The notes: generated by a model from the sequence alone, not told the origin. 64,000 nt of DNA from an uncultured delta proteobacterium (GCA_963767925.1 CAVYGB010000002.1:1248001-1312000), one strand, 5' to 3'; shown: positions 1 through 64,000, counted from the first letter of the stretch. Made by a program: numbers and translations.

Positions 1-215
1 CCGTCGGCGCTGACCCGATAGTCCCCGGAGATCTCCGGCTCACCGACCACCCGCACCTGAAAGACGTCGTCCACGCCCAGCCGTTCATCGAAGCCGACGA
101 CCGGCTCGAGGGCGTCGGCGGCCGGCGGTGGGGACGTGGCCGCACTATGACCGCAGCCCAGCGTCCCGAGGATCAAGGCGAGCGCAACGGAGAGGGAGGG
201 TCGGGCGGGGATCAT
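1..215 (-). CDS. OPX/Wza-family polysaccharide export lipoprotein (N-terminal part; runs off the window)
   Basis: Manual translation from ATG at 215: MIPARPSLSVALALILGTLGC (lipobox) ... RLGVDDVFQVRVVGEPEISGDYRVSADG, a Poly_export/PES-type motif. Not in the supplied ORF track. Confidence 0.8.
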   Translation of the reverse strand, partial: MIPARPSLSVALALILGTLGCGHSAATSPPPAADALEPVVGFDERLGVDDVFQVRVVGEPEISGDYRVSAD

Positions 216-230
216 GGAATGAATGCGCCG

Positions 231-1542
231 CTAGTAGGTGATGCCGAGGCGGCCGAGGATCACGTGTTTGGCGTAGTCCGCCTCCGGGATCGGCGACGGC
301 CACCGCGGTGGTGTCCTCCGACCGGGAGATCAGGTTGGTGTAGCTGGCGCCCACGTAGAACCAGCGCTGGAACTGCAAGTCCGCCTGGACCCGCGTCTGG
401 AAGACGTGGTCCGTCCGGTGGATGGGCGCCATCATCTGGAAGCCCTTGTAGCGGCGGTACTCGTAGCGGCCACCCGCCGTCAGCTGCACAGGCCCGATCC
501 GCTGGCCGATGCCGAGATCGGCGGCGTCGAGGTCGTAGTAGTTGCCGAGCACCGGCGAATCGCGGAACTCGTGCGCGTACGAGGCAGCGAAGGTGGTCAT
601 CTCCGTGGCGTTGAAGTTGAGACCGACCTGGGCAGCGACGTTGCTGGCGCCCGTCGGGTCGACTGCTGTCGTCGTCGTAGATGGCGTCCGCGTAGCCAAC
701 GCCCGAGCGGCGAGCGCCAGCTTCGGCGTCACGAGACCGCGGAGACCGACCAGCGCCCGGTAGGGAATCGAGTTGAACTTTCCCTGCGGCCTCGGCGTCC
801 TCGCTGAGGTATTGGATGTAGCCTGCACCGAGCTGGAGGAAGATCGAGGTCTTCGGCAACCACCGCCACGAGGTGTCGATGCAGTCCGTCGTGCCCCATC
901 CGGTTGCCGAACGCGAAGTCGTCGCCTTCGAAGATGTCGAGCGTGTTGGTGTAGCGAGGCGTGATCTGGATGCGCCCGCCACCGGGCGCCAGGCCGGCCT
1001 GAAGGACCGCGACGTTGAAGTCGCGGGTGATGGGAGACAGGCCGGGCTCGTAGGGCGGATCCTGAAGGCGGGTGAACTGATCCGAGAGCGCAACGGACTG
1101 GCCGCCCGAGTTGTAGCCGAGCGAGGCCGAGAAGGTAGGATTGAAGGCCCGTCTGCGCCTTGACGTCCTCGTTCTTCGCTCAGGTACTCGCGGTAGAGCA
1201 GGCTGGCGCCGACGGAATACTGAAGGGCGGGCTGAGCTCTCCTCGCGGGCCGAGTTGGTGATCTCCGACGAACGGGCGTGACCTGAACGGTGCCCGAGTC
1301 GATCTTCTGAGCGTCGTTGTAAAAGACGTTGGTGTCGTAGCCCGCCTCGGCGGTGACGCCGACCTTCAGGTAGACGCCCTCGCCGATCATCATGCCGCCG
1401 GTACCAGCCGGCCGTGCTGATTCCGGTGTCGGCGACAGCCGAGCGCTGAACCGGGCTCGACGCCTGAGCGAGCGCCGCCGGCGCCTGCGAACACGAGGAA
1501 CAGACCTCCCGCCAGAACGGCAACGGCCGATTTCCTGAACAC
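231..1542 (-). CDS. Outer-membrane beta-barrel protein (BBP2/EpsX-WzpB-like partner of OPX); frameshifted
   Basis: Signal peptide (GTG 1542, FRKSAVAVLAGGLFLVFAG); GVTAEAGYDTNVF motif; amphipathic strands spread over ORFs 260..1393, 729..1580 and 145..828; C-terminal beta-signal YAKHVILGRLGITY* (stop 231); directly upstream of the OPX gene. Confidence 0.7.
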
Positions 1543-1620
1543 CCCATCTCCTCGAGTCGCATTAGTAGATAGCAAGGCAATCCCCCAGCACGTCAGGTTG
1601 TGGCTCCGGACACCCACCAG

Positions 1621-2229
1621 CTAGTAAGGGCTGGCCTTGGGCGGGCGAAGGATCGTAGGAATTCGCGGCGCGGTCGGCTGCGTCGGGTCGCCCACCGGCA
1701 CGCCTTCCACGTTGACGTCCACCCGGGTGGCGCCGACGTAGGACATGTCCTCACCGACGCATGCCTCTGCCTCGTTGGCGAGGACCTGGACGTTCTGGTT
1801 CACGATGGTCAGCCGCGTGTACTCGTGGAAGGCGGTGCTCTCGTCCTGGCGGCCGATGGCCTCTTGCAGGGAGGTGAGCGCCTTCTCCGACACGTTCATG
1901 TTGGCTCGCACCTGCACCAGCTTGTCGGCCAGGCAGTTGAACCGGATGATGTCCTTTTGCTTGCGCGCGTTCTCGACCAGCGCCTGGATGCGCGCGCCCG
2001 CCTCCGAGATCCGTTTCTGGTATTCGGTGGCGTTGTTCAGCATGTCCTGCGGTGTCAGTGTGGGTCGCTGCTGAACGCGGAGGTCGACCGACGCGGGTGG
2101 CCCCTCACCCGGAGGGCCGGTCGGCGGGGCCGGATCGGCCGGAGGAGGTCCGGGATCGGACGGTGCAGGCTGAGCCATGACGGCTCCACTGAAGAATAGG
2201 GCTCCGAAGGCTAGATTCCGCAGGCGCAT
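1621..2229 (-). CDS. Secreted helical hypothetical protein with two Cys
   Basis: MRLRNLAFGALFFSGAVMA signal peptide, Pro-rich linker, helical region KQKDIIRFNCLADKL...EAEACVGE; high-GC3 codons (3' part of ORF 1621..3267). Confidence 0.75.
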   Translation of the reverse strand: MRLRNLAFGALFFSGAVMAQPAPSDPGPPPADPAPPTGPPGEGPPASVDLRVQQRPTLTPQDMLNNATEYQKRISEAGARIQALVENARKQKDIIRFNCLADKLVQVRANMNVSEKALTSLQEAIGRQDESTAFHEYTRLTIVNQNVQVLANEAEACVGEDMSYVGATRVDVNVEGVPVGDPTQPTAPRIPTILRPPKASPY

Positions 2230-2654
2230 GCTGGACCTCAGGGTGGCGGGGTGGGTTCTTGTAGCGACCGGGACTGCGAGGGCGTCTCGCAGAGGCAGTC
2301 GGTACGACGAACGGTCGAAGTATAACGGTTCTTGGAATATTTGGTCAATCAAAGAAATGGGGTCGTGAACGGACAGCAACGGGTCGGCGACGGACGTTTC
2401 GCGTGTCCCGCGCTGTTGGCTGCTCTCGACGTCTCTGTCGAGTTGCGCTCTCGAGTTTCGTCTCGACAGTCTCGGAAGCTTCACGCCCGGACTGGATCCG
2501 GGTTTTGCCTGGCCGAGCGTTTTCCAGGGCCCGGCCTCGACCCCCTCGCTGTCGGGAACGTCGACCGGCTTGGAGCCCCACAAGGGAAAGGTAGAGCGGC
2601 GGCCGGAGTGGGGGAGTCCCCAGGGGGCCTGTTTTCCCGGGGATCCGGGCAGGG

Positions 2655-3227
2655 TCAGGGCGAACCAGGGACCGGGAAGGGGGGCAGGTCCAGGCGGCCG
2701 AGGGTCAGCGGCTGGAGCTGCTGATCCTTGGGCGATACCAGGGGATGTGCGGAAGGCCACGTGATGGCCAGGCCGGGATCGTCCCAGCGAATACCCTTCT
2801 GGTCGGTGGGACCGGAGTAGTAGTCGCTGCACTTGTAGAGCACCTCGGCGCCCTCGGCCCCCTCTGGCACACAGAAGCCGTGGGCGAAGCCGGGGGGGAC
2901 GTAGAGCTGGAGGCGGTTGCCGGCGCTCAGCAGCTCGGCGGTCCAGCGGCCGAAGGTGGGCGATCCCCGGCGGATGTCCACCGCCACGTCGTAGATCGCC
3001 CCCCGCAGGACCCGCACCAGCTTGGCCTGCGGGCGGGCGAGCTGGTAGTGCAGGCCCCGCAGGGTGCCGGCGACCGAGAACGACTGGTTGTCCTGCACGA
3101 AGACCGGCAGGCCGGCCTCGGCGGCCCGGTCGGCCCGGAAGCTCTCGAACAGGTAGCCGCGGCTGTCCTCGTGGACGGCGGGGGCGAGGAGCAGGACACC
3201 GGGCAGCGACGTTTTGCGGATCTCCAC
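2655..3227 (-). CDS. rmlC: dTDP-4-dehydrorhamnose 3,5-epimerase
   Basis: DSRGYLFESF, FVQDNQSFS, GTLRGLHYQ, QAKLVRV, DVAVDIRRGSPTFG, PPGFAHGF, YKC motifs. Confidence 0.95.
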   Translation of the reverse strand: MEIRKTSLPGVLLLAPAVHEDSRGYLFESFRADRAAEAGLPVFVQDNQSFSVAGTLRGLHYQLARPQAKLVRVLRGAIYDVAVDIRRGSPTFGRWTAELLSAGNRLQLYVPPGFAHGFCVPEGAEGAEVLYKCSDYYSGPTDQKGIRWDDPGLAITWPSAHPLVSPKDQQLQPLTLGRLDLPPFPVPGSP

Positions 3228-3307
3228 GTTGTTGTTCTCTCTGGTCCGTCCGATGGCCCATCCCCAACCCCTCCTTCCCCCCGCTCGGCTGTCGTCCCGC
3301 TAGCGCT

Positions 3308-4190
3308 TCAGGGCAGCTTCCCCGGCTCGTTGAGCAGGCCCCCGAGGTAGCTGCCGTAGTCGGAGCCTTTCAGCTCGGCGGCCAGGCGCTCCACCTCGGC
3401 GGCGCCGATGAACCCCATCCGGTAGGCCACCTCCTCCGGTACACCCACCCGCAAGCCTTGCCGCTGCTCCAGCGACCCCACGAACTGCGAGGCCTGCAGC
3501 AGAGAATCCGGCGTCCCCGTGTCGAGCCAGGCGAAGCCCCGTCCGAGCTGCTCGACCCGCAGGGTGCCCCGGCGCAGGTATTCGGCGTTCAGATCGGTGA
3601 TCTCCAGCTCGCCCCGGGCAGAAGGCCGCAGGGCCTGTGCAATACGCACGACCTCGGCGTCGTAGAAATACAGGCCGGTGACGGCGTAATTCGATTTGGG
3701 GCGGGTCGGCTTTTCTTCGATGCTGAGGGCATTGCCGCGGGCGTCGAATTCCACCACGCCGTACCGTTGCGGGATCTTTGACGTAATAGGCGAAGACCGT
3801 CGCCCCCTGGGCGCGGCCGGCCGCCTTCTGGACGGTCTGGGCCAGCCCATGCCCGTGAAAGATGTTGTCCCCCAGGACCAGGCTGGCCGGGCCACCGTCG
3901 AGGAACTGGCGGGCGATCAGGAAGGCCTGGGCGATCCCCTCGGGCTTCGGTTGCGGCTGGTAGGCGAAGCGCACCCCCCAGCGGTCGCCCGAGCCCAGCA
4001 GCTCCTCGAAGCGGGGCAGGTCCCGGGGGGTCGAGATGATGAGGATGTCGCGGATCCCCGCCAGCATGAGGGTGCTGAGCGGGTAGTAGATCATGGGCTT
4101 GTCGAACACCGGCAGGAGCTGCTTGCTGACAACGCGGGTGGCGGGATAAAGGCGACTGCCCGCGCCTCCCGCCAGGACGATGCCCTTCAT
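3308..4190 (-). CDS. rmlA: Glucose-1-phosphate thymidylyltransferase (frameshift near 3775)
   Basis: [18 protein letters not shown]...[26 protein letters not shown] in one frame; [42 protein letters not shown] in the next. Confidence 0.93.
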
Positions 4191-4236
4191 GTCCGTCCCC
4201 TCGTCGTGGCCCTTGCCGGGCCCGCGCCGGCGCCGC

Positions 4237-5280
4237 TCACTGGGCCCGCTCCCGGCCAACGGCCCGCTGCAGGCGCTCCCGGTATTGTGAGTCGTAGTAG
4301 CTGGTGTACTCCCCGCTGGTCACCCGCCGCCACCAGGGCCGGTTGTCGAGGTACCACTTCACTGTCGCCTCCAGCCCCCCCTCGAAGGCGTGGCGGGGGC
4401 TCCAGCCGAGCTCGCCGCGCAGCTTGCTCGAGTCGATGGCGTAGCGCCGGTCGTGCCCGGGGCGATCTTGCACGTACCGGATCAGGCTCTCTGGCTTGCC
4501 GAGGATCTGCAAGATGCGACGGACGACGTGCAGATTGCCGAGCTCGTCGTTGCTGCCGATGTTGTAGACCTGGCCCGGGCGGCCGGCCGTCAGCAGCAGG
4601 GCCAGCGCCGCGCAGTGGTCCTCGACATGCAGCCACTCGCGCACGTTGAGGCCGTCGCCGTACACCGGCAACCCCTTGTCCTCGAGGGCGTTGAGGATCA
4701 TGAGCGGGATCAGCTTCTCCGGGAACTGATAGGGCCCGTAGTTGTTCGAGCAGCGGCTGACCACCACGTCCATGCCGAAGGTGTGATGATAGGCGAGCGC
4801 CAGCAGGTCGGCGCTGGCCTTCGAGGCCGAGTAGGGGCTCGAGGGGGCCAGGGGGGTCGTCTCGGTGAAGTGCCCGGTCGGCCCCAGCGAGCCGTACACC
4901 TCGTCGGTCGAGACTTGCAGGAAGCGCCGCACGCCCGCCCGGCGGGCCGCCTCGAGCAAGGTGGCGGTGCCCAGCACGTTGGTCCGGCAGAAAACCTCCG
5001 GCCCGAGGATCGAGCGATCGACGTGGCTCTCGGCGGCCAGGTGCAAGATGGCCTCGATGCCCTCGCCCTTGAGCAGCTCGCCGAGCAGCTCGCGGTCGCA
5101 GACGTCGCCGCGCACGAACCGGTGGCGCGGCTCGCCCTCGAGGTCGCTCAGGCTCTCGAGGTTGCCCGCGTAGGTGAGGCAGTCGAGGTTGACGACCTCC
5201 AGCTCGGGATGGTGCCGCAACAGATAGCGGACCAGGTTGGACCCGATGAACCCACAACCGCCTGTGACGAGAACCCGCAT
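4237..5280 (-). CDS. rmlB: dTDP-glucose 4,6-dehydratase
   Basis: [73 protein letters not shown]. Confidence 0.96.
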
Positions 5281-5308
5281 TCGCTTGCCTCTGTGCGGCC
5301 GCCGCGGC

Positions 5309-6736
5309 TCAGTTCGAAGCTTGGAAGACGAAGGGGAAGGAGACCTCGACCGCGCCACCCTTCGGTGCGGGGAAGCGCCAGCGGCCGACGAGGCTGCTTG
5401 ATGCAGCTCGCGACCTCGGAGTCGCCCATGGTGTCGGACTCGATGTCGACGCCCTGGACGGTGCCGGCCGCGGTGATGGTCCAGTGGAGCGACGATCTTG
5501 CCGGTCAGGCTTGGGGTTGCGCTTGAGGCGCCCGCTCGTAGCAGCCCTTGATGGCGCCCATGCGCGCCCGCACCTCCCTGGCCACGACGCCAGGGTCGAG
5601 CTCGCCGTCGACGGCGGGGGCCTCGCTCTTGACGACGGCGTTGACCCGTCGCTCCGGCCCCACGTTGCCGGTGCTGCCGCCGGCGATCTCCCCGCTGCCG
5701 CGCAGGCCGGTGATGCTCGCCACCTTGCCCGAGCCGCCGGTGCCCGTCTTGATCCCGCGCAGCGAGGCGTCGCCGGTGGCGACGGTGAGGCCGCCGACAC
5801 CCTGGAAGGCCTTCTCCTGGTCGCGATCGACGTCGCCCTTGCCGAGCACGTCGGCGATCGAGCCCTCGCCGTCGGCCTTGGCCCCCAGCAGCTTGAGGAT
5901 GCCGGTGTTCTTGACCGCCTCGGCCAGCCGGGCCCGCCGCTCGTCGGCCTGCCGCTGCTTCTCGGCGGCGGCCTGGGCCTTCTCCTCCTCGGTCGGCTCG
6001 CGCCGCTTGCCCTCGGACTTGGGCTGCTCCTTCTTCTCCGCCGCCTCTTCCTTCTTTCTTCTTCGACCTTCTCCTCGGCGACGACCTGGGGCGGTGGCTC
6101 GGGCTTCTTCACCACCATCTGCACGAAGCGGTCGGGGATCTCCTCGACGTCCAGCTCGCGGGGCCAGTCGACGTTGCGCAGGTAGACCACCATCGCCAGG
6201 TGGGCCACGAACGAGGTCACCGCGATGCGTGGTGAAGAACCAGTCGAGGTTGCTGGCGAAGCGTGCCCGCGCACCGAGGCGGGCAGCTGTGGCCGCGGCT
6301 GGGGCGGCGGCGGCGTGACGAACTGGAAGAGGACCGTGACGTCGCCGAAGGTGATCTTCCCGCGCGAGCGCTCGTCGAGCAGCATGACCCAGGCGGGGCC
6401 CTGCTTGCGGATCTTCTGGCTCTGCTTGAGCTGGGCCAGCGAGATGACCTCGTTGCCCACGGCGATGCGGGCGTCCATGGCGTCGGCGAAGTGGGCCACG
6501 TAACCCCGGGGCGTGGCGGTGAACAGCACCCACTGGCGCGGCAAGGCCTCGGACGGGACGACGAACATGTTCTTCGCCGACTGCCCGATGGTGATGTTCT
6601 CGCGCTGGCGGACCAGCCGCTCCTCGACGATGCGTCCACCCTGGACGATGCCGATGCGGAGGATCTTCGGCTTCTGGATGGTCGTGGGGGTACCGTACGC
6701 TGCTGCTCGCGCCGCCTGGCTGGCCATGGGGGACAT
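5309..6736 (-). CDS. gltG: GltG/PglI/NfsG-like protein (FHA-like N-terminus, TM, coiled coil, AgmX/PglI TonB-C-like C-terminus); several frameshifts
   Basis: KILRIGIVQGGRIVEERL N-terminus; TM FVAHLAMVVYL; IPDRFVQMVV; GILKLLG; C-terminal RMGAIKGCYER ... WRFPAPKGGAVEVSFPFVF; follows gltF. Confidence 0.8.
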   Translation of the reverse strand: MSPMASQAARAAAYGTPTTIQKPKILRIGIVQGGRIVEERLVRQRENITIGQSAKNMFVVPSEALPRQWVLFTATPRGYVAHFADAMDARIAVGNEVISLAQLKQSQKIRKQGPAWVMLLDERSRGKITFGDVTVLFQFVTPPPPQPRPQLPASVRGHASPATSTGSSPRIAVTSFVAHLAMVVYLRNVDWPRELDVEEIPDRFVQMVVKKPEPPPQVVAEEKVEEERRKRRRRRRSSPSPRASGASRPRRRRPRPPPRSSGRPTSGGPGWPRRSRTPASSSCWGPRPTARARSPTCSARATSIATRRRPSRVSAASPSPPATPRCAGSRRAPAARARWRASPACAAAGRSPAAAPATWGRSDGSTPSSRARPPPSTASSTLASWPGRCGRAWAPSRAATSGRLKRNPKPDRQDRRSTGPSPRPAPSRASTSSPTPWATPRSRAASSSLVGRWRFPAPKGGAVEVSFPFVFQASN

Positions 6737-6746
6737 CTACTCCGGG

Positions 6747-7165
6747 CTAGAACGGGGCGGCTGCTACGCTCTCGACGATCTTGGGGACGAAGTCCTGCTT
6801 CAGGTCTTGCCAGTCGTAGTTGATGCTCGACTTCTGCAGGACGTAAAAGGCCTCTGGCTTCTGGATCTTGCCCTCGATGCGGAGGGCGTCGGTGATCCGG
6901 TAGACCTTCTTGCCGCCGGCCCCGCGCTCGACCGTCACCTTGGGGCTCTGGGTGGCCGTGCCGGTGGCGGCGGCGGTCGCGGTCTGGGCCGCCGTCTGCG
7001 CCGGCGGTTCGCCCGGCCGGCCGGTCGAGCGGGAGCCTCCGCCGGCGCCGGCTGCTGGGCCCACGCCGGCGCGGCCAGCAGCAGGACGGCGGCGTTTGCC
7101 ACCAGCCAGGACAGCGGGCGCGGCTTGCTGGAGAGATGAGCGGGGCTATTTCGCATGGCCTTCAT
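6747..7165 (-). CDS. gltF: GltF/CglF-like small gliding protein (frameshift in the Pro/Ala-rich N-terminal part)
   Basis: Signal peptide (AAVLLLAAPAWA) and conserved C-terminus IEGKIQKPEAFYVLQKSSINYDWQDLKQDFVPKIVESVAAAPF; lies between gltE- and gltG-like genes. Confidence 0.8.
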
Positions 7166-7209
7166 CGTATCGATCCTTGTGTGAGCCTTGTGTGAGCCTT
7201 GTGGTTGGT

Positions 7210-8312
7210 TCACGGTGTCGAGGGCGGCAGCGGCTTGTCCTCGGCCGGGTTCGGCGCGGGGGCGGGGGTCGGCGGCAGCGACGGCTCCGGTGAGCCGGCC
7301 GGAGCGCCCGGCCCGGCCTGGCCGGTCTGCCCCGCCTCTGCGGGCGTGGGCGTCGCGGTCTTCTGCGCGGCCCGGGCCCGATCCCGCTCGGCCTGCGCCT
7401 TCTGCCGCTCGATCCGCTTTTGTTCCTTGCCGATCTTGTCCTGGGCCTCGGCCACGTAGGTCTCGACCGGGTCACCGCCGCGGGCGAGCAGGTTGCCCAT
7501 CATCTGCTTGTACCGCTGGAAGTGTCCGAGCGCGGTGTTCAGCTTGGCGATGGTGTCCATGTTGGGCATCTTGTCGGCGTCCAGGTACAGGATTCCCAGG
7601 TGAAAGACTGCGTCGGCATAGTTGGGAAAGAGCTGTAGCGCCTTCTGGTAGGACCCCTCCGCCCTGTCGTAGTCCTTCAGCCCCCGGTAGGCGCTGCCCA
7701 GGTTGAGGAACGCCTTGGCGAAGGCCGGGTTGAGCTCGACCGCCTTCTCCAGGACCGGCGTCGCGTCGCGGTAGTTCTTCGCCTCCAGGTACTGCGCCCC
7801 GAGGTTGTTCCACAGGACGGGGTTCTCGGGCCGCGCCTCGGCGGCCTTCTTCAACATGTCGATGGCGCCGGGGACGTTCTTCTTCTCGATCTCCATCCAG
7901 GCCAGCAGGTGGTACATCTCGGCCTGCTCGGCCTGGGTGGCGCTGTTCGCCTGCATCATCTTCCACAGGTGGCGGACCCACTCGTGCTTGCGCAGCTTGT
8001 AGTAGGCCTTCGCCATCACCAGCATGGCCGGCGTGTACTTGTCGTTCTTGGTCAGGGCCAGCCTTGGCCTGGGCGACCGCCCCGTTGAAGTTGCCGGCCG
8101 TGTAGAGCTTCTGGGCCTCGGCCGTCTCCGCCACCGGGGTCACGGCCGCCGGCGGCGTGCGCCGGCGCCGCCCCTGCCCGGGGACCGCGCCATCACCGCT
8201 GGCCGGCGCCGCGGCCGGCGCCTCCGCGGGAGCCTGGGCCAGCGCGCTCGGACCCGGCGCCAGCAGCAGCGCCAGGGCCAGGGTCCGCGGATGCCGTCTT
8301 GCAGAGGGTCAT
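7210..8312 (-). CDS. gltE: GltE/AglT-like TPR protein; frameshifted at the 5' end
   Basis: TPR repeats WNNLGAQY, AFLNLGSAYRGLKDY, AVFHLGILYLDAD, then coiled coil KEQKRIERQK; ATG at 8312 overlaps the upstream stop (ATGA). Confidence 0.75.
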
Positions 8313-11300
8313 GGCTGCTCCAGTTGAGGACGTTCGTCCTTCACGAAGGGGAACTCGTCGGGGAGGTACTTCGACAGGTTCTCCCGGGCCTTCTTCACGT
8401 ATTCGTTGGTCACCCCGAACTCGGCGGCCCGCTCCAAGGTGGCCTTCCACTCGTTCTTGGCCACGTCCTCCACCTGGGTGACGTAGCTGCAGGATGCCGT
8501 CCTTGTATTCGGTCTCGGCCATCCCGCACAGGCTGGGGTCGGCCCGGCAGGCCTTCTTGCCGATTGCCACGACCTCCTTGGGGGGCTCGTCGGCGGCCTT
8601 GATCAGCTTCTGGCCGAACTCGTAGAAGATGTCGCCGCCGCGCAGCAGCGAGGCCAGGGTCCAGGTGGCGTCCTTGTAGTCCCAGACCCTCTTGTATTCG
8701 TCCTGCAGCTTCGGCGTCGGCGATGAAGTCCTCGATCACCTTGCCGGCCTTCTTGGCGTCGGTCAGGCGGAGGGCGCGGGCCTGGAAGGTGGCGAACTTC
8801 TCCTCGGCCAGCAGGAACTCGGCCTTGGCCGCCGCCGCCGCCGCCGGCGAGGGCGCCGGCAGCCTGCGCTGGACGAACTCGTCCCGGACCTTCTGGTAGG
8901 CGCGCATGGTGGCGTTGCGGTCCTTGCCCTGCTCGGCCAGGGCGGCCAGCTTCAGGTACGACCCGACGACGAACTCACCGGCCTCCGGCTGGTTGCCGTA
9001 TTGCGGTTCAGCTCGTTGAGGCACTGCCGCTGCTTGCTGCTGTCGCGCAGCTTCTCGTGGGCGTTGCAGGCGAAGAAGAAGGCCTCCGCCGAGTCCCGCG
9101 GCTTGTCGGCGACCGCGTCGGAGTAGCGCCGGTACAGGGTGGCCGCCCGCGCGTATTGCTGGTCGTTGTCCAGCAGGGTGGCCGCCAGGCCCAGCGCCTC
9201 CTTGCGGTGCTCGTGTCTGGGCGAACTTGGGGTCCTCGGCCATCTTGAGGTAGCCGGAGACCGCGGCGTCGAAGTTGAAGAAGCGCTCGTTGTTCTTGGC
9301 CGCGTTCCAGACCGCGTCCTTGCCCTCGGGCGTGTCGGGGTAGTCCCGGGCCAGGCGCTCGTAGCAGCGAGTGGCCTCGCCGTACTGGAAGATGCGCTCG
9401 TAGATGACGCAGACGTTGTTGAGGTTCTTGGGGGCGTCGGTGTCCTTGGGGTTCTGGTTGACCAGATCGACGAGGTCGAGGGCCAGACCCACGTCCATCT
9501 CGGTCGAGACCTTGCCACCCGCGCCGGGGCGCCGGCGGCCGCCGGGCCGCCGGGCACGCCGGGAGCGCCCGGGTCGGCGCCGCGCCCGGGCTGCCGGTGC
9601 GGGCCCCGCCGCCCGTCACCATGGCGATGCCGCCCGCCGCCCTCGCGGCAGACAGTCAGCTGGCGCTCGGTCCCCTTCTCTTCGTTCTCGATGGCCAGCT
9701 CGAGCCGCTTGGTGATGATCTTGGACTTGACCGAGGAGCGGATCTGGGTGATGCGCGCCACGTAGGGTCCGGCCGCCGGGTTCTTGCTGCAGGGGGATTC
9801 GGTGAACTGCTCGGAGATGGTGAGCAGGCGGCCCAGGGCGCAGTCCTGCTGCTCCTCGTCGGCCACCCCGTAGTCGATGAAGTAGGTCTTTAGCAGGGCG
9901 TCGTAGGCCTTGAACCCGATCTCCGGCTTGGTGCTGCAGTAGTTCTCGGTGATCTGCGAGAGGCGCCCGCGGGCCTCGGGCCAGTTGCGGTAGCGGAGCT
10001 GCAACACGGCGGCGGCGTAGCGCAGGTCGGCCGTTCGCTCGTCGTTGATGTGCTGGGTGTACCAGTCGATCGCCCCGACGTACTTCTGGTAGATCTCGGG
10101 CATGGCGAGGGGGGCGACCGGCGGCTTGGTGTTGCTCTCGTCGGGGATGGGCGGGATCTGTCGAGCTGGCGCGCCGGTCTTCATCCGCTCGATGATGTCC
10201 TCGTAGGCCTTGATGACGTAGTAGGCGGCGTCGCGCTGGAAGCGGTTGTCCAGCACCGAGTCGCGCACCGTCGTGTAGGCGGCGATGGCCCGGTCGAATT
10301 GCTCGGAGTAGTAGAGGGCGTCGGCGTGGAAGATGCTGAACTCGTAGGCCCGCTTGGCGTTGGGGTAGGCGTTCAGGTACTTCTCGTACAGCTCGGCCGA
10401 GGTCTGGTAGAGCGGCTTGCACTCGACCAGCTTGGTCAGGTCCTTCGCCTCGACCGCCCGGGAGCGGCAGGCCTGGGCCGCCGCGTGGACGTTGGTGGCG
10501 GCGTTCAGCAGCGCGTCCTCGGACAGCTGCTGGGCGGCGTTCAGGGCGTCCGGGTTGTTCCGGTTCTCCTGGTACCAGTCGGTGCCCTTGACGTACAGCC
10601 GCCCGAGCTGCTCACGCTCCTTGGCGGCGGCGACCATGTTGCGGTCCCGCTCGTAGGCCTGGACGATGCGATCCTGGATCTTGGGGGCCTCGGCGTAGAA
10701 GGGCCACTTGACCAGCAGGGCCTTGAAGACGGCGATCGCCTCGGGGTACTGGGTGGCGTCGAAGTAGATCTCGCCCAGCCGCTGGATAGACCTCCTTGAC
10801 GTGGGGCTCGTTCTCCCGGCCCCGGTAGAAGCCCTCGACCCGCTGCAGACCGGTCTCGGCGTCGGGCACGCTGTCGCCGTTCCAGTCGGGCTCGGAGAAG
10901 CTGACGCCGAGGTACTGGATGGCCTCCGGCCGCAGGTCGGAGCCGAACTTGTCGCCGGCCGACTTCTTGTCGTCGGCCCACTTGACCAGGCTGTCGAACT
11001 CGCGGACCGCCTCGGTGAAGTGGTTGTCGCGGTAGTAGGACCAGGCCAGCTTGTACAGCGCCTTGTCGTAGTAGCTCGAGTCGGTGAAGTCGAGCACCTG
11101 CTTGTAGGCCGAGATGGCCTGGGGGAGCTCGGCGTTGTCGAAGTGCATCTCGCCGATGCGGGTCCAGGCCTCGGGCAGGAACTTCGAGTCCTTGCGCACC
11201 GGCTCGCAGTCCTTGTAGAGGTCGACCGGCACGACCGGCCTGGGCGGCGGCGCCTTGGCCACCGCCTTGCGGGACTTGCTCGGCTTGCCCTCGGGCGCCG

Positions 11301-12005
11301 GCGGCTCGGGGGCCGGCACCACGTCGGGCGCGGGCGGATCGAGCGGCTTGTACTTGTTGGCGCAGGTGAGGGCCAGCAGGGCCTGCCGGCCCTCCGCCTC
11401 TTGCCCCATCTCGCCGAGGCAGAAGCCCAGCAGGTAGTAGGCCGCGTCCAGCAGGCGGTAGTTGGGGAAGTCGATCAGCATCCGCCGGTACAGCGAGACG
11501 GTGTTGGTGTATTCGGCCCGGGGCGGCTCGCCCTGGGGCGGGTTGGGCGAATCGAGCGCCTTCTGGTAGGCCTCCTGGGCGACCAGGAACTCGTCCGAGC
11601 GACTTCTCGTAGTAGAGCTCGGCCAGCCGGAACATGGCGTCCGGCGACCAGCGGGCGTCGAGCGGGTACTTGCGCAGGAAGGCCTCGAACATGGCGATGG
11701 CGTCCAGGCGCCGCTCCCGCTCTTCCTTCTCGTTGGCCGCGATCTGGGGCTCGTATTTGCCCTTGATCGCCCTTGAGCTTCTCGTAGTAGGCCCGGCGGA
11801 TGACGACGTTGGCGGCGCCGCGGTAGCCCCGCACCGCCTCCTGGTAGCGGATCAGATCCCGGGCCAGCTCGTCGAGCAGCTTGCCGTCGTTCGGGATCTG
11901 GGAGGGCTCGGCGGCCGCCGCGGGGGGCGGCGGCGGGCTGCCGAGGGCGAGGGCCAGCAGCGCGGGCCAGGCCAGGCGGCGGGCGCGGGCGCGTCCGGTG
12001 GTCAT
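8309..12005 (-). CDS. gltD: Large GltD/AgmU-like TPR protein (about 1230 aa if repaired); multiple frameshifts
   Basis: Signal peptide MTTGRARARRLAWPALLALALG; TPR segments in ORFs 10541..11692, 10612..11481 (AWTRIGEMHFD, YDKALYKLAWSYY), 8952..10637 and 8410..9498; stop 8309 after EFPFVKDERPQLEQP; ATGA-coupled on both sides. Confidence 0.75.
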
Positions 12006-14334
12006 CGATCGTCCTCCCGGAGCAGCGGCTGGAAGTCGTCGTCCACCGCCTGCAGCTCCAGCTTCTGCTGGTTGATGAGCTTGGAGACGTTCTGGGTCTT
12101 GGAGTCCTTGATGCCCCAGGAGACGTCGATCAGGCCGACGTCCGACTGGACGGTCAGATCGTAGAACCGGTGGCCGCCCGCGAGAGCATGGCCTCCGCCA
12201 GCCCGCCGCCGACGTCCTGGCTCTCGGTCAGCACGGTGTTGAGCTTGCCGCCTGCCGCCTCGAGGTTGCTCTTCTCGGTCGTGATCAGGCCCTTGACGTC
12301 GCCCAGGCGCCGGTCGGCGATGCCGTCGAGGCGCCCGTCGAACTCCAGCACCTGGGTCTGGACGGTGTCGGCGCGCGCGAGCACCTGCATGAGCTCCTCG
12401 AAGCTCGACCCTCCCTCGCCCGTGCCGGGCGGCACCTTGGCCCGCGAGAGGATCTCCCGCTCCCGGCGCAGCAGGTCCACCAGCCGGTTGGAGCTCACCC
12501 GATCCGAGCTGCCGGCGGCGCCCGCCAGGGTGGCCTCTTGCCCGGCCACCGCGATGTCACCCCGGATCTTGTCGAGCACCTGGCGGGTCTGCTTGATGTC
12601 GCCCTTCACCGGGTCGAGCTGCTGCTGCAGCGCCACCGGATCGACCCGCTTCTCCGCCCGCTCGTGGATGAAGTATTGCTCGATGGCGACAACCTCCGCC
12701 TCGAGCGACTGGATGAGGACGTTGACCTCGGAGGCCCGCGCGTCGACGACCGCGAAGGCCTCCCGCACCGAGCTGGCCCGCGAGCGCATGTTGTCCTGGG
12801 TGAGGGGCAGGTTGCGCAGGTCCTGCTCGAGCACCGCCCGCTCGCCGGCGATGCCGTCGAGGGCGGCCCGGTCCTCGGGCGAGAGGTAGCGGGCGGCGAT
12901 GGTGCGGGCGTCGTTCTGGAAACGCCGCCGGACCTCGATCGACTGGTTCATGATCTCGGTCGATCGGGTGCGGGCCGAGGCCAGGTCGGGGAACATGCCC
13001 ACGATGTGGCCGCTGGCCACCGCCCGCTCGAGGTGCTGCACCAGCCGCTCGGACTCCTGGATCCCCCGCTGCAGGCTCCCCACGTCCTCGGCCAGCACGA
13101 GCATCTTGGCCACGTCGGGCTCCTTGGCCACCAGGCGGATGGCGGCCTTGGGGATGATGGTGGCGAGGTCGAACTTCTCCAGGCCCTGGTTGACCAGCCG
13201 CTGGTAGAAGTTCGGGTCGGCCTTGGCCTGCTCCTGCCGGGTCTGCAGCTCTTTATAGATGGGCTCGTACTCGGCCAGGGTGGCGGTGAACTGCGACGAG
13301 GCCAGGTAGAAGTTGGCCAGCCGCAGGTGCAGGTTGCCGATCAGCAGGCGCAGCTCGGGGGCCCGCGTGCTCTCCGGATCCTGCAGCACCATCAGATCGA
13401 GCGCGCGGTAGGCCGCCCGGAAGTCGCCGGCCTTGATGGCGTTCCAGGCCGACTCGTACATGGCGTCGCCGAAGTACTTCGACTGCCGGGGGACCGACGC
13501 GTACCACTGCTTGGCCCGGTCGAACTGGCCCCGGTCGTAGAGCAGGCGGCCGATGGCCAGCCGGGCCAGGTCCTGGATGTCCTTCTCGTTGTCGTCCTTG
13601 GGCTGCAGCTTGAGGACCTCGTCGAACGAGCGGGCGGCGCTGGCGTAGTCCCCTTCCTTGACCTGCAAGGTGGCGAGGAAGTAGCGCGACTGCATGTAGT
13701 AGGGCTGGCCGGCGGCGATATTGTCGAAGGCCGTCTTGGCGTCGTTGGGCCGGTTGCGGAAGAAGTAATATTTGCCCCGCACGTAGGAGACGCCGGGGTC
13801 CTGGTCGACCGAGCGCACCCGCTCGAGCCGCTCGAGCTTGTCCTCGATGCCGGTGTAGTCCCCCGTGCGCAGCGAGATCTCGATGATCCGCTGCAGGGCC
13901 CGCTGCTCGCGGCGGGTGGTCTCGTTCTTCTTGGCCGCCTGCTCGAAGTAGCGACGCGAGGACAGCAGGTCGCCGTCCTTGAAGAGCGACTCGGCCAGCA
14001 GCAAGGTGGCGTCGTCGAAGGCCCGGCTCTGCGGATACCGTTCGATGACGTCGAGGCAGAGGGTGGCGGCGGCGCTGTAGTTCTTGATCGCGAACAGCTT
14101 CTCCGCCTCGATCACCCGGCGATCCGCGGCGTTGGGGTCGGGAGCGTAACTCTCGCGGAAGCTCGAGCTCAGCGATCGGGTCCGCCCCTCGAGCTCCCCC
14201 AGCTTGCGGTTGGCGTCCTGGATGGGTCCGGCCCGGCCCGGGCTCGCCGAAAGGAGCGTCCCCAGGCCAACCACCGCCAGACACCCGCCTCTCCACCGAG
14301 CGGCCTGCGTTCTATTCCTAACGTTTGGCATCAC
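12002..14334 (-). CDS. GltC-like TPR/coiled-coil secreted protein (frameshift near 12170)
   Basis: Signal peptide; TPRs (DLARLAIGRLLYDRGQFDRAKQWY, DAMYESAW); long coiled coil; C-terminus FYDLTVQSDVGLIDVSWG...DDR* in a shifted frame, overlapping the gltD ATG. Confidence 0.7.
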
Positions 14335-14429
14335 AAACCCCTTGGCGCGCCGCGTTTCGCGGACCGGAAGAACCTGCTGCTGAGCTGCTCGTGACGTCTA
14401 CTTCGTTAAGTGGGTGCGGAACGGCTGGA

Positions 14430-15161
14430 TCACTTACCGGTCGCGGTGGGTGCGCCGCCGACCACGTTGCTCACGCGGAAGTCGACGGCCGGCTTGTCCT
14501 CCATGTTGGTGGTGGCGCCGCCCTTTTCGTACCCGGCGACCACAACGGACGTCGACCGGCCTTCCGCCGCAACGAACGTGTGGCTCGACCGTACATTGAA
14601 TTTGTAGCCCTTCAGATAGCTGAATACCCCGAATCCGTGGCCCTGGTAGAGGAGCTGGACCGACAGGGTGTGTGATCCCGGCTGGATCGCGCCCTTGTAG
14701 ACCTCGAACTCCTGGACCTCGCCGAGCTGTCCCGAGTCGTCTGCCTTGGAAAATATCTGCACCCCGTCGAGGGCGTAGACCGCTCTCACGAGGCGAAACG
14801 AAGCGCCCATCTCGTTGCGGTGCTTGATCAGGGCCTGCGAGGCGCCGATCACCCCGCCGAGCACGGTTTCTTTCAGGAGCTGCAGCCTGGCCTTCGTCCG
14901 GAAGACCTGTTCCTTTAGCTCACTCACGCTCCGCTCGAGGTGGCGCAACCGGACCGTGTAGCCACCCTCGGGGGGCGCCCCGGTGGGGGCGGCCGCCGCC
15001 GGGGGATTGTCCGCCGGCGGCTCGGCCGCGGGCTCCGCGCCGGCTCCGGTGGCGGGCGCCGGGGCGGCGGCGGAGGCGGTCTGGGTTTGCGCCTCACTCA
15101 CTCGCCCGGCGAGCAGGCAAAAGACACTGAGCACACCCGCTGCTGTTGGTCGCAGTCTCAT
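14430..15161 (-). CDS. Secreted hypothetical protein (coiled coil plus beta-sandwich-like domain), first gene of the Glt-like cluster
   Basis: Signal peptide, Ala/Pro linker, LERSVSELKEQVFRTKARLQLLKETVL, YQGHGFGVFSYLKGYKFNVRSSHTF. Confidence 0.75.
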   Translation of the reverse strand: MRLRPTAAGVLSVFCLLAGRVSEAQTQTASAAAPAPATGAGAEPAAEPPADNPPAAAAPTGAPPEGGYTVRLRHLERSVSELKEQVFRTKARLQLLKETVLGGVIGASQALIKHRNEMGASFRLVRAVYALDGVQIFSKADDSGQLGEVQEFEVYKGAIQPGSHTLSVQLLYQGHGFGVFSYLKGYKFNVRSSHTFVAAEGRSTSVVVAGYEKGGATTNMEDKPAVDFRVSNVVGGAPTATGK

Positions 15162-15645
15162 CGTGGTTCTCCCTGTGGTGCCGACGGCGGGGGGGTAGGG
15201 CCGCCTTGGCCCTGCGGCCTGGGAGGCACCCTGTATGGGTCGTTCGCTTTACTGGGAAGGTTCATTCTATACCAAGCAAGCCACTTCAGTCGCCTGCAAA
15301 ACAAGAGCGCGAGGGCACCTGCCTGGCCGGCGAGATTTTAACAGCTCTCCCTGGTCCCCGTGAATCGGATTGTCCGCCCCAACACTCGAGGACATTTCTC
15401 CGCTAGGCCTCCTACCTCCCTCCTCTCTCCCTCCTCTCTCCCTCCTCTCGGGCCACCCGTCAGCCCCAGCTCCGTCCCCGTACGCGCCCCCGTCCCCGTC
15501 CCCGGGAAGCGTGGACCAACCTGCCACCAGCGACGCCGTCGGGCCGCCGCCGGGCACGAGACGGCATCGATCTGTCCCCCTCGGGTCCCTCCCCCGTCGG
15601 GGGCGACAAGCGCGGGGGGCTGGGCGGCTCCCGCCGCCCGCGGGA

Positions 15646-16785
15646 TCAGCGGGCCTTCGGCGAACGGATGCGCGGGCGGATCCCGGCAGCGTTGCGAGGA
15701 CGCCTGCTGGACTTCTTCACCGACGGGGTCTTCCCCTTCGGCAGAGCCTTGGGCTCGGCGCTGGCCGCAGCCTCGGCGCGGGCCTCCTTGCGGATCGCCT
15801 TCCACACGACCTCCAGGAGGTCCGGTATCCCTTCGCCCGTGACGGCGCTTACAGCCAGGAGCGGCAGACCGCGCTTGGCGAAGGCCTGCCGCATCTTCGG
15901 GAGCTGCTTTCGCGTCTGGGGCAGGTCGATCTTCGTGAGCACGACGATCTCGGGCCGCTCGGCCATCTTGGAATCGTAGAGCGCCAGCTCCTTGCGCAGG
16001 GTCTCGTAGTCCCGGGCCGGCGTCCGGTCGGGCGCGGGGCTGATCTCGATGAGGTGCACGAGCAGGCGGGTGCGCTCGAGGTGGCGCAGGAACCGATCGC
16101 CGAGGCCGGTCCCGGCGTGGGCCCCCTCGATCAACCCGGGGATGTCGGCCACCACGAACGACCGTTCGCCCGACAGGCCGACCACGCCGAGGTTGGGCAC
16201 CAGGGTGGTGAAGGGATAGTCGGCGATCTTCGGCCGCGCCGCCGAGATGCGAGAAATCAGCGACGACTTGCCGACGTTGGGAAAGCCGAGCAGGCCGACG
16301 TCGGCCAGCAGCTTGAGCTCGAGGCGGAGCGTTCGCTCGACGCCCGGCTGGCCCGCCTCGGACCGGCGGGGGGCCCGGTCGGTCGAGGTGGCAAAGTGTA
16401 TGTTCCCCCGGCCGCCTCGCCCGCCCCGGGCGGCAACGAACCGCTGGCCGTGGGTCTGCAGATCGACGAGCAGCTTGCCCAGCTCGTCGTCGTGGACCTG
16501 GGTGCCGGGCGGGACCTTGAGCACGAGGTCCGCGCCGCTGCGCCCGTACATGTCCTTGTTGCCGCCGTCCTCGCCGGACTGGGCCCGGTATTCGTGGCGG
16601 TAACGGAAGTCGAGCAGGGTGCCGAGGCCCTCGTCGACCTCCAGGATCACGCTGCCGCCGCTCCCGCCGTCGCCGCCCGAGGGTCCCCCCTTGGGCACGA
16701 ACTTCTCGCGACGGAAGGAGACCGCGCCCTTGCCGCCGTTGCCGGCGTGCACGTGGACGCGCGCCTGATCGATGAAGGCGGACAA
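15646..16785 (-). CDS. obgE: GTPase ObgE/CgtA
   Basis: [58 protein letters not shown]; downstream of rplU-rpmA. Confidence 0.97.
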
Positions 16786-16838
16786 GACCGGTGCCTACCT
16801 GCCGGGGCCCGAGCGCCCGCGGTGGGCGGGTCGAGCGT

Positions 16839-17114
16839 TCAGCCGGCGGCGGCCGCCTGGGCCGCCACGTGGTCGATGCTCACGGTCTGCCGGCCGCGCG
16901 ATTTGGCGAAGCGGACGGTCCCGGGGACGAGGGCGAACAGGGTGAAGTCTCGCCCCATGCCCACATTGATGCCGGGGTGGAAGACGGTCCCGACCTGGCG
17001 AACCAGGATGTTGCCAGCCTTGACGAGCTGGCCGCCGAACCGCTTGACCCCACGCCGCTGGCCGTGAGAATCGCGGCCGTTGCGCGAGCTGCCTTGACCC
17101 TTCTTGTGTGCCAT
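16839..17114 (-). CDS. rpmA: 50S ribosomal protein L27
   Basis: [16 protein letters not shown]...AGNILVRQ...GRDFTLFAL. Confidence 0.98.
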
Positions 17115-17150
17115 GGTGCCTGCCTCGTGAATCTGCGGGCTGGAGCCCGG

Positions 17151-17480
17151 TTACTTCTTCTCCGCCTGCTCGCCGCCGATGGCGGTGATGCGCAGGGCGG
17201 TGTACGGCTGGCGGTGCCCGGCCTTGCGCCGGTACGACTTGCGCCGCTTGTACTTGAACAGAATGATCTTCTTGCCGCGGCCCTGCTCGAGAACCTCGGC
17301 CTCGACCTTGATACCGCTGACCAGGGGGTTTCCCACCCGGACCTTGCCGGCATCATCGGCAAACAGCAGGGAGTCGAACGTGAGCTTGTCCCCCGCAGAA
17401 GCGGGCAGCTTCTCGACCCGAAGGGTCTCCCCTTGGGCGACTCGGTACTGCTTTCCTCCGGTGCGTATGACGGCGTACAT
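17151..17480 (-). CDS. rplU: 50S ribosomal protein L21
   Basis: [14 protein letters not shown]...[19 protein letters not shown]; start set at ATG 17480. Confidence 0.98.
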
Positions 17481-17503
17481 GGGCGTCTCCAGGCGAGCGG
17501 GGT

Positions 17504-17531
17504 AATTTAGTTCAATCGCTGCCCCTGTCAA
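17504..17531 (-). promoter_or_regulatory. sigma70-type promoter of rplU-rpmA-obgE
   Basis: Minus strand TTGACA (17531-17526), 16 nt, TAAATT (17509-17504), about 24 nt upstream of rplU. Confidence 0.6.
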
Positions 17532-17617
17532 GAGCCCTGATCGGCGGCTCCCTGAAAAGAGGCGGGGCGGTTGGACTGGGTGGGTCTTCTGGTCGGGCTA
17601 TCGGTCGGGCTGTCTAT

Positions 17618-17738
17618 CAGGTTGTCGGTCGGGCAGGTTGTCGGTCGGGCAGGTTGTCGGTCGGGCGATCCGGGTCTCTGGGCCAGCTTCGGCCGGGTCC
17701 TGGTGTTTTCTTGGGGGTTTCTTGGGGGTTTCTTGGGG
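17618..17738. repeat. Short tandem repeats between hisD and the rplU promoter
   Basis: CAGGTTGTCGGTCGGG x3 (17618-17665) and TTTCTTGGGGG about x3 (17707-17738). Confidence 0.8.
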
Positions 17739-17752
17739 CGGTCGTGTCCCGG

Positions 17753-19033
17753 TCAGCAGGGGCGGCGCCGGGCCAGTACGGCCCGGCCGTGGCCGTGCAG
17801 CCCCTCCACGTCCGCAAGGCGGACGATGTCGTCTACCTGGTCTTCGAGGGCCTGTGCCGAATATTCGATGGTGGAGGTGCGCTTGACGAAGTCCCCCACC
17901 CCCAGGGGCGACGAGTAGCGGGCGCTGCCCCCGGTGGGCAACACGTGGCTGGGACCGGCGAAGTAGTCGCCGACCGCCTCCGAGGCGTGGTGTCCCACGA
18001 ACACCGCCCCCGCCACCACCCGGTCGGCCAGACGGCGGGCGTCGGCCACCGCCAGCCCCGCGTGTTCGGGGGCGATCAGATTGAGGGCGCGCAGGGCCTC
18101 CTCCCGGTCGGCCACCACGATGGCCACCCCGTGGTCGCGCAGGGCCTGTTCGGCGATCGCCCGCCGCGGCAGGCTGGCGACCTGGCGCGCGAGCTCGACC
18201 CCGATCCGCTCGGCCACCTCTGCTCCGACTGCGATGAGGATGGGGACCGCCAGGGCGTCGTGCTCGGCCTGGGCCAGCAGGTCGGCCGCCACCCAGGCCG
18301 GATCGGCGGCGCCGTCGGCGACGATGGCCACCTCGGTGGGACCCGCGACCATGTCTATGCCCACGTCGCCGCAGACCAGGCGCTTGGCTGCGGCCACGTA
18401 GGCGTTGCCCGGACCCACGATCTTGTCGACCCGGGGCACGCTCTCGGTGCCGTAGGCCAGGGCGGCGATCGCCTGGGCCCCCCCGATGACGAACACCCGA
18501 TCGACCCCGGCGATCTCGGCGGCGGCCAGCGCCTCGGGTGAAGGCCCCGGCGTCGTCATCACCACCTCCTTCACGCCCGCCACCCGGGCGACGATGGCGG
18601 TCATCAGCACCGTCGACGGGTAGAGCGCGGTCCCCCCCGGCACGTAGACCCCCACCCGCTCGAGCGGGGAGACCCGCGAGCCGAGGCGAATGCCCTCCTC
18701 TTCGTATTCGAAGGAGCGGGGCATGTTGGCCCGCTCGTGCTCGTGAAAGCGTCGGACTCGATCCGCGGCCCGTTGCAGGCTGGCCCGCAGGCGAGCGGTC
18801 ACCGTCGCGGCCTGGGCCTGCCAGTCGGGACGCGCGAGCTCGAGCGCGGTCAGCGCCCGCTTCTCGAAGCGGAGGGTGAACTCCCGGACCGCGGCGTCGC
18901 CCCGGGTCCGCACCTCCTGCAGCACGTGCCGGGCAGCCTGCTCGACCTCCGCGGGCACCTCGGACGCGCGGCGCGCAAGGGCCCGCAGCTCCGGTTCGTA
19001 GTCGGGACTGTCGGCGCTGATGCTGCGAAGCAT
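17753..19033 (-). CDS. hisD: Histidinol dehydrogenase
   Basis: [77 protein letters not shown]. Confidence 0.96.
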
Positions 19034-19077
19034 GGGGACCGGTGGTTTAGCACGCCCACGCAGCCCCCGTTTACACG

Positions 19078-19784
19078 CCGGAGTCCCCTCACCCCACCCT
19101 CTCCCCGCTACCGCGGGGCGAGGGCGAACGCACAGCGGGACGCGAAAATCTCGCCCCCTCCGCAAGCCACCCGCTCTGACGACTGGCGAGGCATCTCCCC
19201 AACTTTTCAACCCCGCCCGGACGAGCCTCGGACCATCTCTCCGTCGTTCAACCCCGCCCGGACGAGCCTCAGACCATCTCTCCGTCGTTCAACCCGCCCG
19301 GACGAGCCTCGGACCACCTCTCCGTCGCTCAACCCGCCCGGACGAGGCTCGGACCATCTCTCCGTCGTTCAACCCGCCCGGACGAGCCTCGGACCATCTC
19401 TCCGTCGTTCAACCCGCCCGGACGAGCCTCGGACCACCTCTCCGTCGCTCAACCCGCCCGGACGAGGCTCGGAGCACCTCTCCGTCGTTCAACCCGCCCG
19501 GACGAGACTCGGACCACCTCTCCGTCGTTCAACCCGCCCGGACGAGGCTCGGACCACCTCTCCGTCGCTCAACCCGCCCGGACGAGACTCGGACCACCTC
19601 TCCGTCGTTCAACCCGCCCGGACGAGACTCGGACCACCTCTCCGTCGTTCAACCCGCCCGGACGAGACTCGGAGCACCTCTCCGTCGTTCAACCCGCCCG
19701 GACGAGGCTCGGGGGCGCCTCTCCCATTGTTCGCCCTCGCCCCGCGGTCTGCCGCGGGGAGAGGGAGGGGTGAGGGGCCTCCGG
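19078..19784. mobile_element. MITE/REPIN-like element copy A, with internal tandem expansion
   Basis: Left arm CCCCTCACCCCACCCTCTCCCCGC...GCGGGGCGAGGGCGAAC (19085-19129) and inverted right arm (19729-19777); 79-bp core homologous to copies B and C. Confidence 0.7.
19209..19732. repeat. 40-bp tandem repeat (12 full units plus 1 degenerate)
   Basis: Consensus AACCCGCCCGGACGAG(C/G/A)CTCGGACCA(C/T)CTCTCCGTCG(T/C)TC; units start at 19209, 19250, 19291, then every 40 bp to 19691; no unique spacers. Confidence 0.97.
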
Positions 19785-19843
19785 TGTTCGCCGGTCGGAG
19801 CGGGCCTGCTGGCAGCGCTGAGCGACGGGCGGTTCAGCGCGGG

Positions 19844-20242
19844 TTATTTGCCGTTTTTGCCGCCGGGAGCGGCCTTCTTTTGCGACTTGTCTTTCGGCCT
19901 GTCTTTGGCCGCTCGGCGTGCTTCCCGGTACTTCTTGATCGAAGCCTTCGACACGTCCTTGTGCTTGGCGCAAACCATCCCAAACACCGGTGCAGCGGGA
20001 TTGTTACATCCGGGAACTGGACATAGCTGTTTGGGTCGGCGGCGAACGGGGGTAGCCCCTAGAAACGCGGCGAACTTGGGCGGCCGCCCGCGGCGACGAG
20101 GAAGAGCACCACCACCGACGGCGGCGATCACCATCTGCCGGGCCCGACTGGCGGCGTCGGCCTCGACAGCGGAAACCAATCGCCCCACAAAGTCGTCTAC
20201 CAGAGAACGGATGTTGGATTCGGGAGGTGATGTCCTGGCCAT
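19844..20242 (-). CDS. Small basic DNA-binding protein with AT-hook and C3H zinc-finger-like motif
   Basis: RRRGRPPK AT-hook; CPVPGC-x10-CAKH; Lys-rich tail; start at ATG 20242. Confidence 0.7.
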   Translation of the reverse strand: MARTSPPESNIRSLVDDFVGRLVSAVEADAASRARQMVIAAVGGGALPRRRGRPPKFAAFLGATPVRRRPKQLCPVPGCNNPAAPVFGMVCAKHKDVSKASIKKYREARRAAKDRPKDKSQKKAAPGGKNGK

Positions 20243-20327
20243 TTGTAACCCCACGGGAGATTGGTGTCTTTCTTGCGCAAAGTAAAGTCGAATCTCGCCC
20301 GCGCGGAACCGTAAGAGCGCGTGCAGG

Positions 20328-20720
20328 TCAGGATCGACAGTGCGTGATCGTCGGATCGCTGTTGGCGGCAACTTCGCCCGCTTCGACAGCGTCTCGCTGC
20401 TCGTCTTTTCTGGAGTGTCTTGCTCGCCTCGCGTGCGTGGCCTGTGTACGCACCTTGGTGTTCACCGCCGTACGGATGTCCGCATCGGGCGCGATCCTCT
20501 CCAGGTGCGCGCGAACATCCGCGCACCCATCGTCTTCGTCTTCGGGCATCGTCTCCCGGGCCCGCTCCGACGAGGATCTTTCCTGGTTTTCCGACGCTGG
20601 CGCCGATCCGGCCGGACGCCGGGACACGCGCGCGACGCCTCTGCCGACCGCTGCCTCGCCCGCAACGAACGCCCCGAAGCGGCGCAACCGGACCGCGCGG
20701 CCGCCGAGGTCGACGTACAT
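20328..20720 (-). CDS. Hypothetical protein (doubtful)
   Basis: 130-aa ORF with mostly G/C-ending codons and no recognisable motif. Confidence 0.3.
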   Translation of the reverse strand: MYVDLGGRAVRLRRFGAFVAGEAAVGRGVARVSRRPAGSAPASENQERSSSERARETMPEDEDDGCADVRAHLERIAPDADIRTAVNTKVRTQATHARRARHSRKDEQRDAVEAGEVAANSDPTITHCRS

Positions 20721-21123
20721 CCCCCGAGTACCGCGCGAGTCTTAACCATCCTCCCGCTATTTGGTTGCTGGTTTGTCGCTGCTTTTGTGGGTGGATTCTC
20801 CAGCCCGGTCGGTTCGGCGTGCGTTTCGCAATTGTTCCTTCTCGTTGCGGGCTCGCCGAACCACCACCTTCAACAACCGGCTTGTTGAGCCAAACTTCAG
20901 CGGAGCAACATCCGGCTTACCCCCGCGAGGTCCCCCGATGATTCGCCGGTCCAGCGCGCAACGTGGCGACTCGGGCGCGACACCGATCGGCGTCCGCTCG
21001 GAGCAGACCGGGTGATCGCCCGATCGGGCAGCGAGCGAGCCAGGCGAGCCGCGCCGGCTCCTCTCGGGCCTGTGATGCCGTTCCTGCCTACGGGCACCGT
21101 TCCCGGGCGGTGACGAAATAGGC

Positions 21124-21152
21124 TTGACGGGGAAGACGGGCCTCTCGATTAT
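21124..21152 (+). promoter_or_regulatory. sigma70-type promoter of sctV (possibly leaderless)
   Basis: TTGACG (21124-21129), 17 nt, GATTAT (21147-21152), ending 8 nt before ATG 21161. Confidence 0.45.
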
Positions 21153-21160
21153 TCCGCGAC

Positions 21161-23317
21161 ATGGCGAGCCGACCAAACGCAGGAGGACCAGGACCCGGCT
21201 CCATGCTGCAGCAAGGTGACGTGCGCGGCCTCGTCCGCAAGTATTCCGACGTCGGGCTGGCGCTGGTGGTCGTGGCGATCGTCGGGATGATGATCATCCC
21301 GCTGCCGACCTTCATCCTCGACCTGCTCATCGCGATCAACATGACGGTGGCGGTGACCCTGCTGCTGGTCGCCATCTACGTGAGCGAGGCGCTGAAGATC
21401 GCCACCTTCCCCACGCTGCTTGCTGCTCACCACTCTGTTCCGGCTGGCGATCGAGGTGTCTGCCACCCGCCTCATCCTGCTGCAAGGCCGACGCCGGCCA
21501 CGTGATTCACGCCTTCGGCAACTTCGTCGTCGCCGGCAACCTGGTGGTGGGCGCCGTCATCTTCTTCATCCTCACCATCATCCAGTTCATCGTCATCTCG
21601 AAGGGCTCGGAGCGGGTGGCCGAGGTGGGGGCCCGCTTCACCCTGGACGCCATGCCCGGCAAGCAGATGTCGATCGACGCCGAGCTGCGCGCCGGCCACA
21701 TCGACCACAACGAGGCCCGCCGCCGCCGCAGCATGCTGTCCCGGGAGTCGCAGTTCTTCGGCTCGATGGACGGCGCCATGAAGTTCGTCAAGGGCGACGC
21801 CATCGCCGGCATCATCGTGCTGGTCACCAACATCGTCGGCGGCCTCATCATCGGCATCGTGCATGCGGGGGATGGAGGCCGGCGAAGCCGCCCGCACCTA
21901 CACCATCTTGACCATCGGCGAGGGGCTGGTGGCCCAGATCCCGGCCCTCATCATCTCCACCGCGGCCGGCATCATCGTCACGCGCGTCGCCTCGGAGGAG
22001 GAGGGCGGCAACCTCGGCGCCGACATCGGCAATCAGATCCTGGGCCAGCCGAAGGCCCTGATGGTCTCCGCCGCCATGTTGATCCTGCTGGCCCTCGTGC
22101 CAGGCATGCCCAAGATTCCCTTCCTCGTCCTCTCGGCGCTCATCGGGACGGTGGGCTACCGTCTGATGAAGGCGGAGAAGGCCAAGGCCGCCGCCCCCGC
22201 CGGACAGGCTGCAGGCGCTGCCGCTCCGGGCGCGCCCGCGGGGGCGCCGCCGCAGGGCAAGGAGAAGGCCCCCGGCGCCAAGGCCGATCCCCCCTCCCCC
22301 GTCCTCACCCCGATCGCGCTCGAGCTGTCGACCGCGCTCGGCAACGCCTTCAACTCCGACGGCAGCGGCGGGCGCTTCGTCAAGGAGCTGCTCCCCCTGC
22401 TGCGCGAGCGGGTGTTCAACGAGCTCGGCATCCCCCTGCCGGCGGTGCGCATCCGCCCCGGCATCCCCGGCCTGGCGGCCAACGCCTACGCCATCCGCCT
22501 GCAGGAGGTGGTGATGGGCAAGGGCGAGCTGACCGTGGGGGGCGGGCTGGCCGCCGAGACCCCCGAGCGCCTGGCGGAGATGGGCATCCGGGGGCAGCCC
22601 GGGCAACTCCCCGAGGGGGGCCCCGCCACCTGGATCGCGGCCGCCGACCTGCCGCGCGCCAAATCGGCCGGCGTGCAGGCGCTGGGGATCGAGGAGGTCG
22701 TGGTCCGGCACCTCATCCACCTGGTGCGCCGCTACGGCTACGAGTTCATCGGCATCCAGGAGACCCAGGTGCTGATCGACGGGCTCGAGCGCACCCACCC
22801 GGCGCTGGTCCGGGAGGTGGTGCCCAAGCTTGTCTCCCCCGTCCTGCTGACCGACGTGCTCAAGCGGCTGGCCGAGGAACAGGTCTCGATCCGGGGCCTG
22901 CGGGAGGTGCTGGGCGCGCTGGCGGAGTGGGCCCCGGTCGAGCGCGATCCGGTGGCCCTGACCGAACACGTGCGTTCCGCCCTGCGGCGGCAGATCACGT
23001 CGAAGTACGCCGGCCCCAGCGGGGCGCTGCCGGTCTACCTGCTCGACCCCATGATCGAGGAGACCATCCGGGAGTCGATCCACAAGACGCAGACCGGCAG
23101 CTACCTGGCGCTCGAGCCGGCCCTGTCGCGCGACATCCTCGCGGCGGTGGGCCGGACCGTGAGCGGCGGGAGCAGCGCGGTCATCCTCACCAGCGCCGAG
23201 ATCCGCCGCTACGTCCGCCGCCTTGTCGAGTCCGAGTACCCCCAGCTCGCCGTGCTGTCGTACCAGGAGCTGTCCCCCGAGACCCAGCTCCAGCCCCTCG
23301 GCCGGATCAAGGTCTAG
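21161..23317 (+). CDS. sctV: Type III secretion export gate, FHIPEP family (SctV/LcrD/FlhA); frameshifts near 21420-21490 and 21860
   Basis: [116 protein letters not shown]. Confidence 0.92.
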
Positions 23318-23339
23318 CACCCCGCACGAGGTGAGCGCA

Positions 23340-23516
23340 GACCCCTCACCCCTCCCTCTCCCCGCTGCGCGGGGCGAGGGCGAACAATTTGCCAGGTGCC
23401 CCGATCATCTTCCGAGCAGCGAATCCATCTCGGACTTGCCGTGATTTCCGCGCCTCGTTGTCCGTTCGCCCTCGCCCCGCGGCAGCGGGGAGAGGGAGGG
23501 GTGAGGGGTCTCCGGC
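23340..23516. mobile_element. MITE/REPIN-like element copy B
   Basis: Inverted arms 23342-23385 and 23464-23508 around a 78-bp core that is the reverse-complement homologue of the copy C core. Confidence 0.75.
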
Positions 23517-23580
23517 GGGGTTCGGAGCCGGTGCAGGACGAGACTGCGCGAGGGTTCACGGTTCGGGGGCAAGGAGTGTC

Positions 23581-26391
23581 ATGATGACGGGAGTCATGCG
23601 TCCATTCGTGCGCGCTTCCTGGGTTTTCGGAACGTCGATCGCCCTGCTGGCCGGGCTGGGCTGTGCCTCGGCCGGGCTGCCGGATCAGCCGGTGCTCAAG
23701 GACTACAACCCCGACCAGTGGGTCGGCACGCCGAAGAGCGGGCTGCGGATCATCGTGCAAGAGGATCACAGCTCGCCGCTGGTCACGGTGGTCTCGACCT
23801 TCGGGGTGGGGGCCAAGAGCGATCCCAAAGGGGTCGAGGGGCTGGCCCACTTCGTCGAGCACCTGGTGTTCCGCTCGCGCCCGGGCGGCGGCGAGCAGAA
23901 GGTCTGGGACTACCTCAAGCAGATCGCCGTCGACTTCAACGCCACGACCTCCTGGGACTTCACGAACTATTACATCACCACCCACAAGGACAACTTCCCC
24001 CTGGTGATGCAACTCGAGGCCTGGCGGCTGGCCCGCACCATCGACGGCGTGACGCCCGAGGTGTTCGCCACCGAGAAGGAGGTGGTCCGCAACGAGCTCC
24101 GGCAGCGCTGGGAGACCACCGTCGGCAACAAGCTGTTCGACCTGATCTTCGAGCCGATCTTCCCGGTCGACCACCCCCTGCGCCGGCCGGTCGGCGGGAG
24201 CCACGACTCGCTCAACGCCGTCACGCTCGATCACGCCAAGGCCTTCGTGAAGGAGCACTACCGGCCCAACAACACCACCCTGGTGATCGCCGGGGACATC
24301 ACCCCCGAGGAGGTCCGCAAGCACCTCGGCATGTGGCCGGCGGAGGTGCTGTTCGGGCCGGGCGGGCCCGAGGGCCCCGAGGTGCAGCCCGCGCCCCGGA
24401 TCAGCCAGAGCCCCGCCCCTGCGGTGCCGCCGATCCAGAAGACGGAGCTGCAGCGGCACAAGGGGCCCATCGAGCAGCCCCTGCTGGTGCTGGCCTGGTC
24501 GCTCCCCGGCGGGCTGCGGGGCCAGGACACCATCGCCCAGTTCGCGGCCGGTCGCCTCAACCTGGCCATCGGCGGCCTCGACATGCGCGAGGAGGACGAC
24601 ATCCTCTCGGCCAGCGCGGGGGTCCAGAGCTTCGCCGACGCCTCGATCATGACGTTGTTCGCCGAGCTGCGCCCGGGCGCCGATCCGGAGAAGGCCCGCA
24701 AACGCTTGCTCGACGTGCTGGTCAACGCCTGGTCGACCGAGCTGGGGCGGCTGCAGACCGAGGCCACCCGCTGGGGGACCGCCACCAGCTTCCTGCGCCG
24801 CTCGGCCAGCCCGCTGGCCAGCGCGACCCAGGTCGGGTTCCACATGGCCGCGACCGGCAAGACCGCCTACTTCAAGGATCACCTGGAGGAGCTGGCCAAC
24901 GTCCAGTCGGGCGCGGTCATGCAGTTCGCCTACAAGTGGCTCACCCGCGAGCGCGCGGGCGCGGTCTACTTCGAGCCGGAGAGCGAGCAGATGCCCCAGG
25001 TGGTCGGGGGCGGCGGGCAGGCGGGCGGCGTGGCCTCGGCGGGCGCGCCCAAGAGCCACGACATGAGCCGGGGCATGACCCGCAACGCGGCCGAGCTGAC
25101 CTCCGACAAGCTCAAGAAGATGCTGCAGGCGCCGGGGATCGCCGGGGTCCCGAGCTTCAAGCTGGCCAACGGGCTGCAGGTGTTCGTCATCGAGCAGAAG
25201 TCGACGCCGATGGCCCAGATCCTCCTCGACCTGCGCGGCGGCGACGCCAGCACCAAGCCGGTGGGCGCGGCCAGCATGGCCGCCCGGCTGGCCCAGCCGA
25301 GCTGCCCCGAGCACCGCGGGCTCAGCGAGGTGGGCGGCTCGCTCGGCGCCAGCTTCGGCCTCACCAACTCGAGCCTGGGGGTGAGCGTGCTGTCGGGCAA
25401 CCTGGCCAACGGGCTGGCCGCCCTGCGCGACCGGGTGAGCTGCATGCAGGTCAGCGAGGAGATGTTCCTGCACGTCCCGCGCATGTTGCAGCAGTCGGGG
25501 CGGGTGTTCGAGCGCTCGGCGGTGCGGCCCGAGTTCATCGCCTCGAAGCGCTTTTACGGAGAGCTCTACCCCGGGCACCCCTTCGGGGAGGCCTCGTTCG
25601 TCAACCCGGCCAGCCTGAAGGACGTGCGCCACCAGGACGCCCAGGCCTTCGTGTCGAGCCACTTCCGGCCGGACAACGGGGTCGCCGTGGTGTACGGCGA
25701 CGTCTCGCTCAGTGACGTCAAGGCGCTGGGCGAACGCTACCTGGTCAACTGGCAGGGCGGCGGCGGCATCGCCATGAACACGCCGCCGGTGCCGGCCGGC
25801 CCCAGCGAGCGCAAGCTCCACCTGGTCAACCGGCCCAAGGCCACCCAGGCCACGGTGATGCTGGGCTGCCGCCTGGCGACCGTCCAGCCCGACCGGGTGC
25901 CCGCCTACGACGTCCTGCGCACGCTGGCCAGCGAGAGCGCCTGGGCGCTGCGCGAGGAGTGGGGCGCCACCTACGGCATCGGAGCGGGCGTGAGCCGGCG
26001 GCCGGACAACTCGGCCGAGCTGGTGCTGCAAGGGGCGGTGGAGAACGCCCAGGTCGGCAAGGCGGTGAGCCGGCTGCTGGGGGTGGTCAAGGAGCTGGGG
26101 ACCGCCACCGTGGACGAGCCGTTCTTCCTGAGCACCCGCTGGGACGTGGGGCGGACCTTCATGAGCTCGCTGGCCACCTCGGGGGCCAAGGCCAGCGCCA
26201 TCCTCAGCGCCATCGAACACGGCTGGCCGCTCGACGTCTGGGACAAGTACCCGGAGAACCTGGCCAGCACCACCCGGGACACGATCAAGGAGATCATGGC
26301 TCCCTGCGTGGGCAAGGAGGTGGTGGCCATCGTGGGCGACGCCGCCGTGCTGGGCCCCCAGCTCGAAAAAGAGGGGCTCAAGCTCCAGTAG
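23581..26391 (+). CDS. M16-family (insulinase/PqqL-like) zinc protease, lipoprotein
   Basis: Lipobox LAGLGC; inverted zinc motif HFVEH; NATTSWDFTNYY; EKEVVRNELRQR; second M16 half (LANGLQV, HPFG, LREEWGATYG). Confidence 0.92.
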   Translation: MMTGVMRPFVRASWVFGTSIALLAGLGCASAGLPDQPVLKDYNPDQWVGTPKSGLRIIVQEDHSSPLVTVVSTFGVGAKSDPKGVEGLAHFVEHLVFRSRPGGGEQKVWDYLKQIAVDFNATTSWDFTNYYITTHKDNFPLVMQLEAWRLARTIDGVTPEVFATEKEVVRNELRQRWETTVGNKLFDLIFEPIFPVDHPLRRPVGGSHDSLNAVTLDHAKAFVKEHYRPNNTTLVIAGDITPEEVRKHLGMWPAEVLFGPGGPEGPEVQPAPRISQSPAPAVPPIQKTELQRHKGPIEQPLLVLAWSLPGGLRGQDTIAQFAAGRLNLAIGGLDMREEDDILSASAGVQSFADASIMTLFAELRPGADPEKARKRLLDVLVNAWSTELGRLQTEATRWGTATSFLRRSASPLASATQVGFHMAATGKTAYFKDHLEELANVQSGAVMQFAYKWLTRERAGAVYFEPESEQMPQVVGGGGQAGGVASAGAPKSHDMSRGMTRNAAELTSDKLKKMLQAPGIAGVPSFKLANGLQVFVIEQKSTPMAQILLDLRGGDASTKPVGAASMAARLAQPSCPEHRGLSEVGGSLGASFGLTNSSLGVSVLSGNLANGLAALRDRVSCMQVSEEMFLHVPRMLQQSGRVFERSAVRPEFIASKRFYGELYPGHPFGEASFVNPASLKDVRHQDAQAFVSSHFRPDNGVAVVYGDVSLSDVKALGERYLVNWQGGGGIAMNTPPVPAGPSERKLHLVNRPKATQATVMLGCRLATVQPDRVPAYDVLRTLASESAWALREEWGATYGIGAGVSRRPDNSAELVLQGAVENAQVGKAVSRLLGVVKELGTATVDEPFFLSTRWDVGRTFMSSLATSGAKASAILSAIEHGWPLDVWDKYPENLASTTRDTIKEIMAPCVGKEVVAIVGDAAVLGPQLEKEGLKLQ

Positions 26392-26409
26392 CCGGCGCTC
26401 GTAGCAAGC

Positions 26410-27669
26410 ATGATCACGAAGACCCGCGCCGGCGCCGTGAACCTGGCGGTCCTGGTGGCCGCCCTCGGCTACTTCGTCGACATCTACGACCTCATCCTGT
26501 TCAGCGTGGTGCGGGTCAAGAGCCTGCAGGGGCTGGGGGTCGAGGGCGGGGCCCTGCTCGAAAAGGGCCTGTTCATCCTCAACATGCAGATGCTCGGCAT
26601 GCTGGTGGGCGGGATCTTGTGGGGCGTGCTGGGCGACCGGCGGGGGCGGCTCTCGGTGCTGTTCGGGTCGATCATCCTCTATTCGCTGGCCAACCTGGCC
26701 AACGGCATCCCGGACAAGCTGGCGGTCTGGACCGGCGGGGGGCTCGACGCCATCCAGATGTACGCGCTGATCCGCTTCGTGGCCGGGGTGGGCCTGGCGG
26801 GGGAGCTGGGCGCCGGGATCACCCTGGTCAGCGAGTCGATGCGCAAGGAGACGCGCGGCTACGGGACCACCATCGTCGCCACCGTGGGGATCTGCGGGGG
26901 CCTGGTGGCGGTGTTCGTGGGCAAGACCGCCGACTGGCGGGTGGCCTATTTCATCGGCGGCGGGATGGGGCTGGCCCTGCTGGTGCTGCGCCTCGGGGTG
27001 ATGGAGTCGGGGCTGTTCCAGAGCGTGCGGGCCACGGCCGTGTCGCGCGGGAACTTCCTGCACCTGTTCCGCAGCGCCGCCCGGGCCCGCCGCTACCTCT
27101 CGGTGATCCTGGTCGGCGTCCCAATCTGGTACGTGGTGGGGATCCTCATCACCTTCGCGCCCGAGCTGGGGCGGGCGATGGGCATGACCCGGCTGCCCAC
27201 CGGGCCCGACGCAGTCGTCTCGGTGTATGCCGGCCTGGTGGTCGGAGACCTGGCCAGCGGCCTGCTGAGCCAGGTGCTGCGCACGCGCAAGAAGGTGCTG
27301 GGCGGGTTCATCGTCATGACCGCCCTGTTCGTCGCCTTGTATTTCACCCTGGCCTCCCGCTCGCTGCCCATCTTCTACGGGGTGTGCGTCGGGCTGGGCC
27401 TGGCCATCGGCTACTGGGCGGTCTTCGTCAGCATGGCCAGCGAGCAGTTCGGCACCAACCTGCGGGCCACCGTCACCACCACCGCCCCCAACTTCGTGCG
27501 CGGCGCCGTGGTGGCGGTGACCTTCGCCTTCGAGCACCTGCGCGGGTCCCTCGGCGTCACCGGCGCCGCCCTGGCGGTGGGCGCCGCCACCCTGGTGCTG
27601 GCGCTGATCGCCCTGGCCAGCCTGCCCGAGACCTTCGGCCGCGACCTCGACTTCGTCGAGCCGGACTGA
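26410..27669 (+). CDS. MFS transporter
   Basis: About 12 hydrophobic segments; ALGYFVDIYDL, motif A GVLGDRRGR, RFVAGVGLAGE, SEQFGTNLRAT, LPETFGRDL. Confidence 0.93.
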   Translation: MITKTRAGAVNLAVLVAALGYFVDIYDLILFSVVRVKSLQGLGVEGGALLEKGLFILNMQMLGMLVGGILWGVLGDRRGRLSVLFGSIILYSLANLANGIPDKLAVWTGGGLDAIQMYALIRFVAGVGLAGELGAGITLVSESMRKETRGYGTTIVATVGICGGLVAVFVGKTADWRVAYFIGGGMGLALLVLRLGVMESGLFQSVRATAVSRGNFLHLFRSAARARRYLSVILVGVPIWYVVGILITFAPELGRAMGMTRLPTGPDAVVSVYAGLVVGDLASGLLSQVLRTRKKVLGGFIVMTALFVALYFTLASRSLPIFYGVCVGLGLAIGYWAVFVSMASEQFGTNLRATVTTTAPNFVRGAVVAVTFAFEHLRGSLGVTGAALAVGAATLVLALIALASLPETFGRDLDFVEPD

Positions 27670-27687
27670 CCGGCGCCCTCAGACGCC
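27616..27687. repeat. 72-bp direct repeat, left copy (island boundary)
   Basis: GCCAGCCTGCCCGAGACC...GGACTGACCGGCGCCCTCAGACGCC is identical to 30243-30314. Confidence 0.97.
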
Positions 27688-27751
27688 AAACGTCCCTCGA
27701 TGGGGGCGAGAGCTCGGACGAGGAGGACTACCTCGGTCCGCAGGCCGGCGT

Positions 27752-28402
27752 TCACGGAACTACAACGGGAGGTCGCCAGTCGCCCTCGGTCCCCACATTC
27801 ATTCCGAGCTCGACGTCTCCTTCGTACGCCGGAAGTGGGCGGCCAACTTGGCTGTCGAGGGAGAGCTCCGGACCCAGCACTTTCATGAAGCAATCGTGTA
27901 CCTCCTCGGGTACCCCACCGCCATCTTTCATACTGAGCACGGGGTCGGAGAGGACGGCCCCCTCAGGCCGCATTCGCGCCTTCCAAACCACTTTCATTTG
28001 GAGGGGCGATTCGTTGACCGAGGAGCATTGCTGCCGGGTTCCGGCCGCAACGCGGACGATCAGCGATTGGTGGAGGTTGTCCACGCTACGATGACGGAAG
28101 CGGAGCTTCTGATAGGGAGTCATCGTGCGCGGGATTGCATCCACCGAGGGCGCCGGGGGGAGCGCCTGTGCCTGCGCCAGCGCGCGCAAAGCCTGGGCGA
28201 CCTGGGGAGGCCCGATCGTCGCACCCGGGTACGAGCCCGGACCCCCCGCCTCAAAGGTGCTCGGCCCGCCAACGGTTGTTCTCGCGACGCCCGCTTCCGG
28301 CCTTCCTTGGGACAGCTGGAAGGCGACCGCACCGGAGACCAAGAATACGGTTGCCACGGCGATCCGAAACGTCGAGCGGCGCGAAGGAGTCGAAGTTCGC
28401 AC
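27752..28402 (-). CDS. Membrane-anchored hypothetical protein with a two-Cys C-terminal domain
   Basis: N-terminal TM (IAVATVFLVSGAVAF), Pro/Gly linker, C-terminal QQC...MKVVWK...PEGAV...VHDCFMKVL; third gene of the island operon. Confidence 0.65.
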   Translation of the reverse strand: MRTSTPSRRSTFRIAVATVFLVSGAVAFQLSQGRPEAGVARTTVGGPSTFEAGGPGSYPGATIGPPQVAQALRALAQAQALPPAPSVDAIPRTMTPYQKLRFRHRSVDNLHQSLIVRVAAGTRQQCSSVNESPLQMKVVWKARMRPEGAVLSDPVLSMKDGGGVPEEVHDCFMKVLGPELSLDSQVGRPLPAYEGDVELGMNVGTEGDWRPPVVVP

Positions 28403-28413
28403 GTGTCGGCTCC

Positions 28414-29148
28414 CTATTCTGGAAGGTTAACCTTGCCGAGCGTCTTCGATAGCTGGGCCTGCCCCGAGCGTACTTTTGCGAAGAACGAACGGCGAGCGGC
28501 CCGGTTCTGGTGCTGAAAGCTCGCGGGATCGCTGACGTCGTACTTGTCCGCCAACCGCCTCTCCTCGACCGCGTACCCCTCCTTCGGAGGGTATACGAGG
28601 TACACACTCGGTTTCCCGTCTACGCTCGTCGTTTTGAGCGTGGATGCGACCCGGATCGCGGCAAGGGCGGCGTTCACCTTTCGGTCCAGATCGCCCCCCA
28701 GCGTGGGCCAGGTGACAAGGCAAGTGCGCGTTCGGCACTCGACCTTTAAATCTCGCGCCTCCGGCACCAGAACTAGAAGATCGGCGAGACCGTCGGCGAG
28801 AGCACCCGTCTCCATCGCAGAGGCCCAGGGCCCATTGCGCGGTTCTCGGTCGAACAACTCGCTGGCGCTCGCCCCGAGCCTCATGAGAACGCGAGGATCG
28901 TAACCCGGCTTGACCGGATCCTTCTCCATGTCGGCGGGGAGCTCCGCCAGGCGAGGGCCGCAATCCCGGATGGGTCCATGTAGCCCACCAGTCTGTGGCC
29001 CGGTCGCGCTGCCGGCGGCCAGTGGAGCTGACCGCGGGAGTACCTCGGACCTATCACTAGTTAACCGTCGCGCCAACATCCCGCCGGCCGTGCCAGTAAT
29101 CGCGGCCAAAACCAGCCATGCCGAAGTGGAACGCCAGCTTGAGCTCAT
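28414..29148 (-). CDS. Membrane-anchored hypothetical protein (F-x-x-EPR-x3-WA ... VECRTRTC)
   Basis: ATG 29148 overlaps the peptide stop (ATGA); TM WLVLAAITGTAGGML; FDREPRNGPWASAME and KVECRTRTCLV motifs. Confidence 0.75.
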   Translation of the reverse strand: MSSSWRSTSAWLVLAAITGTAGGMLARRLTSDRSEVLPRSAPLAAGSATGPQTGGLHGPIRDCGPRLAELPADMEKDPVKPGYDPRVLMRLGASASELFDREPRNGPWASAMETGALADGLADLLVLVPEARDLKVECRTRTCLVTWPTLGGDLDRKVNAALAAIRVASTLKTTSVDGKPSVYLVYPPKEGYAVEERRLADKYDVSDPASFQHQNRAARRSFFAKVRSGQAQLSKTLGKVNLPE

Positions 29149-29417
29149 GAGCAGCACACAATTTGACAGGTGCTGTCGCAGTGACAACGGAAATACCCTT
29201 CTGGCTCGCCCTCGGGGCCACACTCCGGATATTCAGTCTCACTGGTAAAGCAGTCGCAGCCGCTGCCGCCACAACTGCTCACGCAGTCGTGATCCGAACA
29301 CATATCGCCACCAGAGTCCCCTGAGCATGCCAGGGTCTCGGGAGTAGACCCTAGGTAAACCCCAGTTCCAGCGGCGATCGCGATACCCAGCGGCAGGAGA
29401 AGTTTCGAAAGCATCAT
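29145..29417 (-). CDS. Secreted cysteine-rich acidic peptide (90 aa; 12 Cys in a predicted 60-aa mature part)
   Basis: GGAGG SD, then MMLSKLLLPLGIAIAAGTGVYLGSTPETLA|CSGDSGGDMCSDHDCVSSCGGSGCDCFTSETEYPECGPEGEPEGYFRCHCDSTCQIVCCS*; translationally coupled to the next gene. Confidence 0.8.
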   Translation of the reverse strand: MMLSKLLLPLGIAIAAGTGVYLGSTPETLACSGDSGGDMCSDHDCVSSCGGSGCDCFTSETEYPECGPEGEPEGYFRCHCDSTCQIVCCS

Positions 29418-29606
29418 GGTGTGACCTCCGTCTTTGGATCGCGATTCCGACTGCGGTCCGCGGTCCAGGTTCGAGAGAGACCATCGTCGTCGCTTGCTGA
29501 TCTCACAATCCTCCAAAGCGCTGTCAGCCGGACGCCGTCAGCTTGCTGGGGTGCTACCACCACTAAGTACCTCACCAGTATTTTACGTCGTCATGCTTCA
29601 TTTCCT

Positions 29607-29635
29607 TTGACGTGCGAATGTCTCGACGAGACAAT
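29607..29635 (+). promoter_or_regulatory. Putative sigma70 promoter with overlapping palindromic operator
   Basis: TTGACG (29607-29612), 17 nt, GACAAT (29630-29635); perfect inverted repeat TGTCTCG-A-CGAGACA at 29619-29633. Confidence 0.5.
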
Positions 29636-29661
29636 AATTTACGTCATGCGAAACCTTCGCC

Positions 29662-30024
29662 GTGCCGCCCCTGATGCAAGCGTCCCAACGTTCACCCAGG
29701 GGCAAACGACTCGAACCGACCTCGCCCACGGACGCCACATGCCCGCCCCACTTTGCATCGGCGCTGACCGTAGAAAACGCGGCCGTGGAGATGGGCCGGC
29801 GCTATGGGTTGAGCAAGAGACAAATTGAGATCGTGGCTCGGATCGGATTGGGCCTTCGAATCAAGAGCATCGCCGTGGAGCTCGACCTGGACCGCCGGAC
29901 GGTCACAGAACAGGTCTTCCGCGCCTGCGCCCGAACCGGCTCTAAAGATCGCGAGGCTCTTGCCGGTCGGCTGGTCGAGATTCTGCTGGACCTGGCAAAC
30001 CGAATGCGCGGCAACGATTTGTAG
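29662..30024 (+). CDS. Stand-alone LuxR/GerE-type HTH regulator (start uncertain)
   Basis: YGLSKRQIEIVARIGLGLRIKSIAVELDLDRRTVTEQVFRACARTG fits the LuxR HTH pattern; no receiver domain. Confidence 0.75.
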   Translation: MPPLMQASQRSPRGKRLEPTSPTDATCPPHFASALTVENAAVEMGRRYGLSKRQIEIVARIGLGLRIKSIAVELDLDRRTVTEQVFRACARTGSKDREALAGRLVEILLDLANRMRGNDL

Positions 30025-30044
30025 GGGCTCACATCTGGCCGGGG

Positions 30045-30296
30045 ATCACCTGGTAGCATTGTTCGTGAGCGAGACGGAGGACTGGTGGGTGGCTTGCTTC
30101 AGTCGGCGGTGGGATTGGGGCTGGCCCCTGCTGGTGCTCCGGCCAAGAGGTGAAGCCGGGGCTGTTCCAGGAGTGCACACCACGACGGTGTTGCGGGGAC
30201 CTTCCTGCGCCTTTCCACAGCGCCGCTCGGGCCCCGGCGACCGCCAGCCTGCCCGAGACCTTCGGCCGCGACCTCGACTTCGTCGAGCCGGACTGA
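30045..30296 (+). pseudogene. Decayed, internally deleted copy of the 3' half of the MFS gene
   Basis: 30048-30240 aligns by eye to MFS 26901-27095 (e.g. CTGGCCCCTGCTGGTGCT, GGGGCTGTTCCAG) with substitutions and indels, then jumps to the identical 3' end. Confidence 0.8.
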
Positions 30297-30314
30297 CCGG
30301 CGCCCTCAGACGCC
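30243..30314. repeat. 72-bp direct repeat, right copy (contains the cysK stop codon)
   Basis: Identical to 27616-27687. Confidence 0.97.
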
Positions 30315-31262
30315 CTTGCGCACCAGCTCGCTGAACAGCGGGGTCGACAGGTAGCGCTCGCCGCTGTCGGGCAGGACGGTGACGATGTAGCGCCCTTCGT
30401 TCTCCGGGCGGGCGGCCAGGGCCAGGGCCGCCGCCAGCGCGGCTCCGCTGGAGATGCCGCACAGGATGCCCTCCTCGCGGGCCAGGCGGCGGGCGCAGGT
30501 GAAGGTCTCGTCTTCGGTCACGGTGAGGACCTCGTCGATCACGCGGCGGTCGAGGATGGGGGGCACGAAGCCGGCCCCGATGCCCTGGATGAGGTGGTTG
30601 CCCACCGGGCCGCCGGAGAGCACCGCCGCCTTGGCCGGCTCGACCGCGACGATGCGCACGCCCGGCTTGCGGGCCTTGAGCACGTCGCCCACCCCGGTGA
30701 TGGTGCCGCCGGTGCCGACCCCCGCCACGAAGATGTCGACGGCGCCGCCGCTGTCGCGCCAGATCTCCTCGGCGGTCGTGCGGCGGTGCACCTCGGGGTT
30801 GGCCGGGTTGGTGAACTGCCCCAGGGTGACCGAGCCCGGGATCTCCTCGCGCAGCTTGTGGGCCCGGGCCACCGCGTCCCGCATCAGGGTCCCGGGGGTC
30901 GTGACCACCTCGGCCCCGAAGTAGCGCAGCAGCGCCGCCCGCTCGGTCGACATGCGCTCGGGCATGGTGACGATCAGCCGGTAGCCGCGGGCGGCCGCCA
31001 CGAACGCCAGGGCGATGCCGGTGTTGCCCGAGGAGGGCTCGATGATGGTCGCGCCCGGCAGCAGCTCGCCCCGGCGCTCGGCCTCGGTGATCATGGCGAT
31101 GCCGATGCGGTCCTTGACGCTGCCGCAGGGGTTGCGCGCCTCGAGCTTGCCGAACAGCCGCGCCCGCAGGCCGCGCCCCACCCGCGACAGCTCGACCAGC
31201 GGCGTCCCTCCGGCCGTGTCGACCACGCTGCTCAGCGTTTTTCCCGATTGGTTGTCGTCCAT
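30306..31262 (-). CDS. cysK: Cysteine synthase A
   Basis: [16 protein letters not shown] (PLP Lys), [47 protein letters not shown]. Confidence 0.96.
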
Positions 31263-31281
31263 GGTGACCTCGGCGCGTCGC

Positions 31282-32457
31282 TCAGATCGTGTAGTCGCCC
31301 AGGAAGATACGTGCCTCCTGCAGGTCGGCCAGCACCCGATCCCCTTCCCGGATGCTCAGGGCGTCGAGCTCGGCCTTGCTCAGCTCGACGTTCATGGTAC
31401 CGCCCTCGGGCAGGCGCAAGGTGACCTTTACGTAGGCTCCCACGAAGGCCAGCCGCTCGACCTGGGCCATCGACACCGGCTCGCGCTCGGGCTGCGGGTC
31501 GGGCGCCTTGCTCAGCTTCACCTCGTGGGGGCGGACGAAGGCCCGCAGCTCCGCGCCGTCGGAGGCGCCGGGCGGCGCGGCCATGGCTCCGGCCAGCGCG
31601 CCCACCGTGGTCCGGCCGTTTTCGACCCGCCCCTGCAGCAAATTGGCCCCGCCGACGAAGCGGGCCACGAAGGGGGAGACCGGGTGGTCGTAGATCGCGC
31701 TGGGGTCGCCGAGCTGCTCGACCCGCCCCTCGTTCATGACGACCAGGGTGTCGGCCAGCTCCATCGCTTCCTCTTGATCGTGGGTCACCAGCACGGTGGT
31801 GACCGGCGGATGTTCCGTGCTGCGCGCGCGCTCCTCGTGGAACCGGCGCAGCCAGGCCCGCAGCGAGACGCGCACCTGGGCGTCGAGGGCCCCGAACGGC
31901 TCGTCGAGCAGCAGCAGGCGCGGCTCGGTGGCCAGCGCCCGGGCGAACGCCACCCGCTGGCGCTGCCCGCCCGACAGCTCGCGGGGCATGCGCGCGCCCA
32001 GGCCCTCGAGCTCGACGGCGGCGAGCAGCTCGTCGATGCGGCGGTTCACCTCCGCCCGGGGCAGCTTGCGGATCTCCAGGCCGAAGGCGATGTTGCCCCG
32101 CACGTCGAGGTGGGGGAACAGGGCGTAGCTCTGGAAGACGAAGCCGACCCCCCGGCGCTGCGGCGGGACGTCGGTGCCGTCGACGCCCTGGATGAGGATG
32201 CGGCCGCTGTCGGGGTACTCGAGGCCGGCGATGAGGCGCAGCACGGTCGACTTGCCCGACCCCGATGGGCCCAGCAAGGTGGTGATGGTCCCCGGGCGGG
32301 CCAGGAACGAGACGCCGTCGACCGCGGGGGTGCCGGCGCGGGTGAACCGCTTGCACAGGCCGACCACCTCGAGGGCGGGGGCGCTGGCCGCGCGGGGGGC
32401 GCTGTCTGCCGTGTCGTCGCGCTTGCCCATGGTGCCTGGCTCCGCGGTGGCGGTCAC
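31282..32457 (-). CDS. cysA: Sulfate/thiosulfate ABC transporter ATPase with TOBE domain
   Basis: [66 protein letters not shown] start overlaps the cobA stop. Confidence 0.85.
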
Positions 32458-33239
32458 CGAACGCCCTCCACCTGGAGGTCGGCCCCCTCGCTGGCCGCGA
32501 GCAAGGGGGAGAGCTGGGCCGCCAGGGAGACGACCTCGCCCACGACGACGAGCACGGGGAGGTTGGCGGCGAGGCGGTCGGGTGGCAAGCTGGCCGCCGC
32601 CAGGCCGGCGAGGGTCCCGACCCAGCGCCAGGCCTCGCGGGTGGAGGCGCCGGCGAGCAGGGCGGCGGGCGTCGCCGGGTCCAGGCCGCGCTCGAGCAAG
32701 CGGGCCGCGATGTCGGCGCGGGCGGCGTAACCCATGAGCACGACGAGGGTCACCCCCCGGGGCGGCAGGGAGGCCAGCACCGGCTGGTAGGCGGCGGGGG
32801 CGTGCCCGGAGGCCACCACGAACCCGGTGGCCATCCCCCGGTGGGTGACGGGGATGCCGGCCAGGGCCGGGCCGGCGACCGCCGAGGAGACCCCGGGGAT
32901 CACCTCGAAGGGGATGCCGGCGGCGGCGAGGGCCAGCGCCTCTTCCCCGCCCCGCCCCAGCACGAACGGGTCGCCGCCCTTGAGGCGGACCACGTCGTTG
33001 CCCCGGCGTGCCTCGCGCACCATGAGGCGGTTGATCGCCTCCTGGGTCATCGACTCGCGCCCCGCCCGCTTGCCCACGTAGAACCAGCGCGCCTCCGGCG
33101 CCAGCGGCCGGAAGTCCTGCGGCGCCAGGGCATCGAACAGCACCAGGTCCGCCTCCGCCAGCCGCCGCTGCGCCCGCACGGTCAACAGGTCCGGCGCCCC
33201 CGGCCCCGCCCCCACGAGCGAAACCCGCCCCGGCGTCAT
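32454..33239 (-). CDS. cobA: Uroporphyrinogen-III C-methyltransferase
   Basis: VSLVGAGPGAPDLLTVRA, VGKRAG, VVRLKGGDPFVLGRGGEE, IPGVSS, GIPVTHRG. Confidence 0.93.
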   Translation of the reverse strand: MTPGRVSLVGAGPGAPDLLTVRAQRRLAEADLVLFDALAPQDFRPLAPEARWFYVGKRAGRESMTQEAINRLMVREARRGNDVVRLKGGDPFVLGRGGEEALALAAAGIPFEVIPGVSSAVAGPALAGIPVTHRGMATGFVVASGHAPAAYQPVLASLPPRGVTLVVLMGYAARADIAARLLERGLDPATPAALLAGASTREAWRWVGTLAGLAAASLPPDRLAANLPVLVVVGEVVSLAAQLSPLLAASEGADLQVEGVR

Positions 33240-34301
33240 TTGCGCCCCCGCTCTCGCGGCTCGCGTGCGCCAGAAGGGTCAGATGCAGAGTCGGAGTCGG
33301 GGGGGCCAGCGTCCGGATCGAGCGCGCCCCCCTCACCCCATCCCTCTCCCCGCTCCCGCGGGGCGAGGGGGTCAGATCCAGATCCAGATCCAGGGGCGGA
33401 GGTGGAGCCGGTGGTCGGCTTGGGCGCTCCCGGTTTGCCCTCTCCCGCGGGAGCGGGAGAGGGGAAGGGTGAGGGCGGGGCGTAGAGGGCGTTGAGCGCC
33501 TCGAGCAGCAGGGGGCGGCGCGCGGGCATCGGGGTGCCGGCCGCGCGCCAGCGCAGCCGGGCCTCGCCGGCCGCCGCCGTCCAGCGATCCGAGATCCGCC
33601 GGCAGCAGCGCCTCGAGCCCCTCGCGCACCAGGGCGGCCAGCGCGGGCGCGGTGCCGCCGGTCGAGACCGCGATGGTGAGGGGACCGCGGCGGGCCACGC
33701 TACCGGCGAAGGCCGAGGCTGCCGGGGGATCGTCGGCGGCGTTCACGAAGATCCGCCGCGGCAGCGCCGCTGCCAGCACCGCCCGGTTGACCGCCGGCGT
33801 GGCCGCCGCCACCGCGAACCAGGCGCCGTCGAGGTCCTCGGGGAGGAAGCCCCGCTCGATCACCGTGGCGCCCGCCGCCCGCAGCTCGGGCCGCACCTGG
33901 GGCGCCACGATGGTGACCTCCGCCCCCGCCGCCACCAGGGTGGCGTGTTTGGCCAGCGCCACCGTCCCGCCGCCCACCAGCACCACCTTGCGCCCCTCCA
34001 GCCGCAGAAACGTGGGGAACAGCGGCTCGGTCTGCGCCGCGCCTGCCGGCAGCGGCCCGGACGCCTCGCCACCCCCGGATGCGCCCGCCGGACTGGCATC
34101 GTTCGACGGCACGGGCGCCGGCAGCGGCCCCGCCGCCTCGCCACCGGCCTCGAACGGGCCCGCCGGACTGGCATCGTTCGACGGCACGGGCGCCGGCAGC
34201 GGCCCCGCCGCCTCGCCACCGGCCTCGAACGGGCCCACCGGACCGGCGTCGTTCGACGGCGCGGGCGCAGGCGAGAGGGGAGACCGGCGCTGAGGCGTCA
34301 T
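33236..34301 (-). CDS. Precorrin-2 dehydrogenase/sirohydrochlorin ferrochelatase (CysG-B/SirC-Met8-like); frameshift near 33590; low-complexity extensions at both ends
   Basis: [46 protein letters not shown]-coupled to proA and cobA. Confidence 0.85.
33329..33475. repeat. REP-like inverted pair inside the cysG-like coding tail
   Basis: CCCCTCACCCCATCCCTCTCCCCGC...GGGGCGAGGGG (33329-33370) and inverted CCCTCTCCCGC...GGGAGAGGGGAAGGGTGAGGG (33438-33475), related to the MITE arms. Confidence 0.7.
34045..34268. repeat. 75-bp coding tandem repeat (about 3 copies)
   Basis: Units start at 34083 and 34158; encode [25 protein letters not shown] on the minus strand. Confidence 0.9.
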
Positions 34302-35638
34302 GGCAGGTCGCGGTGGGTGAAGGGGCGGCCGCCGGGGCCGTAGTCGGCGGTGGCCTGGCCGTCGCCGCTGAGCAGCCAGCGGTAGGTGAGCAGGCCCTCG
34401 ACCCCGACCGGGCCGCGGGCGTGCAGCTTGTCGGTGCTGATCCCCACCTCGGCCCCCAGACCGAAGCGGTAACCGTCGGAGAACCGGGTGCTGGCGTTGT
34501 GGAACACGCAGGCCCCGTCGACCTCGTCGAGGAAGCGGCGGGCCGACCCGGCCTCCTCGGTGACGATGGCGTCGGTGTGGCGCGAGCCATGGCGGGCGAT
34601 GTGCGCGAGCGCCCCGTCTAGCCCCGCGACCTTCTTGATCGACAGGACGAGCTCCCCGTATTCGGTGTCCCAGTCGGCGTCGGTCGCCGCCAGCAACCCC
34701 GGGTGGCGGTTGCGGGTCTCGGCGCAGGCCCGCAGCTCCACCCCCCGGGCGGCCAGCGCCGCCACGCAGGCGTCGAGGGCCGGGCCGGCCGCCTCGGTCC
34801 ACAGCAGCGTCTCGACCGCGTTGCAAGCCGCCGGGTAGCTGCACTTGGCGTCGACCGCGATGCGGGCGGCCTTCTCCGGGTGGGCGCCGTCGTGCAGGTA
34901 GACGTGGCAGATGCCGTCGGCGTGGGCCATCACCGGGATCTTGCTGGCCCCCCGGACGTGGCGGATGAACCCCGACGAGCCGCGGGCGATGATCATGTCG
35001 ACCACGTCGTGCAGCCCCAGCAGGGCGTCGACCTCGGCCCGCTCCTCGAGCAGCACCAGCGCGCCCGGATCGACGCCCGCCGCCGCCAGCACCTCCTGGG
35101 CCACCCGGTGCAGCGCCCGGTTGCTGGCCCGCGCCTCGCGCCCGCCCTTGAGCACGGCCGCGTTCCCGCTCTTCCAGGCCAGCCCGGTGATCTGCACCAT
35201 CGCGTCCGGCCGGGCCTCGAACACGACCCCCAGCACGCCCAGCGGGCAGGACACCCGCTCGAGCACCAGAGCGCGGTCGAGCTCCCGGTGGGTGAGGCGC
35301 TGCCCCACGAGATCCGGCATGGCGGCGAGCTGGCGCAGGCCATCGATCACGCCGGCGAGCTTCTTGCCGTCGAGCCCCAGCCGGTTGACCAGCGCGGGGG
35401 CCAGCGTCCCCGCGGCCTCCTCCTGCCGCGCGCGCGCCAGGTCCTCGGCGTTGGCCGCCAGCACCACCTCCTGCACGGCCGGTCGCGCCAGCGCCGCCGC
35501 CAGGCCCTCGAGCAACCGCGCACGGACGTTACCCCCGGCGGGCCCACCGCCCGGGCCCGACCCGCCGGCGCGCAGCGCCCGCGCCGCCGTCCGGGCCGCG
35601 ATCACCTGATCGCGAAGGTCTGACCCGCTCGCGCCCAT
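34298..35638 (-). CDS. proA: Gamma-glutamyl phosphate reductase
   Basis: [86 protein letters not shown]. Confidence 0.96.
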
Positions 35639-36706
35639 CAGGCCCTCGAGCGCGACCTTCCGGCCGTCTCGGCGATGATCGCCAGCGCGCGCTCGCAGTC
35701 GGCCCGGCTGACGTCCAGGTGGGTGACGAGGCGGAGGCGGCGCGCGCCGGTGGCCAGGCAGAGGACGCCCCGCTCGCGCAGCGCCGCCGACAGGGTCTCC
35801 GCCGGCGCCATGTTCGGGGCCAGCTCGATCAGCACCATGTTGGTCGTCACGCGCGAAAGGTCGACCTGCAGCCCCTCGACCGCCGCCAGCCGCTCGCCCA
35901 GCAGGCGGGCGTTGGCGTGGTCCTCGGCCAGCCGCTCGACGTTGTTGTCGAGGGCGTAGAGCGCCGCCGCCGCCAGCACCCCCGCCTGGCGCATGGCCCC
36001 GCCCATCATCTTGCGGAAGCGGTGGGCCTTGTAGCGAAGCGGCTTGCTGCCGGCGAGCACCGATCCGACCGGCGCGCCCAGCCCCTTGGAGAAGCAGAGG
36101 CTCGCGGTGTCGAAGGGAGCCGCCAGCTCCGCCGCCTTGACGCCCCGTCGCCACCGCGGCGTTGAGCAGGCGGGCGCCGTCGAGGTGCAGGGCCAGCCCC
36201 TGGGCCCGGGCGAACGCCGCCACGCCGGCCACGTCCTCCTGGCGCCAGACCACGCCGCCGCCCCGGTTGTGCGTGTTCTCCACGCAGACCAGGCGGGTCG
36301 GGGCCAGGCTGTGGTTGCGCTCGGGCTTGAACGCCTCCTCGACGTCGGCCGCCGTGAAGGTCCCCCCCTGCCCGGCCACCGCGAACTGCACCCCGGCGAT
36401 CGCGCCGGCCGCGCCCGCCTCGTAAAAGTAGTTGTGCGACCCCTCGCCGATCACGACCTCGTCGCCGGGCTGGCAGTGCACCTTGAGGGCGATCTGGTTG
36501 GCCATGCTGCCGGAGGGGACGAACAGCGCCGCCTCCTTGCCCAGCAGCGCCGCCGCCCGCTCCTCGAGCAAGTTGATGGTGGGGTCCTCGCCGAACACGT
36601 CGTCGCCGACCTCGGCCGCGGCCATCGCCTGGCGCATGCCCGCCGACGGCTTGGTGACCGTGTCGCTGCGGAGATCGATGAAGGCGGGCGAAGGGCGTGT
36701 CGACAT
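35638..36706 (-). CDS. ltaE: Low-specificity L-threonine aldolase (frameshift near 36145)
   Basis: [52 protein letters not shown]; then [26 protein letters not shown]. Confidence 0.92.
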
Positions 36707-37874
36707 CAGAGTGCTCCCATGACGAGGTTGTCTCGCGTCACCACCGCATCGTACCCCCGGTAACCGAGCAGGGCATCGATCTCGTCGCTCTGGTGGCCGC
36801 ACAGCTTGCGGCACGCGTCGGCGTCGTAGTTGACCAGCCCCCGCCCGTGCACCCGCCCGCTGCCGTCGCGGATCTCGACGACGTCCCCCTTCTCGAAGGC
36901 CCCCTCGACCCCCACCACGCCGACCGGCAGCAACGACGCCTTGCGGTCGCTCAGCGCGCGCAGGGCCCCCTCGTTGACCACCAGCGCCCCCTGCTGACGC
37001 CGGCCGACCGCGATGTGGCGCAAGCGCTGCGGCCGCCGCTCGGGCGTGTGCACGAAGGTCCCGACGTCCTCGCCGGCCAGCACCCGGTCGAGGATGTCCG
37101 GGACGGTGCCGTTGGCGATGACGGCGGCCGTGCCCTCGGAGGTGGCCAGGCGCGCCGCCTCGAGCTTGGAGGCCATGCCGCCCAGGCCGCCGGCGTTGGC
37201 CCCCAGGGCCCGGGCCATGGTCGACTCGTCGATGGCCCCGAGAGCTCGCTGACCCGGCTGGCGGTCGGGTCTACGCTGGGGCTGGCGGTGAAGAACCCGT
37301 CGACGTTGGTCAGCAGCACCAGCAGATCCGCGTCGAGCGCCACCGCCACCAGCGCCGACAGCCCGTCGTTGTCGCCGAAGACCGGCACCGCGCTCGAGGG
37401 GCTGCCGTTCTTGAGCTGGTGCTCGACCAGCTCGCGCACGCTGACGCTGTCGTTCTCGTTGAGGATCGGCACGGTGCCGAGCTCGAGCAGGCGCATCAGG
37501 GTCGTGCGCACGCACAGGGCCCGGTCGCGGTCGCCGAGGTCCTCCTGGGTCAGCAGCACCTGGGCCGCCGTCACCCCCCGCTGCGAGAAGGCCCCCGTGT
37601 AGACGTGCATGAGGTGCCCCTGCCCCACCGCCGCGCAGGCCTGGCGCAGGCCGAGCGAGCGCGGCCGCTCCTTGAGCCCCAGCGCCCGCATCCCCATGCC
37701 GACCGCCCCGCTCGAGACCAGCAGCACCTCCCGCCCCTCGCGCCGCAGGCGGGCCAGGCTGTCGACGAGCCCCATCAGCCGGTCGACCGCGAGGGTCACG
37801 CCGTCACCCATGACGACGTGGGTGCCGAGCTTGACGACGATCCGATGCGCCTGGGCGAGTGAGGCGCGATCCAT
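36706..37874 (-). CDS. proB: Glutamate 5-kinase with PUA domain (frameshift near 37240)
   Basis: [65 protein letters not shown] domain. Confidence 0.94.
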
Positions 37875-38123
37875 GGGCGTTCCGGGGAAAAGCGAGCGCG
37901 GAATCTACTATAGAAAGCCGCCCACCGACCCCGCCCGCCGCGCTGCAGTCGGCGCCGAAACGCGGGCGGAAGGCGTGACCCCCTCGGGCCGGGCTCCCGG
38001 AAGGGGAAGAACCCCGGGGGAGGCGGGCGGACGCTGCAACGCGCCCCGACGGGGCCGTCGACGAACGAGGGGCGGGCCCATCCTCCAGCGCGCCCCGCCG
38101 AAACGCTGTAGCTTCCCGACGTC

Positions 38124-39165
38124 ATGACCCCGCCCTCCCTGCGCGCCTACGTGGGCCACGCCAACCCCGACGGCGACCTGCTCGTCTTCGCCTACGATCC
38201 CGCCAGCGCCGCGCTGACCCCGGTCGACCGGGTGGCCAGCGGCTCGTCGAGCTCGTTCCTCACCGTCGATCCGACCCGCCGGTTCCTGTACGCCACCCAG
38301 AACCGCAGCGAGCAGATCTCCGCCTTCGCCCTCGACCCCGGCAGCGGCAGCCTCGCCCTGCTCGGCCGCGTCCCGGTGCCGCCCGGTCCCGGGTCCAGCG
38401 AGGTGGGGCCGAGCTACCTGAAGGTCGCGGGCAGCGGGCGTTACCTCCTGTGCGCCAACTACCGGGGCCACAGCAGCGTTGTGTTCGCGCGCGCCGCCGA
38501 CGGCCAGCTCGGCCCCCTGCTGCAGAGCCTGTCGGCGGGCAAACACGCCCACGCCATCTTGCTGTCGCCCGACGACCGCTTCGCCTTCGTCCCTTACCTC
38601 GGCTCGGACAAGGTGGCGCAATACCGCTTCGATGGCGGAAGCGGCGCTGCTGCACCCCAACGACCCACCCGCGGTCGAGACGCCGGCCGGCGCCGGCCCC
38701 CGCCACCTGACCTTTGCCCCCGACGGCCGGCGCGTCTACCTGGTCAACGAGCTCGACGCCAGCGTGATGGCCTTCGACTACCACCCCGAGCGCGGCACCT
38801 TGACCGCCCGCCAGCGCATCGACTCGCTGCCCGGCTACAGCGGCCGCCGCTGGGCCGCCGACATCCACGTTCACCCCTCGGGCCGCTTCCTCTACGTCTC
38901 GAACCGGGCCCACGACAGCGTGGCGGTGTTCCGCATCGACCCCGGCACCGGCGCGCTGACCCTCGCCGGCAACCCGGGCAGCGGCGGCCGCTCGCCGCGC
39001 AACTTTTGCCTCGCTCCGGACGGCCGCTTCCTGGTCGTCGCCAACCAGGACTCGGGCACCCTGGTGACCTTCGCCGTCGACGCGGACAGCGGCCTCCTGC
39101 GCCAGGTCGCCGAGCGCGCCGTAGCACCCTCTCCTACCTTTATAACTATCGTCGCGGTGCCCTGA
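38124..39165 (+). CDS. Lactonase family 7-bladed beta-propeller (6-phosphogluconolactonase Pgl-like); frameshift near 38640
   Basis: ANY, HAHAILLSPD, GAGPRHLTF, YLVNELD, AADIHVHPSGRFLYVSNR, PRNF, VANQDS. Confidence 0.88.
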
Positions 39166-39247
39166 CCGCTGCCAGGCGGTTTCCGGGGCGAAACGGCCCG
39201 GTGGGTGCCGCGCCGGCCCCGGGGATTCGTGGGATAACTCCCGCCCC

Positions 39248-40068
39248 ATGTTCGAAGGGAACAAGACGCTGGCTGTCATCGGCTGCGGCACGATGGGCGA
39301 AGCCATCGTGCGAGGCCTCTTCCGCTCCGGGAAGATGCTGCCCGGCCAGGTGTTCGCCAGCGATCGCCGCGACCGAGCTGGTCCGCGAGCTGACCACCCG
39401 CCACAAGATCCGCGCCACCGTCGACAACATCGAGGCCGCCCGCGCCGCCGACGCTGCCCTTGTCTGTCTCAAGCCGCAGCACATGGCCGCCGCCCTCGAC
39501 AGCGAGCCGATGCGCGACGCCCTGGCCGGCAAGCTGGTTGTCAGCATCGCCGCCGGCGTGCGCATCGGCGCAGCTGCAGGTCTGGCTGCCGAAGAGCGCC
39601 ATCATCCGGGCCATGCCGAACACCCCCGCCGTGATCGGCGAGGGCATGACGATCATCTCGCGCGGCACCGGCGTCACCGACGCCCAGGCCCGCGTCGCCG
39701 AGGAGATCTTCTGCGCGGTCGGACGCTGCTCCGAGCTCGACGAGAGCAACCTCGACGTCATCACCGCCCTCAACGGGTCGGGCCCCGCCTTCGCCTACCT
39801 GGTGCTCGAGGCGCTGGCCGACGGCGCCGTCATGATGGGCCTGCGCCGGGACATCGCCTTCACCGTCGCCGCCCAGATGTTGCAAGGGGCCGCCCGCATG
39901 GTGCTCGAGAGCGGCCTGCACCCTGCGGCCCTCAAGGACCAGGTGACGACCCCCGCCGGCTGCACCATCGCCGGCCTCCTGACTCTGGAAGACGGCCGCA
40001 TCCGTTCGGTGCTCGCGCGCGCCGTCGAGGAGGCCACCCGGGTCGCCGGGCGCCTCGGCCAGAGCTGA
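39248..40068 (+). CDS. proC: Pyrroline-5-carboxylate reductase (frameshifts near 39365 and 39570)
   Basis: IGCGTMGEAI, LKPQ, VSIAAGV, IRAMPNTP, TALNGSGPAF, HPAALKDQVTTPAGCTIAG. Confidence 0.93.
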
Positions 40069-40091
40069 CAATCCGGAGGACCCCCAACATC

Positions 40092-41318
40092 TTGGCATCC
40101 CCTACGTCTCCTGGCGTTCGTGTTCCCATGACCCGTCCCCAGCTCGGCCGCGCCGAGGCCGACGCCGTCGCCCGCGTCGTGCGCTCCCGCTGGGTCATGC
40201 AGGGCCCCGAGGTCGCGGCCTTCGAGAACGAGCTGGCCGCCACCGTCGGCGCCGCGCACGCCGTCGCCGTCTCGAGCGGCACCGCCGCCCTCGAGCTGGC
40301 CCTGCGCGCGCTCGGCATCGGCACCGGTGACGAGGTGGTCACCGTCAGCCACAGCTTCATCGCCACCGCCAACGTGGTGCTCGCGGTGGGCGCCCGCCCC
40401 GTCTTCGTCGACGTCGAGCGCGACACCTTCGGCATGGATCCCACCCTGGTCGAGGCGGCCATCGGCCCCCGCTGCAAGGCCATCCTCTCCGTGCACCAGC
40501 TCGGCTTCCCCTGCGATCTGGCCGAGCTGCTCGCCATCGCCACCCGCCACGGCCTGCCCCTGATCGAGGACGCCGCCTGCGCCCTGGGCAGCGAGATCCT
40601 GCTCGAGGATCGCTGGGACCGCATCGGCCGCCCCCACGGCCGGCTGGCCTGTTTCTCCTTTCACCCGCGCAAGATCATCACCACCGGCGACGGCGGCATG
40701 ATCACCACCGGCGACGGCGCCCTGGCCGCCCGGCTGCGCTCGCTGCGCCAGCACGCCATGAACGTCACGCTGGCCGAGCGCGAGCGCAACCCGCTCGCCC
40801 GCGAGAGCTACGACGAGCCGGCCTACAACTTCCGCATGACCGACCTGCAGGCTGCCATCGGCCGCCCCCAGCTCGCCCGGCTCGACGCCTTCATGGCCGA
40901 GCGGCGCCGGCTGGCGGCCGCCTTCTCGCTCGCCCTCGAGGACCACCCGGTGCTCGCGCCCGGTCGTCGATCGCCCCGGCTCGCGCACCAACTGGCAGAG
41001 CTTCCCCACCCTCCTGCGCGCCGGCGTCGAGATGACCCAGGACCAGGTGCTGCAGTTCCTGCTCGACCGCGGGCATCGCCGGCCGGCGCGGGCCTCACCA
41101 ACGCCCATCAGGAGCCGGCCTACGCCGGCCGGGACAACTGGCGGGGCGGGCCGCTTCCGGTGTCGGAGTACCTGCGCGAGAACACCGTCATGTTGCCGCT
41201 GTTCCAGGGCATGACGAAGGAAGAGGAGCGCCTGGTGCGCGAGGCCATCGAGGACCTGCGCGACCCCGCCGCCCGCGCCCCCTACCGCGCCGCCCCCCAG
41301 GCCGTCCCCGCGCTGTAG
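40092..41318 (+). CDS. DegT/DnrJ/EryC1/StrS sugar aminotransferase (compensating frameshifts near 40960-41080)
   Basis: QGPEVAAFE, SSGTAAL, SFIATAN, IEDAACALG, FSFHPRKIITTGDGGM (PLP Lys), YNFRMTDLQAAIG; start TTG 40092 or ATG 40128. Confidence 0.92.
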   Translation: MASPTSPGVRVPMTRPQLGRAEADAVARVVRSRWVMQGPEVAAFENELAATVGAAHAVAVSSGTAALELALRALGIGTGDEVVTVSHSFIATANVVLAVGARPVFVDVERDTFGMDPTLVEAAIGPRCKAILSVHQLGFPCDLAELLAIATRHGLPLIEDAACALGSEILLEDRWDRIGRPHGRLACFSFHPRKIITTGDGGMITTGDGALAARLRSLRQHAMNVTLAERERNPLARESYDEPAYNFRMTDLQAAIGRPQLARLDAFMAERRRLAAAFSLALEDHPVLAPGRRSPRLAHQLAELPHPPARRRRDDPGPGAAVPARPRASPAGAGLTNAHQEPAYAGRDNWRGGPLPVSEYLRENTVMLPLFQGMTKEEERLVREAIEDLRDPAARAPYRAAPQAVPAL

Positions 41319-41442
41319 GAACGCCCGCCCGGCGGGTGTGCGGTGGCTTACCGGGTAGTCAGCGACAACCACCGGTAGGTGGCGCGCCACGCCTGCATTT
41401 TCAGCTTTTCCGTTTCCCTCCGACGGCTGTGTCTGGATAGGC

Positions 41443-42468
41443 ATGAGGAGGTTGCGGAACATGACGCGACAGCGGAGCCTGGGTTTCGTGGGGATCGTGC
41501 TGGCCGGCATCGTCGGAGGCTGCCAGCCGATCGAGGCGGAGGTGGACGACTTCCGGAACGGCGTGCCTCGACAGGAGACCGTCGAGATGAAGGTGCCGGC
41601 CCGGGCTGGCCAGGCGCTCACCGCCGAGGCCGACGGCGAGACCCTGGCTGCCCTGCGCGGCCAGACCGCCGACTTTTACCAGCTCACCCGGGCGGTGAGC
41701 GTGGTGGTCAACGGAGGCGGCGCGCTCGCCCTGGTGCTGATCAAGACGATCGTCGCGCAGCCGCCCAGCAGCGTCGCGGGCGACACCGCCGTCTGGGGCC
41801 CCGGCCACGGCCCCCTCGACCCGGTCACCTGGAAGCTCACCGTGAAACACCTCGGCGACCACGAATACAGCTACCAGCTCGCGGGGCGCTCCCGCCTGAA
41901 GCCCGACGCAGACTTCACCGTCGTGCTCTCGGGCGCCCACACCGCCTCGGTCGACAGCGACGGGCGGGCCATCGAGGGCTTCGGCAGCGGCGACTTTACC
42001 CTCGACTGGGACGCGCGGGCCAAGTTGCCCGGCGCCGGGAAGGAGGTGGGCAGCGCCCACTACACCTACGCCCGGGCCAGCGCCGGCGCCACCGTCGAGA
42101 TCGACGCCGACTTCCGCCAGGTCGACGACGACAACCGCCCCGGCCAGCGGGTCGACGTCGGCTACCGCTTCCGCTCGACGCCCGGCGCGGGCGGCAGCAT
42201 GCAGTTCGTCCACGCCGTGCCCGCGCAGATGGCCGCAAACGGCGGGCGCTGGGCGGTCAAGAGCCGCTGGACCCAGGACGGCGCCGGCCGCTCCGACGTC
42301 CGCGCCACCGGCGGCGACCTGCCGTCCACCTTCGAGGCCACCGCCAGCGAGTGCTGGGACACCGGCTTCGACAGCGTCTTCTTCCAGGCCAGCTGGCCCC
42401 GGGCCCCAAGCTACGGCGCCGAGCCGACCGACTGCGTGTTCAAGACCGCGGAGCACTCCACCCTCTGA
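41443..42468 (+). CDS. Lipoprotein (paralogue of 45510..46469)
   Basis: Lipobox IVGGC; FYQLTR...N, VWGP, KSRWTQDGAGRSD, ECWD, CVF. Confidence 0.8.
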   Translation: MRRLRNMTRQRSLGFVGIVLAGIVGGCQPIEAEVDDFRNGVPRQETVEMKVPARAGQALTAEADGETLAALRGQTADFYQLTRAVSVVVNGGGALALVLIKTIVAQPPSSVAGDTAVWGPGHGPLDPVTWKLTVKHLGDHEYSYQLAGRSRLKPDADFTVVLSGAHTASVDSDGRAIEGFGSGDFTLDWDARAKLPGAGKEVGSAHYTYARASAGATVEIDADFRQVDDDNRPGQRVDVGYRFRSTPGAGGSMQFVHAVPAQMAANGGRWAVKSRWTQDGAGRSDVRATGGDLPSTFEATASECWDTGFDSVFFQASWPRAPSYGAEPTDCVFKTAEHSTL

Positions 42469-42522
42469 TGTGAACGGGGACGGTGCTGGGTCGGGCCGCT
42501 CCGACCCGCCGCCGTTTCGCCG

Positions 42523-43047
42523 ATGCCGAACCACCCCTACCTCACCGTCGTGACCCCGGGCGCCGCCGCGCGCGACCCTCTGCGGGAGCTGTACGAGAAA
42601 TACGGTGGGAGCGTGTACGGCCGCTGCCTCTACCTGCTCAAGGAGCGATCGAAAGCCGAGGACGCCATGCAAGAGGTGTTTGCCAGAGCCTTCCAGCACT
42701 ACGAAGGATTCCGGGCCGAGTCCTCGCCGCTCACCTGGCTGTTCAAGATCGCCACCCACCACTGCCTCAACGTGCTCCGCGCGGAGAAGGCCGGCTGGCG
42801 CGAGCGCTTCGCCACCGAGGAGCGGCAGCGCGGCGAGGGGCACGGTGGCCCCCAGGTGTTCGAGCTGCGCGACCAGGTCCGGCGGATCCTGGCCCGCTTC
42901 GACCTCGAGACCCAGGCCGCCGCCATCCACTACTACGTCGACGAGATGACCCTCGACGAGGTGGCCCAGCTCCTGGGCCGCTCGGTCCCCACCGTGCGCA
43001 AGCGCCTGCAGGCCTTCGCCGCCGCCGCCGGCAAGGAGGGCCCGTGA
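42523..43047 (+). CDS. ECF RNA polymerase sigma factor
   Basis: Region 2 AEDAMQEVFARA, TWLFKIATHHCLN; region 4 MTLDEVAQLLGRSVPTVRKRL. Confidence 0.93.
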   Translation: MPNHPYLTVVTPGAAARDPLRELYEKYGGSVYGRCLYLLKERSKAEDAMQEVFARAFQHYEGFRAESSPLTWLFKIATHHCLNVLRAEKAGWRERFATEERQRGEGHGGPQVFELRDQVRRILARFDLETQAAAIHYYVDEMTLDEVAQLLGRSVPTVRKRLQAFAAAAGKEGP

Positions 43048-43883
43048 CCTCGGTGAAAGAAGCCTCCGGCGGGTCGTTGACCCGCGACGGCTCGACCCAC
43101 GTCGGCGAGCTGCGCCTGCGCCGCTTCCGCCTGGGTGAGCTGACCGGCGAGGAGCACCAGCAGGTGGCCCGCCACACCGGCGACTGCAGCGGCTGCCGAA
43201 CCCGCCTCGACGCCCTGGCCGACGAGCAGCGGGCCTTCGAGCACGAGATCCCCCTGGCCCGCTTCTCCGGAGGGGTCGAGCGCGCCGCCCGGGTCCCCCG
43301 CCCCGTCGCCCGCCCGCGCCGCCGCTGGCTGGCGGGCGCCCTCACCGCCGCGGCCGCCGCCGCCGGCCTGCTGCTGCTGTTCCGGCCGGCCGGCGAGGTC
43401 GACGGTGGCCGCAACCGGCTCAAGGGCGCGGGACCGCCGGTGGCGAGCATCCGCATCGCCGCCGCCGACGGCAGCACGCAGCGCTCGGCCCCCGCCGGGG
43501 TGAGCGTGCGCCTGTCGGCGGGCGAGCGGCTGCGCCTCGGCTACCGGGTGGCAGAGCCGGCCCACCTGGTGGTGCTGTCGCTCGACGACGCCGGCCACAT
43601 CACCCCCCTCTACCCGGAGCGGGGCACCAGCTTGCCGGTGGCGCCCCCCGCCGATCCCGCCGCCACCTTCGACTACCTCCCCGACAGCGTGGAGCTGACC
43701 GGAGCGGGGCGCGAGCGCGTCTTCCTGTTCCTCGCCAGCCGGCCCTTCCAGGTGGATGACGCGGCGGCCGCGACCCGGACCGCGTACCAGCGGTCGGGCC
43801 GCGGCGATCTCGGTAAGATGGAACCCCCCGGCCTGGCCTCGAGCCCGGCCGAGGTCTGGAGCTGGCTGTTCTTCAAGCCGTGA
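43044..43883 (+). CDS. Anti-sigma factor: zf-HC2 (ZAS), TM and periplasmic DUF4384-like domain
   Basis: GTG overlaps the sigma stop; HTGDCSGC (HxxxCxxC); TM LAGALTAAAAAAGLLLL; RLKG; GERLRLGY...VVLSLDDAG.ITPLYP...SVEL...ERVFL. Confidence 0.8.
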   Translation: MTSVKEASGGSLTRDGSTHVGELRLRRFRLGELTGEEHQQVARHTGDCSGCRTRLDALADEQRAFEHEIPLARFSGGVERAARVPRPVARPRRRWLAGALTAAAAAAGLLLLFRPAGEVDGGRNRLKGAGPPVASIRIAAADGSTQRSAPAGVSVRLSAGERLRLGYRVAEPAHLVVLSLDDAGHITPLYPERGTSLPVAPPADPAATFDYLPDSVELTGAGRERVFLFLASRPFQVDDAAAATRTAYQRSGRGDLGKMEPPGLASSPAEVWSWLFFKP

Positions 43884-45499
43884 GCGCGCGCCGGTTCGTC
43901 TTCGCCGCTGTCCTGTTGCTCGCCGCCGGGCGGGTACAGGCGCAGCCGCAGCCGCAGTCGACCCTGCGCCGGTTCGCGCTCATCGCCGGCAACAACGAGG
44001 GCGGCCCCGATACCCGCCCGCTGCTCTACGCCACCGGCGACGCCCGCAAGATCCACGGCGTCCTCACCGAGCTCGGCGGGGTGGCCCCCGGCGACGCCGC
44101 CCTCCTGCTCGACGGCACCGCCGGCGACTTCCTCGGCGCCCTCGCCGCCCTCGAGGGCCGGGCCGCCCAGGCCGCCCGCCAGGGCCAGCGCACCAGCCTC
44201 ATCGTCTATTACTCCGGCCACGCCAAGGAGGGCGCCCTGCGCCTGGGCGGCAGCCGGGTCGATCTGGAGGCCCTCAAGCTGCGCCTGGCCGACGGCAGCC
44301 CGGCCCACGTCCGCATCGGCATCTTCGACGCCTGTCGGTCGGGCGTGGTCAACCGGACCAAGGGCGCGCGGCGGGGGCCCGGCTTCGAGATCCAGGCCGA
44401 CGGGGCCCACGACGCCCGCGGCCTGGTGCTGCTGACCTCCTCGAGCGCCGACGAGGACTCGCAGGAGTCGGACGCCATCGCCGGCAGCTACTTCTCGCAC
44501 CACCTGATGAGCGGGCTGCGCGGCAGCGCCGACCGCAGCGGCGACCGCCGGGTCACCCTGTCGGAGGCCTACGAATACGCCTACGCCCGCACCGTCGCCG
44601 AGACCGCGGAGACCGCCTCCGGCGCCCAGCACCCCACCTTCGACTACGACCTCAAGGGCAACGGCAACCTCGTGCTCTCCGAGCTCGGCAGCCGGGGCGA
44701 AGGCCTCTACCTGCCCGCCGGGGCGCCCGCCGGCATCTATTACCTGGTGGAGTCGGGGCGGGGCGTGGTGAGCGCCGAGGTGCTGAAGCTGGCCAACGTC
44801 GACCGGGTCATCGCCCTGTCGGCCGGGCGCTACCAGGTCAAGCGGCGGCTGCCCGATCGCCTGCGCCTGGGCCAGGTGCAGGTCCCGAGCGGACGGCTCG
44901 TCACCCTCGAGGAGGCGAGCCTGCGCGACGCCCCCTTCTCCGACGATCCGGTCAAGGGCGCCGCCGCCGACCTGTCCCGCCTGGGGATCGGGATGGGGGC
45001 CACCGTGCAGTCCTTCTTCGACGCCCCCACCCGGGCGGGGCTGTTCCCACCCACCGGCCTGCTCAGCGCCGAGCTCACCTTGCGCCACTTCTTCCGGCGC
45101 GACTGGGTGTGGGCCGTCGACCTGGCCGCCGGCAGCACCCGCGCCACCCTCGTGCGCGAGCCCTTCGGCGCCCGCCTCCCCTTCCGCTTCACCGAGCTCG
45201 ACCTCGGCAGCTCGCTGTTCGCCGAGTGGCCGTTGCTGGGCGGCCGGCTCACGCCCTTCTTCGGCGGGCGCCTCGCCTTCCTCCTCCTGCAGCGCACCTT
45301 CGAAGGGGAGGCCGCTGGCATCCCCGAGCAGCACCTGTCGACCTTCTCGCCGGGCCTGCTGGCGGGCCTGCGCTACCGCCTGGGCCTCGGCCTCAGCGTC
45401 GCCGCCCGGGCCCGCGTCCACTACCTCCTTTACAACGTCGACGAGAACCGCTCCCTGGGCTACTGGGAGCTGGCCGGCGTCGTCCTCTACGAGCTGTGA
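43880..45499 (+). CDS. Exported caspase-family (peptidase C14) protein with C-terminal beta-barrel-like domain
   Basis: Signal peptide; RFALIAGNN; catalytic His in YYSGHA and Cys in FDACRSG; SQESD...SYFSHHL; GAQHP; amphipathic strands ending LAGVVLYEL. Confidence 0.88.
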   Translation: MSARRFVFAAVLLLAAGRVQAQPQPQSTLRRFALIAGNNEGGPDTRPLLYATGDARKIHGVLTELGGVAPGDAALLLDGTAGDFLGALAALEGRAAQAARQGQRTSLIVYYSGHAKEGALRLGGSRVDLEALKLRLADGSPAHVRIGIFDACRSGVVNRTKGARRGPGFEIQADGAHDARGLVLLTSSSADEDSQESDAIAGSYFSHHLMSGLRGSADRSGDRRVTLSEAYEYAYARTVAETAETASGAQHPTFDYDLKGNGNLVLSELGSRGEGLYLPAGAPAGIYYLVESGRGVVSAEVLKLANVDRVIALSAGRYQVKRRLPDRLRLGQVQVPSGRLVTLEEASLRDAPFSDDPVKGAAADLSRLGIGMGATVQSFFDAPTRAGLFPPTGLLSAELTLRHFFRRDWVWAVDLAAGSTRATLVREPFGARLPFRFTELDLGSSLFAEWPLLGGRLTPFFGGRLAFLLLQRTFEGEAAGIPEQHLSTFSPGLLAGLRYRLGLGLSVAARARVHYLLYNVDENRSLGYWELAGVVLYEL

Positions 45500-45509
45500 G
45501 GCCTCGACC

Positions 45510-46469
45510 ATGAACCTCCGCCACCTCCGCCCTGCCCCGCCGGCCGCCCGGGCCGCGCCGCCGGCTGTCTTCGCGATCGCCGTGGCTGTCGCCGTCGCTG
45601 TCACGGCCAGCGCCTGCGGCAACTACTCCAACGACGACCTCGACTTCCAGCTCGCCGTCCCCAAGCGCGAGGAGCTGGTGGCCAAGCTGCCCACCCAGGC
45701 GCTGGTCACCCCCGAGGCCACCGCCGAATATTACCGAGCCACCCGCGAGGGGGCCGTCAACTTCAACAACGCCGTCGTCGAGCTGACCGCCCTGGTGGAC
45801 GACGTGCGCGTGTTGCCCCCCTCCGGCCGCGACGGCGACGAGCGCACCTGGGGCCCGTTTCGCCACCGGCTCGATCGCGACTGGGAGATCCGCCTGCGCA
45901 TGGCTCGCGCCCCCCAGGCTGGCGAGCCCGGCTTCCGCTACGTCTTCGAGTTCCACCGGGTAGGAGCGCCCGCCAGCCCCTGGCAGCCGCTGCTGAGTGG
46001 AGCCTTCGGCCTCGGCCGGGGACACGGCGAGCTGGTCCTCGATCTCGCCCAGGCCCGCCGCAGCGGCTATCCCGTGGCGGAGTTCAAGGACCTGCAACGC
46101 CTGACCCTGCGCTACCAGCGGCGCCAGCCCCCCTTCACGGTCGAGCTCGCGCTCGAGACGGTGGCCGAGAGCCCCGACCCCGAGGCGACCTACCGCTACG
46201 CCGAGAACCCCGACGGCTCGGGCAGCCTGTCGTTCGTCTGGCGCCTGCGCGACAACCTGCTGGCCCAGGCCGCCGAGATCCGCAGCCGCTGGAACCCCGC
46301 CGGCGCCGGCCGCGCCGACGCCCGCATCGTCGAGGGCCTGGCCGCCATGGGCAACGCGCTGGGCATCGACTGCTGGGGCCCCGACGGCCGCGCCACGTAT
46401 GTCTTGCGCGAATACGGCATGCGCCGCGAGGAAGGCGCCCCCACGAGCTGCGTCTTTCAGGGTTTCTAG
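45510..46469 (+). CDS. Lipoprotein (paralogue of 41443..42468)
   Basis: Lipobox TASAC; YYRATR...N, TWGP, RSRWNPAGAGRAD, DCWG, CVF. Confidence 0.8.
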   Translation: MNLRHLRPAPPAARAAPPAVFAIAVAVAVAVTASACGNYSNDDLDFQLAVPKREELVAKLPTQALVTPEATAEYYRATREGAVNFNNAVVELTALVDDVRVLPPSGRDGDERTWGPFRHRLDRDWEIRLRMARAPQAGEPGFRYVFEFHRVGAPASPWQPLLSGAFGLGRGHGELVLDLAQARRSGYPVAEFKDLQRLTLRYQRRQPPFTVELALETVAESPDPEATYRYAENPDGSGSLSFVWRLRDNLLAQAAEIRSRWNPAGAGRADARIVEGLAAMGNALGIDCWGPDGRATYVLREYGMRREEGAPTSCVFQGF

Positions 46470-46486
46470 CGCACCGGAAGGTCTGA

Positions 46487-46669
46487 CCGGAGACCCCTCA
46501 CCCCTCCCTCTCCCCGCTGCGCGGGGCGAGGGCGAACGGACAACGGGGTGCAGAGATCTCCAACGCGTCCGCCCTGGATTGCCCGCTCGGACGATGAGCG
46601 GGGCTCCTCGCCAGGTGTTCGCCCTCGCCCCGCGGCAGCGGGGTACAGGGAGGGGTGAGGGGCTCCGGC
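46487..46669. mobile_element. MITE/REPIN-like element copy C, between convergent genes (may act as a bidirectional terminator)
   Basis: Arms 46494-46537 (identical to the left arm of copy B) and 46617-46662; 79-bp core. Confidence 0.75.
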
Positions 46670-46703
46670 GTGCGCTGGCGGGAGCCTTCGTCTCTGACCA
46701 GCG

Positions 46704-48221
46704 CTACTTCACGCGGTTGTCGACGATCGCCCGCAAGACCCGCGTATCGAAGGGCTTCTCCAGCCGCGGGCTCGTGCTCTGCTCGAGGAAGCGACGGGCC
46801 GCCACCGTGAACGCACCCCCCGTCAGGAAGATCATCCGACCCGCCTGCTCGGGCAGCTCCACCTGCAGCACCTGGTGCAGGTCCATCCCGGTCATCTGCG
46901 GCATCATCAGATCGCAGAAGATGACGTCGTACCGCTCGCCCGCCCGCAGCCAGGCCAGCGCCTCGGCCGCCCGGGTGGTGGTGACCACCTCGTGGGCCGG
47001 GGCCAGCGTCCGGGCGATCGCGCTGTTGATGGTCGGCTCATCGTCCACCACCAGCACCCTCCCGCGCCGGCGGGCCTCGTCGGGCGCCTTCGGCTCAGCG
47101 ACAACCTTGGGGGCGGCCGGCAGCCGTAGCTGCACGATCAGCCGACCGGGGAGGGTCTCGACGTCGAGCTGTCCCCCCAGGTGCTGCAGGAGCCCGCGCC
47201 CCACCCGCAGCCCCGCCGGACCCGCTTCCGGGCCCGACCCGGCAAAGCCGGTGAACAGGCGCAGGTCGGGCGGATCGGGCAGGTCGGGCCCGCTGCCCGC
47301 GATCTCGACCAGGACCCGCCCCGCCCCGTCGTGGCGGGTCGACAGCCGGATGAGGTTGTCGCAGGTGCGGTCGGGGCTCAGCGAGCGCGCCATCCCCAGG
47401 AGGAAGTTGAAGAGGATCTGCCCCAGGCTCGGTGCGTTCGCGAGCACCTGCGGCACCTGGCGGTAGTCCCGCTCGAGCCGGGCCCGGTGGCGGATCTCGT
47501 GGCCGGCCAGCCGCACGCAGCCGTCCAGCAGCACCTCGACGTCGAGGGCCCGCAGCCGATCCGCCTCCCGGGCGGAGAACGCCCCCAGGTCGCGCACGAG
47601 CTGGCGCACCCGTTCGGTGGCCTCGCGGGCCGATCGCAGATCTTCGGCCAGCTCGGCGGTCTGGAAGGGACCCGGGCTGCCCCCGCGCCCTGCCGCCCCC
47701 GCCACCCGGTTGCTCGCCATCTCCAGGCTGGTCACCGCCGCCGCCAGGGGATTGTTGATCTCGTGCACCACCCCCTCGACCAGCAGGCCCACCGCCGTGA
47801 TCCGGTCGGGCGTCGGGGCGGACCGGCCGCGGCCCCGTTCGGTCACGTCCTCGGCGAAGCAGACCACCGCGCCCAGCGCCGGGTCGGCCAGCCGGTTGAC
47901 CAGCCGGACCTCGAAGGTGCGGCGGTCACCGCTGCCGTGCTGGCCGAGGAGCTGGGCGCTCTCGGACCCCTCGGGTGCCTGTCCGGACAGGCAAGCCCCC
48001 AGCAACCGGGCGAACCCATCGGCGTCCCTCGAGCCGAGGCAGTCGACGAGGCTCTTGCCCTGGCAGTCGCCAACCGGCCGCCCGAGCTGACGCTCGAGGG
48101 CGCCGCCGATGTGGGTCACCCGGCCGTCCCGATCGAGCAGCGCCACCACCTGGGGACTGCTCTCGATCATCGCCCGGAACCGCTGCTCGCTGGCCCCCGG
48201 TATCACGTCATGCGCCTTCAC
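46704..48221 (-). CDS. Hybrid PAS-HisKA-(degenerate HATPase)-REC signalling protein
   Basis: PAS (FRAMIESS...DRDGRV), H-box VHEINNPL, REC (LVVDDE, DVIFCDLMMP, FLTG, LEKPF). Confidence 0.88.
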   Translation of the reverse strand: MKAHDVIPGASEQRFRAMIESSPQVVALLDRDGRVTHIGGALERQLGRPVGDCQGKSLVDCLGSRDADGFARLLGACLSGQAPEGSESAQLLGQHGSGDRRTFEVRLVNRLADPALGAVVCFAEDVTERGRGRSAPTPDRITAVGLLVEGVVHEINNPLAAAVTSLEMASNRVAGAAGRGGSPGPFQTAELAEDLRSAREATERVRQLVRDLGAFSAREADRLRALDVEVLLDGCVRLAGHEIRHRARLERDYRQVPQVLANAPSLGQILFNFLLGMARSLSPDRTCDNLIRLSTRHDGAGRVLVEIAGSGPDLPDPPDLRLFTGFAGSGPEAGPAGLRVGRGLLQHLGGQLDVETLPGRLIVQLRLPAAPKVVAEPKAPDEARRRGRVLVVDDEPTINSAIARTLAPAHEVVTTTRAAEALAWLRAGERYDVIFCDLMMPQMTGMDLHQVLQVELPEQAGRMIFLTGGAFTVAARRFLEQSTSPRLEKPFDTRVLRAIVDNRVK

Positions 48222-48473
48222 GACCGGTCGGGCGCCGGACCGCCCGCGACGGGCGCCAGGGGGCGAGGCCTGCGGCCTGATTGGAGGTTCGGGCGGGAGC
48301 TTTCACCATGGATGCGGGTTCCGGGACGGCTGTTGACGAATGGCCGCGCATCCTAATGGCACGCTGTCGGGATCTGATTCAGTATTCCGCTGACTCGGTT
48401 GTCAGTGTTCGTCCTACTTAAATAATCCCCAAAAGCCGACTCCGGTATGACCGCCAGCCCCACAAACGGGTAT

Positions 48474-49118
48474 TCATTCCACCAGCCCGGCGCGCAAGGC
48501 GTAGCCCATGAGCTGGGCGGTGGTGCGCATGCGCATTTTCTCCAGAATGCGGGCCCGGTACGTGCTGATGGTCTTCTCGCTCAGGCGCAGCTCGGCCGCG
48601 ATCTCCTTGACCGTCTGGCCGGTGGCCAGCAAGCGCAGCACCTGGTGCTCGCGGGTCGACAGCAGCTCGTGCGCCGCCCGCGCCCCCTTGGCCAGGCCGG
48701 CCGCCAGGCTCTCGGCCACGTCGGCGCTCATGTAGCGGCCACCGACCAGGACCTTCTTGGCCGCCGCCAGCAGCTCCTCGGCGGTGTTCTCCTTGGTGAT
48801 GTAGCCCACTGCCCCCGCGCGGAAGGCCCGCACGGTGTAGGCCCCTTCCCCCTGCACCCCCAGCATCAACACCCGCAGGCCCGGCCGCAGCCGGGTGGCG
48901 TCCTTGAGCAGGTCGAAGCCGCCCCGGCCCGGCAGCGAGACGTCCACCACCACGAGGTCCCAGGCGCCGGTCCGGATGAGCTGCAGCGCCTCGACCGAGG
49001 TCCCTGCCTCGCCGAAGGTGACTGTCCCCAGGCCCTCGGCGAACACCTGGCGCAGTCCCCGCCTGACGACGGCGTGGTCATCCACCAGCAATATTCGCAA
49101 ACGGGACACCCCGCTCAT
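48474..49118 (-). CDS. NarL/FixJ-family response regulator (REC plus LuxR HTH)
   Basis: LVDDHAVVRRGL, VVDVSLPG, GYITK, LSTREHQVL, LSEKTISTYRARILEKM. Confidence 0.94.
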   Translation of the reverse strand: MSGVSRLRILLVDDHAVVRRGLRQVFAEGLGTVTFGEAGTSVEALQLIRTGAWDLVVVDVSLPGRGGFDLLKDATRLRPGLRVLMLGVQGEGAYTVRAFRAGAVGYITKENTAEELLAAAKKVLVGGRYMSADVAESLAAGLAKGARAAHELLSTREHQVLRLLATGQTVKEIAAELRLSEKTISTYRARILEKMRMRTTAQLMGYALRAGLVE

Positions 49119-49383
49119 GCGCTGGTCGCACCTCCCCTCTCGACCCGCCGCTGGAAAAACCGCGAGCCCTGCCTGTAGACCCCTTCGTTGTCGTCTACCG
49201 ATATGTGCCGGCTGACCGAGTGGGTTCCGAGACCCATCCTCCCGCTCCGGGTCGTTGCAGACCGGAACCCCTGTTGTTGTTGCCGGCAGGACCGGCGGAC
49301 GCGTTGGGCCTAGATCAATCGAAAGTGTCGACTTTGTCGAGCACTGTTACGCGGAAGTGTCCGCCGGCGTTTGCCCAGGCACG

Positions 49384-50241
49384 TCAACGCTGACAACGGG
49401 GGCAGAAGAACGTCGAGCGCGCAGCATCCACCCGCCGGCGAATGTACGCGCCGCAGGCGGCGCAAGGTTTTCCCTCGCGACCGTATACGAGCAAAGCAGC
49501 GGAATTTTCCCCGGGCGTGCCGTCAGCATCGACGTAGTCCCGTAACGTGGTGCCACGATTGGTGATCCCCTGCTCGAGCACGGTGCGGATGGCATCGAAC
49601 AGGGCGTTTGCCCGGGCCCGGGTTCGCAGGGCCGGTGTGCTCGGGGCAACACCGGCCCGGAACAGCGCCTCACACACGTAGATGTTGCCCAGGCCGGCGA
49701 CCCGCCGCTGATCCAGCAGGAAGCTCTTGATGGGCGCGCGGCTGGTGGCGAGCGCGGCGATGAAGGCGGGGGCATCGAGCTCGCTGAGCGGGTCGGGCCC
49801 CAGCTCGGCCAGCTCGGGCACCGTGGACAGATCGCGGGCCGCGCCCACCCAGCCGAACCGGCGGGGGTCGACGAAGCGCAGGTCGAGCGGCCGCGCGCGC
49901 GCCGTCTCCAGCTTCCACACGAGGTGCGTGTGGGGGGCGCGGGGCGCGTCCGCCTCGACGATCTGCAGGCGTCCGGTCATCCCCAGGTGCACGACGACGC
50001 CGGGGCCCGACCCGTGGGCTGCGCCGCTGCGTGGCTCGCCGAGGTCGAGGATGAGATATTTCCCCCGCCGGCGAACCGCCTGCACCGAAGCGCCCACCGA
50101 CAGCCGCCGGATCGCCGCCACGTCGGGCGGGCGTCCCAGGCGCAGGGGGAGACGGCTCCACCAGAAGCTGGCGAGCGAGGCGCCCACCAGGCGCCCGCGC
50201 AAGGAACGAACCAGGGTCTCGACCTCGGGCAGCTCAGGCAT
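49384..50241 (-). CDS. mutM: Formamidopyrimidine-DNA glycosylase
   Basis: MPELPEVET, RRGKY, HLGMTG, DPRRFG, LLDQ, GLGNIY, C-terminal zinc finger CAAC...CPRCQ. Confidence 0.97.
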   Translation of the reverse strand: MPELPEVETLVRSLRGRLVGASLASFWWSRLPLRLGRPPDVAAIRRLSVGASVQAVRRRGKYLILDLGEPRSGAAHGSGPGVVVHLGMTGRLQIVEADAPRAPHTHLVWKLETARARPLDLRFVDPRRFGWVGAARDLSTVPELAELGPDPLSELDAPAFIAALATSRAPIKSFLLDQRRVAGLGNIYVCEALFRAGVAPSTPALRTRARANALFDAIRTVLEQGITNRGTTLRDYVDADGTPGENSAALLVYGREGKPCAACGAYIRRRVDAARSTFFCPRCQR

Positions 50242-50448
50242 GGCGGTGACTCCGGAAAGGGTCGCCGGCGGAACGCGGGACGGGGCCGGGGTGGCCGGCG
50301 GGACGCGAGGGCCACGGCGGGGTTGCGGGCGGAACGAGAGACGAGGCGGTCGTGGCCGGCGAGAGGCGAGGCCGGGCGGGGGCCGCGGGCGGAGGCTGTC
50401 GGGCGGGCACGGCGCGCGCGGGGCGGGGGCCGGGCGCGGGCAGCGGGT

Positions 50449-51345
50449 TCATTCGATCACCTCGGTGGGGGCCGGCGGGGGCGGCGGTCCTCCGTCAGCC
50501 GCCAGGGCGTTGGCCAGGGCGGCCAGGTCCTCGATCGACAGCTCCTCGCCGCGACGGGTGCCGTCGACGCCGGCGGCCCGCAGAGCCGCCTGCAGGCGGG
50601 GCGCGCCGAAGGAAGGCTCGAGCGCCCGGCGCAACATCTTGCGGCGGCCGCCGAAGGCCGCGCGCACCACTTCCGCGAACACCGCCGGCGACTGCATGGG
50701 GGCCCGCGGTTGCGCGCGCGGGACCAGGCGGAACACGGTGGACGCGACGGTGGGGGGCGGGAGGAAGGACCCCGCCCCCACGTGGAACAGCAAGCTCACC
50801 TCGGCGAGCTGCTGCACCATCACCGAGAGGCGGCCGTAGATCTTGCCCCCGGGCGGGGCGGTGATCCGCTCGGCCACCTCCCGCTGGACCATGAAGACCG
50901 CGCGGGCAATGGCCGCGCCGCTGGCCGCCGCCTCGAGCACATGGAACAGCAACGGCGTCGTGATCTGGTAGGGCAGGTTCCCCACCACCACCAGCGGGCG
51001 CCCGGCCCGCGCGGCGGCGCCGGCGAGGTCGAAGGTGAGCGCGTCGGCCAGCGTGACCTCGACGCCGGGGTGGTCACCGAGCTCCGCCCGCAGCACCCCC
51101 ACCAGGTCGGGGTCGCGCTCGACCGCGACGACCCGCCCGGCGGGAACGGCGGCGGCCAGGCCGCGGGTCAGCGCCCCCAGCCCCGCGCCGATCTCGACCA
51201 CCACGTCGGACGGGTCGAGCTGGGCGGCCTGCACGATCCGCTCGGCCGCGCGGCGATCGGAGAGAAAGTTCTGCCCCCAGCTCTTCTTGGGGCGCAGCCC
51301 GTGGCGCGCGAGCAGGGCCCCAGCCCCGGGAGCCTCTCCCGTCAT
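50449..51345 (-). CDS. rsmA: 16S rRNA m6,2A1518/1519 dimethyltransferase
   Basis: KKSWGQNFL, VEIGAGLGALT, VGNLPYQITTP, MVQREVAER, YGRLSV, RRKML. Confidence 0.96.
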   Translation of the reverse strand: MTGEAPGAGALLARHGLRPKKSWGQNFLSDRRAAERIVQAAQLDPSDVVVEIGAGLGALTRGLAAAVPAGRVVAVERDPDLVGVLRAELGDHPGVEVTLADALTFDLAGAAARAGRPLVVVGNLPYQITTPLLFHVLEAAASGAAIARAVFMVQREVAERITAPPGGKIYGRLSVMVQQLAEVSLLFHVGAGSFLPPPTVASTVFRLVPRAQPRAPMQSPAVFAEVVRAAFGGRRKMLRRALEPSFGAPRLQAALRAAGVDGTRRGEELSIEDLAALANALAADGGPPPPPAPTEVIE

Positions 51346-51445
51346 CGCCGCCGCGGCGAACGCCGCCTGCCAGCCATCACAACCCGCAGCCCCCGATGGA
51401 CCGCCCGCACCGGCCAGCCCGGCCGCCCCGTTTCCATCCCCGCCG

Positions 51446-52492
51446 TCACAGCGGCAACCCCGGGTCGACCGCCAGCTCGAGCGAGGCGTGGCGGCCCAGG
51501 CGCAGCAGCTCCGTCCCGGCCGCGGCGATCATGGCGGCGTTGTCGGTGCACAGCCGCGGCGGCGGGATGTGCAGCGCGAACCCGTCCTCCCGGGCAGCCG
51601 CCGCCAGCCCCGCCCGCAACCCGCGGTTCGCCGCCACGCCGCCACACACAACCAGGGCCCCCAGCCCCTGGAGCTGGAGCGCCCGGCGCGACTTGCGGAC
51701 CAGCACGTCCACCACCGCCGCCTGGAAGCTCGCACAGACGTCGGCGAGCGCCGGCCCCTCGGGCGCGGGTCGCTCGCGCAGGAAGGTCGCCAGCGCCGTC
51801 TTGAGCCCGGAGAAGGAGAAGTCGAGATCGTCGCGGCGGGCGAGCGCGCGGGGAAAGTCGTGGGCCTGCGCGTTCCCGGTCGCGGCCAGCCGATCGATGG
51901 CGACGCCGCCCGGATACCCGAGCCCGAGCAGCTTGGCCACCTTGTCGAAGGCCTCGCCGGCCGCGTCGTCGCGGGTGGCCCCGAGCAGGCGGACGTCGAC
52001 CGGCCCGCCGCAGCGGAGCAACATGGTGTGCCCGCCCGACACGAGCAGGGCGACGTGGGGATAAGGCGGCGGCCCGCCTGGCGCCCCGCCGTCCCCCGGC
52101 CCTCCCACCCGGACGTGCCCCTCCGCCTCGATGAAGGCCGCCGCCAGGTGCCCCGCCAGGTGGTTCACGCCGACCACCGGCTTGCCGAGCGCGTACCCGA
52201 GCGACTTGGCCACCTCGACCCCCACCAGCAACGCCCCCACCAGCCCCGGCCCGGAGGTCACCGCCAGCCCGTCGAGGTCCGCCAGCTTCACGCCCGCCCG
52301 CGCCACCGCCTCCCGCACCACCGGGACCACCGTCGCCAGGTGCTGCCGAGACGCCACCTCCGGCACCACCCCCCCGTACTGCGCATGCACCAGCACCTGC
52401 GACGCGACGACATCCGACCGCACCCGCCGCCCATCCTCGAGGACCGCAGCCCCCGTCTCATCACAAGACGTCTCAATCCCGAGCACCAACAT
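51446..52492 (-). CDS. tsaD: tRNA t6A37 threonylcarbamoyltransferase
   Basis: MLVLGIETSCDETG, GGVVPEVASRQH, GPGL, VNHLAGH, LLVSGGHT, DDAAGEAFDK, FSFSGLKT, TDNAAMIA. Confidence 0.97.
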   Translation of the reverse strand: MLVLGIETSCDETGAAVLEDGRRVRSDVVASQVLVHAQYGGVVPEVASRQHLATVVPVVREAVARAGVKLADLDGLAVTSGPGLVGALLVGVEVAKSLGYALGKPVVGVNHLAGHLAAAFIEAEGHVRVGGPGDGGAPGGPPPYPHVALLVSGGHTMLLRCGGPVDVRLLGATRDDAAGEAFDKVAKLLGLGYPGGVAIDRLAATGNAQAHDFPRALARRDDLDFSFSGLKTALATFLRERPAPEGPALADVCASFQAAVVDVLVRKSRRALQLQGLGALVVCGGVAANRGLRAGLAAAAREDGFALHIPPPRLCTDNAAMIAAAGTELLRLGRHASLELAVDPGLPL

Positions 52493-52808
52493 CTGGGCCG
52501 GCCAATCTTCCTCATCCGCCGCCCCGACGCCAGCGGGATGGTTGGGGGGCGTCGTTACCAGGAGGCCGGACGGTGCCGGAGTAGGCCGCCTGCCGGACAG
52601 CCCCCGACGAGCCGGGTCGCGGGCGGCGCCCGGTCGGCCAAAGGCACCGCTTCCCTGCTTCGCCTTTCCAATGCTACGGCCCGGGCGGACCGGCCACGGT
52701 ACGGCACGACCTCGGAGCCCCACCCGCTCCGCTCGCTGCCCTCGTGAACCGGGTTTGCGGTGCCGGGGTAGGCGCAACGCTGTGCGCAGGCAACCCCCTG
52801 CCCGTTTG

Positions 52809-52859
52809 CCCTCTCCCCGCGGGCGTGTGCGGCCGTGGGGAGAGGGCACGGGGGAGGGG
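52809..52859. repeat. Single REP-like hairpin related to the MITE arms
   Basis: CCCTCTCCCCGCGG...CCGTGGGGAGAGGG..GGGGGAGGGG, downstream of the DUF4388 gene. Confidence 0.6.
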
Positions 52860-52914
52860 AGGTAGCCGACCCGAGCGCCCCCGTCTCGCGGACAGGAGCG
52901 CCGACCGCGGGGAT

Positions 52915-54831
52915 TCAGTTGCGGCCGAGGATCGCGGTGATGTCGGCGGCGTAGGCGCCGCGGGGGGCGAGCTGCAGGTAGCGGCGGTAGCTGGCCCGCG
53001 CCGCGCGCCGGTGGCCCGCCTTGTCGGCGGCGAACCCGAGGAGGGCGTGCGGGTCGGGCAGGGTGGGGTCGAGGTCGACCGCCCTCCGGGCCCACTTCCC
53101 CGCGAGGTCGAAGTGTCCCTGGTCGAGCTCGGCGCGGGCGAGGATCGAAGCGATGGTCGCCGAGTCGGGCAAGGCGAGGAAGGCGCGCGTGCAGACCTCC
53201 ACTGTCCGCGGCGGCCGGTCCAGCGCATGGGCATCGCGACAGGCGTGCACCGCCGAGGGGGTCCGCTCGGGGTAGAGAGACTCGTCGGACGGGAATCCCC
53301 CGCGCGAAGCGGACGGTGCGGGTGCGCCGACCCCGGCGGGCCGGCCAAACGCCGGGGCCGGCCGGGCAGAACCCCACGGGACGCCCGGGTCGGTCGGATC
53401 CGCCGCAGCCAGGTCCCCGCCAGCGGCGGAGGGGCTGGTCGAGTACCGGTCGCCTCCGGAGCGGCTCGACCCCCGGGCGAAGGTCGGGTCCCTCCCGTCG
53501 GGGCCGGTGACGCTCGAGGCGCGCATCTCCCCGCCGGCTGTCGATCGCCCCGAACCCGGACGGACGTTGGGGTCGGTCGAAGGCAGGCCTGCGGCGCTCG
53601 GGCCGCTCGAATACGGGTCGGTGGCATCGTCTCGGGGGTTGGCCCCGGTCGAGCCGGTCGGGTCGTAGCCGTCCGCCGCGGGGCGGGTCGGATCCTGCCC
53701 GGCGGCCGCGCCGGCCCGCTCGAGAGCTCCGACCGGGGCAGAGGTCCGCACAGGCCGGGCCTGGTCCCCGGTCGGCGCGGCTCCGGTCGGCAGCAGGAAG
53801 AGGAGGGCGACGAGGACCGCGGCCACCCCGGCGCCGAGGATCGCGATTCGGAGGTTCCGACGCCGGACCTGCGCCTCCGGGGCCGCCGGCGCGCTCGGGC
53901 GGGGAAACGCCGGCGCCCATCCGAGCGCTGTGCTGCCGGTGCCCCGGTTGTCCTGGATGGTGCCCGACAGGACCGCGCCCCGGCGCTCGACCCCTGGCTC
54001 GCGCGCGGCCGCCACCCGGGTCGGTGACGGCGGCGACGACCGGCGGCGCACCCCTTCCAGCACGAGCGCGCGCGGCGAGGAGCCGACAACATCCCGCCGC
54101 GCGACCGGCCCCCAGGTGACGACGAAGGTCCCCTCCCGGAAGGCGAGCAGCCGGGCGATCGCTTCGCGCCCGGTCAAGCTACCCAGCTCGGCGTCGACCG
54201 CGCTCCCCTCACGGAAGTAGATGATGCCTTCCGTGCCGTCCTCGTTCGCGAGGCGGATAGTACCAGAGCGTCTATTTAATTCAACAGACCGCAAGACGTC
54301 GCCGACCGCGATCTCGCCCAGGCTGCCCTCGAGAGAGGGCCGCGTCGGCACCGCTGTCGAGGCCAGCTCCGCCTGGAGCTGCCGCTGCAGGAGCAGCCGC
54401 GCACGTGCAACGAGCTCGCGCGACCAGACCGGCCGGACGAGCAGGTCGTCCACCGCGACATCGATCGCCTGCGCCCGCGCCGCCAGGGTCCCTCCGTTCG
54501 CCAGCAGCAGCAGCGGCAGCCGCCGCCCGTCGTCATTGCCGCGCGGGCTTTGCGGAGCCCCCGTCGCCCCGAGCTGCCGCCCCACCTCCGCCGCGAACCC
54601 CGAGATCAGGTCCGCGTCCGCAATCAGCAAGTCGACCGGCCGCCGCGCCAGCGCCGCCAGCGCCTCCCCTTCGCTCCCCGCCGGGAGCACCTCGAAGCCC
54701 GCCTCCAGCAGCGCCACCTCGAGCGGCAACCGCGCAGCGGCGTCCGCGTCCGCCAGCACCACGACCGGCCTCCCGTTCCCTCTGCCCGCGTCGTCCATCG
54801 ACAGCTCCGGCCCGACGATCCTATCGGCCAT
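52915..54831 (-). CDS. Atypical REC, DUF4388 (PatA-N-like), TM and C-terminal TPR protein
   Basis: Degenerate receiver (VVLADAD, DLLIAD, LLVRP); LEGSLGEIAVGDVLRSVELNRRSGTI...IYFREG.AVDA (DUF4388-like); TM IAILGAGVAAVLVALLFLL; TPR ending YRRYLQLAPRG. Start uncertain. Confidence 0.8.
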   Translation of the reverse strand: MADRIVGPELSMDDAGRGNGRPVVVLADADAAARLPLEVALLEAGFEVLPAGSEGEALAALARRPVDLLIADADLISGFAAEVGRQLGATGAPQSPRGNDDGRRLPLLLLANGGTLAARAQAIDVAVDDLLVRPVWSRELVARARLLLQRQLQAELASTAVPTRPSLEGSLGEIAVGDVLRSVELNRRSGTIRLANEDGTEGIIYFREGSAVDAELGSLTGREAIARLLAFREGTFVVTWGPVARRDVVGSSPRALVLEGVRRRSSPPSPTRVAAAREPGVERRGAVLSGTIQDNRGTGSTALGWAPAFPRPSAPAAPEAQVRRRNLRIAILGAGVAAVLVALLFLLPTGAAPTGDQARPVRTSAPVGALERAGAAAGQDPTRPAADGYDPTGSTGANPRDDATDPYSSGPSAAGLPSTDPNVRPGSGRSTAGGEMRASSVTGPDGRDPTFARGSSRSGGDRYSTSPSAAGGDLAAADPTDPGVPWGSARPAPAFGRPAGVGAPAPSASRGGFPSDESLYPERTPSAVHACRDAHALDRPPRTVEVCTRAFLALPDSATIASILARAELDQGHFDLAGKWARRAVDLDPTLPDPHALLGFAADKAGHRRAARASYRRYLQLAPRGAYAADITAILGRN

Positions 54832-55734
54832 TTCCCCCATTTGAAGAGCCCACCCCCAGGCCCCGCTCTTCCGGCTCACGCGCCCCGCGTCCCCCAGCAG
54901 CCCCGGGTCCGCATCGACTCGCACCGGCCAGCAGACTCGTGTCTTCTCTCAGCACCCGAGCCGCCCAGCCAAGCGTGGCGTCCCGCCCCGGCGATCTCAC
55001 TCCGGCTATGTGTTTCGTCGTTCGGCGAGGCGTCGTCACACCCCGCAGCCGGCGCCTGGCCAGGCCTGGCTCGGTCGCACCCGGGCGCCCGCTCCCGCCG
55101 GCTGAGCTGACGCGTGAGGCCAGGTTGGTGGTCCGACGACACCCAGTCTGCGGCGGAGCTGTTGTCAGGTTCCTCCGCTGCGCACGCCGGCGAGTGACCG
55201 CTCGGAGCGAATCCGCGCCCGGTCCGGAGGGTCAGGCACCTGGACCCGTCCTCCTGTGACGGCCCGTCATGCCAGAGGCGCCTCGAGGCATGGGGGGCGG
55301 GGCGCCATGCCTTCCGGGGGCGAGCGGCGACCGACCATCTCGAACCAGCCAGCCGAAGGAGGTGGTCGGTGGTGGCCCTGGGGGCGGTGCCGCGGAGCAG
55401 GGGCGCCGGGACCTCGTGGCCAGTGGAAGGGGGTGGAGGTCGGACGGGGCATCGGGCGGAGCGGCTGGTTCGGCCGAACGTCGGGACGGGCAGGCCGGCG
55501 GCCGCCAGCCCGGCCCGCCCGGGCCCGAAGGGGAACTGGCGGACACTGTCTGACTGGGTCTGTCTGGCTTCGGAAAGGGGGGCCAGAGAGAAGCGGGCGG
55601 TCGCGGTGCGGCCGGAGTCGGCCTTGGGACCCGGCCTGGCCCGTGCTCCACCCGGGGGTATCGGAGGCCTCGCGGACGAGGGGGACCCGTGGCCTCTCGC
55701 GGATCCTACCCCCTGTCGGCACTATACTAGCGCG

Positions 55735-56355
55735 GTGCAAGACAAGGACGCGCAGGGCGCCATCGCGGAGGTCGGCGAGCGCCTCGGGAGACCCGTCACG
55801 GAGGGGGAGAGCCGGAGCGTCCTCCGCTTCTTCGAGCTGCTCCTGGTATGGAACCGGAGCATCAACCTCACCGGGGCGCGGGCGGTCGACACCCTCATCG
55901 CCGAACACCTCCCCGACTCCCTGGCCCTCACCCGCCTCGTCCCGGCCGGCCACACCCTGCTGGACGTGGGCGCGGGCGGCGGCCTCCCCGCCATCCCCTT
56001 TGGCCTCCTGCGCCCGGACGTCCCCCTCACCCTGCTCGAACCCAGGACCCGCCGCGCCGCCTTCCTGCGAACCGCCCTCCGTGAGCTCAAGCTCTCCGCC
56101 CAGGTCGACACCCGGCGACTGGAGCAGGTCGAGACCCGCTTCGACGTCCTCTCCGCCCGAGCCGTCCTCCCCCCCGACCCCTGGGTCACCGCCGCCTCGA
56201 CCCGCCTCAACCCCGAGGGCCGCATCATCGTCTACCTCACCGACCCCCTCGACTGGCGCCCCCCACCCCCCTTCCAGGTCGCCGCCTCCATCCCTTACAA
56301 GGCCGCCCACCACAACCGCCTCGCCCTCGCCCTGGCTGTTCCACGTGGAACATGA
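55735..56355 (+). CDS. rsmG: 16S rRNA m7G527 methyltransferase
   Basis: WNRSINLT, HLPDSL, LDVGAGGGLPAIP, LLEPRTRRAAFL, SARAV; GTG start 6 nt after TATACT (55723-55728). Confidence 0.9.
   Translation: MQDKDAQGAIAEVGERLGRPVTEGESRSVLRFFELLLVWNRSINLTGARAVDTLIAEHLPDSLALTRLVPAGHTLLDVGAGGGLPAIPFGLLRPDVPLTLLEPRTRRAAFLRTALRELKLSAQVDTRRLEQVETRFDVLSARAVLPPDPWVTAASTRLNPEGRIIVYLTDPLDWRPPPPFQVAASIPYKAAHHNRLALALAVPRGT
56337..56352. promoter_or_regulatory. parS: parS site (ParB-binding centromere)
   Basis: TGTTCCACGTGGAACA, a perfect 16-bp palindrome matching the parS consensus. Confidence 0.92.
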
Positions 56356-58187
56356 CCCGCCTCTGGTGAGACGGGGGTTCGCGATTTCTGCCGGGAGGCC
56401 TCTGCCGCCTGCCGCATACGCCCATCTTTCACCCCTCCCCCCTCGACGCCTACGACCCGGTCCACCCCCGCAGTCAGACGCCGCCCCTCCCCCTCGTCTT
56501 CCTGTCGCCTTCGGACGCCCCCGTCCCACCGACTCGAACCCTGGGGTCCGCGCCCGCGTACCTCGGTCCCCCGGCACCCCCGCCCGCGAGGCGTTCCCTC
56601 GCCCTCTCCCGGTTACCCCCAGCTCCGGCCCCCTCCCTCCCTCTCGGCTCACCTCCCCTGGGGCCGGGCCGCACCCCCGGACTCCTGCTTCTCCACCGAC
56701 CTCCAGGCCGGGATCGGAACGCCCCCGCCCCACTCTGGACCCCACGCATGACCTTGATCGGTCCGCCGGCGTCCCGGCAGCCGGCGGGATCCCCCTCCTG
56801 CTCTGACCCCCGCGCCGGAGCCGCCAGGTCTTGAGCCCCACGCTCCGGCCCCCGGCCCCCCGCCCCCAGCGCTCCCCTCCTCCACCGGGGTCTTCGACAC
56901 CCCCCACACGACCCTCGGGCCGCTTTTCGACCGCCCGGGGTGGGTCCTGGCGCCCCCGCCCGGAGCGGGCGACCCTCCGGTCCCTCTGACCCCGCACCCA
57001 CACCCCCTCCGTCCCTCAAGGACCCAGCCGCCCGGCCACCGTCTCCACCGGCCGGGACGGTCCGCGCCTGGTCGTTGACGCCCCACCATCGACGCGAGGC
57101 TCGAACGCCCCCAACCGCCGGCCCCTCCCTGAACCCGGAGCGCCCAGAGCGCCGCGCGGGACCGCCAACGACACCAGGCCTCGGACCCGCCCCGGACCCC
57201 CCGGCTCCGACCCAGCCCGCTCGCGGCCTGGCCCCAGGGCCGCCCAGGCCGTCCGCCCCTCGCGGCGTGGTCCGCCCCCCGCTCCGCTTGCCCAGCTGCC
57301 CTCCCCGCCGGGACCCGGACGCAAGACCGAGCGCGGGCCGCGTCCGCTGACGCCTTTCCATCCATCCCCCGGGTTCCAGCGCCCCCCACCCGCCGGCCCC
57401 CGGCCCGAGCCAGGACCGCCCGGAGGGCCGCGGAGGGACCGCCTACGACACCGTGCCTCGCACCCGGCCCGGGCCCCTCCCGGTCCGACCCGGCTCGCTC
57501 GCGGCCTGACCCGAAGCCGCCAAGCCCTCCGCCCCCCAACTGCGTTGTTCGCCCCCGCTCCACCTGGTCCGATGCCCAGTTCCTCCGGGAACTCGGTACC
57601 CGGTGCACGGATCCCGTTCGGGGTCCGTGCAGCGGGTACGGAACTCGGACGCGCCGCCACGCGCACCCTACCCGGGCAAAGGAGGAGCCCCCCCGTCCGA
57701 CGCCAAGCCCCCTCTTGCCAGGCTGCGCTACCAAGCCCGTTCACCGGCAGCTCCCCTGGCCTCGCCGCTGCCGGTCCCCCGCGTCTCCCCGCGGTACCCC
57801 CGGACGCCCCCCCCGGGCGGCCCAGGGGTCCGGCCGCCGCCACCCGGGCACTGACCCCCTTCCACCTCGCCGCACGGCACCTCCGCCCAATAGCGAGCCG
57901 GGTGGCCCCCGGCTCTGACCGGAACGGTGACCTTCCTCCCCGACCGGGCGGCGTCCCCCGCCTGCTCGGACGCCGACCAGACCGACGCCCACTCTCAACT
58001 GCTCCAGGCTCCCGACTGCGCCCTTCCTCTTCGGGCCACCTCCCCGACTGAAGCGCCCACCTTGCGGTCCCGCCGGCCGTCTCGGGCTCCCTGCTTCCGC
58101 TCGCCCTTTCCCGCCGGGCCCGAGGTCAGTCGGGACGCCGGACCCCGCTCTACGGGGTCGATGCTCCGCCACTTTCCTCTCCGCAGA

Positions 58188-58203
58188 TGTTCCACGTGGA
58201 ACG
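58188..58203. promoter_or_regulatory. parS: parS site
   Basis: TGTTCCACGTGGAACG, 15/16 match to the consensus. Confidence 0.9.
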
Positions 58204-59418
58204 ATGCGATCGCGTATCGTGGGCCCAGTGTTGCCCTCCTTCTCCGAGGCCCTGGCCCACGAGCTGGCCGGGCTGGCGGCGCGGGACCGCCTCCGCCGCT
58301 GTCCGCCACTCGAGGCTCAGCCCGGCCCGCCCAGCCGAACGCACGCAGCCCTCCAGGGGCGTTCGGTCGTCAGCTTCTGCTCGAACGACTACCTCGGACT
58401 CGCCTGCCACCCCGGGCTGATCGAGGCGGCCTCCGTCACGGCTTCCCTCACCGGCTTCGGGGCAGCCTCCGCGCGCCTGGTCTCCGGCGACCTCCCGGAG
58501 CACCGCTCGCTCGAACAAGCCGCCGCCAGCTTTGTCGGCCTCCCCTCCGCCCTCGCCTTCCCCACTGGCTACCAGACCAACCTGGGCGTCCTCGCCACCC
58601 TGGCCAACGGCAGCGACCTCATCGTCTCCGACGCGGCCAACCATGCCAGCATCATCGATGGCTGCCGGCTCTCCCGCGCCTCCGTCCGGGTCTACCCGCA
58701 CCTGGACGTCACCGCTGCGCGCTCCGCCCTGACCGAGCGCGCCTCCACCTACCGCCGGCGCATCCTCGTCACCGAATCGCTCTTCAGCATGGACGGCGAC
58801 GTCGCCCCGCTGGCCGACCTGGCCGAGCTGGCCCGCGCCACCGACTCCATCCTGGTCGTGGATGAAGCCCACGCTGTGGGCGCCCTCGGTCCCTCCGGCC
58901 GGGGAATGTGCGCAGCCGCCGGCGTGACACCCGACGCCCTCATCGGCACCTTCGGAAAGGCCTTCGGCTGCTTCGGCGCCTTCGCCGCCGGCGCGCCCGA
59001 GCTGACCGCCATCCTCCAGAACCGCGCCCGCACTTTCATGTTCACGACCGCGCCCCCGCCCGCGCTCGCCGCCGCCGCCACCGCCGCCATCGGCATCGTG
59101 CTCGGGCCCGAGGGCGACCGCCGGCGGGCCACCTTGCGCCGACACATCCGCTGGCTCGAGGAGCGACTCTCCACCCGCACCCGCGCCCCCGTGCGCCTCC
59201 ACCCCACGCCGATCATCCCCGTCGTCCTCGGCGATGACAGCCGCGCCCTCGCCGCCAGCCGGGCCTTGCTCGAGCGGGGCATCTTCCTCCAGCCCATCCG
59301 GCCGCCCACCGTCCCCGAAGGGACCGCCCGCCTGCGCGTCACCCTCTCCGCCGACCACACCCCCGAGGAAGTCGCGGCGCTGGGCGACGCCCTCGCCGAG
59401 CTGCTCGCCGGAACGTGA
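58204..59418 (+). CDS. bioF: 8-amino-7-oxononanoate synthase (start may be 58219 or 58228)
   Basis: [61 protein letters not shown]. Confidence 0.95.
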
Positions 59419-60095
59419 AACCCGGGCTGTTCGTCACCGGCACCGACACGGGCGTCGGCAAGACCGTCGTGAGCGGCGGCCTCCTCCGCCTGCTCGCCCG
59501 CGCCGGCCGCAACCCGGTTCCCTTCAAGCCCGTCGAGACCGGCTGCGGCCGCGGGAGACCTGCCGACGCCCGCGCCCTCCGCGCCGCCGCTCGGCGCCCC
59601 GACATCGATCTTTCCGCCGTATGCCCCATTACCTTTCCTGCGCCGGTCGCCCCGGCCGCCGCCGCCGCGAGCAAGGGTACCGTCCTCCGCCCCGCTGACT
59701 TCCGCGCCGCCTACCGCCGCCTCCTCCCCCTCGGCACCTGCATCGTCGTCGAAGGCGCCGGCGGCCTCCTCTCTCCCTACGGACCGCGCTTCACCGGCGC
59801 CGACCTCGCCCGCCTCCTCGGCCTGCCCGTCCTCCTCATCGCCCGCAACGCCCTCGGCACGATCAACCACACCGCCCTCGCCCTCGCCGAGATCCGCCGG
59901 CGCCAGCTTCCGCTCGCCGGCTACCTCCTCGTCACGACCCAGCCCACCCGCGGCCTCGCCCTGCAGCGAAACGCCGAGCTCCTCACGACCCTCACGGGCC
60001 TTCCTCCCCTCGCCGTCCTCCCTCACCTCCCCGACCCCACCCCCGACCGCGTCGCCGACCAGCTCGCCCGCCTCCTCCCCCGCCCCCTCCTCTGA
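59415..60095 (+). CDS. bioD: Dethiobiotin synthase
   Basis: FVTGTDTGVGKT, FKPVETG, VEGAGGLLSP, LGTINHT; GTGA overlap with bioF. Confidence 0.95.
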   Translation: MKPGLFVTGTDTGVGKTVVSGGLLRLLARAGRNPVPFKPVETGCGRGRPADARALRAAARRPDIDLSAVCPITFPAPVAPAAAAASKGTVLRPADFRAAYRRLLPLGTCIVVEGAGGLLSPYGPRFTGADLARLLGLPVLLIARNALGTINHTALALAEIRRRQLPLAGYLLVTTQPTRGLALQRNAELLTTLTGLPPLAVLPHLPDPTPDRVADQLARLLPRPLL

Positions 60096-61193
60096 TCCAC
60101 CGGTCGACCGCGCCGCCTGTCTCCGCTGCCGACCTCCGATCCGCCGCGAGCCCACCCGCTCCGTGCCATGCCTCCCGACCGCCGCCCTGGGCACCGTTCA
60201 CATGCCGACCCGGACCGCCTCCGCACCAGCGGTGCGCGCGCCAGCGAGTAGCGCGACTATCTGATCCCCGTTTCCCCGGCGCCGCCCACCCTGCGACCGC
60301 CCGACGCCACTCGCCCGGCTCGCCTGGACGCCGATCGGGATCGTCCCAGCCAACGTGCGTGCACTCCCTGGTGGCGTGGCTACCGAGCCTTCCGCGCGCG
60401 CCCCCGAGCGCCGACCGTGGAACCCCTCCAAACCAAAGTCCGCACGCGCAGAGCCGCGACCAGTGACGACTCTCCGAGCCGACCAGACTGCTCGCTGGGT
60501 TCGCCCCCAGCGCCTGCGAGACGACCAAATCGGTCGACGGCAAACGCCCTCGCCAGCGCGCCCGTACCGGGTCCTCTACGCGTGACATTCCGACGCCCGT
60601 CACGCTCGCCCCAGCCGTCCACCGCGACCGCGCACACGACCACCTCGCCACCCGGACGGGCGCGGACCACCGAGGACGCCCCTACATCCTTGTAGCGACG
60701 ATTGCGGGCAACCCGGCCGCTGTCGGGCTGGACGTCGGCTGCGGTAACCGCCGTCTGCTCGAGCCCGCCCGCCCCCGCCGGTCAGCGCCTCGAAGCCTCG
60801 CGCTCCCGCACGAGCACCGGTCCTGGCCGTCGCCCCGTTCCACACGCAACCCTGCCCGACGGCTCAGGGGACCGAGCGGCCCCACCAGGCGGCCACCTCC
60901 CGGTCCGCGTCCCGCCTCCACCAAATCAGCGCGAAAAGCCCACTGCCAGACCCCCCTCGAAGCGGACTACCGCCGAGGCCCTCCCCACGCTGGACGGACG
61001 CCTCCGCACCCTCCTACCCGCGCCGCCTTGGTCGAGCACCCGCCTGGGTTTCGCGCCGATCCCGCGCCTGGGAGAGCGCTGGCCCGCAGCGATCGTCCGC
61101 GGGACCGCTTCACCTGACAACCGCCGCCGGCCCACGGAGACCACACCCATCACCCCTCCAGATCGGAACACCCGCCCCTTCGGGCGGCGCCGA

Positions 61194-61688
61194 TCAGGGA
61201 GCGGCCTGGGCGGAGGTACGGCGCTTCGGGAAGATCACCACGCGGCGGGCGGGGCCTTCGCCCTCCGACTCCGTCGTCACGGCCGGGTGGTCGGCGAGGG
61301 CCATGTGGACCACGCGGCGATCGTGCGGGCTCATCGGTTCCACGGGGACCGGCCGACCCGACCGCTGGGCCTTCTCTGCCAGCCGCTTCGCCAGATCGAT
61401 CAGCGAGTCCTCGCGGCGGCCACGGTAGCCCTCCGCATCTACGACAACCAGCGGGCGCTCGCCCGGCTGCTTGAAAACGATCCGGTTCACCAGGTACTGG
61501 AGCGCATCGAGGGTCGAGCCCTTCTTGCCGATCACCAGTCCCGACTCGGCGCCGTGCGCATCAAGAATGATGCGTTCGCCGTCGTCGAACGCGCTGACCT
61601 CCGCCTCCACGCCCATGCGCTCGAGAACGTTGCGCAGAACGTCAGCTGCCTTCTCTCGCAAGTTTGCCAATGCCGAGCTGTCGCTCAT
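61194..61688 (-). CDS. jag: Jag/EloR (KhpB) RNA-binding protein, KH plus R3H, lacking the Jag_N domain
   Basis: GLVIGKKGSTLDALQYLVN (KH), DAEGYR, PMSPHDRRVVHMAL (R3H), ESEGEG; GGAGG SD. Confidence 0.9.
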   Translation of the reverse strand: MSDSSALANLREKAADVLRNVLERMGVEAEVSAFDDGERIILDAHGAESGLVIGKKGSTLDALQYLVNRIVFKQPGERPLVVVDAEGYRGRREDSLIDLAKRLAEKAQRSGRPVPVEPMSPHDRRVVHMALADHPAVTTESEGEGPARRVVIFPKRRTSAQAAP

Positions 61689-61706
61689 GACGCCTCCAAG
61701 GCTTCT

Positions 61707-62276
61707 TCAGATCGTGAAAGTCGCTATCGGGGTCGGGAGCGCCGGTGGGGCCCCGCGCGCCGCAGACTCCGCCGCGGCTCCTGGCCTTGGCAGCGCTGGC
61801 TTCGCCTCAGAAGGTTGCTCTGGCGCTTCCCGTGTCACCGACGAAGTCGTGGTCGGCGTGTTCATTTCCCCCTCCCCTTTCCCCCCAGAGGTCGTCAGCT
61901 CTTCCGAAGAACGGACCTCCCCCCGAATCTTCTCTTCTGGCCGATTTGTTGGCCGAGCTTCAGGCCGGCGCTTCGGGGTGACCGCCCGTGCGGACGGATC
62001 CGAAGCGACCTTTACCTTCGTCCTGGCCGCTGTCTTATGCGCTGCCTTGACCGCCGGCTTGGAGGCAACCCTGGTCGCCGGCCCCTTGGCCGTCCCCTTG
62101 GTCGTCCCCTTGGTCTTGGGCGGCGCGGCCTTCGTCTCGGCCTTGACCCGAGGCGCGGCGGCGCGCGCCTTCCCGGAGCGCGGCGCCCGCTTGGCCTTCG
62201 TGCCCTTCGATGGAACGGCGGGGGGGCGTCCTCCTGCCCTCGCGCCAGCCGTTTTCTTCTTCTTCGACGCGGCCAT
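61707..62276 (-). CDS. Lys/Ala-rich histone-H1-like low-complexity protein
   Basis: MAASKKKK...KAETKAAPPKTKGTTKGTAKG...KPAVKAAHKTAARTK; plausible codon usage in the first half. Confidence 0.55.
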   Translation of the reverse strand: MAASKKKKTAGARAGGRPPAVPSKGTKAKRAPRSGKARAAAPRVKAETKAAPPKTKGTTKGTAKGPATRVASKPAVKAAHKTAARTKVKVASDPSARAVTPKRRPEARPTNRPEEKIRGEVRSSEELTTSGGKGEGEMNTPTTTSSVTREAPEQPSEAKPALPRPGAAAESAARGAPPALPTPIATFTI

Positions 62277-62425
62277 ACCCAAAAGTTCGCTCTCACCCTA
62301 CTGTCGCCGGAACCGCTGTGTCAACAGATACGGCTTGAATTCAAGGATCTTGCCGCTTAGCATCCGCCGTCGCTGAGTCGTCATTCCAAGAGCGGATTCC
62401 AGACCACGTTCCACCCAGGCCGACC

Positions 62426-63928
<1,503 letters not shown>

Positions 63929-64000
63929 CCGGGCCCGCCCGAACCGGGCGGAATAGTACGGCCCCGGCTTGATTTAGTACTCAGGCAAGCGCTATAGCCT

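What the first reader, a model, noticed from the sequence alone, without database searches (positions are those of the whole stretch)
27688..30242. Self-contained island: secreted 12-Cys peptide, two membrane-anchored partners and a divergent stand-alone LuxR regulator
Seen: a three-gene minus-strand operon. A 90-aa precursor (GGAGG SD, ~30-aa signal-like leader) gives a 60-aa acidic core with 12 Cys (CxC twice, terminal CC). It is ATGA-coupled to a TM-anchored protein with EPR-x3-WA and VECRTRTC motifs, followed by a second TM-anchored protein. A LuxR HTH gene reads divergently. The region is more A/T-rich than its flanks and has no RiPP-modifying enzyme, transporter or integrase. Inference: an undescribed horizontally acquired peptide module, either a disulfide-rich secreted toxin or signal with cognate immunity/receptor proteins, or a metallothionein-like periplasmic metal binder.
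Basis: partly seen in the sequence, partly recalled or inferred. Interest (0 to 1): 0.82.

Follow-up and report, generated by a model that had tools for sequence, protein, structure and literature searches.

The report
Mobile cysteine-rich peptide cassette with membrane partners
A recently inserted 2.6-kb DNA island in a soil myxobacterium carries one copy of a recurring, undescribed gene trio (a small exported peptide packed with cysteines plus two membrane-anchored partner proteins) that differs from copy to copy and probably serves in bacterial conflict or peptide sensing.

Summary
Window 27688-30242 is a true insertion. It is bounded by a perfect 72-nt direct repeat covering the 3' end of an MFS gene. 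It is missing from two relatives, where the MFS gene and cysK are adjacent. Its GC3 is 0.61-0.73 against 0.96-0.98 in the flanks.

It carries a coupled operon and a divergent regulator:
- a 90-aa precursor with a signal-like leader and 12 Cys;
- protein A (244 aa, one TM helix);
- protein B (216 aa, one TM helix);
- a weak GerE/sigma-r4-like HTH gene reading the other way.

A belongs to a large unnamed family (1120 cluster representatives; no Pfam, NCBIfam or PDB match). Unrelated secreted Cys-rich small ORFs lie upstream of A genes in 16 of 47 loci (one probably spurious), against 26 of 3000 random windows. B-like genes often follow A.

B's C-terminal domain folds like TolA/TonB C-termini, at modest Z. 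A also occurs fused to B, to DsbA repeats and to ECF sigma factors.

Module repertoires differ completely between the two congeners. The HTH gene is not a conserved part of the module.

Function is untested. My best guess (0.4) is a disulfide-rich periplasmic or secreted peptide with cognate binding or immunity partners. The main rivals are peptide sensing and dedicated oxidative folding. Metal binding is disfavoured.

The parts
26410..27669 (+). Flanking host MFS transporter gene. Its last 54 nt and stop codon lie inside the left direct repeat.
   Evidence: Pfam MFS_1 E 2.4e-18. GC3 0.98.
27616..27687 (.). Left copy of the perfect 72-nt direct repeat. It comprises the MFS 3' end, a 9-nt spacer and the last codons plus stop of the convergent cysK.
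   Evidence: the repeat finder family D1, 100% identity, spacing 2627 nt. Alignment with the empty site of G001.
27752..28402 (-). Gene B: 216-aa bitopic protein (GTG start). It has an N-terminal helix, a low-confidence linker, and a C-terminal domain (about residues 95-205) with a TolA/TonB C-terminal-like fold and a conserved Cys pair (C126, C171).
   Evidence: AF2 model pLDDT 76.5, with the C-domain blocks at 84-97. VIA-align Z 6.7 to TolA C-terminal domains and 5.0 to a TonB CTD. Family alignments A2 and A7. A 70%-identical orthologue, P0163.
28414..29148 (-). Gene A: 244-aa bitopic protein of a large unnamed family. It has a TM helix at residues 5-30, a disordered linker, and a periplasmic alpha/beta domain at about 70-244. 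Family-invariant residues are Y83, E102, E113, C138 and C143; R104, W108 and R219 are nearly invariant.
   Evidence: AF2 pLDDT 88.4. 1120 cluster representatives at E<=1e-3. No Pfam, NCBIfam or PDB-sequence match.
29145..29417 (-). Peptide gene: 90-aa precursor with a signal-like leader (residues 1-30, ...TLA|C) and a 60-aa acidic core with 12 Cys. It is ATGA-coupled to gene A.
   Evidence: Orthologues P0164 (72% identity) and the L057 peptide (45-50%) keep all 12 Cys.
29425..29429 (-). GGAGG ribosome-binding site, 7 nt upstream of the peptide ATG.
   Evidence: Read directly from the sequence.
29418..29661 (.). Divergent intergenic region. It holds a sigma-70-like promoter match at 29607-29635 (+) and a repeated A/T-rich motif (..TTTACGTC) at 29576-29589 and 29632-29645.
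   Evidence: These are consensus matches only; function was not shown.
29662..30024 (+). Small HTH gene of GerE/LuxR or sigma-70 region-4 type. It is 120 aa from GTG 29662; an alternative ATG at 29791 gives 77 aa.
   Evidence: GerE 19.5 bits (cut-off 23.5) and Sigma70_r4_2 17.8 bits. NCBIfam PedR and LuxR-family C-termini, E 9e-6 to 1e-2. PHROG 'sigma factor' 1.5e-5. No paralogue beside other modules.
30049..30234 (+). Degenerate fragment of an MFS gene (80-84% identical to 26901-27088, with indels) at the right end of the insert, directly before the right repeat.
30243..30314 (.). Right copy of the 72-nt direct repeat.
30306..31262 (-). Flanking host cysteine synthase-type gene (PALP domain), convergent with the MFS gene.
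   Evidence: Pfam PALP 1.4e-77. Adjacent to the MFS gene in G001 and G012.

Best explanation
The island is a small, recently integrated, integrase-less cassette. It carries one member of a family of modules found in this class of Myxococcota.

Proposed mechanism:
- The peptide precursor is exported by Sec, cut after TLA, and folded in the periplasm into a compact mini-protein with up to six disulfides.
- A and B are made in step with it (overlapping or adjacent start and stop codons). They sit in the inner membrane with their globular domains in the periplasm.
- A's domain is the conserved module that recognises or handles disulfide-rich peptides. B contributes a TolA/TonB-C-like binding domain.
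- In these unfused cassettes, which have no cytoplasmic output domain, the pair most likely captures the co-encoded peptide and protects the producer, acting as immunity or holding partners. The peptide itself would act on other cells, in antagonism or kin discrimination.

Shown here: gene structure, insertion, foreign composition, recurrence of the trio, peptide hypervariability with conserved Cys within orthologues, the folds, and the domain fusions.

Inferred: export, disulfides, binding of the peptide by A and B, and any toxic or protective activity.
For: 1. Insertion. A perfect 72-nt repeat flanks the insert. Empty sites exist in G001 and G012. GC3 is 0.61-0.73 against 0.96-0.98.

2. Recurrent trio. 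Own-genome loci L013, L016 and L018 carry peptide + A + B, L019 carries peptide + A + DsbA, and L014 and L017 carry A + B only. A metagenome contig, L057, holds the same operon with ATGA coupling.

3. Enrichment of Cys-rich leader-bearing ORFs upstream of A. With a 700-nt window it is 9 of 30 loci, against 38 of 3000 random windows. With a 1-kb window it is 16 of 47 (one, L027, looks spurious), against 26 of 3000.

4. Peptides of different modules are unalignable, yet orthologues keep 12 of 12 Cys. Cys counts are even in 12 of 13.

5. Fast turnover. Module-type A proteins have no orthologue in the congener (best 28-40% identity). The stand-alone 'core' A has one at 62% and the sigma-DsbA-A protein one at 54%. 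Peptide-bearing modules lie in low-GC patches.

6. A and B work together. They are fused in P0145 (A at 14-151, B at 176-312, E 7e-19).

7. A is tied to disulfide chemistry. A DsbA gene follows A in L019. DsbA repeats are fused to A in this genome and twice in G001.

8. 'Orphan' A + B pairs without a peptide (L014, L017) resemble orphan immunity genes.

9. Bitopic, periplasm-facing immunity proteins are known for bacteriocins that act in the periplasm, such as the colicin M immunity protein. This point is recalled, not tested here.
Against: - No activity, binding or expression data exist.
- The peptides are anionic to neutral (net -11 to +2), unlike most membrane-active antimicrobial peptides.
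- Nothing in the island would carry a peptide across the outer membrane.
- A has invariant polar residues across 90 distant members. That is more typical of a conserved biochemical or structural role than of a fast-evolving immunity protein.
- A also exists as a vertically inherited stand-alone gene without a peptide and fused to ECF sigma factors. These point to sensing rather than immunity.
- 31 of 47 A loci showed no Cys-rich ORF by my criteria.
- Fold matches are modest: B Z 6.7 and A Z 4.8, both below the tool's caution line of 8.
Confidence: 0.4

Rival explanations
1. Peptide signal with its receptor. The Cys-rich mini-protein is a secreted or periplasmic ligand, A and B form its membrane-anchored sensor, and the output runs through a sigma-r4/LuxR-type regulator. 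Diversification would give 'pherotypes' or kin labels.
For: The A domain is found as the periplasmic part of membrane-tethered ECF sigma proteins:
- P0143 is Sigma70_r4 (2.9e-9), then a TM segment, then A at 152-349.
- The own-genome ORF L086:1831-6432 is Sigma70_r2 + r4, a TM segment, DsbA x3, then A.
- Partial orthologues occur in G001.

A sigma-r4/GerE-like gene lies divergently beside this operon. B's fold class (TolA/TonB C-termini) takes part in trans-envelope signalling in known systems (for the fold; the role is recalled).
Against: - The island's A and B have only about 10-13 cytoplasmic residues, so they have no way to pass a signal inward.
- The HTH gene has no counterpart beside the other modules of this genome.
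- No kinase, protease or anti-sigma domain is present.
- The complete lack of shared modules between the congeners fits conflict better than communication. It does not exclude kin labelling.
Confidence: 0.25
2. Dedicated folding or holding system. A (with B or a DsbA) is a client-specific periplasmic adaptor that delivers a hard-to-fold, many-disulfide peptide to the oxidative folding machinery, or keeps it membrane-bound. The peptide's own role, for example as an inhibitor or an envelope component, is separate.
For: A is repeatedly joined to or placed next to DsbA:
- fused in L086 and in L087:6331-6963 in this genome, and in L043 and L047 in G001;
- adjacent in L019;
- a double-DsbA gene lies about 2 kb from the L016 module.

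A has a conserved core with invariant Y, E, E and a C-x4-C pair. The peptide and A are translationally coupled.
Against: - General Dsb systems normally suffice for such folding.
- It does not explain orphan A + B pairs without a peptide, or the sigma-factor fusions.
- A's Cys pair sits in a predicted beta-hairpin, which looks structural rather than like a CxxC redox site. That last point is an inference.
Confidence: 0.2
3. Periplasmic metal binder. The 12-Cys, 2-His, Asp/Glu-rich peptide is a metallothionein-like buffer or chaperone, and A and B are handling proteins.
For: The core is rich in Cys, His, Asp and Glu, with net charge -11.
Against: - Peptides of sister modules share no spacing or composition beyond the Cys.
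- Cys counts are even in 12 of 13, and the DsbA linkage points to disulfides.
- No metal transporter, sensor or resistance gene lies in or beside the island.
- Location on mobile, fast-turnover islands is odd for metal homeostasis.
Confidence: 0.05
4. Assembly artefact or dead DNA. The 'insertion' is a mis-join at a 72-nt repeat (chromosome with an empty site plus a separate 2627-bp circle or another strain), or the ORFs are not expressed genes.
For: - The genome is a draft of 13 contigs, 83.8% complete with 5% contamination.
- The repeat-bounded layout is also what an empty site plus a circular form would give in an assembly graph (inference).
- No RNA data were found.
Against: - Megabase contigs suggest that reads spanned the 2.6-kb insert (inference).
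- All three proteins have diverged orthologues with conserved key residues, and the same gene order recurs in an independent metagenome contig. The genes are therefore under selection.
- Even a circular form would still be a real mobile element.
Confidence: 0.03

Closest known systems
Sec-dependent or periplasm-acting bacteriocins with a co-transcribed, membrane-anchored immunity protein (for example colicin M with its bitopic immunity protein Cmi). Recalled, not fetched here.
   Same: A small or modular toxin gene tightly linked to a gene for an inner-membrane-anchored, periplasm-facing protector with a disulfide. Variable, island-borne and patchy. Orphan protector genes occur.
   Different: There is no sequence or clear fold relation. 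Here there are two partner proteins of new families. The peptide is tiny, acidic and has 6-12 Cys. No release, lysis or import-domain genes are present, and activity is untested.
Bacterial cis-defensins of myxobacteria (xanthusin-1 and classes I-V; PMC11561630, passages read by term search).
   Same: Signal-peptide-bearing, disulfide-stabilised small peptides encoded in Myxococcota genomes.
   Different: 0 of 13 peptides examined fit the CX(2,18)CX(3)CX(2,12)CX(4,17)CXC pattern used in that paper. They have more Cys (up to 12). In the passages I saw, that paper reports no partner genes: the terms 'operon', 'neighbor', 'genomic context' and 'immunity' had 0 occurrences.
TolA and TonB C-terminal domains.
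   Same: B has the same overall build: an N-terminal membrane helix, a long flexible periplasmic linker and a C-terminal alpha/beta domain of about 100 aa. The best fold matches are TolA CTDs (Z 6.7, 87-94 residues aligned), a TonB CTD (Z 5.0), and HasB and FusB CTDs.
   Different: There is no Pfam or NCBIfam match. The profile comparison with this genome's own myxo_SS_tail (NF033768) domains gave probability 7.8%. B's membrane helix has no His, so it lacks the motif through which TonB and TolA couple to their motors (the role of that motif is recalled). B also has a conserved Cys pair.
Integrase-less islands flanked by att-like repeats (cis-mobilisable elements derived from integrative elements). 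Recalled.
   Same: Insertion at the 3' end of a gene, with a direct repeat that rebuilds the gene. The element carries a decayed piece of the target gene. Composition is foreign and relatives have an empty site.
   Different: It is only 2.6 kb, with no integrase, excisionase or transfer gene. Whether a site-specific recombinase or plain homologous (Campbell-type) recombination made it is unknown.
OME-delivered SitA/SitI polymorphic toxin-immunity pairs of Myxococcus (PMC5562445; search listing and abstract only).
   Same: Polymorphic, multi-copy, horizontally moving cassettes in myxobacteria that separate kin from non-kin.
   Different: By that abstract, SitA toxins are delivered by outer membrane exchange. 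The peptides here are 34-65 aa, and by my reading the window's peptide does not fit the lipoprotein lipobox rule, which I recalled and did not run as a tool. There is no sequence relation.

Membership tests
Genomic island / integrative element | Direct repeats at both ends, one overlapping the 3' end of the target gene | tested here: met
   Perfect 72-nt repeat, 27616-27687 = 30243-30314.
Genomic island / integrative element | Empty site in related genomes | tested here: met
   The MFS gene and cysK are adjacent in G001:C519 and G012:C541.
Genomic island / integrative element | Composition unlike the host | tested here: met
   GC3 0.61-0.73 against 0.96-0.98. GC profile.
Genomic island / integrative element | Own integrase or recombinase | tested here: not met
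   Only four ORFs and an MFS fragment lie inside, and none matches a recombinase.
LuxR/GerE-type HTH regulators | GerE domain above Pfam's gathering score | tested here: inconclusive
   19.5 bits against a cut-off of 23.5, covering only profile positions 3-35 of 57. Sigma70_r4_2 scores 17.8 bits. NCBIfam hits are far below their cut-offs.
RiPP biosynthetic cluster | Precursor peptide next to a modifying enzyme | tested here: not met
   No enzyme family in the island. A and B match no known maturase.
Bacterial cis-defensins (CS-alpha-beta) | Cys pattern CX(2,18)CX(3)CX(2,12)CX(4,17)CXC, as used in PMC11561630 | tested here: not met
   0 of 13 module peptides match, including the window's.
Bacteriocin with immunity gene | Exported small peptide with a leader | tested here: met
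   An n-h-c leader ending in TLA|C, conserved in the orthologues. Judged by inspection and a crude script only.
Bacteriocin with immunity gene | Antibacterial activity, and protection by the linked gene | not testable with these tools
   Needs expression and killing assays.
Bacteriocin with immunity gene | Dedicated export or release function | tested here: not met
   No transporter, lysis or secretion gene in the island.
TonB/TolA C-terminal domain proteins (B) | Sequence-family membership (Pfam or NCBIfam TonB_C / myxo_SS_tail) | tested here: inconclusive
   No hit at E<=5 for 6 B members. hhalign against the own-genome NF033768 domains gave probability 7.8%, E 0.0044.
TonB/TolA C-terminal domain proteins (B) | Fold of the C-terminal domain | tested here: inconclusive
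   TolA CTDs rank first (Z 6.7, 6.7, 5.4, 5.3), followed by a TonB CTD at 5.0. The Foldseek top hit is the HasB CTD, E 0.051. The matches are consistent but fall below the tool's caution line of Z 8.
Metallothionein-like metal binder | Free thiolate clusters and a conserved Cys spacing shared across members | tested here: inconclusive
   Sister peptides share no spacing. Even Cys counts and the DsbA linkage point to disulfides. Metal binding itself is not testable here.
T2SS/T4P bitopic platform proteins (GspL/M, PilO) for A | Ferredoxin-like periplasmic domain with a clear structural match | tested here: inconclusive
   Best Z 4.8 (PulL C-terminal domain), with EpsL 4.0 and PilO 4.2. No chain reached Z 5. 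Foldseek found nothing at E<=0.001.

The most novel reading that the evidence does not exclude
The A domain is a previously unrecognised periplasmic receptor domain for disulfide-rich mini-proteins. With a TolA/TonB-like partner, it forms a widespread myxobacterial system for recognising self and foreign Cys-rich peptides. It would be used in three wirings: mobile peptide + receptor cassettes (self/non-self or toxin/antidote), DsbA-fused forms that remodel the peptides' disulfides, and sigma-factor-fused forms that turn peptide detection into transcription. That would be a Gram-negative counterpart of the Cys-rich peptide-receptor pairs known from plants and animals.
Probability: 0.2. Interest if true: 0.9.

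Novelty: new variant of a known kind. Interest (0 to 1): 0.72.

Why it matters
Small disulfide-rich secreted proteins are major currencies of conflict and communication in eukaryotes. In Gram-negative bacteria they are barely charted, partly because gene callers miss them.

This work links three things: hypervariable Cys-rich peptides, a large protein family without any annotation (1120 clusters at 50% identity), and a second partner family with a TolA/TonB-like fold. Natural fusions tie the first family to DsbA oxidoreductases and ECF sigma factors.

That gives a concrete, testable handle on a family of unknown function and a rule for finding more such peptides: look upstream of A genes. It also offers a clean example of a tiny integrase-less cassette caught just after insertion.

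If the peptides are antibacterial or act as kin labels, they are a new source of compact, stable bioactive scaffolds from soil predators.

Tried and rejected
- Complex prediction of mature peptide + A periplasmic domain: no verdict (score 0.02). It counts neither way.
- Expression: no RNA holder listed. Contigs from two soil-metagenome runs of one study match pieces of the island (27896-28219 and 29908-30181) without differences, but cover no junction.
- Sequence families for the peptide, A and B: nothing in Pfam, NCBIfam, PADLOC or PHROGs.
- PDB by sequence profile for A: only chance-level rows.
- Protein Atlas: A nearest to unnamed clusters, commonest in Myxococcota (0.91). The peptide scored only 0.80, with no lead.
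- Rfam: no RNA family in 27400-30500. No terminator-like site was found.
- The search for related loci:
  - the narrower A4 found nothing in genome contigs or viral contigs;
  - in metagenome contigs it found one true locus, L057, and one false one, L058.
- Direct repeats around the other own-genome modules: none comparable.
- B against myxo_SS_tail by hhalign: not significant.
- Conserved neighbours of the stand-alone 'core' A gene (SDR and a further ORF) gave no functional hint.
- Earlier-findings tool: not open.
- Literature, five full-text searches: no paper found describing this trio or the A family. Subscription journals are not covered.
- Lipoprotein reading of the peptide: rejected by eye. 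TLAC and most sister sites do not fit the lipobox rule as I recall it. No tool was run for this.


Full report
**1. The observation**

- The peptide gene is on the minus strand at 29145-29417. It encodes 90 aa, with GGAGG 7 nt before the ATG.
- Its stop overlaps the start of gene A (ATGA). A is at 28414-29148 and encodes 244 aa.
- Gene B follows 11 nt after A's stop. It is at 27752-28402, starts with GTG and encodes 216 aa.
- A small HTH ORF at 29662-30024 reads the other way.

The precursor has a K-containing N-terminus, a 17-residue hydrophobic stretch and TLA|C. The remaining 60 residues hold 12 Cys and carry net charge -11.

GerE scores 19.5 bits against a cut-off of 23.5, with a comparable sigma-70 region-4 score and a PHROG 'sigma factor' hit.

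**2. It is a real insertion**

The repeat comprises the last 54 nt and stop of the MFS gene, a 9-nt spacer, and the last codons of the convergent cysK-type gene.

Two relatives have the MFS gene and cysK directly adjacent, which is the empty site. They are the congener G001 and the same-family genome G012.

Just inside the right repeat lies a decayed MFS fragment, 80-84% identical to 26901-27088 and carrying indels. This layout is what a single crossover between the chromosome and a circular element carrying an old copy of the target gene's end would leave. The crossover could be site-specific or homologous.

There is no recombinase gene inside.

GC3 of the four island ORFs is 0.61-0.73. The flanking genes are at 0.96-0.98 (GC profile).

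The genome is a 13-contig draft, 83.8% complete. The megabase contigs make a mis-join unlikely, but I could not inspect reads across the junctions.

**3. The trio recurs, and the peptide is the variable part**

Protein A has eight further relatives in its own genome by single-sequence search and eleven matches in all by profile.

At four of these loci a different leader-bearing Cys-rich small ORF lies just upstream of A.
- In L013, L016 and L018 a B-like gene follows A.
- In L019 a DsbA-family gene follows A instead.

L014 and L017 have A + B without a peptide.

A metagenome contig, L057, holds the orthologous operon. Its peptide is 45% identical, its A 48% and its B 32%, again with ATGA coupling. 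Closer orthologues of the peptide (72%, P0164) and of B (70%, P0163) exist in metagenomes.

Among the three peptide orthologues all 12 Cys are invariant. Peptides of different modules cannot be aligned beyond the leader and scattered Cys.

I counted ORFs of 40-110 or 40-140 aa with at least 6 Cys and a hydrophobic leader, on the same strand upstream of A-family genes.
- With a 700-nt window, 9 of 30 loci have one. The control is 38 of 3000 random windows of the same genome.
- With a 1-kb window, 16 of 47 loci have one. The control is 26 of 3000. Three of the 47 loci had no upstream DNA, and one hit (L027) looks like an off-frame artefact.

In the more distant families the order is peptide, a B-like lipoprotein, A, then B.

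For the 13 peptides the script processed before it stopped on an error:
- mature lengths are 34-65 aa;
- Cys counts are 6-12, and even in 12 of 13;
- net charge runs from -11 to +2;
- none fits the cis-defensin pattern of PMC11561630.

**4. Distribution**

The exhaustive profile search found 1120 cluster representatives at E<=1e-3 and 479 at E<=1e-10. The ten I looked up are unnamed or 'hypothetical protein'.

Among reference genomes the family is patchy.
- Family level: 11 of 61 genomes.
- Class level: 19 of 401, concentrated in two families.
- Phylum-wide sample: 4 of 301, all from the same class.

The phylum is probably Myxococcota. The Atlas neighbours point that way, and the genome has 21 matches to the myxobacterial domain NF033768.

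Comparing the two congeners, only the stand-alone 'core' A (62% identity) and the sigma-DsbA-A protein (54%) have orthologues. Every module-type A finds at best 28-40%. The peptide-bearing modules sit in low-GC patches, and the core gene does not. The modules are therefore an accessory, fast-turnover layer built on an older domain.

**5. What the proteins look like**

A gives a confident model (pLDDT 88.4). It has a membrane helix at 5-30, a disordered linker, and an alpha/beta domain from about residue 70.

It has no convincing structural relative. Foldseek finds nothing at E<=0.001. The best VIA-align Z is 4.8, to the ferredoxin-like periplasmic domains of PulL, EpsL and PilO, and no chain reaches Z 5.

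Across 90 members Y83, E102, E113, C138 and C143 are invariant. R104, W108 and R219 are nearly so.

B's C-terminal domain is modelled at pLDDT 84-97. Its best matches are TolA C-terminal domains (Z 6.7, 6.7, 5.4, 5.3) and a TonB CTD (Z 5.0), with HasB and FusB further down. The Z values are modest, but the list is consistent and the overall build (anchor, linker, C-domain) agrees.

Sequence-level membership in TonB_C or myxo_SS_tail was not shown.

**6. Natural fusions**

- P0145 joins an A domain (14-151) to a B domain (176-312, E 7e-19). A and B therefore act together.
- In this genome's ORF L086:1831-6432, an ECF sigma factor (regions 2 and 4), a membrane helix and three DsbA/thioredoxin domains precede a C-terminal A domain.
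- G001 has two DsbA-A proteins, one of them preceded by the end of a sigma region 4 and a membrane helix.
- A second own-genome ORF carries a DsbA piece plus A, and a double-DsbA gene lies near the L016 module.
- P0143 is sigma region 4, a membrane helix, A, and a C-terminal extension that looks B-like by eye but is not significant.

These links tie the A domain to thiol-disulfide chemistry and, in some proteins, to transcriptional output.

**7. Reading**

The common denominator of all contexts is that the A domain deals with disulfide-rich peptides in the periplasm. That is an inference from gene neighbourhood and fusions. No binding was shown, and the one complex prediction gave no verdict.

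For the unfused, output-less, fast-turnover cassettes such as the one in the window, I favour a peptide plus cognate binding or immunity partners used in interbacterial conflict or kin discrimination (0.4).

The sigma fusions and the neighbouring HTH gene keep a ligand-receptor signalling reading alive (0.25). The DsbA links keep a dedicated folding or holding role alive (0.2). Metal binding (0.05) and artefact (0.03) are unlikely.

Several points weigh against the favoured reading:
- the peptides are acidic;
- there is no route across the outer membrane;
- A has an invariant polar core;
- a vertically inherited, peptide-less A exists;
- 31 of 47 A loci have no detected peptide.

**8. Comparison with known systems, and novelty**

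No searched library or paper describes the A or B families or this trio. The checks were Pfam, NCBIfam, PADLOC, PHROGs and PDB sequences and five full-text searches.

The nearest known kinds are:
- bacteriocin/immunity cassettes with bitopic periplasmic protectors (recalled);
- myxobacterial defensin-like peptides (PMC11561630, passages only);
- polymorphic SitA/SitI pairs (PMC5562445, abstract only);
- integrase-less att-flanked islands (recalled).

It works like the first of these at the level of gene logic, but it is a member of none of them. I file it as a new variant of a known kind. There is a real chance (0.2) that it represents a new peptide-recognition system.

Noticed in passing
window 30049-30234 with 27616-27687 / 30243-30314: The insert carries a decayed internal piece of an MFS gene (80-84% identical to the host copy, with indels) joined to a perfect copy of the gene's last 72 nt. 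This implies that the cassette, or its ancestor, once left an MFS-cysK locus taking part of the gene with it. The unit length is 2627 bp.
   Followed up: partly
L086:1831-6432 (G000:C2, about 216.8-221.4 kb; outside the window): One open frame encodes ECF sigma regions 2 and 4, a membrane helix, three DsbA/thioredoxin domains and a C-terminal A-family domain. Its likely start is at the MSVDNP... methionine. It has a 54%-identical counterpart in the congener. I know of no described membrane-tethered sigma factor with a periplasmic oxidoreductase array.
   Followed up: partly
window 29576-29589 and 29632-29645: An A/T-rich motif ending in TTTACGTC occurs twice, 56 nt apart, in the divergent promoter region, with TTGACGT/ACGTCA half-sites between the copies. 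It may be an operator for the neighbouring HTH protein.
   Followed up: no
(protein collection record of P0001): The exact peptide sequence is on record from a 2615-nt contig. That equals the 2555-nt insert plus 30 nt at each end, the length a k=31 assembly would give for a segment bounded by the 72-nt repeat. The small gene seems not to have been called on the 2.26-Mb contig.
   Followed up: no
window 5367-5597 (-) (G000:C2:1253367-1253597): A myxo_SS_tail (NF033768) domain match over the family's cut-off lies in an open frame that contains one in-frame TGA.
   Followed up: no
L024 (G001:C390:1-3124): A B-like gene lies both before and after the A gene, which suggests tandem modules in the congener.
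   Followed up: no
L061, L052, L070 (genomes G430, G025): Three peptides from two different families of the class share a recognisable pattern (C-A/K-x-C-...-N-x-x-C-x-S-S-...-G-x-C-x-x-x-G-x-C at the C-terminus). Some peptide families are therefore older than the one in the window.
   Followed up: no
window 33372-34844 (-): An ORF with a near-perfect threefold repeat of about 25 aa (..[25 protein letters not shown]..) lies in front of a Rossmann-like segment. I saw it only in the ORF listing.
   Followed up: no
L015/L044, L035, L025, L026, L027: A vertically inherited, single-copy 'core' A gene of normal GC content lacks both a peptide and B. It is syntenic in at least three genera, next to an SDR-type gene. 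It may show the ancestral role of the domain.
   Followed up: partly
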